NCBI GenBank assembly: GCA_950097015.1
Contig: CATNEN010000008.1
Coordinates: 3,286,001 to 3,350,000 of the forward strand
From: Macrostomum hystrix
Taxonomy: Eukaryota; Animalia; Platyhelminthes
Direction: 5' to 3'
Length of the DNA stretch: 64,000 nucleotides
Part shown: in pieces, positions 1 through 64,000 of the stretch
How positions within the stretch are numbered: the stretch's first letter is position 1
Layout of the letters: the number at the start of each line of letters is the position of its first letter
Translations under genes and position numbers: made by a program
The notes under the pieces: model-generated
Database searches by the model: none
What the model saw: the letters and a program-made list of their open reading frames with translations, nothing else
Told to the model about the DNA's origin: nothing

Positions 1-600
1 ACTACCGGTTAGGGGGCTACCAGTTGAGAACTACCCATTAGGAAACTACCCGTTAGGAAACTACCGGTAAGGAAGCTACGGGTTAGGAAACGACCGGTTA
101 GGAAACTACCAGTTAGGAAGCTACCAGTTTCGAAGCTACCAGTTTCGAAGCTACCAGTTTCGAAGCTACCAGTTTCCTAAACTACCTGCTAGGGGGCTAC
201 CAGTTAGGAAACAACCGGTTAGGGGGCTACCAGTTAGGAAACTACCGGTTAGGAAACTACCAGTTAGGAAACTACCGGTTAGGAAACTACCGGTTAGGAA
301 ACTACCAGTTAGGAAACTACCGGTCAGGAAACTACCAGTTAGGAAACTACCGGTCAGGAAACTACCAGTTAGGAAACTACCGGTCAGGAAACTACCAGTT
401 AGGAAACTACCGGTCAGGAAACTACCAGTTAGGAAACTACCGGTCAGGAAACTACCAGTTAGGAAACTACCGGTTAGGAAACTACCCGTTAGGAAACTAC
501 CGGTTAGGGGGCTACCAGTTAGGAAACTACCGGTTAGGAAACTACCAGTTAGGAAACTACCCGTTAGGAAACGACCGGTTAGGAAGCTAGCGAAAAGGAA
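1..600. repeat. 15-bp minisatellite (GGTTAGGAAACTACC and variants), runs off the window start
   Basis: Tandem 15-mers visible directly; they produce the LTGSF pentapeptide-repeat ORF 166..627. Lies about 70 bp downstream of the GTF2H1 stop. Confidence 0.95.
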
Positions 601-668
601 AGAGCTGATATATATTATATATACCACACTAACTGTTCAAAAAACCGCGACCTACAGCTGACTATTGT

Positions 669-3291
669 TCATCGTTTTGGCTGTCGCTTATTAAGCCATT
701 GGTCGTGCTTGGCGTAGGCGGTGTCTAACAAGACGCGCAGGTGTCTGATCGCCTCCGGTCTCCGCTGGCCCAACGGCTGCACCCGATCCGAGTCCAGCTT
801 GGCCAGCGCAGCCCGCACTCGGGTTAGCTTGGCCTCCAGGGCAGCGCTGCTGACTGGGAAACAGGCCCAGTAGTGGCGCAGCAGCTCAGTGAGGGGTCTG
901 GCCAGCTCCCGGACCTCCTCCGCTTCCGAATCCTGCTGACGAGCGGCCGCTAGTCGACGGCTAACAACGCCAGACAGTCGGCCGCCAACCGAGAGATCTC
1001 GCAGCGCCTCCACCGCCTCCTCCTGGGTGCAGGCCGATGAAAGGCGAAGGTCCGACCAGGCGTCCAGATGGGCGAGGCTGCGAGAGCTCGCGCGGGACAT
1101 CTGCGAATGCGGGTGCCGGACTAAGGCTGATCAGGAATGGGTGTGGGGCTAAGGCTGATCAGGAATGGGTGTGAGGCTAGGGCTGATCAGGAATGGGTGT
1201 GGGGCTAAGGCTGATCAGGAATGGGTGTGAGGCTAAGGCTGATCAGGAATGGGTGTGAGGCTAAGGCTGATCAGGAATGGGTGTGAGGCTAAGGCTGATC
1301 AGGAATGGGTGTGAGGCTAAGGCTGATCAGGAATGGGTGTGAGGCTAAGGCTGATCAGGAATGGGTGTGAGGCTAAGGCTGATCAGGAATGGGTGTGAGG
1401 CTAAGGCTGATCAGGAATGGGTGTGGGGCTAAGGCTGACACACCTGAGATTCAGGCAGGCGAGCAGGCGGAGCACCAGAACCACCCCCACCGACGTCGTC
1501 AGCGCCCGCTTGCGCGGCAGGGCCGAACAGATATCGCTCGATTCGCTCCAAAGCCAGCGCATCCGCCGCCGCCGCGTCAGTTGAGTCGCCGTCGACAAAA
1601 TCTTCGCCACCGCCAGCGTCGCCCAGATCGTCGAATCTCGTGAGCTCGCGCAGTTTGCGCCTCTTACTGGCCAACTGACCGTCTGCGGCGCTATCGTCTC
1701 CGCCGTTAGTCGCCGACGTAGTGCCATTGGCGCCGTTTGCAGTGGAGGAGGAAGCGGCGGCTGCCGCAGCTGCTGGCTCAGACTGCAGCACCATGAGCGA
1801 GTGCTGATTGCATCGCCGAATCAGCTGCTGGCCGGCGCCCAGCGGACCGCCGGTTGACGAAGAAGGGCCGAGGATGGCGCCAGTTGAAGCAGGCTCTTCG
1901 TCGCGGTACGTGTCGGCATCGGCTAGGCGGGTGAGGTCCAGGAACACGTCAGGGGTGATGCGCTCCATGACCTGACGAAACGCAGCCTCGTCTTCGGCGG
2001 CGCAGTCGGCGAACACCTCGTCTCGGGCAACGTGCAGCCGGTCTCGGTGGAAATAGTGGCTCTGGAAGAAGCGCAGCCAGAACTCCTGCTCCGAGACAGT
2101 CTGCGGCACCAGCTGGGCGTGCTTCCGGCGCACAGCCGGGTAGGTCGCGAAGATGGCCTGGATGATATCGGCTGTCAGGCTGTACTTGAAGCCGCCACCC
2201 TGCGACACGGGCTTGATGGCGGAGAGGAAGTCGGCGCTAACTCCGGCTCGCTGCTGAATTGACGAGGATGAAGAAGGCGCAGAGGAGGAAGCTGAGGACG
2301 CTGGCGGCTGCTGTTGCTGCCTGTAGTTAATAATAATAACATAATAACATTAATAATTGCAGGAGAACTGCGAGCAATGGCACATCATTTAGTGAAACTA
2401 GACCCGCAGCCAGCGAGGAGGCAATTCTGCCCATTCTGCTGACTCCTGTGCAGACACTCGCACAGATACCGTACGCAGGCATACGCTTACACAGGTGTGT
2501 ACATCTGCTTTGACTTTCTCATCGTCAGGCAGTGTACACTTTCACTGTGCCTTGAAGTTTGGCACTTAATGGCGTAAATTGCATGACAAGCCCCCAAGCC
2601 TTCTCTCCGCGGCTGAGCCCCAAGTCAGTGAGGCCTCGCCGTCGAGCTCAGGGACCTTGGAGCGTGAGGCAAACGCGTTAACCACTCTGCCACTGACCCC
2701 TCTGCCTGCAGTTTAGGCGGAACGGAGGCGACACGCGCATGCCCAAGATGTCAATGCTTAATTCCCTGGTGATTCAGATATAGAATTTTTCAATTTTGAG
2801 TAAACATGTAGACGCACTCACTTAGGCTCGGCCGGGTGCTGGTATGTGGCCCAGAACTCATCGGCAGTCACTATGCCGCTGGGCACAAGGTCTTTGTAGA
2901 GCTGCAGCAGCTCAGGATTGCGCTCAAGCAGGCTAGTTTTGCCTTCGAATTCGGCGAATAGATTCTGCCGAAATCTGGGCAACAATTGCATTAGCAGCTC
3001 CTTGACAGCCTCCCGGTCCTTCAGCTGGTGCTCGTGACCGCCGGGGTTGCTGAACAGAAACGTCTCCTTGGCTCCGGAGTGCAGCTCAAGCTGCAGCTGC
3101 ACCTTTTCCTTCTTCATCGGTGACACCAGCTGAGCCTTCACATCCTGGTAGGCAACGGTGAGCTTGAGCAGGTCGCTGCGCTGGTTGGACCAGCCGACCC
3201 GAGTGGCCATCAAGTACAGAGTGCCCTGAGCAGTCTTGTAGCGGACGTGCTCAACACTCAGAAGGATCTCTTCGCCACCGCTGGACGACAT
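669..3291 (-). CDS. GTF2H1: General transcription factor IIH subunit 1 (TFIIH p62/Tfb1), 3 exons, about 592 aa
   Basis: Exons 3291-2822, 2320-1444, 1100-669 with GT/AG ends, phases 2/0, total 1779 nt. N-terminal PH domain (VRYKTAQGTLYLM, KEKVQLQLELH), BSD domains (LYKDLV..IVTADEFW; IFATYPAVRRKH..SEQEFWLRFFQSHYFH) and C-terminal LRHYWACFP match p62. Confidence 0.93.
1121..1440. repeat. 28-bp minisatellite filling GTF2H1 intron 2
   Basis: About 11 copies of CTAAGGCTGATCAGGAATGGGTGTGAGG; period 28 measured at 1121/1149. Confidence 0.95.
2326..2700 (-). mobile_element. tRNA-derived SINE family A, copy 1
   Basis: Minus-strand head GGGGTCAGTGGCAGAGTGGTTAACGCG (A box) with a degenerate B box and a (TTA)n tail. 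Homologous copies at ~21697, ~45770 and ~47771. Confidence 0.8.
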
Positions 3292-5176
3292 GGCGAGTGT
3301 GAGCACTAGCTAGCAGGCTCTTCCAGCTGCTCAGCCAGGTAGGACAGCCCCACTCCGCAGTGCTCAGACGTTGCCCAGACTGCAAGCTGCTACTAAGAAC
3401 TCTGTATTACACTTTAGAAAGCCTCAAAGACTTGCTGAGCTTTTCAAGTCTGAAATTTATTTAATTAAGTTAGGAGTTACTTGAGAGCTAAAATAAATTT
3501 CCAAAAACCAACCTGCTCCAATTGATCTATTAAAGATTTGTCTTAAACTCTTTAATAGCCTATATGTATTGAAAAACAAGTAGATTTTGACAGATATAAA
3601 TAAATAATAAAACAATATAAAACAATGGCTACATCAAATCTGCTGTTTGTTTTAAAAAATTAAGTCAAGAAATTTATAAACTTGGTAATATGCTCATAAA
3701 AGCTAAGTCTAGCAATTAAATGACTTGAAAGAGAAAAATTGATATATCATTAATAATTATATTGGCACATTACCTTTGACATGGTTTTCACACTTTGGTC
3801 ATATGAACCACACATTAGAGCCTTGACAGAAAAATATCAAGTTGGCACACAAAAGAAGGTACTTAAATAGGCAAGATTGTCCTAAATAAAAAAGCATAGA
3901 AAACTCCTAAGGTCTATCTAAATAGGCTTCTTATTTTCTGTTTTATCCATGATAGCTGATTAAAACATTGACCTAAAACCTAAATTATAATAATATTAGA
4001 TTTACAATCTTAGACAATTAGATTAAATTGTTACAGGTCGATAACATATAGTCTACAATGGGATAGTTTTTGAGATAGATGTGAGTTTTGTAGGGTCTAG
4101 GACAGGAGGTCAAGTCTTAAACTAACTAAAGTGTATTTTAAGATATATTTATCCATTTCTCTAATTCTCTGACTTGGTTTCCATTTGCTTTTTCTCCAAA
4201 TTAACACTAAAGGGTGGTCTGAAACTAAGTCAGAATTGAAGTTATTTAATGTAAACTATAAAATATAATAATCACATTTAGCTATTAATTGGGGCCTACT
4301 AAGTTACAGGCAACAAAAGAGAGGAGCACACCGACATGGCGAAATCTTGTTATATATAAATATTAATAATAATAGTCATTGACATTTAGAGCATAGCCAT
4401 AGGAAAACTGAAAGGGCAAAGCTGCAACCTATTTAATTGAACTGAATTGGCTAAGGGCCAGGGCGACAATTAAAAAAATAAACTATTCTCTTTTAGAAAT
4501 TTAAATTGAGTACAACAAAATGATTTGTACTGTAAAAGTTGTTAAAGCTATTTTAACAGAACAAATGAACTAGGCCTGGGACTTAAAAAGTATATTCCTG
4601 ACCAAAGTTCATATCGCAATATTAATCATGACTGAACAAAATAAAAACCTAACAACAAAAAAGGTTTTTACTATTGCATACTTATTTGACATTCGACGAC
4701 AGGCGACATGGCACGCTTGGAAAATATATGCGTTTTACAATGGTACTATAATGGCATGTAAAGTTTAACCTTAAACTATATGCCAAATAACTAACTACAG
4801 CAAACTATTGGGGATTGCAACTAAACATTTAAACGAAATGCATAATCAGTTTCTTTTTAGCAATATAAAAAGGCAACGGCTTAAATTTAAATGTAAAAGT
4901 TGTATTTTCGATCAAGGAAATTTTATAATTCGATTTTATAATTCGAAACGATTTTAAATATATAGTTTTGTAGTGCAAGCGTTTGTTTTACTTTGCGCAT
5001 ATTTACCTAAGACCATTCTGTTATTTTTCATGGTGACTTTCATTGCGAACCTCACTCCACAGAAGGAAAGAAGAAAAATGACAAGTAATAATAGCTCATT
5101 ACGACTTGAGTAACGTATATTTTTAACGTAGTCCTCGTTAAGCTTTTGCTTGTTTGTGCGTCCTGTTTTTTTCAAT

Positions 5177-5424
5177 GGAAGTGGCTATTCGTACGGCAGT
5201 CCGGAAATATAAAATCCAATAATTCACCATGAGGAAGCTTGCCGCGGGTTGGCGAACACGTATAATTTTATCATCTAACCGTGCAGAAAATTATCAAACA
5301 GTTTTATTCATAAGGAAAATCTACAAGCATCGCAGTTTACATTTTATATTTGTTATATCTCATTTCATCATTTCTTGTAAATGCACTACAAGATAGGAGA
5401 TTCTGCCGTAGAATAGCCACTACC
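5177..5424. mobile_element. MULE/Mutator-type MITE (248 bp)
   Basis: TIRs GGAAGTGGCTATTCGTACGGCAG / CTGCCGTAGAATAGCCACTACC; 9-bp TSD TTTTTCAAT at 5168-5176 and 5425-5433. Confidence 0.8.
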
Positions 5425-5559
5425 TTTTTCAATGCCTGTCATAATACAAAAAATCTAAACTCCGTGGGAAGCGTGTGCAAGTACTTTAGATTATGTTGAC
5501 TGATCTGAAATCACTTCACTCGATATTGCTGATCATCCTCACATGGCAAAAATCGTCTT

Positions 5560-8500
5560 CCCAGTGAACAGCTTGATCTCGATTCGACATCGAATCGTTA
5601 TCTCGATTCGACATCGCAGGAGTTTCCGGTACTTCGACATCGATTGGTGATAAAAATTCGAGGTGGAATCGATATCGATTTCAGCTCGATTCGATGTGGA
5701 TTCGCGGTGGATTTAATGTTTCTGTAATATCTTACAGATTATTGCACGTTGAAGTGACACTGCTTTTCGCAGCAGATCATACGGAAATGACCATTGCTAA
5801 GCATACATTTTAGCCAATTGCCCCAACTTGGAAACAATGCACCCAGCTCAGTCACTCGGCTAAAATCAAAATAAGTAAGTGACAAAATTCATGGCATGGT
5901 TCATGACAAAATTCATACTTAACCTCACAGAAAATTAGGTAAAGGCCTCACAAACTTATATTTACAGCTTGCATCGTATTTTGCATGATCGCGACAGAAA
6001 GCGTGAATCGAAATACTGAACCCCCTTTTAATTTTCCAAAACTATTGAAATTAATTATTTGAAAACCGTATGTCCAGAAGTATATCCCTATTTAGTCCTT
6101 AAATTTTACATTACAGCGTCAGCGCTTGCAAGCAATCCAAAGTCCAAACAGCAAGCTTAAATGTTTGGACCAATTTGACTGAATTGCTTAATTTAGTTGC
6201 AGTGTTAGGAGTATGATGTCAACAAGAATTTAAGCATGTTAAGGCGCGGTGCCAGAGAAGAACTGGACTGGGAAAACCAATATGGGAACCGAAAGGCACA
6301 TCCCAACGGAATATAATTCTACATTACATATGGTATTGAACACAAAGATCTTAGATTCTTAGCATGACCAAATATATATAAAAAATAGCGGAGCAGTCTG
6401 CAACGGCCTAATTCAGTCTCGGGCGCTTCCTCGACCCAACGTCCTGAAGAAAGCGGCCAATGCGGTTTTCTATCTCGGTGTACGATACTGAGTCGTTGGA
6501 CATGGCATCTGGAAGGATCACAAAGTTAGAGTATAAAACACAAATTTTTCTATTAAAGAAACATTAATTCTTTAGTAGCTGCTTCTTTAGATTCTATATG
6601 TGAACTGCATAAAATGCTTAATATGTGAAAAGCTTGAGCTCTTTGTACTTTGCATCAGAATAACGTTTACTAGTAATTAACACTGATATACATTGATGAA
6701 ACCTATTTAAATTTCAACTATCAATTTATATAAATCTCTACTCTATAATATAAAGTGTTTTAATATAAAAAGAAGATTCTATCTTTATTTTCACATTGAA
6801 TTATTAGATAAAACAAGAAGATAAGAAAGTATTGACTAAATGTTGAAAACAATTATTTTATAATAAGTAATGCAAAGCATAGCTTATAATTATACTATGC
6901 CCATTTTTCTTATAAAAGGAAAATTTTTAGATGTAGAAATGATTTACTCATGGCATATGGCATCTAATGCCTTTTAGTTTCCATAAATAATGATTAATAT
7001 CTTCAAACTATGAATGATCCATTTGAATTTGAGTATTATCTTCAAGAATACCTAATATAGGTATATGTACTATATGCTACCTTAAAAAATAAATAATGGC
7101 TAAGGCAATGAAAAAGGCTAAATGTTTATAATCATATTTATATATCAATAGTTTTGAAAAGCCTACTTTGTAGTCATAAATAGACCTATCTATAAATGCC
7201 TAATACTAGTAAAAAGTAGTTATATTTAGTATTTACATTTTATAGTATAATAAACAATACTTATATTATATTTTAAGTTACTTAGTCAATTTAGTTAATA
7301 TAACTTGGCATTTGAGTAATAGAAGTATTAGTAGGCCTAATTATAGTAATAGGCCTAGGGCTAGTTGTAATAGTACTAACTAGCAAAAATGCTAAATTAT
7401 ATGAATTCATTGATTCATCATTGTACTAAGTAGACATTCCAATTCCAAATACATTTATCAAACATAGACTAGACCTAAAGGCATACAATACCCATGTTTT
7501 AATTTTAGGTTTGAATCTATGAATTACAAACATTGAACCTTGGGGAAAATTGTCTTAACTAACTTTTCAAACAGGCATTAGTCATGGCATAACCACAATG
7601 CATAACTTTTAACATTAAGCATGAGAATGTAAGATTGCATGAGGCACAATTTCAAATCAGTTTCGAATTAATGATTAAATTGAAAAGCATAAACTGGCTA
7701 CTATAGTAGCCTATATAACAGTGTCTGTGTCAGTTTAAATACTAGGCCTATCAGTACTAAGCCTAATCTACTGACACTGAGCCCAGGAAAAAGTAACTTA
7801 AAAAATGTGCAGACATCATGCCAGGCCTAGGGTCTATGTAGTTGGTAAATCGTTGCATCTGCGACTGCCAAGTCAAGTGCAATTGACAAAAAATACCATT
7901 TAAGAGATTAAATTAATAGACAGCATATTGCATAACATAGTCATAGCTCATAGGGTGTGGCAAAATAACACACAAGAAACGATCAAGACAAGAATCGATT
8001 TGTGCACGATTTAGAACCCTGAAGACGAAAGCATATTACACCTGCTGATTTGTTTGCTTAATAGTCAAGCATGTATTATTATTTATATAACATACAATTA
8101 AAATATACTCAGAGTGATAACTGAATACAATAAACGCTGCAATTCGAAAATAGAAAGAAATAGCCACTTGAAAATGTAAGCATACTTTAGTCAAAAACAT
8201 TGTATTGCTCATTATTTCCGCGTCAAACAAATATACACTGCCAAATGCATCTAAAGTAATCTCACAGGATGCATGCGGGCTGCAATAGTCTACATTTAAT
8301 TTTTGTTTTCCATCGATTTGACAATGTATCAATGATAATAAAATCGCATCTGAATTTAAAATTTTTATGTGTTCACCTCGATTTTATATACAAAATGGTA
8401 AGTTAAAATCGACGTCGATTTTTTGGGATTAGTTTCGATTACAATTCGACATCACTATATTTTGTTGATCTCTAATAAGACAATATAACAATTGATTTTC

Positions 8501-8610
8501 ACAATGTTTGGGTGCAATCTAACTGTGAATTCCAGTTGCTGCTACAAAAAAATGATTTCGAGGTGGTGTTGTCGATTCGAGCTCGAATCGACGTCGGGCT
8601 GTTCACCGGG
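5560..8610. mobile_element. CMC/EnSpm-like non-autonomous DNA transposon (~3.05 kb)
   Basis: Imperfect TIRs CCCAGTGAACAGCTTGATCTCGATTCGACATCGAATCG vs CCCGGTGAACAGCCCGACGTCGATTCGAGCTCGAATCG (reverse complement of right end); 2-bp TT TSD; subterminal TCGATTCGA repeats; AT-rich interior without a transposase ORF. Confidence 0.75.
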
Positions 8611-8840
8611 TTGCTTTGCCTTAGCTTTGCTGCACCTAATATAAAGTAAGCTACGCATGAAGTTGAGACGAACTGTGCGATGCATGTGCGATGTGCGATG
8701 CTAAACTATGAGCCTATGCCCATTCGCTCGCATGTAGCTGCGACTATAGCTCGAGTATCGAGATCGTCTTTAATAAGATCGTGGCATCGGTTGCAAAGTG
8801 CATACTGGCTGACTGAACTGTAAAGCTGTACAGACGGTCG

Positions 8841-9140
8841 TCTCATGAACAGAACGACTCATGACAGAACGAACTGAACGACTCATGACAGAACAAACAG
8901 AACGACTTATATCAGAACGAACTGAACGACTCATGACAGAACAAACAGAACGACTTATATCAGAACGAACTGAACGACTCATGACAGAACGAACTAAACG
9001 ACTCATGACAGAAAAAAACAGAACGAATCATGACAGTCTCTTAGGCGGAGGTCTGCGCCTAGTCAACTTGTTGAAATCAACAAGCACAAAAACTACCCTC
9101 CACAGAACGAACAGAACGATTCATGACAGACCATGACAGA
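8841..9140. repeat. Degenerate ~24-bp tandem repeat (ATGACAGAACGAACTGAACGACTC)
   Basis: Visible tandem copies; they explain the repetitive ORFs 8770..9006 and 8861..9136. Confidence 0.85.
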
Positions 9141-10046
9141 CCATCCGCTACCACCCGATAAACACTACTGTGTTGCTGGCTGCCCCATTAATATCCCTTT
9201 ATATGAATTTCTGTTAGGGTAAAACACTTAAGCCATTGGAATCGCAAACTTGAGCAAATTTCTTGAACTGGCTGTAAGTTGATGATTAACGACCTGCTCT
9301 GTGGGAGATCAGCCATTGGCCAGCAAGTCTGCGAGCCTATTCTAATTTATTTGGGATTTGGGAGCGACTTTTGAACTGATCCCAAATATTTCCACCCATC
9401 CGATCAGACCAAATGAAAAGTGCATGCCAAGATATTAGTGCGAATCAATCGATCAATTATGAAATGAATCATTTCACCGGAAGCTTGAGAAATATTAGTA
9501 GATGCATTAGCTTCGAGAACTCGCATTGATGTTCAGTATGTCAATTCTAAAATACTTTCGTTTGCGAGGCCGCAGCCAACTAGATTCAGCGTAGATTGGC
9601 TGGCCGATCTCAACTCACTGCGTCAAACGATTGTTGAAATTTGCTTTATTTTTCTCAATTCTGGTGCGCAAACCGGTCAAGAACGGCGCTTTTAATGTTG
9701 CTGATCCTTGTCCTTCACATGTTCGATTTTCACTTGTTCTCTCAAGAGTTCCAATCAGTTCCTTTTAAACAGCATTCCTGCAAGCTTATAACTAAACCAA
9801 GCAAGTTAGCAAAGTGAAGAAGTGGTAACGCGTTCGACACTTAATTTTGCCACTGTAACAGAGCGACACTCTAAACACAAAGCGGCACATCAATGCCCAA
9901 CTGTAGTGTTAATTTCCTAGACTAAGTAGCTTCTTTCTTACCGAAAATTTACAAATATGCCCCTAAATATACATTTAACAGTACAAAGACCACTCTATTT
10001 TTCCCCCTAGGGAAAGACTATAGCATATTGTTCTGTAAAAGCCTCT

Positions 10047-12743
10047 ATGGCGAATCCTTATTGGTTCAAAAAGGAAAAGAAACAATTTAATCAATCCAAA
10101 ATAGTCAGCAATGATAGCCGACATACTCGCCCCACCTCCAGAATTGTCAAAGCCCTCACGCTGGACAAAATGTCCAAGCTTTCGACGGTGAGGAAGGCCG
10201 ATGGCCGACCCACCGAGAACCCTGGGGAAACGCTCGACACTATGCTCACAGCCTTTTTCCCCAGCGTGCCAGCAGGGACAGACCCCCCGGATCACACCGA
10301 GGGAGGTCATATCCTTGCGACGTCCATCATTACTGAAGACCGGGTTACCAAGGCAGCCCAGTCTTTCAAACCCTTCAAATCCCCGGGGCCGGACGGCATT
10401 ATACCAGCCTTCATCCGCGAGGCGGTAAAATGCCATGGCTTCCTCACAAATCTTTGCAAGCTCCTTAAGGCTTGCATTGTGCTTGGGTATGTTCCGAAGG
10501 CATGGACCGAGGCGAGGGTGGTTTTTATCCCCAAGCCAGGCCGCCCGGACTACCATTCCATTAAATCGTTTCGGCCAATTAGCCTTACCTCCACCATGGT
10601 CAAACTGATGGAGAGATTGGTGCTCTGGCGCCTCCTCTCTGTGGAGCTGAAAAATATGCCACTAAGCGGCAATCAACACGCCTTTCGGTCGGGACGTTCC
10701 ACCGAAAGCGCTCTCCACGCTCTGGTGGACGCTCTGGAAAAGGCCGTCCTCGGGAACGGCTTTGCCCTGAGCATCTTCCTGGATATTGACGGGGCCTTCG
10801 ACAACGTTCTCTTCGAGGCGTTTGACAGGGCCCTACGTATGCGGCACACGCATTCGCATCTTAGGAGGTGGATCATGTACATGGTCCGCCACCGCACTGC
10901 TACGGCACACCTTCTTGGACACCAGCGGACGGTCACTGTCTGCAAAGGTTGCCCACAAGGCGGCGTCCTCTCACCAGTTCTCTGGAACATGGTTATCGAC
11001 GAGCTCTTACGAGACTCTCAGCCAGACCCCATCCTAAAGGTCGGCTATGCGGATGATGTTACGGCAGTGGCATCTGGCCCGGTACCAGAGGCCCTCCGAG
11101 ACCTTCTGCAAAACTTTATCAACAACGCCGAAAGATGGGCAACTCGCTGCGGTCTGAAGCTCTCCGAGTCTAAGACAGCGGCGATCATGTTCACCAGCAA
11201 AAACAAATGGCATATTCGCCCCCTGCAGCTGTATGGAAAGGACATCACCTTCCAGAAGCAAACTAAATGCCTGGGCATAACGCTCGATCACAGGCTCAGC
11301 TGGACTCCTCATGTCCATGCCAAAGCCAAAAAGGCCTTTGCGATCCTGGCGCAGCTGCGCAGGGCGGTGGGCAACACGTGGGGTCTCACCCCCAAACGCC
11401 TATGGTGGATCTACACTGCTATGGTCAGGCCGGCTGTCTCGTACGCCGGACTGATCTGGGCTAGCGCCCTTCAGCTTAAGACCTGCCATGAGACTCTTCG
11501 GAGAGTGCAAGGTCGCGCATGTCGGACGATCATGAGCGCCCCGCCATCCGCCCCCTTCGATGGCCTCAACGCCTTCTTGAACATCCTCCCGCTCGATATC
11601 TTTATCCGCGGGGAGGCGGCAAAAACCGCCCGGCGTCTCCTTGATGCCGGTGTGCGCTTCGTCCCCCAACGAGCGGCAGCGAAGCGAAAGCTCCTGCCGC
11701 ACACGGACCTTTGCCTGAGAGACTTGGGTGCGAGCAACGGAATCAATGTCCTTACGGACGGTGAACCGTGCTCGCTCAACCTCCTTCAGCGCTTTAAGGT
11801 TCTCATCCCCACCAGGGACCAAGTTAGCGACCACTGGAACACCCAGGAGGTCCACTGCTACACGGACGGATCCATGAAGGATGGCTCCGCTGGCTTCGGG
11901 GTCTGTATCCTTATCAACGGACGTGTTGTCGCCACACACGCCCAACACACTGGAAAATCCTCGAGCGTTTTCCAGAACGAGGTCCTGGCCATCAGCTCCT
12001 GCGCTGCGGAGTTGAATGAGAAAAACATCTCAGGCAGGACTATCATCTTTCACTCGGACAGTCAGGCTGCTCTGCAAGCCCTCTGTCACACCACCACAAC
12101 CTCCCGGACAGTCTCCGACTGCGTCCGGCAGCTCAATAACCTGGCCGGTAAGAATACCGTCAGACTTCAGTGGATACCAGGGCACGCCGGTTTCCCTGGT
12201 AACGAGCTTGCTGACCACCTGGCCAAGCAGGGAGGAGCCAGCTCTGCGCCGGGCCCCTCCCCCCCGGCTCCGATTCCGAGCACCGTCATTTATCGTCAGA
12301 TTAATGATTGGACCGCCAACCTCCATCTTACCCGGTGGAGAAGCACCACTAACTGCCGCCAATCCAAAGCGGCAGTTCCAGTGCCATCCGCTCGGCTCCG
12401 GAAGGTCCTTCTGAACCAGACCCGGAAGGACATCCGGGCCCTCACCATGACCCTCACGGGCCATGGCTGCTACGCCAGACACTGTTTCCTCCGTGGAGAC
12501 CTCCGGAGTGAGCTGTGCCCTTTCTGCAACCTTGAGGACGAGGATGCCCTGCACTTCGTCTGCCACTGCCCTTTCTTCACCAGAGAGAGGCTCAATCACC
12601 TCGGACCAAACCCATCAATGGACGATGTTTGCAGATCCGAGAACATCCCGCGGCTCGTCCGGTTCCTAAGGGCTACCAGACGAGCCTCTTTCTTCCCCAG
12701 CGAGGAACAAGCTGCAGGAAGGACCGAACACGGACCTCCCTGA
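10047..12743 (+). CDS. Reverse transcriptase-RNase H ORF (898 aa) of the retrotransposon; first 26 codons come from flanking DNA
   Basis: Motifs KSPGPDG, FRPISL, QHAFRSGRST, LDIDGAFD, CPQGGVLSP, YADD; RNase H YTDGS..NEVLA..HSDSQ..WIPGH..GNELADHLAK; LTGH..CPFC..HFVCHC. Confidence 0.93.
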   Translation: MANPYWFKKEKKQFNQSKIVSNDSRHTRPTSRIVKALTLDKMSKLSTVRKADGRPTENPGETLDTMLTAFFPSVPAGTDPPDHTEGGHILATSIITEDRVTKAAQSFKPFKSPGPDGIIPAFIREAVKCHGFLTNLCKLLKACIVLGYVPKAWTEARVVFIPKPGRPDYHSIKSFRPISLTSTMVKLMERLVLWRLLSVELKNMPLSGNQHAFRSGRSTESALHALVDALEKAVLGNGFALSIFLDIDGAFDNVLFEAFDRALRMRHTHSHLRRWIMYMVRHRTATAHLLGHQRTVTVCKGCPQGGVLSPVLWNMVIDELLRDSQPDPILKVGYADDVTAVASGPVPEALRDLLQNFINNAERWATRCGLKLSESKTAAIMFTSKNKWHIRPLQLYGKDITFQKQTKCLGITLDHRLSWTPHVHAKAKKAFAILAQLRRAVGNTWGLTPKRLWWIYTAMVRPAVSYAGLIWASALQLKTCHETLRRVQGRACRTIMSAPPSAPFDGLNAFLNILPLDIFIRGEAAKTARRLLDAGVRFVPQRAAAKRKLLPHTDLCLRDLGASNGINVLTDGEPCSLNLLQRFKVLIPTRDQVSDHWNTQEVHCYTDGSMKDGSAGFGVCILINGRVVATHAQHTGKSSSVFQNEVLAISSCAAELNEKNISGRTIIFHSDSQAALQALCHTTTTSRTVSDCVRQLNNLAGKNTVRLQWIPGHAGFPGNELADHLAKQGGASSAPGPSPPAPIPSTVIYRQINDWTANLHLTRWRSTTNCRQSKAAVPVPSARLRKVLLNQTRKDIRALTMTLTGHGCYARHCFLRGDLRSELCPFCNLEDEDALHFVCHCPFFTRERLNHLGPNPSMDDVCRSENIPRLVRFLRATRRASFFPSEEQAAGRTEHGPP

Positions 12744-12856
12744 CTGGCCCCGCGCCATCGGTCGATTGCGGGTCTTTCAGGGATTAGCGGAATGGGCGAC
12801 TCCCGCCTCCCCGCTGCGTCCGTCGGACCGCCCTGCAGATAAGTCAAGTAAGTCAA
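10125..12856 (+). mobile_element. 5'-truncated non-LTR retrotransposon, R1/Loa (Lian-like) group
   Basis: 12-bp TSD GATAGCCGACAT at 10113-10124 and 12857-12868; AAGT(C)-type tail; encodes RT, RNase H and a C-terminal Cys/His knuckle, with no endonuclease domain. Confidence 0.9.
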
Positions 12857-13159
12857 GATAGCCGACATGGTTACATGACGAGATTTTGTGAACATAAATT
12901 TTATGCCAATTGGCGGTTTTTGCCACTAGACACCTCGATCGAGAATCCTATGAAATATCTCGACTATGCCGATGTTTCGTGATTCTGGAAGTTGCTTCAG
13001 TGAATCTATGTGAAAGTATTTCTGCGTCAAAAGTATGCAAGATTCACACTTACAAAGGCTCGGTCACAATCCGGTTTTTTAACTTGACTGACAGACATCT
13101 TTACAAAAAAACGGAAAGATTCTCAGATGAGCAGGCGCCTATCAGCGCCTAGCGCACTC

Positions 13160-13525
13160 TTAAGCTTTGTTCCGCGGCTGCTGTGACTCGAGCGTCTTCT
13201 GAGAAGTGTCAGATGTGTCAGCATCAGCAGCAGCCCTGGAGGAGCTCCGTCTTGCCAGCAGCGCTTCACTGGCCAGCTGACAGCCAAGCTCCAGCAGCTC
13301 GCAGAGCGTCATCATGCTGAAGCCGAGGTACAGGCCCAGGATGCCGCCAATGTCAGACAGGAAAGACAGCCACGAGTAGGAGTACGCCACAATGATTCGC
13401 GGAGGCACAGGACTCTGCACGGAGATGTCCACCAGAATCATGGACTCGCGCACGTAGTGTCGGAACAGCTGAGCCGTGTGCAGAGAGTTGTTTTCCGGAC
13501 GGAGGTGCGAAGCAATGACTTTTTC
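13160..13525 (-). pseudogene. Orphan terminal exon of a DEG/ENaC/ASIC-family channel
   Basis: SYSWLSFLSDIGGILGLYLGFSMMTLCELLE is the pre-TM2/TM2 selectivity-filter segment (GxLGLxxGxS). No upstream DEG/ENaC exons were recognised in the window. Confidence 0.7.
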
Positions 13526-13565
13526 CTGACTGCTAAGTAGTCGTCGTTTTTCCCGAATCTCCAAG

Positions 13566-14128
13566 TTGAATTTTCAAGGGCTGCAGGTCAAGGGAGCATT
13601 AAAGCCCTCAAAAGGTGCGGAAAAAGGGGGCGTTCAGGACCATTCGGCAAGCTCGCCCCTGCACCCTCGTAAGGGCCTCAAGGCAGGTCTTGACTTGCAA
13701 GGCACTGATCCACCAGAGGCGTCTTGGGGTTAGCCCCCACGTTGTACCTACCGCCCTGCGCATCTGCGCCAGCATCGCGAAGGCCTTTTTGGTTTTGGAC
13801 TGGACATGCGCTGTCCAGTTAAGCCTGTGGTCCAGGGTGATCCCAAGACACTTGGAAGGGGAGCGACCAAAGCTGCGACCTAATCCTGCTGGTGAACATG
13901 ACCGCTGCAGTCTTCGTTTCAGAGAGCTTCAGGCCACAGCGGTCTGCCCAACGGTCAGCAGTGTTGATTTGATGGTACGGTAGTCTGGCCTGGCTTCGGA
14001 ATGAAGATCAAGGACACTTAACCGTCTCTCTGAGGAAGGCAATGCCATCTGGTCCTGGGGACATAAAAGGTTTGAAGGTGAGCGCGGCGCCCTTAAATCT
14101 ATCTTCCGTGACGATTCTAGATGCTATT
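13566..14128 (-). mobile_element. Inverted, internally deleted fragment of a related Loa-type retrotransposon
   Basis: Reverse complement encodes FKPFMSQDQM, IPKPG, ADRWADRCGLKLSETKTAVMFTS, KCLGITLDHRLNWT, KKAFAMLAQMRRAVGTTWGLTPRRLWWI, collinear with parts of 10320-11600. Confidence 0.88.
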
Positions 14129-14390
14129 TACCGATTCTGGCTGTGGTAAAAGCCTCGATTCAGTCGTAGATTTTTTGCTATGGCTCCAAACTTATATAAT
14201 TAAAAGAAAAAAAACTAGATTTCACAAAAACTAAGAAATATCAATTCTTATGGATCACACCAATGGCTCTTAAAAGTCAGTCCATGAATTCATTTCGAAG
14301 AAAGTGCAATCTGATACAAAGAATTTTATTATAGTGCTTCTAGAAGAAAAGAAGCATCAAATTTACAAATGCTTGATAATGTCGTCTCGC

Positions 14391-17300
14391 TGAGTGATGG
14401 GTGGCGACTCTCAGTGAGATGGGTGGCGACTCTCAGTGAGATGGGTGGCGACTCTCAGTGAGATGGGTGGCGACTCTCAGTGAGATGGGTGGCGACTCTC
14501 AGGGAGATGGGTGGCGACTCTCAGGGAGATGGGTGGCGACTCTCAGTGAGATGGGTGGCGACTCTCAGTGGGATGGGTGGCGACTCTCAGGGAGATGGGT
14601 GGCGACTCTCAGGGAGATGGGTGGCGACTCTCAGGGAGATAGGTGGCGACTCTCAGGGAGATGGGTGTCGACTCTCAGGGAGATGGGTGGCGACTCTCAG
14701 GGAGATGGGTGTCGACTCTCAGTGAGATGAGTGGTGACTCTCAGTGAGATGGGTGTCGACTCTCATAGAGAGATGGAAGGTGACTCTCAGTGAGATGGGT
14801 GGCGACTCTAAGGGAGATGGGTGTCGACTCTCAGGGAGATGGGTGGCGACTCTCAGTGAGAGGGTGGCGACTCTAAGGAAGATGGGTGGCGACTCTCAGG
14901 GAGATGGGTGTCGACTCTCAGGGAGATGGGTGGCGACTCTCAGGGAGATAGGTGGCGACTCTCAGGGAGATAGGTGGCGACTCTCAGGGAGATGGGTGGC
15001 GACTCTCAGGGAGATAGGTGGCGACTCTCAGGGAGATGGGCGTCGACTCTCAGGGAGATGGGCGTCGACTCTCAGGGAGATGGGTGGCGACTCTCAGTGA
15101 GATGGGTGTCGACTCTCAGTGAGATGAGTGGTGACTCTCAGTGAGATGGGTGTCGACTCTCATAGAGAGATGGAAGGTGACTCTCAGTGAGATGGGTGGC
15201 GACTCTAAGGGAGATGGGTGTCGACTCTCAGGGAGATGGGTGGCGACTCTCAGTGAGAGGGTGGCGACTCTAAGGAAGATGGGTGGCGACTCTCAGGGAG
15301 ATGGGTGTCGACTCTCAGGGAGATGGGTGGCGACTCTCAGGGAGATAGGTGGCGACTCTCAGGGAGATAGGTGGCGACTCTCAGGGAGATGGGTGTCGAC
15401 TCTCAGGGAGATGGGTGGCGACTCTCAGGGAGATAGGTGGCGACTCTCAGGGAGATGGGTGTCGACTCTCAGGGAGATGGGTGGCGACTCTCAGGGAGAT
15501 GGGTGTCGACTCTCAGTGAGATGAGTGGTGACTCTCAGTGAGATGGGTGTCGACTCTCATAGAGAGATGGAAGGTGACTCTCAGTGAGATGGGTGGCGAC
15601 TCTAAGGGAGATGGGTGTCGACTCTCAGGGAGATGGGTGGCGACTCTCAGTGAGAGGGTGGCGACTCTAAGGAAGATGGGTGGCGACTCTCAGGGAGATG
15701 GGTGTCGACTCTCAGGGAGATGGGTGGCGACTCTCAGGGAGATAGGTGGCGACTCTCAGGGAGATAGGTGGCGACTCTCAGGGAGATGGGTGGCGACTCT
15801 CAGGGAGATAGGTGGCGACTCTCAGGGAGATGGGCGTCGACTCTCAGGGAGATGGGCGTCGACTCTCAGGGAGATGGGTGGCGACTCTCAGTGAGATGGG
15901 TGTCGACTCTCAGTGAGATGAGTGGTGACTCTCAGTGAGATGGGTGTCGACTCTCATAGAGAGATGGAAGGTGACTCTCAGTGAGATGGGTGGCGACTCT
16001 AAGGGAGATGGGTGTCGACTCTCAGGGAGATGGGTGGCGACTCTCAGTGAGAGGGTGGCGACTCTAAGGAAGATGGGTGGCGACTCTCAGGGAGATGGGT
16101 GTCGACTCTCAGGGAGATGGGTGGCGACTCTCAGGGAGATAGGTGGCGACTCTCAGGGAGATGGGCGTCGACTCTCAGGGAGATGGGCGTCGACTCTCAG
16201 GGAGATGGGTGGCGACTCTCAGTGAGATGGGTGTCGACTCTCAGTGAGATGAGTGGTGACTCTCAGTGAGATGGGTGTCGACTCTCATAGAGAGATGGAA
16301 GGTGACTCTCAGTGAGATGGGTGGCGACTCTAAGGGAGATGGGTGTCGACTCTCAGGGAGATGGGTGGCGACTCTCAGTGAGAGGGTGGCGACTCTAAGG
16401 AAGATGGGTGGCGACTCTCAGTGAGATGGGTGGCGACTCTCAGTGAGATGGGTGGCGACTCTCAGTGAGATGGGTGGCGACTCTCAGGGAGATAGGTGGC
16501 GACTCTCAGTGAGATGGGTGGCGACTCTCAGGGAGATAGGTGGCGACTCTCAGGGAGATGGGTGTCGACTCTCAGTGAGATGGGTGGCGACTCTCAGGGA
16601 GATGAGTGGCGACTCTCAGGGAGATAGGTGGCGACTCTCAGTGAGATGGGTGGCGACTCTCAGGGAGATAGGTGGCGACTCTCAGGGAGATGGGTGTCGA
16701 CTCTCAGTGAGATGAGTGGTGACTCTCAGTGAGATGGGTGGCGACTCTCAGTGAGATGGGTGGCGACTCTCAGTGAGATGGGTGGCGACTCTCAGGGAGA
16801 TAGGTGGCGACTCTAAGGGAGATGGGTGGCGACTCTCAGGGAGATGGGTGGCGACTCTAAGGGAGATGGGTGTCGACTCTCAGGGAGATGGGTGGCGACT
16901 CTCAGGGAGATGGGTGGCGACTCTCAGGGAGATAGGTGGCGACTCTCAGGGAGATGGGTGTCGACTCTCAGGGAGATGGGCGTCGACTCTCAGGGAGATG
17001 GGTGGCGACTCTAAGGGAGATGGGTGTCGACTCTCAGGGAGATGGGTGTCGACTCTCATAGAGAGATGGAAGGTGACTCTCAGTGAGATGGGTGGCGACT
17101 CTAAGGGAGATGGGTGTCGACTCTCAGGGAGATGGGTGGCGACTCTCAGTGAGATGGGTGGCGACTCTCAGGGAGATAGGTGGCGACTCTCAGGGAGATG
17201 GGTGGCGACTCTCAGGGAGATAGGTGGCGACTCTCAGGGAGATGGGCGTCGACTCTCAGGGAGATGGGCGTCGACTCTCAGGGAGATGGGTGGCGACTCT

Positions 17301-18360
17301 CAGGGAGATGGGTGTCGACTCTCAGTGAGATGAGTGGTGACTCTCAGTGAGATGGGTGTCGACTCTCATAGAGAGATGGAAGGTGACTCTCAGTGAGATG
17401 GGTGGCGACTCTAAGGGAGATGGGTGTCGACTCTCAGGGAGATGGGTGGCGACTCTCAGTGAGAGGGTGGCGACTCTAAGGAAGATGGGTGGCGACTCTC
17501 AGGGAGATGGGTGTCGACTCTCAGGGAGATGGGTGGCGACTCTCAGTGAGATGGGTGGCGACTCTCAGTGAGATGGGTGGCGACTCTCAGGGAGATAGGT
17601 GGCGACTCTCAGGGAGATGGGTGTCGACTCTCAGGGAGATGGGTGGCGACTCTCAGTGAGATGGGTGGCGACTCTCAGGGAGATGGGTGTCGACTCTCAG
17701 GGAGATGGGTGGCGACTCTCAGGGAGATGGGTGTCGACTCTCAGTGAGATGAGTGGTGACTCTCAGTGAGATGGGTGTCGACTCTCATAGAGAGATGGAA
17801 GGTGACTCTCAGTGAGATGGGTGGCGACTCTAAGGGAGATGGGTGTCGACTCTCAGGGAGATGGGTGGCGACTCTCAGTGAGAGGGTGGCGACTCTAAGG
17901 AAGATGGGTGGCGACTCTCAGGGAGATGGGTGTCGACTCTCAGGGAGATGGGTGGCGACTCTCAGTGAGATGGGTGGCGACTCTCAGGGAGATGGGTGGC
18001 GACTCTCAGGGAGATGGGTGGCGACTCTCAGGGAGATGGGTGGCGACTCTCAGTGAGAGGGTGGCGACTCTAAGGAAGATGGGTGGCGACTCTCAGGGAG
18101 ATGGGTGTCGACTCTCAGGGAGATGGGTGGCGACTCTCAGTGAGAGGGGTGGCGACTCTCAGGGAGATGGGTGGCGACTCTCAGGGAGATGGGTGGCGAC
18201 TCTCAGGGAGATAGGTGGCGACTCTCAGGGAGATGGGCGTCGACTCTCAGGGAGATGGGCGTCGACTCTCAGGGAGATGGGTGGCGACTCTAAGGGAGAT
18301 GGGTGTCGACTCTCAGGGAGATGGGTGGCGACTCTCAGGGAGATGGGTGGCGACTCTCAG
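14391..18360. repeat. ~4-kb 22-bp minisatellite (GTGGCGACTCTCAG(T/G)GAGATGG) with ~397-bp higher-order repeats
   Basis: Unit period 22 (14401/14423). Identical variant blocks recur at 14744, 15141, 15538 and 15935. Confidence 0.97.
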
Positions 18361-21300
18361 GGCTCGAGTCGCACGCACTGCCAGCACAGCCGAGGACTCA
18401 GACAGTCGCTGCCATACTCAAGCTCTGGGAGCAGAGTGAGCAGGTGCATGGGGCTGGGTAGAGTCTGGTCATCGCCAACCTCGGGCACATCGGAGCACTG
18501 CGGCGAGCCGGCCGGAGTCATGACGTCACCGCCGGCCACCAGAATCTGGTAGAAAATCTGCCTGGACAGCTGCCAGTCCACGAACTCCTGCCGGTGGAGA
18601 TTGCCAGCAGTGCCCGCACCAAGCAGGCTGGAGTGATCTCGGAAATAGTCCTTGCTCAGCATGTAACAGCCCGGCCCAGAGCTGAGGGCCGCGTGTAACG
18701 CCAGCAAATCATCTGAAGAATTCACCTTCAGCATTGTGATGGCCTCGATGCCCGGGTGTTGCTGGCGAAGTTGAGATAAAGCGGCCTGGTCGGGCGGGTG
18801 GTTTTGAGATAGTTCTGAAGAATGTGGCGATAATACAGTCCGAGACAAGAAAAATGAAAGGATAATACAGTCTAGCCCCTGAATAATCAGGGGTGGTGGA
18901 CAGTCTAGTCCCTGAATAATCAGGGGTGAGGAATAGTCTAGTCCCTGAAGAATCAGGGGTGAGGAACAGTCTAAGCCCTGAAGAATCAGGGGTGAGGAAC
19001 AGTCTAAGCCCTGAAGAATCGGGGGTGGCGGACAGTCTAGCCCCTGAATAATCAGGGGTGAGGAACAGTCTAGTCCCTGAAGAATCAGGGGTGAGGAATA
19101 GTCTAGGCTCTGAAGAATCAGGGGTGGTGGACAGTCTAGCCCCTGAATAATCAGGGGTGAGGAACAGTCTAGTCCCTGAAGAATCAGGGGTGGTGGACAG
19201 TCTAGCCCCTGAATAATCAGGGGTGAGGAACAGTCTAGTCCCTGAAGAATCAGGGGTGAGGAATAGTCTAGGCTCTGAAGAATCAGGGGTGGTGGACAGT
19301 CTAGGCTCTGAATAATCAGGGGTGAGGAATAGTCTAAGCCCTGAAGAATCAGGGGTGAGGAACAGACTAGGCCTTGAAGAATCAGGGGTGGTGGACAGTC
19401 TAGGGCCTGAAGAATCAGGGGTGAGGAACAGTCTAAGCCCTGAAGAATCAGGGGTGAGGAACAGTCTAGGGCCTGAAGAATCAGGGGTGAGGAACAGTCT
19501 AGGCCCTGAAGATTCAGGGGTGGTGGACAGTCTAGGGCCTGTGGATTCAGGGGTGAGGATTAGTCTATGCCCTAAATCATCAGGGGTAAGGAGCCGCAGT
19601 TTCTCACCTGGAAAGCAAACAGTTGGGTCTCTCTAGTCCAGCAGACTTTGTACAGGATGCCAATGTGCAGCCTCTTAGCCTGCTGCTGCTGCTGCTGTTT
19701 CAGCAGCCAGTCGACACTAGCGGATATGTGCTGAATTGACATCTTGATTGTGACACTTCGCTGCAGATGATTTGGTGGTTAACGAGAGTTAGCTGTGAAT
19801 TATACTCGAGAAATGAATGCATTCAGCAACAGTCTCACCTTGGACTTGTTGAAAGCGCCGCCTCTGTGCAGCACCAGATTGCTGCCGTCAATCACCAAAT
19901 CGAATGGCCCGTTAGCGGCTCTGCAGTCGGCCAGCCATCGCTTGTAGCTGGCCAGCACATCCGGCCTGACCCGCTGGTAACTATCATTGGCGGGCTCCAG
20001 CACATTGGACACGGCGGCTAGCAGGCGATCGACCACCGACTGTGTTGGCTCAGCCCGGTAGGACTCATGCTGCAACTGGCCACCACACACTGGACAGCTG
20101 CGGACTGGGTCATGGGAGATTGTGGCGGTCATTGGCGAGGGTCATGGCAGTCATTGGAGAGATTCATGGGGAGTTTTTGAGAGAGGGTCATGGCGGATCA
20201 TGGAAGCCGTTTTGGAGGGTCAATGCGGGTCATGGGAGTCATTTGGAAGCTCATAGCAGGCCATGGGAGTCATTTAGACGTCATAACGGGTCATGGGAGT
20301 CATTTGGAGGGTCATAGCGGGTCATGGGAGTCATTGGAAGGTCATAGCAGGTCATGGGAGTCATTGGAGGGTCAATGCGGGTCATGGGAGTCATTGGAGG
20401 GTCATAGCGGGTCATGGGAGCCAGAATAATAACCGAAGATGATCATGGACAAAATGGCTATCGAATGGCAAAGATCTGAAGCTTGAAAGTACAGAAAGTA
20501 ACTTTCGTTGAGCTTAAAAATCAAAATTCAGAGAGCAGGGCTGTGCTGAATACCTCGATGATCAGCAAGCGATGACGCAGGCTTCAATGCCACTGGTATG
20601 TCAGCCAGACTGACAGTCCGAGCTGTCCAAGTGCCACCGGCTGGCTGGAAATGGTTCAGCAGCTCTAGCAGGCGGGGCACTGCGCCAGCGTCGATTGGGA
20701 GGCCGCGACGCTGTCGCATAGGCAGCAGGATGCGCCGGCGAACGTCCTGGAGGCTCTTCAATCGGCCGGAAGCGGACAGGGCCTCCAGAAAGTCGGCGGT
20801 GAGAACTGGCGCCGGCTGGCGAGGAAATTTATGTGAAAATGGGGTTTAAAAATGGATAAGTGCAGACTTGATTGCCTGAAATTAGAATGCGCGTGAAGGC
20901 CAGACACTAACCTGACGATGCAGACCGCTCACACTGCCGGCGTCCCAGACGGCCTCAGCGGAGGCGTACAGCTCCAGCAGCTCCTTGTCGGTGCCGAAGC
21001 GGCCAATCAGAGCCGGATTCCTCAGCAGCAGAGATGGCGTGCCGGCTGCCCTGATTGGCGCCGGCTTGGAGCTGCTCACTGCGGCTGAGTCTGAGCAGAA
21101 AGCAAATGCAAGGAAATTAGTGAGAGCTATAGGCCTGCTTGCCTAGTTAGACCACTGCGGGATAAGGAAGACAGCGGAGAGAGGGTAAGTGTCGGGCTAT
21201 GTCAATTGTTAGTGCAGTCACTGTCGTTGTTGTAATAGTTCAGTTTATTTAAGTGCGCGCGCGCCACCCCCGCCGCTGTTATTTACTTTGATGTGTCTTA

Positions 21301-22449
21301 TACAACCACCCATCCTCCACCCTATTGTTATCTCGTGTGATTGCTGAATCATGCCTGTCTGGCACAATATATATTGATCGAAGGTGCACGGCTAGAGTTT
21401 GCGCTTGTGACTGTCCTGCAACCTGCTCAATGCGTTTGCTTCTGTTCTTCAATTAACCCACGACTTCACAGTAAGGAAGACAGCGGAGAGAGGGTAAGGA
21501 AGACAGCGGAGAGAGGGTAAGGAAAGCAGGGATGAGAGGGTAAGGAAAGCAGGGATGAGATGAGAAGGTAAGGAAGGTAGGGATGAGAAGTTAGGGAAAG
21601 CAGGGATGAGAGGGTAAGGAAAGCAGGGATGAGATGAGAAGTTAAGGAAGGCAGGGATGAGAAGTTAGGGAAAGCAGGGATGAGAGGGTAAGCATGATAA
21701 TAATAATAATTGCAGGAGGACTGGGGGCAATGGCACATCATTTGGTGACACTAGACCCGCAGCTAGCGAGGAGGCAATCCCGCCCATTTCGCTGACTCCT
21801 GAGCACACACACTCACACAGCCACCGTACGCAGACACACGCTCACACAGGTGTGTACATCTGCCCTGACTTTCTCATCGTCAGTCACTTCACTGTGCCTT
21901 GGAGGTTGGCCCTAAAGGGCGGAAATTGCACGACAAGCCCCCAAAGCCTTCTCTCCGCGGCTGCGCCCCAAATAAATGTGGCCTCGGGAGGCACTTAGGA
22001 AGGATAAACTTAGGGAGGCACCTTGGTGCGAGAGGCAAACGCGTTAACTGCTCTGCCGCCGACCCCCCTGAGGGTAAGCAAAAGAGGGTAAGACATTTTG
22101 AAGAAAGGCAGGGAAGAGACGTTAAGGCAAAGCAGTACTGATCAGCCCTGACTGGCTGCATAGTTACCAGCTTGGCTGTTGACAGCGAATTGTCTCCAGC
22201 GCTGGTACAGCTGCCTATCCGGGTGCTTGGCCAACAGTCGGCAGACAACAGCAGACATGGCAGCCAGCTGGTCAGTGCTGGCTCCGCAGTCCAGCAGTTT
22301 GGACAGAGCCCGGTGTGTCACGGCCGAGCAATTGGCAGCCGAGGAGGCGTTGGCAACAGCCAGCAGGGTGGTTGGAGACCTGTTCATGGGCTCGGTGTCC
22401 AGGGCGTACTGTGCCAAGCTGAGGAACAGTTGGCTAGGCGAGCTGGGTT

Positions 22450-22483
<34 letters not shown>

Positions 22484-22912
22484 CAAATGATGCAGGGCCC
22501 TGATTAGCCAGGTGTTGTGCTGACCGAGTCCGAAATTCCATCGGGTGGCCTCCTGGGTGAAGAATTTCTGCAGGTTGGCAGCCTCTGTCGGATTCAATTG
22601 ACAATGAGCCGCGGCAGTAAGTGCCTCCACCAGGTGAGTCTCGGGCCTAATCAGGACTGAGGAATTCGAGTAGCGATTCCGCAGGTCTGCCAGCAGGCTG
22701 GCGCCGTTATTGTTGCCAGAGATTGACTCTGTGACTGGATGGGTGGCTTGGGTGTCATCTGATGACAATGGCGGCAAGAATTGAAAGCTGGGCCGCTGAC
22801 CAGAAGAATGACCGCTGCTAGCAAGGCGGGCAGGCAGTGCCAGGCAGACAGGTGAGCGAGCCTTCGTTAGGAGAATCGATCTGAATGCTGCATGCATTGC
22901 TAATCTCTGCAA
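18357..22912 (-). CDS. PRORP: Mitochondrial protein-only RNase P catalytic subunit (PRORP/MRPP3), 6 exons, about 677 aa
   Basis: Exons 22912-22168, 21090-20912, 20815-20554, 20104-19839, 19760-19608, 18785-18357 (2034 nt, phases consistent). Arg/Ser/Ala-rich transit-like N-terminus; Zn ligands CPVC..MH..WQC; NYN nuclease motifs FDLVIDGSN, SSDDLLALHAAL, SKDYFRDH. Confidence 0.88.
18868..19560. repeat. 33-bp minisatellite in PRORP intron 5
   Basis: CAGTCTAG(C/T)CCCTGAA(T/G)AATCAGGGGTG(GTGGA/AGGAA); period 33 at 18868/18901/18934. Confidence 0.95.
20125..20420. repeat. ~30-bp degenerate minisatellite in PRORP intron 3
   Basis: Repeated GGGTCATGGGAGTCATTGGAGGGTCATAGC-like units. Confidence 0.85.
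21470..21692. repeat. Purine-rich tandem repeat in PRORP intron 1
   Basis: GAGAGGGTAAGGAAAGCAGGGAT-like units. Confidence 0.85.
21697..22070 (-). mobile_element. SINE family A, copy 2 (PRORP intron 1)
   Basis: Collinear with 2326-2700 (GGCACATCATTT..GACCCGCAGC..ACAGGTGTGTACATCTG..GACAAGCCCCCAAAGCCTTCTCTCCGCGG), with TAA-repeat tail. Confidence 0.8.
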
Positions 22913-24388
22913 CTGAAATAGTTAGCACAAAATCATGCAACTAGTAGGCTTGATATGCATACTGAATTAGTGTTAATAACAGGCACTAAAACCCTATATC
23001 TAAAAAATTCATTTACCTCAAATGAACCTAATTTTTTCTAATTTAATTGATAGTAGCTAGTGTACTAGACTCATGCCTTGAAGGTTAGTTGTTCAATTCT
23101 TGACTCCAAATTGAGGCAAGTTATAGTAAATGATCCTTAGGCCTATATTATTTATTTATTTTCTTTTATGTAATTTAGTTTACCTAAATTATTTAGATAA
23201 AAGAAAGAAATGTTTCACGCTAACCACAATTTAATAAATTGTATTTAGTTGGCTAGACAGTTGTTTTATTGTTGTAGTGCTTATTCTAAATTTACACTCT
23301 CTTTATAATTCAAATTCTCCTCTTAGTAATTAATTGGCCTAGCTTCCTCACTAGTCACCCAAAGTGACCTAGGCAATCATTATTCTGCACCCCTTTTTGG
23401 GTGGACTGATACAAACTACTGATAGTTTGGGTAGCATGGCTCTTAACATGATAACTCTGGCCTTTTGCCAGTAATATTCTAGATCTTAGATCTAGGCAAT
23501 TCTGGAGACACTGCTCTCAGGTGATTCGGACACTAAGTCAGATAATTCAGGCTCTTTGGCCAGTCTGTACTCTGGCTTTCCCTGAATTGGATTGTTCACA
23601 ACTTCCACTTACTTAAGAAATAAGTAAGGCTTTTTAAGATTGCTCATGAGGAGATTTGAACTGTTTCTACAATAGGCTTCAAAACAGTTGTCTTTCCCTA
23701 GTAAAGTTGGTTTATATTTATAGTAGGGTAATGTATCATCAACTGAAAAGTGTATCTTCAAAACCGAACAAGAATTTTGACTCCTTCTTTGGTCTCATGC
23801 AAGACAGAAACAAGCTATTGTGTTTCACAGAACAACTAATTTGAAAGTTGTAGAAATTATCTACAATCTGAGGCATGATGTGCAATGAAGCATTAAGAGG
23901 AAAGAAAGATTTGATGTTTCAGTAGAAATTTTTATTGCAAAAGCATACTTTTTAACAACATTTTTTCAGTATGTACTTTAGACAAAGATTGTATGTGGTT
24001 GCTTGCCAATTAAATGACCATAAATGTAGTTATTTATAGAGCATGAAAAATGCTTTCAAATGACATAATTCATGATAGTTCACTCCTTAAAATAAGATTA
24101 AACCACTCACTCAAATTGTAAAACCAAACATCAAATTCTCTGTTTGGTTTGAAGATACATGAAAATCATTGTTCGGTTTTAGATAAAAAGCAAGAATAAC
24201 TTTTTTTCTATTTGATAAAATAGCAAAAGCAGATACTTTTTAGAAAGATGTAACTGTTTTCTATAACTTGGCTTTTGATTTATCATCATATCTTAAATAG
24301 AAAATCTGTAGCTTAGGTTTGAAGTAAAAAAATACACATTCTTGTTTGGTTGATGATACATTACCCTAATTGGTTCCTAATATGATAA

Positions 24389-27300
24389 GGGTAAATCTCA
24401 CCAAGCAGCATCGGAATTTGTCCTCTTAAAAAATTCTCGAAAAAAACACATGTAATAGCTCTAAAATATTTATTTCCATCAACAGAATGTAGTTTGCATA
24501 CTAAAAGCACAAAATATTAAAGTCTTATGCTTGAAAATTACTTTTTGTTTTTCTGGAGAAACGTACATCACGACTGTTACAAATAAATTATAAATCGTCC
24601 TTTTAGCAGATATTATCGAATGGTATAACTAATTTGCACTTAAAAAAGACTAACTAAACCTTTTTGTTGCTGAAGTATTTTTTGATTACTAGTTTTTTTG
24701 TTTTTCTCCTTGATCTATGGACTCAATATTATTTAACGTTGGTAGTTCGCACAAGCTAATTATAACTTACATCTTAATTATAGCTATTAAGATGAAAGCA
24801 GATATGCCAACTCAAAGCCGAACAGAAGTCTTTTAGCTTAATGAAATACATTTTACCTCTGTTAGATTACATAGATAAAATCTTTCGAGAGAATATTATT
24901 GTTTGTTCTATCTGCAGAAAAAGATAAAAATCGATTTTTAAAAGAAAGTAACCATCCTAGATCCTATAGGCTATAGATGGAAGACTTTAGATTTTTCTGT
25001 TCTAAAGTGTAAAGCTGAAGCATAAGCTTTGCAAATGAATTAGTGAAATTATTTTATAGAAATTATAATGGTATTGAACAGAAGCGGGACAGAGTGATTA
25101 GAAAAATTATTAATTACATACAAAAATCGCAAAAGCAGCATATATATCCATAGAACAAATCAATGGAACAAAGTTTTCAGTTCTCTAGAAATTGAGAGTA
25201 TATTCAGAATATTGGGAATATTTAAAAGCAAACAACTAATGTCATTGTCTACTGATGATTACAAATAGAGAGAAGGGAAATGGACCTATAGTTCATGTTT
25301 GTGCTGAAGAAATCCACTATAAATGTGCTTTATGACATAAATCAAAATTGGACTTGTCTATCAATTAGACTGATATAAAACTGATATAAAATCTACATAC
25401 TGTACTAGGACATTCACTGCATGATTATGCTCAATAGATTCATTTATTTGGATAAAATAAATGCACGAATATAAATTACTATGAAACCCAAAACAATTTA
25501 CCTGTTTAAATATTTAAACAGGCAGCACCAGCTACGGAACGAGACTACACTCGTTGCAGGGAAAGAACTCTACGGGAAAGCCCCCGAGGAAAAATTTCGT
25601 AGACCTGGTGTAACCCATAAATACAAATAGCAGTGCTCATGTGTGACAAGTCTATGACATCATTTTTTCAGTATCGAAATTGTTATTTAAAATCATGGTT
25701 ATTCTACTAGACGCAAGAGACAGTTAACTTTCTCGAACGACACAGGCAGGTGTGCAATAGAAACTCGAAGGCACTGGAGTTCCGGGCTCAATGCCGATAC
25801 ACACGCAGTGGTACCAACGCAAGCATCCTTCGCACTCAATCCACGTGATGGTGCCGATTGGCTTTGAACAGTCGTCAGCCGCACACGAGTCACTCGCTTC
25901 AAAGCCACTTCGGCGGCCGCGACCAAGACCTCGACCACGACTTCGGCCACGACCTCGACCACGGAAACTGCCGCTACAAATGGAGCTTGATGATGGCTCT
26001 TGTGGCGGTCTAGGATTCCAATGTGCTGTACAAGAGCTGGTCGCCGTCACATGAAACATTGACCACAGCTTGGCGTCGTGACAGGGACAAGCAGGGTCTA
26101 TAGTGTCGCACAGGCAGGCAAGCTGCCGATAGATTAGACCCTTCTCATTGCGGCAAACGTGATGGGCCTTGGCGATTCCCAGCATCGGAGTCAGCTGCGT
26201 CAAAGAAAGAACAGTGCGGAACTCGTCTATCTGTGTCGGATCAATGAGGAAAAGCAGCACATTGATGGGTTTCCGTCCAGAAACAGCCGCCAGGACATCT
26301 TCCGGCTCCAACACGCTTCTACCGGTAGCCACCACCTCGTCACACCGCCGCTTAATAACTGCTCCAACGCCGTCTGCTGCACTTTTTCCATGTCCGGCTT
26401 CTGTGTACAGCCATTGCCACTTGTCAATTCCACGCTTTCGCAGCAGCCGATCGATGATGAAAACCGAAAATCGATTGCGATACTGACTGCTTGGGGAGTC
26501 TGAAATGACAGTGACTCTTTCTAGGCAACCTGGTGTCAACGTTTCGAAGTGGTTGAGTACAGGCTGCAAATGAGCGGCGACGGCCTCAGCTGTCTTTCTC
26601 CTATCTGCAGAGAGTGTCGCAAAGCAGCGTGGTGGCTGGTTGTACATGTACGCGACTCCTTGGTGGATGGTCACCTCCTTATGGGATCCGAAGTGCGCCC
26701 CCTGTGAGATGTGCATTTTAGAATATTTAAATTAGCATTTTCAATGCTATTAATTATTCGTCTAGACTTGCCATCCAATGCATCTGCCTCAAAGCATTAC
26801 CTCCTTATGCCTCCAACATAATTGTAGACGCTGACCACAGAATTAAAGCGACCCTATCAATATCTACAATTCGCCACACGACCATGACGCTAAACATTGA
26901 AATATTTCTCATTCACACCTGTATAACATGATTGCCCGCAGTGTTTGACACCAGTCCGTTAATAAGCGGTAATGAGCGTTAATAACTTAAACGAAACACC
27001 GTCATTCATTTCTATAAATAACGGAATATGTTTTTTGTGTTAGCGAAATTCTCTGTGAATGAGCTTAGCCAGGATTCCCATCTAAAGCCAATCAAAGACA
27101 GAGACTCGAAGCACATATTAATTTTTTTTCACCTGTACCTCCGAGCCGTGCTTGCCAAGGTAACTTTCAGAGAAATCGATGTGAATGACTAGATGTCCAG
27201 GTTCCAAATTCGATTTCACGTGCCTGATAGCTCGAAACTGGTGCCGAATTCTCATGTTATGTTGACAGAAGTGCCAGAAGTCGTCTATAAACTTTGCAAC

Positions 27301-29548
27301 AACGACAGCTCTCTCCTCCGTGACTCGCACTAATTCCATACCACAAAAGGCATCCGACTTCTGCAGCTTCCATGCGCGGTAGGTGATGCTCGGTCCTGTG
27401 GCAACAGCCTTGTTAATTGGCACTTTATCCCTGCACTTCACACACTTCTGCATTAGGCACTCTGAGTTATAGTCGGAGCACAGGACACGCTTCAACAACG
27501 ATAACTTGTTCGCTGCCGGCACCAACTTCTTGGCCCAGAGAGCTTTCACTAGAAGATCGAAGTTAGTGCACTCCATGCAGAGACACTGGTCACGATCAGA
27601 GAGCCGTGGACGCACAATGTGCCACGGGCGCCAGCGGTAGAAGGTCGCTCTGCTGACGTTGAGGTGCAGGTTCGGGTTCTCAGACAGAAACTTCGCGTAT
27701 AGCCCTTGTATACTATCCAGCAAGTAGCGTTTCTGCCTCCTCTGCTTCCGCATTGTGCACGTGTCCTTTTTAGATGCCGACGCTCGTGAGTTGTCATCGC
27801 GGCAGTAGAAGGCAGTTACAGTGCCGATTAGCGACGGCAGTCTCTTGCGTGCTCTATGTCGGTGCTGGTGCTTTTTCCTGTGCAGCGAAGCCTTCGCAGC
27901 AGATGGGACGGATGCAGATGCACTAGCAAAGCCAACAGTGCCAGAAGTAACAGCAGCCCGCTGTGATGTGCGTCGCCGATAGTCAGCTTTTTGAAGGCAG
28001 CTCAGCTGCCGTTTTAACTTTTCTAATTCGCTCAATTTTGCAGCGGCAGCAGCTTTTCGGCGGCAGGCCTCTCGTTTTTTGGCAGCCTCAGACTTAGTCT
28101 TCGTCCTTTTCGTCCTCGTAGGTTCAGCGTGAGCCTGCCGTTTAAGGTCGTTTACCTGCAGCCTCCTAAGCGACTCCGCCTCTGCGTCCTCTCTTGAAAG
28201 CCCATGCTGCCTATGTAATTGGCACTTTGTTACTAGGAAGCACTGGCGACGATGGTAGCCGTCAGGATCTTCCTTCAATTTCTGGGATCTATAGGCCCTC
28301 ATCTGTATACGACGCGTGGCTATTTTGCTTGGCATGCTCCTGCAACACGTGCAAAGCATGCATGAAAAAAAGTTATTTTTTATTTGCAATTTTTTTCTAC
28401 ATTTTCTTGTCTTACAAACTTACAAGTCTAGCTACATCCATTCCTTATGAATATGTATGCTGACAATGAATGTAGCCACGCTGCATCATTTATTAGCAAT
28501 GATAATAAAGTAATATTACAAGCTGAAGATAATTTAAAGATGTGTAGCTGTCCATGTTCATTTTTATATTCTCTTATAGCAATAAATGAAACTTGACTTT
28601 AAATTTCCATTCAATTCATAGGCTAAAAGTATCACAATATAAGAAAAAAATAATTTTTTGCAGCACACACAAAAAATGTAAGGTTTACTGCGTTACTGTG
28701 TACAAAAGTTTCATTATCTATATATCAGCTTTCAATTTGGTAATCAAATTCTCAATTATAAAGAGTCCTTGGTGCCATTATATGATTTATTAAACAAAAA
28801 AACAACTATTTTGCTACAACCGGTGTCACTAAAAAAATACAGTTACGTTATTCAAAGAAAGAATGGCAAAGGATCACGGGCCTATGACATATTGGCATTT
28901 ATAAATAGCAGAAAGGTCTTTATTTTCTTTGGATGCCTTGACGTGTGTGTTATTAAAGTCTGTTTTGTGCTCATAAAGCAGCACTCAATATATACATTAA
29001 TTAGAAATTCTTGGCTTACATTATATGTGGTGTGACAATTTTTTTGTCAAAGACTCTCCAAGAGGTTGTGAAGCTGTAAATAAAAACTATTGCGCATTTT
29101 AAAAAATTTCTCTTGTTTAATGCACTTTCAGATTGGTAATTTAGAAGAGCAATTTTTATTTAGCAATTTCGTATAAATGACACCGATGACTAATAACAGT
29201 AGAATCAAGTAATTTAATTAATGTTTTGTGGTAATCTAGTTTCTTCTCACATATTCCCGTATACATACTTTATCATTAGACTCGTTATCATTACTAATTT
29301 CCTGCCTAAAGTCCAAAATCGTGGCTCGGACACGCGTCGCTTATTAATTTTTCTGTTGAATTTTCGCAAAATGTGTCACTAATATCGAGCAGATTAGGAA
29401 AAATTAAATGCTTTGACATTAAAAACATCAATTTAGATTTTTAACAGTAAAAATATACCCATTTGACATTTACTTGCCGTTACATCAAAAGTACTGTTAC
29501 ATCTGCAACTTTGTTATAATCTTCGGAAATGCAATTTGAGATTTACCC
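24389..29548 (-). mobile_element. Sola2-type DNA transposon, apparently full length (5160 bp)
   Basis: Perfect 12-bp TIRs GGGTAAATCTCA (24389-24400; reverse complement 29537-29548) and 4-bp TSD ATAA (24385-24388, 29549-29552). GRG termini plus a 4-bp TSD fit Sola2. Encloses a spliced transposase. Confidence 0.85.
25724..28389 (-). CDS. DDD/E transposase (Sola2-like) with C-terminal PHD finger, 2 exons, up to ~744 aa
   Basis: Exons 28389-27133 and 26701-25724 join in frame as IHIDFSESYLGKHGSEVQ|GAHFGSHKEVTIHQGV; further motifs VISDSPSSQYRN and TEAGHGKSAADGVGAVIKR; PHD C..C..WIECEGCLRWYHCVCIG..FYCTPAC. Confidence 0.85.
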
Positions 29549-30169
29549 ATAAGTGTTATATCTAGTATATTTGCATCATTTAAACAAATTAACATTGGTA
29601 AAATATTATTACTATACACTAAAATATTTTCAGTGCTAATTTAAACTAGCCTATTGCATTATAAAAAAGAACAATAACAATAAACAATATTATAAACCTA
29701 TAAAATTGTTAGTGCATTTTGGTTTGTGAAAAAATATGTGGAATTACTTAATTTATTAACATATTAACTAGTCAATAAAGAAGTTTATTAATTATATTGG
29801 AAGTATATAATATTTTTACTAATTAGCACTGTTTAGGCACCATTAACAATTCATCTTCTATGCTATAAAAAGTGTAAACTATAAAAAAGAAAAATTAATG
29901 TTTTAATTAAACATTTGTAAAAATAATTTAAATTTTAAGCTTCTTTATCTTTAAATGAATTTTAATTTCCTTTGTACTGAAACAAAAAATACTAGACAGT
30001 AGGCCTACAGAAAACTTTTACCACTTTTTAACTTTTTAAGAATCCTGCTTTGAAGTTAAATAAAGTTTGAATCAAGTTTTTAAGAACAAAGAGAAGTTGC
30101 AGTGGAGTAGTAGTGTATGTGTAGGTCTGTAGGCTACAACCTCTAGTAATTGTAGCCTAGAGGTTTGAG

Positions 30170-30482
30170 GTTGTAGCCTAGTGGTTAGAACATCGGACTC
30201 ACAACTTAAAGGTCGAAGGAAGGTTGGACTCACGACTCCACTGGAACAATTTGTGTCCTTTAGCAAGACACTTAACTCTGCATTGCTTCAGTTCACCCAG
30301 CTGTTAAATGGGTAGCAGCATCAGCTGGGATAATTGAGGGTGGGTGTGGCATCCCCCCAGTCCATGGACTGAACAGCCGTATGCAGCCTTCAGATGCGCC
30401 GCGCAATAGCTGAGGCTGTGCTGTCGGCTGCACATCTGACCCAATTGGGACAGGTGTAGTCAATTATTATTAATTATTATTA
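30170..30482 (+). mobile_element. tRNA-derived SINE family B (CORE-like central domain), copy 1
   Basis: TAGTGGTTA A box; TGTGTCCTTTAGCAAGACACTTAACTCT..CAGCTGTTAAATGGG resembles the MIR/CORE consensus; (TTA)n tail; sister copies at 32150 and 50530. Confidence 0.78.
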
Positions 30483-32149
30483 GGTCTGTAGGATAAGGAA
30501 CTATGTATCTATGTGAAAGTTTTTTATTTGTATCAAAATTATAATATATGTTTATAATATCTCAGCTTGGGCTACAGTTCAGACTCAATGATAATAATAT
30601 AAAAAGCGAAAATTTAAACACATTAGGCTTAAGAACAAATAACTAATTTTTTTGAAAAGTCATTTGAAACTACTAGGCCTTCTTTATGTTAACAGGCTAG
30701 TTAACCATGAGGCTAGACTACGCAGTCTAGTGTCTAGGCCTAGCCAAGCTAGCTGCTTAATAGACATGCTTACAAGCGGAAATTCCATATGAAAATTCCT
30801 AGGCCTAGGCCTAGTCGAAACTTTAGGCCCAAGACATCGATGCATCTACAGACAGACACCAATGCTAGCTAACATAAAGAGCTATAAACTTTTAGTTCTT
30901 TTTTTGCTTAATTGCAGGGGGCCTGGGGCACTTGACGCACAAGCGCAATGAACTTTTAGTTCATTAGCCATTCATTACCTTGGCACTAATGAGTTACACA
31001 TTAAAAAGTCAAGATTGAAATTAGTCAGTCGCCACATTTACATTCAAACCAAACCGTCACGCTGCTGCGCGCAAAGTGAATTTTTAAGATTACATTCAGC
31101 TAGCGGCACAGAACACCAAGATTCTATTTAGATTTTTTATATTACCTTTTTTAAGAGTCCATGCCGCTGGTGCTGAAATCAATTTCTAAAGTTTGTTATA
31201 TACATTGTGCGATACAAATTAATGGTCATAAATTAAAATGTGTTTATTCCATGAACATAAGTCCTGTTAAGCAAAAAACGAAAAATTTCTCAACAGGTTC
31301 TTAAAGCCAAAAATGTTTTCCTTGATAAGTTTAATTGCTCAAAAATATTTTTTTCAGTTTTCTGTTTGTCTCAGTTTAATTGAAAATGTCAACAGGAAGT
31401 CGTGGACTAATTCATATAGTAAATCCAACTTGCATGACAAATTTTTTATTTTTTTTATTTTTAATACTTCTTAAAAAAGAAGTATTTTTTAAGTACTTTT
31501 AATTGAATTCTAGGACTATTGTAGCTACACAAGTTAGGCTGTTGTTAATCTATTTATACATTTATTCAGCCATGTTTGTTCAAGTCAAATTGCTACATTT
31601 TATAAAAATACAACATGTTGTTTAGACCTTAGTGGAACCAGTATTATTCTTTTAAGTTGATGTTATTTTCAGGTATTTTTGTGGTCCTGTTAATTATGCA
31701 CTCATAATATAACTATGATTTTACATGTTAATTAGTAAAATACATATACTGTACCTGTATTCATTACAAAATTTCCCAAAATCATATTGCAAATGCAATA
31801 GAGGTATTTTCGCTTCTAAATAGAATAAAATAAAAAATGTATGTAATGTAGATGTAGCTCTAGCTCTATGTAAATGTAGAGCTGTAAAAATGTATTTCTA
31901 AAGTTAACTCCCTCCCTTCTACTTCACAGTTGATTTAAAGAGAAGAAGCTATTTATTACTCATAATCAGTTCCAACATAGTCAATAGCGATAGTGATTTA
32001 TGTAAAATATATCGCTATAGTTATTTCACCTTTGCCTTCTCACAACAGTGAGCCAGGGTGCAGCCTGAGTGGCTGGACTTAATATAGAAAGCTCTCCTGT
32101 AGCTGCTCGGCTCATTGACTGTAAACTCTGCGATGCTGATCAGTTGCTG

Positions 32150-32428
32150 GATTGTGTCCTAGTGGTTACAGCATCGGACTCACGACTTAAATGTTGGGAG
32201 TTCGATATCCGACTCCACTGGAACATTTTTTCATTCAGCAAGACACCTAACTCTGTAGTGCTTCAGCTCACCCAGCTGTTAAATGGTTACCAGAATTAGC
32301 TGTGGTAATTGATGGTTGGTGTGGCGTCGCACAAGTCCATGGACTGAACCGCAGTAGTAAGCAGCATTCAGATGCGCCGTGCAATTGCTGCGGCTGTGCT
32401 ATCGGCACGATCCGTGACCCATTTTTTT
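32150..32428 (+). mobile_element. SINE family B, copy 2
   Basis: A box TAGTGGTTA, B box GAGTTCGATATCC, body collinear with copy 1. Confidence 0.8.
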
Positions 32429-32502
32429 CTTGGAACATAGTGTTCTACATGAATCCTGGTTGATGAGCTCATGCCGACTATCAATGTACCAACTGGTTGC
32501 AG

Positions 32503-35500
32503 GATCGGCCAGATGGACAGCCCTGCCAGTGGCTACCAGACGGTGGAGTTGTCGGTATCGTCAACGACAACATTTCAAATAACCCGGCTTCGAACCCGCT
32601 GCTGCCACCGCCGCCGGCTCCGGATGCCATCGAAATCCTGGACTCTCTGAATGAGCGCGGCCGGGTCCGGTTTACCGTGCGCTCATCGCTGCCCTCCTGC
32701 CCGGCTCCAACAGCTCTGCAGGCCCGAGTCTCCGTCACTCGCTGGCACGAGGAATTTGTTAGGCTGGCGCGTCGCCTCGCCGACACGGAGGCCTACGCGG
32801 GCTGTCTGGTGCCGCAGGCGCCGCAGACGCCGGACTTTGCCGGCACTCGGGCTAAGCTGACCCGATTGAAGTCCAGCAGCGCCTCCAGCCAGCTCACTAG
32901 CGAAGAGTACGGCCGACTCAAACTGGAGATCGAAGGGTGAGTTGGAGTTTTTGTGAAGCCTGGTTTCTACTGGTTCTCTACCATCAGAAAAAATTTGAAC
33001 GCCCGAAATCTCTAAACGAGCTTGAAGAATCAAACGTCTGTTTTTCTAAACTCCGAAGCAAATTTTCTTCAAATGCAATCTTTTTTTCGAGCAGTGAATA
33101 CCGGCACGTGTTCAAGAAGGCCATCTCTAGTCACGTGTCTTTTCTGCGAACCATCGCCGAGCATCCGAGATTGCGTCACGATCGCCACTTCCGAGACTTC
33201 CTGACGCCGAAGGAGGATATGGGACCTGCTGAAACTGTGAGAACCTCGAATATTTTTATGGATGCATTTAGGCTAGCCACTATTCCATCCAGGTGTGTCT
33301 GTAGACTACTAGTCCATCCAGGTGTGTCTGTAGACTACTAGTCCATCCAGGTGTGTCTGTAGACTACAAGTCCATCCAGGTGTGTCTGTAAAATACTAGT
33401 CCATCCAGGTGTGTCTATAAAATACTAGTCCATCCACGTGTGTCTGTAGACTACAAGTCCATCCAGGTGAGTTTGTAAAATACTAGTCCATCCACGTGTG
33501 CCCGTAGAATACAAGTCCATCCAGGTGTGTCTCTAGACTAATAGTCCATCCAGGTGTGCCCGTAGACTACTAGTCTATCCAGGTGTCTCTAGACTACTAG
33601 TCCATCCTGGTGTGTCTGTAAAATACTAGTCCATCCAGGTGTGTCTGGTGACTACTAGTCCATCCAGGTGTGTCTGTAAAATACTAGTCCATCCAGGTGT
33701 CTCTAGACTACTAGTCCATCCAGGTGTGTCTCTAGACTACTAGTCCGTCCACGTGTGTGTGTAGACTGCCACGTGATTTTGAACTACGGTGACATTTCCG
33801 GGTTGAACCCGCAGTCTCACAGCGCACAGTTGAGCACAGTGAGCTCAGGCGCCAAGCAGCGGATGCAGAGTCTGCTCCAGTCTGGCATCCTGACTGCCAT
33901 CGACAGTTCGATGGTGCCTAGAATCCTGGGTGGCAGCGACACGGCAAGTACAGATTCGGACGGTGACGAGTTCTTTGCAGCACAGCGACGCTTCGCTACC
34001 GGCTATTCTCGAGCGCTGCTGCCCACCTTGCGGTGCCTGGACCGGCTAACACTGCTCCAGAAGAGTGCGTGAGCAGTTTGCTTCGTTTGGCTTAGGTCTG
34101 CTTTTGTCCTAGTGGGTCAGGATGTGTTTCAGTGGGTCAGGATGTGTTTCAGTGGGTCAGGATGTGTTTCAGTGGGTCAGGATGTGTTTCAGTGGGTCAG
34201 GTTGTGTTTCAGTGGGTCAGGTTGTGTTTCAGTGGGTCAGGTTGTGTTTCAGTGGGTCAGGTTGTGTTTCAGTGGGTCAGGATGTGTTTCAGTGGGTCAG
34301 GTTGTGTTTCAGTGGGTCAGGTTGTGTTTCAGTGGGTCCAGTTGTGTTTCAGTGGGTCAGGTTGTGTTTCAGTGGGTCAGGATGTGTTTCAGTGGGTCAG
34401 GTTGTGTTTCAGTGGGTCAGGTTGTGTTTCAGTGGGTCCAGTTGTGTTTCAGTGGGTCAGGTTGTGTTTCAGTGGGTCAGGTTGTGTTTCAGTGGGTCAG
34501 GTTGTGTTTCAGTGGGTCAGGTTGTGTTTCAGTGGGTCAGGTTGTGTTTCAGTGGGTCAGGTTGTGTTTCAGTGGGTCAGGTTGTGTTTCAGTGGGTCAG
34601 GTTGTGTTTCAGTGGGCCCAGTTGTGTTTCAGGGGGGTCAGGATGTGTTTCAGTGGGTCAGTTTGTGTTTCAGTGGGTCAGGATGTGTTTCAGTGGGTCA
34701 GGATGTGTTTCAGTGGGCCAGGATGTGTTTGAGTGGGTCACTGGGTCGGGATATGTTTCCGTGGGTCAGGATGTGTTTCAGTGGGTCAGTATATTATTTT
34801 AAATATCCTTGCCTCTACAGACACCGCTGAGGGCTTAATTCGTTTGTCCATCGCGGCACAGGACTGCTCCAAGATTGAACAAGTCGACAGCCTCGCAGAG
34901 TAAGTTGCACCCCAATTTCTTGCAACTTTCACAACTGACTACTTACAGTGGTATAAGCGTGATGAAGCAAGCGAAAATAAGTTGTTTCACAAATTAAATT
35001 TACTAAATTAGTTGCTCACACAACCTCGTCTTCGCGTCGCGTCATCACGTCACTTTGATGCTTGACCCTAAGTGGCGTTTGTCATTTATTTTAGTTGTTT
35101 GTTGCATTTTTATTGTCCTTTTCTGTTACGCAGCGCCCTGCGCTTTTTCGGCGACCACTGCGAGTTCTATCGACGCGCCGAAGCCCAGCTAGCCAGCGAG
35201 TTGGACAGCGGACTCGGCTACAGTCTGCATCGTCTGGCAGCCGACTGCTCCGCTGTTCTCGCCCTGCTTGATCGTCGGCGGCGTCTGACGGCCAGTTTGG
35301 ACGCCGCCGCCTATCGGCTGCGTCGAGCGCGTCAGCCTTCCGAAGAGGCGGAAGCTGCGAAGGTGCGCCTGGCCGCCTTTCATCGGCTAAACGAAGTGAC
35401 GGATGATGCTCGGTTGGAGCTATTAAGATTTCGCAAGCACTGGCTGCTGGCCCTCTGTGCCAAGCTGGTCGACACCGGAGAGCTGCGGATTGGCCACGCC

Positions 35501-35856
35501 AGGGTGAGGAAGATGGGGTGGTGGGCACCAACGTACATTTGTGGTGGCAGAGAGCTAACCGTAGCGTACAGTGGATAGCCGTTCGATTTGATGCTATTTT
35601 TAGCACAAAAGGCAAGCTTAGATAGCGGATTTCTAATAATGTAAGTTTTAGCGAAATGTGGATTAGAGAGAAGGAAGACAACATGCTGAGGGTTTAAAGG
35701 AAGGCATCGAGAGTCTTATCAGGTCCAAAATGGTGGAAACTTCAGTTAATTGCATTATTTGAAATGCGACTAAAATACGAACTCGAGAAATATATTTCAT
35801 TTCAGAGTCAAGTCGGTCTGCTGCAACAAACTATAACCAATCTTAGAAATGTCTAG
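32503..35856 (+). CDS. Sorting nexin 5/6/32-like PX-BAR protein; 5' start unresolved
   Basis: Exons 32503-32936, 33095-33236, 33815-34064, 34821-34899, 35134-35503, 35806-35856, phases consistent. Motifs LDSLNERGRVRFTV, VTRWHEEF, EAYAGCLVPQAPQTPDFAGTRAKL, EYRHVFKK, HPRLRHDRHFRDFL, DEFF, ARLELLRFR parallel the SNX5/6 PX insertion and BAR helices. Confidence 0.85.
33283..33755. repeat. 29-bp minisatellite in the SNX intron
   Basis: CTACTAGTCCATCCAGGTGTGTCTGTAGA; period 29 at 33301/33330. Confidence 0.93.
34111..34790. repeat. 20-bp minisatellite in the SNX intron
   Basis: About 33 copies of AGTGGGTCAGG(T/A)TGTGTTTC. Confidence 0.96.
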
Positions 35857-36309
35857 AGTAAATGTGAACAAACTTCACGATTTTAAATCGTTTAATGCCT
35901 ATTCGTGCTGCAATAACCACGACGAAAAAGCTTTGTGTCAACTTTAGGTGTTTTAGCTGTTGTGTTAAAGCTTCCAGTAAGCATTAATTATCGTCATTTT
36001 TGTTGTGACGGCGTTTTTTAATTGTCTATTTTCCCATTGTCGTGCTTTTTGAATGCATGCGAGCTTTTGTTTGTCTTTTTTACTGATATTTTGTACTTTC
36101 GTTCTCGAAAGCAACAATTACTGAAGTATAAAGAAATGGCACGCTTGAAGAATTACTTCTTTGAAACTAAAACAAACTGAATGAGGACAATTAGGCTGGA
36201 GTAAAGGGAAAGTTATGAGGCTGGAATGGAAAAATGCACACTGAGAGTAGAGGGTTTGAGGGAAAGCAAGTACATTGAGGGATTTACACTAGGGGGTGTA
36301 GTTCATTGA

Positions 36310-37255
36310 ATGAGGGCTGAAGAACGTAGGCTGAAGGAATGTACAATGGAGGGTAGACGGTTGAAGGAGGGAAAGAACGTAGGCTGAAGGAATGTACAAT
36401 GGAGGGTAGACCGTTGAAGGAGGGAACGAACGTAGGCTGAAGGAATGTACAATGGAGGGTAGACGGTTGAAGGAGGGAAAGAACGTAGGCTGAAGGAATG
36501 TACAATGGAGGGTAGACCGTTGAAGGAGGGAAAGAACGTAGGCTGAAGGAATGTACAATGGAGGGTAGACGGTTGAAGGAGGGAAAGAACGTTGGCTGAA
36601 TGAATGTACAATGGAGGGTAGACGGTTGAAGGAGGGAAAGAACGTAGGCTGAAGGAATGTACAATGGAGGGTAGACCGTTGAAGGAGGGAAAGAACGTAG
36701 GCTGAAGGAATGTACAATGGAGGGTAGACCGTTGAAGGAGGGAACGAACGTAGGCTGAAGGAATGTACAATGGAGGGTAGACGGTTGAAGGAGGGAAAGA
36801 ACGTAGGCTGAAGGAATGTACAATGGAGGGTAGACCGTTGAAGGAGGGAAAGAACGTAGGCTGAAGGAATGTACAATGGAGGGTAGACGGTTGAAGGAGG
36901 GAAAGAACGTTGGCTGAAGGAATGTACAATGGAGGGTAGACCGTTGAAGGAGGGAAAGAACGTAGGCTGAAGGAATGTACAATGGAGGGTAGACGGTTGA
37001 AGGAGGGAAAGAACGTAGGCTGAAGGAATGTACAATGGAGGGTAGACGGTTGAAGGAGGGAAAGAACGTTGGCTGAAGGAATGTACAATGGAGGGTAGAC
37101 CGTTGAAGGAGGGAAAGAACGTAGGCTGAAGGAATGTACAATGGAGGGTAGACGGTTGAAGGAGGGAAAGAGCGTTGGCTGAATGAATGTACAATACAGG
37201 GTAGACGGTTGAATGAGGGAACGAACATAGGCTGAAGGAATATACAATGGAGGGC
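36310..37255. repeat. 53-bp minisatellite (~18 copies) downstream of the SNX gene
   Basis: AACGTAGGCTGAAGGAATGTACAATGGAGGGTAGACGGTTGAAGGAGGGAAAG; period 53 at 36323/36376. Confidence 0.96.
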
Positions 37256-38552
37256 ATCCTTAAGTGATAAATTCATTTTTAACTGCTCCTAAGAGGAACT
37301 GTTTTTAATTCTATAGTTGAAGAAAACACAGATGTTGAGATTCTTAGTGATAGTTTGTCGAACTATATTCACAATATCATTTTTGAGAGTGCATTGTTGT
37401 AAACACTATATATCTACAAGCATAGTTTTACTACTATCGGCAGCTTTATAATACGATCTTGAGTTCGCAGGGTTTCTGATGGCATATTTTCAAATATGCA
37501 TTCTTTTTACATAAATTTAATTCCCAGATTTTATAATTGTGTAGTCGTTTTTTAGCGGAAATTAAGCACCTTTCTTTAACCATCATTCAATGAGATCAAA
37601 CCAACAACGATTTTTTAAGTACAATTAAAACTTCCGTCTTCACTGTGTTTTAATTGCAAAGAATATTAATTTACTCGTTAATCTATTTTATACTACGCTC
37701 GTATTTACGTGTTTTGTCTGTCTCGTCCATGGTTATACATCCGATTTTTTTGTTTAAAGTGTTTGTTTTTCGCTTTTGGTCTTAAGTGTAAAATATTTCA
37801 AGACAAAAAATGACCTTGAGAAATTTCCATCGCACTATTTATGAAACTATGATTTTTATAAACTTGAGATTATAAACTATAAAGAAAAGGTTTTGGAACC
37901 AGATTTTTGTTTTTAGCTAGATTTAAGAATTATTAAATATATTGATTTCTATGCAGGTCTAAGCTTAGTCTTCCTCTCTGAATTATTCAAGCGTTCTAAC
38001 CTTTACTACAATTCTGTTCTGTCTATGTGTTGTACTTTTCTGAGCTTTGCCGGCTTTGAAAACATGCTTAAAGCTTTTGAAATGATAATGACGATGATAA
38101 TACGAATACTGACTAATATACTGACTAATATACTGACTAATATACTGACTATATTAATGCGTGGCTAGTCCTTGCGGTCATTTCTTGGATTCATTTTTCA
38201 TGTTGTTGTTGCAATAGATTCTTTTTCCACACAATCTTTGTTTTCGAAAGTAATTCACCGATTTTTTTATGTCAAGAAGTACTTTACTTGCATTCATCCA
38301 CTGATTTTTTCCATTCATGTTAAAATTGATTCTTAAAATTGAAACAGCTGTTTGTGATAGAACTTTTTAAATGTTTATAAAAAATATACTTTTTTGTGGA
38401 CGTCTACTATACTTTTTTTTATATTGCTGAAATTTAAGCACCCTGTTGTGTGGTTACCATGGTAATTAAAAATGCTCTCGTTTTTACTCATAATTTATTT
38501 TTTGTACTTGTTGTCAGTGGGATATGGATTGGATTTGCAATCGTGGGAAATC

Positions 38553-40272
38553 AGGTCAGTGGGCAACTGGGTCAGTGGCAACTGGGTCAGTGGGTAACTG
38601 GGTCAGTGGCAACTGGGTCAGTGGGAACTGGGTCACTGGGGAACTGGGTCAGTGGCAACTGGGTCAGTGGGTAACTGGGTCAGTGGCAACTGGGTCAGTG
38701 GGGAACTGGGTCACTGGGGAACTGGGTCAGTGGGGAACTGGGTCAGTGGCAACTGGGTCAGTGGGCAACTGGGTCAGTGGGCAACTGGGTCAGTGGGGAA
38801 GTGGGTCACTGGGGAACTGGGTCACTGGGGAACTGGGGAACTGCGTCAGTGGCAACTGGGTCAGTGGGGAACTGGATCACTGGGGAACTGGGTCACTGGC
38901 AACTGGGTCAGTGGGTAACTAGGTCAGTGGCAACTGGGTCAGTGGGCAACTGAGTCAGTGGGGAACTGGGTCAGTGGGCAACTGGGTCAGTGGGGAACTG
39001 GTTCACTGGGGAACTGGGTCACTGGGCAACTGGGTCAGTGGGGAACTGGGTCACTGGGGAACTGGGTCACTGGGGAACTGGGTCAGTGGCAACTGGGTCA
39101 GTGGGGAACTGGGTCTGTGGCAACTGGGTCAGTGGGCAACTGGGTCAGTGGCAATTGGGTCAGTGGGCAACTGAGTCAGTGGGGAACTGGGTCAGTGGGG
39201 AACTGGGTCACTGGGGAACTGGGTCAGTGGGGAACTGGGTCAGTGGGCAACTGGGTCAGTGGGCAACTGGGTCAGTGGGGAACTGGGTCAGTGCGGAACC
39301 GGGTCAGGGGGAACTGGGTCAGTGGCAACTGGGTCAGTGGGGAACTGGGTCAGTGGGCAACTGGGTCAGTGGGCAACTGAGTCAGTGGGGAACTGGGTCA
39401 GTGGGCAACTGGGTCAGTGGGGAACTGGTTCACTGGGGAACTGGGTCACTGGGCAACTGGGTCAGTGGGGAACTGGGTCACTGGGGAACTGGGTCACTGG
39501 GGAACTGGGTCAGTGGCAACTGGGTCAGTGGGGAACTGGGTCTGTGGCAACTGGGTCAGTGGGCAACTGGGTCAGTGGCAATTGGGTCAGTGGGGAACTG
39601 GGTCAGTGGGGAACTGGGTCACTGGGGAACTGGGTCAGTGGGGAACTGGGTCAGTGGGCAACTGGGTCAGTGGGCAACTGGGTCAGTGGGGAACTGGGTC
39701 ACTGGGGAACTGGGTCAGTGGGGAACTGGGTCAGTGGGCAACTGGGTCAGTGGGCAACAGGGTCACTGGGGAACTGGGTCACTGGGGAACTGGGTCACTG
39801 GGGAACTGGGTCACTGGCAACTGGGTCAGTGGGTAACTAGGTCAGTGGCAACTGGGTCAGTGGGCAACTGAGTCAGTGGGGAACTGGGTCAGTGGGCAAC
39901 TGGGTCAGTGGGGAACTGGTTCACTGGGGAACTGGGTCACTGGGGAACTGCGTCAGTGGCAACTGGGTCAGTGGGGAACTGGATCACTGGGGAACTGGGT
40001 CACTGGGGAACTGGGTCACTGGCAACTGGGTCAGTGGGTAACTAGGTCAGTGGCAACTGGGTCAGTGGGCAACTGGGTCAGTGGGCAACTGGGTCAGTGG
40101 GCAACTGGGTCAGTGGGCAACTGGGTCAGTGGGCAACTGGGTCAGTGGGCAACTGGGTCAGTGGCAACTGAGTCAGTGGGGAACTGGGTCAGTGCGGAAC
40201 CGGGTCAGGGGGAACTGGGTCAGTGGGCAACTGGGTCAGTGGGCAACTGGGTCAGTGGCAACTGGGTCAGTG
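38553..40272. repeat. 15/16-bp G-rich minisatellite (AACTGGGTCAGTGGG(C/G)) with a ~427-bp internal duplication
   Basis: Direct inspection; identical variant blocks start at 38990 and 39417. Confidence 0.96.
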
Positions 40273-41168
40273 GTGAGATTGCTCAACAGGTGCAAGCCTT
40301 CTGAGCTTAGCTCATCTTTCAGAACGAGAGCTAATAAGTCTGACTACAGATAAAATTGCAGATGCAGTTATTTAAAATTAAATATGGCTGATAGCCATAT
40401 TAAATATAGTCGAAATTTGTAGCGGTGAAACGAGGCGCAAATTGCTTGCAATTATGATCTATTTGAACAGACAGTGGCTTGTCAAGAGCGTTAAATTCAA
40501 TAAGCGCATTATAGAATTGTTTGAGCTTTTAATACGCCTGGCAGCCTGGTGTGGGCTTTCACCTGAGCAGGTGAGACAACAAGCTGTCATTGGTCCCGTG
40601 GCTCTGTCGCATCCTTATTGACAGGTGCTCAGGTGTATTTAGTGACAGACGGTCACTAAATTTCTGAGAAATACAATGCCAGCCCGACAGCTCTTATTGC
40701 ATTGCAGTCTGTGAGACACATTGTTCTGCAACTGCGGTGAGAACAGTACCATCGACTTGTAAGCCGTAGATTAAATCGTTAAAACAGACTTTAGCTTAGT
40801 TAATTAACTGTTATTTTTTTGTTATCGTTACTTTTTAAACTTAATATATTAAATTTCTCTCAAGATAATCCTTAATTTTAAACTTTGGTTGTCTTTTTGT
40901 TTTAATCGTTGTGTTTTTATCTTCGTAAGTTTAAAGTCCTTTCGAGGTAATAGTACTTTGGCGATTTTAGCTATTCCAAAGATGATTAACGGATCTTTTT
41001 AAGTCGGTTTATATACCATTATTGTTTTAATTGAAGTAATTAAAACTGTAAAGTGAAGTTAAATAGCTCGTATAGTTGACTAAAGAGTAAAAAGCCAAAC
41101 AGCATAGTTTTTTCTTGTTGGCGGTAACTTTTCAGGTGAATAGCGTGGTAGCAGAGACGGCAAACACA

Positions 41169-43753
41169 ATGCGACTCAAACTAGTGCTCATCACGCTCTG
41201 CGGCCTGTCAATCAGCGTTGCTGGTGAGGGGGCGTTGGGCACAAAAAAGTCACAAATTCACAATTGTTTCATCGGTTTGAGCACTCAGACCATTGTTTAC
41301 AGTTGTTAACTGTATACTATGCTCACTGTTAAACTTAAATTTATCTAAATCGCATTGGATTCCAGAATCGGTGAATACATTCCCAGTGTAGGTGAATACA
41401 TTCCTTGTGTCGGTGAAGCATTCCTAGAATGGGTGAATACATTCCTTGTGTGGGTGAATACATTCCTTGTGTCGGTGAAGCATTCCTAGAATGGGTGAAT
41501 TCATTCCCAGTGTGGGTGAATACATTCCCAGTGTGGGTGAATACATTCCTTGTGTCCGTGAAGCATTCCTAGAATGGGTGAATACATTCCCAGTGTGGGT
41601 GAATACATTCCTAGAATGAGTGAATACATTCCTTGTGTCGGTGAAGCATTCCTAGAATGGGTGAATACATTCCCAGTGTGGGTGAATACATTCCTAGAAT
41701 GAGTGAATACATTCCTTGTGTCGGTGAAGCATTCCTAGAATGGGTGAATACATTCCCAGTGTGGGTGAATACAAGCTACATTCCCAGAATGGGTGAATAC
41801 ATTCCTAGAGTGGGTGAATACATTCACTGTGTGTTTGAATGCATTCCCTGTATGGGTGAATACATTCCCAGAATGGGTGAATAAATTCCTAGTGTGTGTG
41901 AATACATTCCCGGAATGGGTGAAGGCATCTCAAGAGAGAGCAAATAATTTTCTCAGAGCGTGATTCTCTCGAACGGTGAACCACCGATTCTCCTTTTTTG
42001 CCGCTCTTGAGTGCTCAACCGTGAGTTATAGCAGTCACTGATCCCATAGTTACAGCAGTCACTGATCCCATAGTTACAGCAGCCACTGATCCCATAGTTA
42101 TAGCAGTCACTGATCCCATAGTTACAGCAGTCACTGATCCCATAGTTATAGCAGTCACTGATCCCATAGTTACAACAGTCACTGATCCCATAGTTACAGC
42201 AGTCACTGATCCCATAGTTATAGCAGTCACTGATCCCATAGTTATAGCAGTCACTGATCCCATAGTTATAGCAGTCACTGATCCCATAGTTACAACAGTC
42301 ACTGATCCCATAGTTACAGCAGTCACTTATCCCATAGTTACAGCAGTCACTTATCCCATAGTTACAGCAGTCACTTATCCCATAGTTACAGCAGTCACTG
42401 ATCCCATAGTTACAGCAGTCACTGATCCCATAGTTATAGCAGTCACTGATCCCATAGTTATAGCAGTCACTGATCCCATAGTTATAGCAGTCACTGATCC
42501 CATAGTTACAACAGTCACTTATCCCATAGTTACAGCAGTCACTTATCCCATAGTTACAGCAGTCACTTATCCCATAGTTACAGCAGTCACTTATCCCATA
42601 GTTACAGCAGTCACTGATCCCATAGTTACAGCAGTCACTGATCCCATAGTTACAGCAGTCACTTAACACTGATCACAATTGCCTCAGGCCAGTCTGAGGA
42701 AGCATTGTGCAGCGAGGTGATGGCCTTTCCCTACGGACCATTCTCTGCATTTTTCTGGGCTCTGACCAGTGACGGCACGAACCGAGTCGCCATCTCGACC
42801 ACGCTGCCGTACCTACGGCTGAAGATTGTCCCGCCGCTCGATGGCACAGCCGACGCCGTCTCGCTAGTGACAGTCGGTCCAGATCCGGGTCGCTACATTC
42901 AACTCAACGACGTTAACGAAGTGAACTTGGCTGCGCCTCCTGCAGCTGGCAGCACGAGCAACGTCAGTAGTCAGTTCAACCGCAGCTCGAGCTACCTGAT
43001 GTTGATCGCCAACGAATTCTGTCGCCATCTTCGGCTCGGAATCGCCCAGATGCCACTGCAGCTGGTGCTGCGGCATCAGTACTACATCCTGAAGGCCTCG
43101 CCGTTCGACAGTGCGGACGGGTTGTTTCTCGCCGATTCTGCTTTGACATTTCACTGCATCAACTGTAAGTCACACAATTCAGATGATTGGCTACCTGAGG
43201 CTAACTTCAAGTCAGTTTAAATTTCGCACGTCATCAACTGTCTGCAGACACTCGGCGCTGTCCTAATCAGCACAGACTCCAGGTGTCCGGAGACAGCTAT
43301 CTATATTGTGCCATAAACGGCTCGAGTTGTCAGCTGGTGACATCCTCTTTAAGTGCAACTGTGTTCAAAGAGCTGCCTGGCCTAAGCGGAGCTCCGGCCG
43401 CGGTGTCCTTTCAATCGGCCACCAACTCGAGCTACTATCTGTACGCAGTGCTGGGCGACAACCTTCGTCTTGTTCAAAGTGACGCCACCTCCAGCTTTTT
43501 CATTGCGGCCACATTTCGATTGGGTTACGTGACAGACTCCGGTCCGGCTGACTGTGGGAACTATCGTCTACTACTTACTGGCGCGGACGCCAGCGTTCTG
43601 AAGCCTGACGGCAGCGGCAATCTCGTAGCTGTGGCATGGAACTCTGGCGATTATGTAGGCAGCGCAAATCTGTCCCTCAAATGCGAGCTTGGTGAGAATA
43701 TACTGCCTACATTTCTTGTTATCTGCTAAATTCGTACAGATTCACTCGAATGA
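41169..43753 (+). CDS. Secreted protein with two AbfB/CBM42-like (beta-trefoil) domains
   Basis: Signal-peptide exon 41169-41223 (MRLKLVLITLCGLSISVA), exons 42688-43164 and 43248-43691 (all phase 1), tentative last exon 43740-43753. LKIVPPLDGTADAVSL, LVLRHQYYILKASPFDSADGLFLADSAL and ATVFKELPGLSGAPAAVSFQSATNSSYYL..SSFFIAATF resemble AbfB subrepeats (recalled consensus, no search run). Confidence 0.65.
41368..41925. repeat. 20/21-bp minisatellite in intron 1 of the AbfB-like gene
   Basis: GGTGAATACATTCC(CAGTGTG/TTGTGTC/TAGAATG) units. Confidence 0.93.
42025..42663. repeat. 24-bp minisatellite in intron 1 of the AbfB-like gene
   Basis: About 26 copies of CAGCAGTCACTGATCCCATAGTTA. Confidence 0.96.
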
Positions 43754-44657
43754 AAAGGAAGCTGTAAGTATATGGGTAAGTAATTTTGCCTTAACTATGC
43801 TTTTTGCACTATGATATAGCATAAATAAAAGGTATTTTAAGAGCAGCAGTGCATTATGCGCATTCATTTTCGAGCACGACAACGTAAATAATTTACAAGT
43901 CGCATATCAACACTAAAGTACAGTTTGCCTTCGCAGAAGGCGTATTTATACAGTTTTTTTCAATATGTGTAATAACATTTCGACTTTACGACTATAATAA
44001 TCATGTTTTCGGTAAGCCAGTCTGACTGCATAATATAGGATTAGATTTTAAAGCTGATATTGTATTGTACTAGTTAAATAGCTTGAATTTTGCAGTGAAA
44101 GAAGCAATTAGGTGTCTGCATCTCATAGCTTTCAGCGTTTAAAGGCATTGCTTGTCAGATATATATATATATATATTTGTTGTTCTATTCGAGAATGGTA
44201 TTGTAGTGTTCTCGGCCGATAATAATCATTCCACAACAAATGTCGGCACATTTCTCTGCTCGGATTTTTCCGGAATCGTTAAAAGATAACAAACTATTAT
44301 CCTAAGCACATATCAAAATACTTTTACGCCAATAAATTAAGATCAAATCCTCAAATCAAACACAAGATCTTAAAGTCAGATAACTTTTTTTCTAATATAC
44401 ACTAGAATTCATAAGATTCAAATTTCTCGCCATTTTCTTCTTAAAAAATTATTGTTCACAGTCACGTGCAAATAACATTGCTTAGATTCCGCTTCTATTT
44501 TTACCAACAAAAACTTTTTGTGGTTTTTGCCGTGGCCTTTGCCTTCATATTTTCATAGCTGTCTTTGCTATAACATTTAGAGGTAGCAAAAAAAGACAGT
44601 AAAAGTAAACAGTTATTAAGTTTCTCTAAAGACCAAAATATTACAAGTCAGAAAAGG

Positions 44658-52483
<7,826 letters not shown>

Positions 52484-52597
52484 AGCTTGATGAGGCCTCG
52501 CTGGAAACTGGCTTGACGGTCCGATTCAGTTTAACTTGTTGCTGTCGCCCCTTTGACTCTTTAATAACTGCCTTACTTATTATCACTTATTGCACTT

Positions 52598-53330
52598 CCT
52601 ATCTGTCACTCTGCCTCTCTTATCTGTCACTCTGCCTCTCTTATCTGTCACTCGGCATGTCTCTCTTATCTGTAACTCGGCCTCCTCATCTGTCACTCGG
52701 CCTCCGTATCGGTCACTCGGCCTCCTTATCTGTAACTCGGCCTTCTTATCTGTCACTCTGCCTCCTTATCTGTCACTCTGCCTCCTTATCTGTCACTCGG
52801 CCTCTATTATCTGTCATACGGCCTCCTTATCTGTCACACGGCCTCCTTATCTGTCACTCGGCCTCCTTATCAGTCATTCGGCCTACTTATCTGTCACACG
52901 GCCTCCTTATCTGTCACTCGGCCTCCTTATCTGTCACTCGGCCTCTATTATCTGTCATACGGCCTCCTTATCTGTCACTCGGCCTACTTATCGGTCACTC
53001 GGCCTCTATTATCTGTCATACGGCCTCCTTATCTGTCACACGGCCTCCTTATCTGTCACTCGGCCTCCTTATCTGTCACTCGGCCTCCTTATCGGTCACT
53101 CGGCCTCTATTGTCTGTCATACGGCCTCCTTATCTGTCACTCGGCCTCTATTGTCTGTTATACGGCCTCCTTATCTGTCACTCGGCCTCTATTGTCTGTT
53201 ATACGGCCTCCTTATCTGTCACTCGGCCTCTATTATCTGTCACTTGGCCTTCTCATCTGTCACTCTACCTCCTTATCTGTCACTCGGTCTACTTATCTGT
53301 CACTCTGCCTCCTTATCTGTCACTCCGTCA
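52598..53330. repeat. 20-bp minisatellite just 3' of the MCM3 stop
   Basis: GGCCTCCTTATCTGTCACTC and variants. Confidence 0.95.
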
Positions 53331-54529
53331 CTGCTATATCTGTGTCCTCCCATAATATGAATTTCCGCGCAAAAATCGTACTGAGCACCCTATTCCTGCT
53401 CTAAATTTTTGGACTCGATTTGAGTTATGCAATACCTTTTCTAAATTAACTATTTTTCAATTGTTGCCGATTTTTATTACAAAGGAAAATTGCATTTTCA
53501 AATTCAAAAACTTTACCATACTATTTTTACTCCCCCACATTTTGCATCTCATCCCTTCTCTCTACTGTTTGTAGCGTGGCGCTAATAATGGAATTAAATT
53601 TTGCGCTAGCTCTTACCCTAGCATTTGCTAATGTATTTGATGATTTGGTGCAATCTGGTTCATCTGGTCTTTTATAAGAACATTTCTGACTGTGTTCTAT
53701 TATTTTGGACAAAACAATTTCTATTTAATGTTCCTAAATTTTTATACAAATATTCAAAATGATTTCACAGCATCGAGTCAAATTTTTGTTTAATATAAGG
53801 CACGAATGGAGGTTGTCGGGAAGGCATGTCGTCCGGCAAATTTGCGAATAAACTCAATCTTCAATCATTTTTAAGTCAATTTCCTGGCAGGAGCTGGCTG
53901 GGAATCGAGCACGGGACCTTCGCTGACAAAGTCGACAAAAAAGACTAACAAAAATGTTTGTTTTTTTGCATTGCGTTGCTTAGCAACCAGGTGAAACGAG
54001 CCCTGGCTGGCGGGTGAGAAGGTTTCGTCACCCAGAGGTATGTTATGTAATATAACAAAAGTACATTTCATAGTATGTGTTATAAATAATGTACTACTTA
54101 AACATGGGACACGTGGTTTGAATACATGAGTTATATATTTCCACTACGGTTACATTGTAACGAAAGCCAAAACAGCAGGCAGAGAATGAAAGAAAATCTT
54201 CGAATAGCTTGTCTGTGCGCGCCGGTTTAAAAATGCAAATGTCAAAGATAGTAAGAGCTAACTGAGACAAAGGTGCGGGGCAGATTAAGTGCGCGGGTAG
54301 ACGATACTTTCAACCGGTTTGCGAGTTTTAAATATATTCTCTTATTAAAATAGAACTCGTACGTACTACTGATCCCTCATTTCAAATTAGTATAAGCAGC
54401 GCATTTGAAGCCAAAATTGTTTACAGCTTTGATGTGTTACAAAAAATAGGAAATGCAGAAAAAAACTAATACAGAGCCAGCTGGAGTTTCACTGCCATGC
54501 ATCCATCAAACAATTCCATTGCAAGGGAA

Positions 54530-54930
54530 TTCCCAGTAACATTATCCAAAGGAAATCCTATTTATAGTATTCAACAAGGCAAAGTGGGATTTCATAGGGA
54601 TATCCCAGTTTTACGACAATACTCTGGAAACTAATTACGAATTTTCTAAATGGAATTCATGGCATATTCACACAGAACAGCTTTCTCATAGTATCCAAGG
54701 GAAATCCTATTTATAATATTAAACAAGGTAAGTCCCAATAAAATTATCTAAAGAAAATCCCAGTTTTTATCGAAGGAAAATCCCAGTGTTAGTATCCAAT
54801 GGATATCCCATTTTTGGTATCCAAGGGGAATCCCTTTTTGTATCCAATGGATATCCCATTTTTGGTATCCAAGGGGAATCCTATTTTTGGTATCCAAGGG
54901 AAATCCCATTTTTGGTATCCAAGGGATGTC
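54530..54930. repeat. Degenerate ATCCAAGGGGAATCCCATTTTTGGT-type repeats just 3' of the Patched stop
   Basis: Tandem ~23-25-bp units at 54790-54926 plus a duplicated ~140-bp block upstream. Confidence 0.75.
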
Positions 54931-54971
54931 GTTATTCAGCTCCTTTGTCACAGCTCACAGGGGGTGCCAAA

Positions 54972-55863
54972 TCACACGTGGCTGATCGGGGCGCCAAAAA
55001 ATCTACCGCTCGAGGAACCGCGCACGAACGGCGGAGGCGGGGGAGGTGGCGGCTGCGGCTGCCCAGGTGGCAGGTAGAGCCGCAAAGTAGCCGTCACCAC
55101 CTGCTGCTGCTGCCGATGTGGAAAGTGCGGGAACTGGTGAAACTGCGACAGGCGATGATGCTGAAAGGCTGCGGCGCTGCCCAGAATCGGCGGAGTTGCC
55201 GCCGGCGATGGCTCGCCGCCGCTCTCCTCTGGGATGGTGTCCAGCGATCGCTGGCTGGCCGTGTACGCGGCGGTGGCGGCAGCGGTGGCAACTGCCGCAC
55301 TCACAGCCGCTGATGCGGCCGCCTCCTGGTAGCTGGGTGGCGAGGCGCGCCTCCGGGTTGGCGATTCGTCCGACGATGACGAGGAGGACGAAGAAGATGA
55401 AGAATTTCGTCGGCGTTGCCGATGCCTTCGGCGTCGTCCGCGCTCGGGCGTCGGCTCATCATTTTCATATTCGTCGTCGTCGTCGTCGTTGTCATCATCG
55501 GCGAGTTCCTCCACGCTTGGCGACGCCCGCTGGCTTGACTGCGGCAGCTGACGTGGCGGCTTCGGCGACGGCGGCGGACGGAGCGGATGCGGCGGCAGGA
55601 GCGAGCGGCACGGCGCTAGCAGGCTGGCCAGCGACACTAGGGCTGCATTGGCCACTGAGGCGAGGAGGCCGGCCAGAAGGGGGCCGGCCAGGCAGGCGGA
55701 GAGCAGCGGACAGCCGGGGAAGGAGGGGGCGGCGAAGGCGGCCAGAGCCGGGGCGGCAGCCTGGCCGGCGGACCACAGGAAAGCCGCGAACGGCCAGTTG
55801 GGCTTGACCAGCTGCTGTCGAGTCCGGCTTCTCGCAATGTCGCCATCGTCTTCAGCGTCTGCT

Positions 55864-55896
<33 letters not shown>

Positions 55897-58800
55897 TGTG
55901 TCTGCTGACTGCGAGACCGGCAAGCCATGGGCAGGCGGGCAGCGGATGAGGCGGAGCTGGGCTGAGCAGTTGCGGACAGGCTCGAGTGCTGCGCGGGGTC
56001 AGGCGGGAGGGAGGCGTGCGTCTGAGCTCTGTTCTCAAAATATGCCGTGAGATTTTGAATTTTGAATGATTTTTAATACCATGAGAAATGTGGATCATGA
56101 GAAATAGGTGAGAGGATCATGAGATACAATTGAGAGGATCATGAGAAATATGAGAGGATCATGAGAAATATGAGAGGATCATGAGATACAATTGAGATGA
56201 TCATGAGAAATATGAGAGGATCATGAGATACAGTTGAGAGGATCATGAGAATGAGGTGAGAGGATCATGAGAATGATGTGAGAGGATCATGAGAATGATG
56301 TGAGAGGATCATGAGAATGATGTGAGAGGATCATGAGAGTGATGTGAGAGGATCATGAGAATGAGGTGAGAGGATCATGAGAATGAGGTGAGAGGATCAT
56401 GAGAATGAGGTGAGAGGATCATGAGAATGAGGTGAGAGGATCATGAGAATGAGGTGAGAGGATCATGAGAATGAGGTGAGAGGATTATCAGAGTCCTTGA
56501 GACTGATGACATTCCCAGTGGAGAACTCACAAAGACTAGCAGAAGGTTGACCAGGAACATGACAGGGAAGGTCAAGGCCACGCCGGTGCAGGTGAATAGG
56601 TTCAGCGACACCCCAGCAGCCCAGAGGACCACAGCCAGCTGCAGCAGGTTGATGAGGCACAGCGCGCTCTGGAAAAGATGAAAGAAATATCAATGAAATA
56701 GGTTCACTTTAATGCATGCTTGTCCCAATCAGCTGAATCAAAAAAGGCACAAAAACGCACACAAGCTACTGCGGGCAGTAGTTTCCAGAACACTGTCAGG
56801 GCAGCCAGGCAGGCCAAGGCCAGCAGCAGGGCAAGCAGGCCGGCCATCCTGCCAGGATCGATCCAGTCAGCGGAGTGGAAGTCAAACACTGGCCCGGACA
56901 CGCTGTGGATCAGGCCGTGCTGCAGGAACCGCCGGCTGATGTCCAAGATCCTGCCGCCAGCATCCAGGTAGGCCCTGGTGCTGTTCAAGCCTCTCAGCAG
57001 GATGACAGATTGCGCCAGCTCGATGTCTTTGGAGGCTGGTATGTACTGCAGTTCCGGCTGCCTGAGCTGCACCGTGTACTGCTCAGGCCTGGGCAGCAGC
57101 AGCCCGTTGGCCATCTCGAAGGACAGGCCGGACTGCGAGTACCAGCTGGTCAGGTAGGTGTAGAACATGCCCGGGTTGATGATTCCACGGCTGTCCACCA
57201 GCCTGCCACGGTCCAGCTGCAGTTCCGGGGTGTGGGAGCGGAGCTCAGTTTCTGATTAGCTATTCTATTTCCGATCCAAAACCTGCGAATCGCAATCTAT
57301 TTGCTTAAAATGTTTAAATCGCATATTCCTTTCGCGAATCCCAAATCTCCCATTCACCAATCTCCCATTGCCGTCCCGATCCCCAATCTCCCATTGCCGT
57401 CCCGATCCCCAATCTCCCATTCCCATCCCGATCCCCAATCTCCCATTGCCGTCCCGATCCCCAATCTCCCATTGCCGTCCCGATCTACAATCTCCCATTG
57501 CCGTCCCGATCCCCAATCTCCCATTGCCGGCCCGATCCCCATTCTCCCATTGCCGTCCCGATCTCCAATCTCCCATTGCCGTCCCGATCCCCAATCTCCC
57601 ATTGCCGGCCCGATCCCCAATCTCCCATTGCCGTCCCGATCCCCAATCTCCCATTACCGTCCCGATTCCCAATCTCCCATTGCCGGCCCGATCCCCAATC
57701 TCCCATTCCCATCCCGATCCCCAGCCTCCGATTCCCGATCAGAAATCCCGTCGCTCACCCCAGCCAGGTCAAACTCAGCGAACCGGCCAGTCTGGACAAG
57801 CAGCTGGGCAGCCAGAAGACCCTTCTCGGAGGCGGCCTCCGTAAAGTTCAGGCCGAACTCGCGCGAGCTGAGCCGCGGGCTGATGGCGCCGCTCCTGACG
57901 TCGGCGTCGAAACGCGCCTGCAGGCCGGACAGCCACAGGCGGAATTCGTTCAACCAGAAGGGGCTCCTCCAGCCGCTGCTGTTGCTGACGAAAGGCAGAT
58001 CGGAGAGCGCGTTGAACAGGCGGCGGCTGAGCAGCTGCTGTCTAGGATAGTCAATCTTCTGTAATTTTAGAGCCATGGGGCGATGCTAATCTGCCAGGAA
58101 CCTCACCATCTGAGTCTGAACCTCCCCATCTGAGTCTGAACCTCCCCATCTGAGTCTGAACCTCACCATCTGAGTCTGAACCTCCCCATCTGAGTCTGAA
58201 CCTCCCCATCTGAGTCTGAACCTCACCATCTGAGTCTGAACCTCACCATCTGAGTCTGAACCTCACCATCTGAGTCTGAACCTCACCATCTGAGTCTGAA
58301 CCTCACCATCTGAGTCTGAACCTCACCATCTGAGTCTGAACCTCACCATCTGAGTCTGAACCTCACCATCTGAGTCTGAACCTCACCCCTAATATAAAAA
58401 ATCTCACCCCATCTTTTCCGAGATCTCACCTACTATCTCAGCAATCTCACCCTTTCCTCAGCAATCTCACCCCTAAATCTCAGCAATCTCACCCCTATCT
58501 CTCAGCAATCTCACCCCTATCTCTCAGCAATCTCACCCCTATCTCTCAGCAATCTCACCCCTATCTCTCAGCAATCTCACCCCTATTCCTCAGCAATCTC
58601 ACCCCTATTCCTCAGCAATCTCACCCTCTATTCCTCAGCAATCTCACCCCTATTCCTCAGCAATCTCACCCCTAAATCTCAGCAATCTCACCCCTAAATC
58701 TCAGCAATCTCACCCCTATTCCTCAGCAATCTCACCCCTATCTCTCAGCAATCTAACCCCTAAATCTCAGCAATCTCACCCCTATCTCTCAGCAATCTCA

Positions 58801-61800
58801 CCCCTATCTCTCAGCAATCTCACCCCTTTTTTCTCCCTACAGTCCCCAGCCGCCTGACCTGGATCCGCAGCTGCAAGGCGGAGTCGCCGTACAGGTGCTT
58901 CCTGCTGGTGAGGAATCGGTACTCCTCGCTGCCAGCGGGCAGGAGTGCCACCGGATTGTAGTCGGCGGAGGCCGCCAATCGCCAGTAGCCGACAGCCCCG
59001 AGCAGGCAGGCCGATATGACGGCGACGCCGGCTGAAACGGCGGCCACTCGGCGAAGCCAGCGTCCTGTAACCGAGGACTGCAGGCAACAGCGAAGCAGCC
59101 GACGGTAGAATCGGCTGCCCAGGCTGTGGCCCAGAGACACCCGGGTGGAGGCCGACTCCCTGGCCAGCCGGCAGCAGACGAGATCGGCGCCGAGGCGACG
59201 CCGACGAGCCGAGTCAGCGGCGAAGACTGCGGGCAGGGCGGCCAGGCTGAACAGCAGCAGCTGCAGCGAGTTGGCGGCCCAGTGCCGGCAGAGGAGGCGC
59301 ACGGCGGACAGCGGGGTGAGTAGGGCGCCAACAGGGGCCGCCAGACACACCAGCAGGAAGGCCACGGTCTGGGGAGCCGTGCGCTGCATCAGGATGGGGA
59401 TGACGGCCTGCCCAGGTGGGGAGTGTGGGATTTTCTGAGTAAAATTCATATCCTTATTTTATATTGGGGCTATTTAATTGATCTTTCTCGTCTGAGGGGA
59501 CCTTTAATTGCCTGAGGGGATTTTTAACTTTCTGGGGGATTTTAGGTGACGGAGGGTGACTGAGGGGATTTTTAAGTGATTGAGAGGATTTTAAAGTGAC
59601 TGAGGGGATCATTCGTGTCTGAGGGGATAATTCGTGTCTGAGTGGATCATTCGTGTCTGAGGGGATCATTCGTGTCTGAGGGGATCATCGCGTCTGAGGG
59701 GATCATTCGTGTCTGAGGGGATTTTTAAGTGTCTGAGGGGATATTTAGTGTGAGTGAAGATACTAGACTTTACTGAGCTAGATCAGTTTAATATGATATA
59801 TAGTGTCAATTAGTTTTGTAAGTGCCTAAGAGATTCTCAATGTTCTAAATTGAGTTTTTACTCCTTGATAAAAGAGCTCGCTCACCCGATGCGCGCCCGG
59901 CTCGCTGGTCTGGTACAGGTGGTTGTAGCAGCTGGCCATGATTAGGCAATAGAATGCCCCAATTCCCAGGTGGACAAACGGTAGTACCTGCGGGATTGAT
60001 TTGTTAATTATTACTATTTCCTTTATTAATAAACTTAAAAGAAGATATACTATTCATCCCAGATTCTTACTAGGATTTTAGATCTTTAAATCCCAGGCAA
60101 TTAGTATCATATTTTGAATCTCAGATTTTATATACCTAAACTAAGTCCCAGATTCCGAATCCCAAATTCCAAATCCCAGATTCCAAATCCCAGATCCCAG
60201 AATCCTAAATTCTAAATCCCAGATTCAATACCCCATATAAAAAAATCAAAAATTGTATATCACCTATACTTATTATACGATTTTAAATCCCAGATTCAAA
60301 ATCCCAGATTCCAAATCCCAGATTCCAAATCCCAGATTCAAAATCCCAGATCCCAGAATCCTAAATTCTAAATCTGATATATATCGAATCCTAGATTTCA
60401 AAATCCCAGATTTTATTATTATTTTTTATTAATCCAAATCCCCGATGCTAAGCCCGCACACTCAGAATGCAGAATCCCCAGTTGCACCCACCTGCACGGA
60501 GAGCAGATCTAGCGGCACGCGGCACCAGCAGGCGAGCCCCAGGCCGCCAGTGACTGACAGCAGCAGCAGCGGCAGCGCCAGTACGGCCACAGTCAGGTGG
60601 CTGTGCAGCAGCGAGTGCGAGTCGAACAGGACAGCCATGACGTAGGCGCAGCAGCCCACAATCAGGAGGCTCCACTTGGTCCAGTGCACCGTTCGGGTGG
60701 CCCGCCCGAGGGCTGCGTTAACCGACTGCTGATCGTTGAAGGCGAAGAAGATCGGCTCCGGATGGCGGCTGTTCTCCTCGGCGACCACCTGCGGCGGCGA
60801 CAGCGACAATGGGGTTAATTCCAGCTGATAATGCAAATATTCCTAGAATTCCTGGAATCTACAAGTACATGAGCCTCAGTAACTGTGCACTGTGACTCCA
60901 GTACTCAGTTCGAAGTCAGATAATTCTAGTCTTGTTCGAATCCTAAGAATTGTAGTCCTAAGTTCGATTCCTTAGATTGTAGTGCAAAGTTCGAATCCTA
61001 AGATTGTAATCAAAATTTCGAATCCCAAGAATTGTAGTCCCAAGTTCGAATCCTGAGATTGTAGACAAAATTTCGGATCCCAAGAATTGTAGTCCCAAGT
61101 TCGAATCCTGAGTTTGTAGTCAAAAGTTCGAATCCTAATGCTGTAGTCCCAAGCTCGAATCCTAAGATTTTAGTCCCAATCTTAGTTCAGATCCTAAGAT
61201 TGTAGTGCAAAGTTCGAATCCCGAAAATGTAGTCAGAAGTTCGAGTTCCAATATTTAGTCGATGTGATTTTAAATCCCTAATTGTAGTCCAAAGTAGAAG
61301 CCCGAAATTTTAGTGTGAAGTTCGAATCCTCAAATTATGATCCCAAGCTCGAATCCTTGAGAGAAAAACTGTCTCAGTTTGCATCCAAAACAGAAATGCC
61401 ACACACACCTTGTGAAACTGCTCCCACCAGGCGTTCAGCAGTCGCTTAGTCTTATCCAGCGACCACTCATTCAGCGGCTGATTTGTTCTGTAGTCCTCAA
61501 ACAGATGCTGCGGACTCTTGAGTACCAGGGCGCTGAGCAGGGCCCCGCCGCTGAGCAGGCGTCCGCTGTCCGGGTCGCGGCTGACCCCGCCGATGAGCTT
61601 CTCGGCCGGCCAGCGAATCAGGCGCTCGGCGAAGCCCGAGCAGCCGTCAGTCAGGAACTGCAGGAGCCGGGCCGGGTCCGACCTGTTCCTGGCCGCTGGC
61701 GGGCACTGAGCGTCGCTGGGATCCAGGCAGGGCCGGCGAGTGTAGCCGTGATTCAGGCCGACGCTGCCGAGATCCCGGACTAGCTGCTGCAGGCGGGCAT

Positions 61801-63228
61801 GGCCACGCTGTGGCAGCTGGGAGCTCAAGGCATCTGTGTAGGCCTGCAGCATCGCCTGCGGATCCAGATTTGTCCACGAGTACGCCCTGTCCAGCTCTTT
61901 CATCTCGGCCGACTTGGGCAGACTGCTGGATGGCGGGACAGTGAGCGATTCGTTGGTGGGCGGGGTAGACAGAAAAGTAGGTAGGACGGTAGATAGGTAG
62001 GCAAGTAAAAAAGTTAAGTAAGTAGACAGGTAGATAGACGGTTGTGGGGTAGACAAGTAGGTAGGTAGACAGGTAGGTAGGTAGGTAGGTACGTACGGTA
62101 GGTAGGTAGGTAGATAGACGGTTTTTGGGTAGACATGCAGGTAGGTAGACAGGTAGACAGGAAGACAGGTAGGTAGGTAGGAAGACAGGTAGGTAGGTAG
62201 ACAGGTAGGTAGGAAGACAGGTAGGTAGGTAGACAGGTAGGTAGGTAGGTAGGTAGACAGGTAGACAGGAAGACAGGTAGGTAGGAAGACAGGTAGGTAG
62301 GTAGGAAGACAGGTAGGTAGGTAGACAGGTAGACAGGAAGACAGGTAGGTAGGAAGACAGGTAGGTAGGTAGGAAGACAGGTAGGTAGGTAGACAGGTAG
62401 ACAAGAAGACAGGTAGGTAAGTAGACAGGTAGACAGGTAGACAGATAGGTAGGTAGGTAGGTAGGTAGATAGACGGTTTTGGGGTAGACAGGCAGCTAGG
62501 TAGACAGGAAGACAGGTAGGTAGGTAGGAAGACAGGTAGGTAGGTAGATAGGAAGACAGGTAGGTAGGTAGAGGGTTGTGGGGTAGACAGGTTGGTATGT
62601 AGACAGGTAGGTAGGTAGGTTGACAGGTAGGTAGGTAGAGGGTTGTGGGGTAGACAGGTTGGTAGGTAGGTAGGTAGACAGGTAGGTAGGTAGGTAGACA
62701 GGTAGGTAGGTAGGTAGACAGGTAGGTAGACAGGTAGGTAGACAGGTAGGTAGGTAGGTAGACAGGTAGGTAGACAGGTAGGTAGACAGGTAGGTAGGTA
62801 GGTAGGTAGACAGGTAGGTAGGTAGACAGGTAGGCAGGTAGGTAGACAGGTAGATAAACAATTAGACAGGTAGGTCGGTAGAAGAATTAAGTTAAGCTTT
62901 TGTTTCAAATTTCAAAAGGTGATTTGTTGCACGGGCATTGGGCACTGTGTGGTATGTCAGCAGCAGAGCGGCAAAGCTGAGAATGGCCCTAAGCAACACT
63001 AGCTCAATAACTTCAGTTCGCTAATTGAATAGGCACTTTCTCTATATAACTGAAAGCTAAGCAGAGACTGAGAGAGCTATAGAAGAGCAACTAAGGCCAG
63101 ACACTAACTAACAATATACTGCCTACAATTAAGGGGAGAAGATACTTAACCAGCCAGCGCTCAAGTCCCGAATCGTGAGTCAGCCCAGTCCACCGAGCGA
63201 ACCCTCCAACCGAACTCAAAAATTTCAT
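54972..63228 (-). CDS. ptc: Patched (Hedgehog receptor) homolog, divergent; 5' end uncertain
   Basis: Exons 61925-61409, 60788-60492, 59987-59886, 59407-58859, 58058-57759, 57216-56761, 56668-56531, 56021-54972; tentative upstream exon 63228-63146. Patched-specific motifs [90 protein letters not shown], and PPSY in the tail. Confidence 0.88.
56092..56482. repeat. 22-bp minisatellite in a Patched intron
   Basis: GAGGATCATGAGAATGAGGTGA. Confidence 0.93.
57340..57722. repeat. 26-bp minisatellite in a Patched intron
   Basis: CTCCCATTGCCGTCCCGATCCCCAAT. Confidence 0.94.
58100..58825. repeat. Two adjacent minisatellites (20-bp CCTCACCATCTGAGTCTGAA; 22-bp CTCAGCAATCTCACCCCTATCT) in a Patched intron
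   Basis: Direct inspection, 58100-58385 and 58420-58825. Confidence 0.93.
59560..59745. repeat. 20-bp repeat TCATTCGTGTCTGAGGGGA in a Patched intron
   Basis: Tandem copies visible. Confidence 0.8.
60150..60412. repeat. AATCCCAGATTCCA-type short tandem repeat in a Patched intron
   Basis: Tandem ~14-bp units. Confidence 0.8.
60930..61358. repeat. ~27-bp degenerate repeat GTTCGAATCCTAAGATTGTAGTCCCAA in a Patched intron
   Basis: Tandem copies visible. Confidence 0.85.
61965..62880. repeat. (GGTA)n/(GACA)n compound microsatellite
   Basis: About 900 bp of mixed GGTA/AGAC/GGAA tetramers; creates the spurious N-terminus of ORF 61310..62908. Confidence 0.97.
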
Positions 63229-63744
63229 TCATATATTTTCTAGCTACGGCTTAAAAGGGCTTTATTTGATAGCCAGAGCAATAAAGGTTCAGTAAGTATA
63301 ATTGCAGACTACAGTACAGACCCACCACACCGCTAAATTTTATTTTTTCAATCTCTCTCAGATACCGAAAAGGCAATCCAACGCTGGAGCCAAGACCTCT
63401 GCCCCACGCCACACAGGGGGGGGTTAGCTAGCAATTCGGATGAATCATACAAAATGTTTGTGCCTCCTAGGAAATTTCGGGTGACTAAGTAAGACTAAGT
63501 CTGCCCTGCCCCTTGTGTTCATTCATTAGCCAGATACCTCACACACACACACCTGACAGACTGACCGGGAAGATTAATAATAAATGGTTCAGAGATTTAG
63601 GAATTAAAACGGGGATTTAAATTTGGGTCGAGTAATTACGATTTTGATCTACCTAAAATTGAGAGATTACAGATTACTGAGCATAGGATTAAAAATCTAT
63701 CAAACATCAGCATTTGGGATCTAGTGATTTATTATCTATGGATT

Positions 63745-64000
63745 CTGGATTGAGGATCAATGGATTGGGGATTAAGGGATTTGGGATCAAGAAGTTGGGG
63801 ATCAAGGGATTTGGGATCAAGCGGTTGGGGATCAAGGGATTTGGGATCAAGGAGTTGGGGATCAAGGGATTTGGGATCAAGGAGTTGGGGATCAAGGGGT
63901 TTGGGATCAAGGAGTTGGGGATCAAGGGATTTAGGATCAAGGGGTTCGGGATCAACGGATTGGAGATTAAGGGATTTGGGATCAAGGAATTGGGATCAAG
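63745..64000. repeat. 15-bp G-rich minisatellite (GGGATCAAGGGATTT / GGGATCAAGGAGTTG), runs off the window end
   Basis: Direct inspection; produces the LIPNP/LIPNS repeat ORF. Confidence 0.92.

Follow-up and report, generated by a model that had tools for sequence, protein, structure and literature searches.

What does a Patched protein do once the acidic residues of its transport pathway are gone, and what keeps its gene in place? A locus of the flatworm Macrostomum hystrix raises this question, and we examined it in a window of 64,000 nucleotides, the whole stretch of DNA that was analyzed. Repression of Smoothened by Patched, the receptor for Hedgehog, is still argued via cation-driven cholesterol transport through a triad of acidic residues in transmembrane helices (TM) 4 and 10. 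A natural Patched that is triad-free, expressed, and selected represents a ready-made separation-of-function variant.

The Patched gene is a multi-exon gene on the minus strand, at roughly 54975-61924. Its 5' quarter, including TM1 and the first half of the first extracellular domain (ECD1), lies past the window end. The features within the window are as follows, with the exons in coding order.

61409..61924, minus strand: ECD1 exon, C-terminal half (WTNLDP ... GCSGF ... WWEQFHK); PDB phmmer match to PTCH1 and 92 matches in an exhaustive search
60492..60788, minus strand: exon for the end of ECD1, TM2, and TM3, 297 nt, phase 0; spliced contigs X2, X3, and X4, and alignment
59886..59987, minus strand: TM4 exon, 102 nt, with GIGAFY versus GxGxDD in Patched; joints in three runs
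58859..59407, minus strand: exon for TM5, TM6, a short cytoplasmic loop, TM7, and the start of ECD2, 549 nt; spliced contigs, alignment, and hydropathy
57759..58058, minus strand: ECD2 exon a, 300 nt, with LLVQTGRF; spliced contigs and alignment
56761..57216, minus strand: ECD2 exon b and TM8, 456 nt; PDB phmmer match to PTCH1 and spliced contigs
56531..56668, minus strand: TM9-TM10 exon, 138 nt, with zero charged residues; alignment and joints in X2 and X3
54975..55988, minus strand: last coding exon, with a linker insertion, TM11, TM12, and the C-terminal tail; spliced contigs and alignment
54755..62853, unstranded: every intron and the 3' flank with a minisatellite array of its own (eight arrays)

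The eight exons, all phase 0, form a reading frame of 1124 open codons, uninterrupted by stop or frameshift, that ends at a stop codon at 54972-54974. All splice sites are canonical and are used in spliced contigs. Specifically, seven GT-AG joints on the gene strand appear in contigs of three runs (X2, X3, and X4), all belonging to one study. The joints of the TM4 exon (59987/60492 and 59886/59407, both GT..AG) occur in three runs, and those of the TM9-TM10 exon (56668/56761 and 56531/55988, likewise GT..AG) occur in X2 and X3. Depth is zero inside four large, repeat-filled introns (58059-58858, 57217-57758, 59408-59885, and 55989-56530). The records do not label runs X2-X4 as RNA; we infer that they are RNA, given the splice joints and the lack of coverage in intron interiors. 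One X2 contig (record 9) extends ~1066 nt further 5' than 60790. For the ECD1 exon, the donor GT at 61408 is clear, and the candidate 5' acceptors lie at 61925, 61922, or 61912. The minisatellite arrays occupy 56092-56492, 57357-57737, 58098-58387, 58436-58827, 59556-59751, 60146-60374, 60934-61255, and 62048-62853. GC content is 44% in the introns versus 66% in the coding sequence, and it reaches 79% at third codon positions (GC3).

The protein is a Patched homolog, as an earlier note on this DNA had held. In phmmer searches of the PDB, the ECD1 exon and ECD2 exon b each match PTCH1 only (E 4e-18 and E 2.8e-9, respectively). The exon at 58859-59407 returns a single weak match, to NPC1L1, that is non-significant (E 0.27). 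Because this is the only such match and the ectodomain exons match PTCH1 alone, we reject membership in the NPC1/NPC1L1, Dispatched, and PTCHD/Ptr groups. A word search with the 58859-59407 exon returned no relatives and also missed the window's own open reading frame. An exhaustive HMMER search with the ECD1 exon against 1.84 billion representatives produced 92 matches, and all those that were named (30 of the 92) or aligned are Patched-type. The topology is likewise that of Patched: ECD1 precedes TM2, ECD2 lies between TM7 and TM8, and TM2 through TM12 follow in order. The region of the sterol-sensing domain (SSD, TM2-6) is alignable, at 21-22% identity to canonical Patched. Pfam searches, run exon by exon on the eight translations, yielded no match to Patched or SSD models, which need more than one exon. 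Finally, a cytoplasmic PPxY is a sorting motif of Patched, according to PMC4080449, and it is present here in the C-terminal tail as PPSY. The middle cytoplasmic loop, of ~40 aa, lacks PPxY.

To read the triad columns in the membrane helices, we aligned the protein by L-INS-i to 53 Patched sequences. PTCH1 residues D513, D514, and E1095, which bind the driving cation in that protein, correspond to F, Y, and M. Next to the TM10 M, a conserved H is replaced by N. All eleven visible segments, TM2 to TM12, are hydrophobic, and no D or E falls within any TM core; these residues occur at helix ends alone (D228, D266, and D370 in partial-protein numbering). We reject relocation of the acidic residues on these sequence grounds. 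TM4 possesses one His, which is Gln at that place in Macrostomum lignano. No acid-bearing TM4- or TM10-like segment exists in the other reading frames of the 54-64 kb region. The transcript contigs differ from the genome at no base of the TM4 exon and at one base of the TM9-TM10 exon, a synonymous difference at 56591. This frame scan and these contigs rule out that the acids are brought back by RNA editing or by another exon for TM4 or TM10.

These data bear out much of what the earlier note had read from the genomic letters. The three acids are absent, the frame is intact, and the ectodomain cysteines are kept. The two exons it had proposed, 59987-59886 and 56668-56531, match spliced-contig exons exactly. 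It had also allowed for different splicing that restores DD/E; the spliced contigs retain both exons, so splicing does not bring these residues back. From the absent acids, it is reasonable to infer that cation-coupled transport has probably been lost.

Does this gene specify an additional Patched, or does it specify the Patched of the animal? The earlier note favored a special paralog, potentially a new component of the Hedgehog pathway, and asked for a tree. In that tree, the Macrostomum protein is sister to the single Patched of the neodermatans (tapeworms and flukes) with SH-aLRT 99 (LG+G4, 50 rows), and the grouping is repeated with SH-aLRT 98 (LG+C20 PMSF, 37 rows). The Macrostomum branch is extremely long, at 2.1-3.4 changes per column, and its composition is skewed. 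Long-branch attraction to other flatworms is possible, but a common linker insertion argues against it. Specifically, the TM10-TM11 linker spans 68 aa here, including a 48-aa low-complexity insertion, and 52-131 aa in 11 of 11 neodermatans. Outside the flatworms, 36 of 40 proteins have a linker of exactly 20 aa and three have one of 21 aa, the maximum; two incomplete rows have fewer residues. A search with tapeworm Patched matched neodermatans and non-flatworms only. Because the tapeworm and fluke orthologues are altered too, the non-canonical triad belongs to the flatworm Patched lineage; every sampled flatworm Patched combines a non-canonical triad with the common linker insertion.

A lineage-specific extra paralog, serving as decoy, sink, or dominant-negative partner beside a canonical, acid-bearing copy elsewhere in the genome, would fit the very long branch, which is typical of a released duplicate. 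We nonetheless consider such a paralog unlikely. Among deposited proteins, the ECD1 search returned one Macrostomum protein (30 of the 92 matches being named), and that protein is the ortholog with F-Y. Moreover, the flatworm linker insertion is present, and the tree pairs the protein with the one Patched that neodermatans have. Together with the altered triads of the orthologues, these findings leave both the special paralog and the new pathway component unsupported, and the sink, decoy, and dominant-negative roles are hypotheses.

The reading that we favor, and regard as probable, is that this gene is the flatworm Patched orthologue, transcribed, spliced, and selected, with a pump that is dead or rewired, and that it is kept for functions of its ectodomain and tail. 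The notion is that cation-driven sterol pumping would no longer be performed. Selection would preserve the membrane-anchored ectodomain, for binding of ligand and/or sterol, as well as the endocytosis motif PPSY and the cytoplasmic tail that bears it. The protein could then act by binding and internalizing ligand, or by binding partners, in place of catalytic sterol depletion.

Alternatively, the protein might still be an active transporter that represses Smoothened via other residues or as a passive sterol conduit, making loss of the triad of little consequence. Patched proteins across animals lend this idea some substance. The earlier premise that D-D-E is general in Patched does not hold, as the full triad is not universal: the mosquito Anopheles has D-H-G, a sawfly has H-D-H, flukes have D-S/G-R, and tapeworms have E-G-K. 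Flukes and tapeworms pair one TM4 acid with a basic K or R at the TM10 position. Because functional dipteran-type Patched has one acid (D-H-G, Anopheles), the need for the triad is not absolute, and unconventional coupling or a passive conduit is possible. Furthermore, the TM segments have stayed hydrophobic, and TM4 is conserved within the genus: 26 of the 34 residues of the TM4 exon are identical to those of M. lignano A0A1I8FQU1, which likewise has F-Y. (The latter model is garbled, with out-of-frame stretches and a missing TM2-3 segment, and in-frame parts alone were compared.) Planarian Patched is a pathway repressor by RNAi, as cited in PMC5153250.

Against continued transport stand the lack of D or E in any TM core and the replacement of the TM4 His by Gln in M. 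lignano. The experimental precedent points the same way: the PTCH1 mutants D513Y and D513A/D514A are inactive, having lost both the lowering of accessible cholesterol and the signaling block (PMC8654371). In addition, constraint on the Macrostomum protein is inverted, the ectodomains being kept better than the TM bundle, which is the opposite of canonical Patched. Identity to oyster Patched is 29% in ECD1 and 28% in ECD2 versus 22%, 12%, and 21% in the TM blocks. Between fish and oyster Patched, the ectodomains are 41-47% identical and the TM blocks 61-70%. Thus, the blocks least conserved in Macrostomum, at 12-22%, are those most conserved in active Patched, and we judge an active transporter to be quite improbable.

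The gene that we take to be the flatworm Patched orthologue is expressed and under purifying selection. Of its ten coding variants, eight are synonymous and two are non-synonymous (P=7e-4; 73% non-synonymous expected by chance). A decaying or transcribed pseudogene, the neutral outcome that the earlier note had entertained, might seem to fit the very fast evolution, the low-complexity inserts, the degenerate, Ala/Leu-rich TM11 and TM12 of the last exon, and the failure of Pfam models to recognize single exons, but it is scarcely credible given the open frame, the used canonical splice sites, the synonymous excess, a GC3 far above its 44% GC background, and the retained ectodomain cysteines and tail motifs (PPSY and SLDTIPEE, which align with their oyster and fluke counterparts); this gene is not a pseudogene.

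How does this flatworm Patched compare with known systems? Like vertebrate PTCH1 and PTCH2 and the Patched of oyster, nemertean, and coral, it has two PTCH-type ectodomains with conserved cysteines, TM2-12, and a tail PPxY, and the SLxTIxEE tail motif is common to Macrostomum and protostome Patched. It differs from canonical Patched in possessing F-Y-M for D-D-E, a short middle loop, the 48-aa TM10-TM11 insertion, and a weakly conserved TM bundle. With neodermatan Patched (the "patched 1" of Echinococcus, Taenia, Schistosoma, Fasciola, and Opisthorchis), it shares a sister position in the tree, the linker insertion, and a non-canonical triad; unlike those proteins, it is uncharged at every triad position, and divergence of its TM blocks has gone further. 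Analogous to the PTCH1 triad mutants, it lacks the TM4 acids. Those mutants have single lesions in a protein that is canonical elsewhere, whereas the loss in Macrostomum arose in nature, removes the triad entirely, is fixed in two species or more, and goes along with bundle-wide TM divergence.

Patched-family proteins are also retained in the C. elegans lineage, which is without Smoothened. Specifically, C. elegans PTR-18 is a sink that clears a Hedgehog-related protein by endocytosis, and it needs intact GxxxDD and GxxxD/E motifs (PMC8104386). PTC-3 needs the same intact motifs, according to PMC3078328. Like these two proteins, the flatworm Patched would be kept for roles beyond classical Smoothened repression; unlike them, it has neither acidic motif.

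Zero-acid Patched is rare but not unique to Macrostomum. It also occurs in eriophyoid-type mites, in tenuipalpid mites, and in one tardigrade, and the eriophyoid-type protein displays inverted constraint as well (ECD 41-44% versus TM 19-26%). Unlike the flatworm protein, these Patched belong to unrelated lineages and have the standard 20-aa linker, and complete loss of the triad is independent in mites and in the tardigrade. Our literature search found no functional description of zero-acid mite or tardigrade Patched, and no paper describing triad lability or a triad-free flatworm Patched. The "invariant" triad changes more readily than the literature on vertebrates implies.

We tentatively put forward a wider proposal, which we hold to be possible rather than probable: the only Patched of Macrostomum and, in altered form, that of all flatworms would do its work with no sterol pump driven by cations, as a natural separation-of-function receptor. 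Selection would act on the Hedgehog- or sterol-binding ectodomains and on the endocytic tail, and the transporter core would be freed. A pump-free Patched may go together with a Smoothened that is weakened or lost, and a 2026 preprint reportedly finds Smoothened missing in Macrostomum cliftonense. If the proposal is true, Patched would have an ancestral role that needs no pump and suffices to keep the gene in place. The parts kept without pumping would be the ectodomains, the PPxY tail, and the TM4 helix. The genus is laboratory-tractable, with RNAi and transgenesis established in M. lignano.

Finally, two observations concern other Patched sequences. The best full-length matches, P0002, P0004, and P0005, were considered as flatworm proteins and rejected, the named relatives of P0005 being acariform mites. 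P0048 is a GC-rich Patched ECD1 fragment on a 987-nt contig.

The cation that drives PTCH1 is coordinated by three acids, D513 and D514 in TM4 and E1095 in TM10. Macrostomum Patched lacks all three. When 54 Patched proteins are aligned with L-INS-i, F, Y, and M occupy the corresponding columns in Macrostomum Patched, and Asn replaces the conserved His that follows E1095. The TM4 sequence is [15 protein letters not shown]; in the TM9-10 exon, no codon specifies a charged residue. Hydropathy analysis recovers segments for TM2-TM12 and places no D or E in any TM core, only at helix ends. Together, the alignment columns and the acid-free cores bear out the earlier note's claim that the triad is absent.

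The gene lies on the minus strand and is intron-rich, with GC-rich exons and AT-rich introns, as in the genome generally. Each of its eight exons has a length divisible by three, each intron sits between codons, and the introns are GT-AG throughout. The in-window coding sequence (CDS) comprises 1124 open codons, with a stop at 54972-54974. Between 62911 and 64000 there is no sign of a GC-rich exon, and we therefore place TM1 and the first half of ECD1 beyond the window.

Patched exons of the in-window CDS
61924-61409, minus strand, exon 1
60788-60492, minus strand, exon 2
59987-59886, minus strand, exon 3 (TM4 exon)
59407-58859, minus strand, exon 4
58058-57759, minus strand, exon 5
57216-56761, minus strand, exon 6
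56668-56531, minus strand, exon 7 (TM9-10 exon)
55988-54975, minus strand, exon 8 (last exon)

Sequencing runs X2-X4, three runs from only one study, contain 37-47% of sampled words of 54950-60900, approximately the exonic share. Their contigs cover the Patched exons when mapped to the window, and contig depth is zero inside four large repeat-filled introns (58059-58858, 57217-57758, 59408-59885, and 55989-56530). At seven joints, the skipped parts run CT..AC on the plus strand, that is, GT..AG on the gene strand, and a single 3027-nt contig spans seven exons. Because splice joints are present and introns are missing, we infer that these runs are RNA, though they are not recorded as such. The joints exactly reproduce exons 59987-59886 and 56668-56531. 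Across 54-64 kb, no frame offers an alternative exon whose motif resembles an acidic TM4 or TM10, and the transcript contigs do not differ from the window in the TM4 exon. Thus, the other splicing that might have returned DD/E to the protein is not found, and the acids are restored by neither alternative splicing nor editing. The transcript contigs break at a GC-rich repeat (55850-55906) in the last exon.

Searched against the PDB, the ECD1 and ECD2 exons match PTCH1 chains only (E 4e-18 and 2.8e-9, respectively); the sole match of the TM5-6 exon, NPC1L1, is non-significant. With the ECD1 exon as query, exhaustive HMMER searching returned 92 proteins, and all that could be named or aligned are Patched-type. 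The C-terminal tail retains PPSY and SLDTIPEE motifs, the latter aligning with oyster SLTTITEE and liver fluke SLSTISEE. The last exon also carries, in 55640-55990, a linker insertion that, like the tail, is full of poly-Ala, poly-Ser, poly-Asp, and poly-Pro runs.

In canonical pairs, the TM blocks are best conserved: fish and oyster Patched share 65% identity in the SSD, 61% in TM8-10, and 70% in TM11-12, versus 41% in ECD1 and 47% in ECD2. Between Macrostomum and oyster Patched the order is reversed, with ectodomains (ECD1 29%, ECD2 28%) above TM blocks (SSD 22%, TM8-10 12%, TM11-12 21%). P0005, a zero-acid Patched from an eriophyoid-type mite, shows the same reversal. Such a pattern would be expected if the pump were freed from selection while the ectodomains remained constrained.

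A pseudogene is rejected, the frame being open over eight exons. GC3 of the CDS is 79%, versus an intron GC of 44%. Ten coding differences separate transcript contigs from the window, 8 synonymous and 2 non-synonymous, when 73% non-synonymous is expected by chance (binomial P=7e-4). The closest database protein is M. lignano A0A1I8FQU1 (P0001), whose TM4 exon is identical at 26/34 positions with the same G-I-G-x-F-Y; the model is close to Macrostomum Patched where in frame. This sole database orthologue is a 490-aa model annotated "DUF1725 domain-containing protein," in which some stretches are out of frame and the TM2-3 segment is missing; these defects probably arose in annotation or assembly, and the gene itself is probably not broken.

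Maximum likelihood places Macrostomum Patched as sister to tapeworm and fluke Patched under LG+G4 (SH-aLRT 99; 50 rows, leaving out the M. lignano fragment, the Paragonimus model, and two partial rows) and under site-heterogeneous LG+C20 (SH-aLRT 98; 37 rows). Alone, the tree is a weak placement because the terminal branch, at 2.1-3.4 changes per column, is very long and composition is skewed. We accept the flatworm placement because of a linker insertion common to neodermatans. Specifically, 36/40 non-flatworm Patched proteins (coral, echinoderm, vertebrates, molluscs, nemerteans, crustaceans, insects, mites, and tardigrade; three rows have 21 and two truncated rows fewer) have a TM10-TM11 cytoplasmic linker of exactly 20 residues, versus 52-131 in 11/11 neodermatans and 68 in Macrostomum. 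The triad is likewise non-canonical in flukes (D-S/G in TM4, R in TM10) and tapeworms (E-G or G-D in TM4, K in TM10). Tree, linker, and altered neodermatan triads favour an orthologue within the flatworm Patched lineage over a private paralog. A second, canonical copy elsewhere in the genome is less likely, though of appreciable probability; the sole Macrostomum match in the ECD1 search is this gene's own orthologue. Thus, of the pump-dead decoy paralog proposed earlier, a pump-dead Patched stays plausible, while the newly invented decoy gives way to a member of the flatworm lineage.

Every neodermatan Patched sampled (tapeworms P0035 and P0234-P0239; flukes P0007, P0010, P0022, and P0240-P0246) pairs one TM4 acid (D or E, then S/G) with a base at the E1095 position, which suggests a possible buried salt bridge replacing the cation site. 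Beyond flatworms, judging from aligned sequences, not every Patched has a complete D-D-E triad, which limits the earlier premise, and losses like that of Macrostomum recur in other lineages. In a sample biased by its gathering with a divergent query, one acid only remains in Anopheles (D-H-G) and a sawfly (H-D-H), and one each in the altered triads of several mites and of ladybird and mayfly "patched" proteins; none remains in a Fragariocoptes-like mite clade, Brevipalpus, and the tardigrade Paramacrobiotus. The zero-acid cases appear to be independent complete losses. The nearest named relatives of approximately 40 Patched proteins (P0002, P0004, P0005, P0014, P0102-P0133, P0141, and P0069) are acariform mites, Fragariocoptes among them, and aligned members of this group carry no acid at any triad position. 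Our literature search turned up no description of a flatworm Patched having lost the triad.

Macrostomum Patched would not be drivable by a cation as PTCH1 is. In PTCH1, D513Y and D513A/D514A abolish the effect on accessible cholesterol and the signalling block (PMC8654371). The parts retained are a membrane anchor of 12 TMs, both Patched ectodomains, and a tail bearing PPxY, an E3-ligase docking motif (PMC4080449). Because these are what is kept, the remaining activity may be to bind ligand or sterol and then undergo endocytosis, or to bind a partner. C. elegans PTR-18 offers a precedent for a sink role but still needs its GxxxDD and GxxxD/E motifs (PMC8104386). A 2026 preprint reports that Smoothened has a single orthologue in most flatworms and is missing in Stenostomum and M. 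cliftonense; by the same preprint's account, M. hystrix retains it (10.64898/2026.07.29.741434). If Smoothened absence holds, pump loss could follow loss of the pump's target.

Each Patched intron carries its own minisatellite (54755-62853 and 63747-64000; periods 14-27), with up to 100 copies at 62048-62853. Arrays 58098-58387 and 58436-58827 are adjacent in one intron, with GGTGAG-like units a short distance past the real donor. Judged by eye from the ORF list, Patched appears to be followed immediately downstream by a gene for an MCM-type helicase, and the window appears to hold a TFIIH p62-like gene, a LINE reverse transcriptase/RNase H ORF of 898 aa, and two large transposon-like ORFs; neighbours so recognized lie at 48157-52483 (+), 669-3306 (-), 10047-12743 (+), and 25724-28389 (-).
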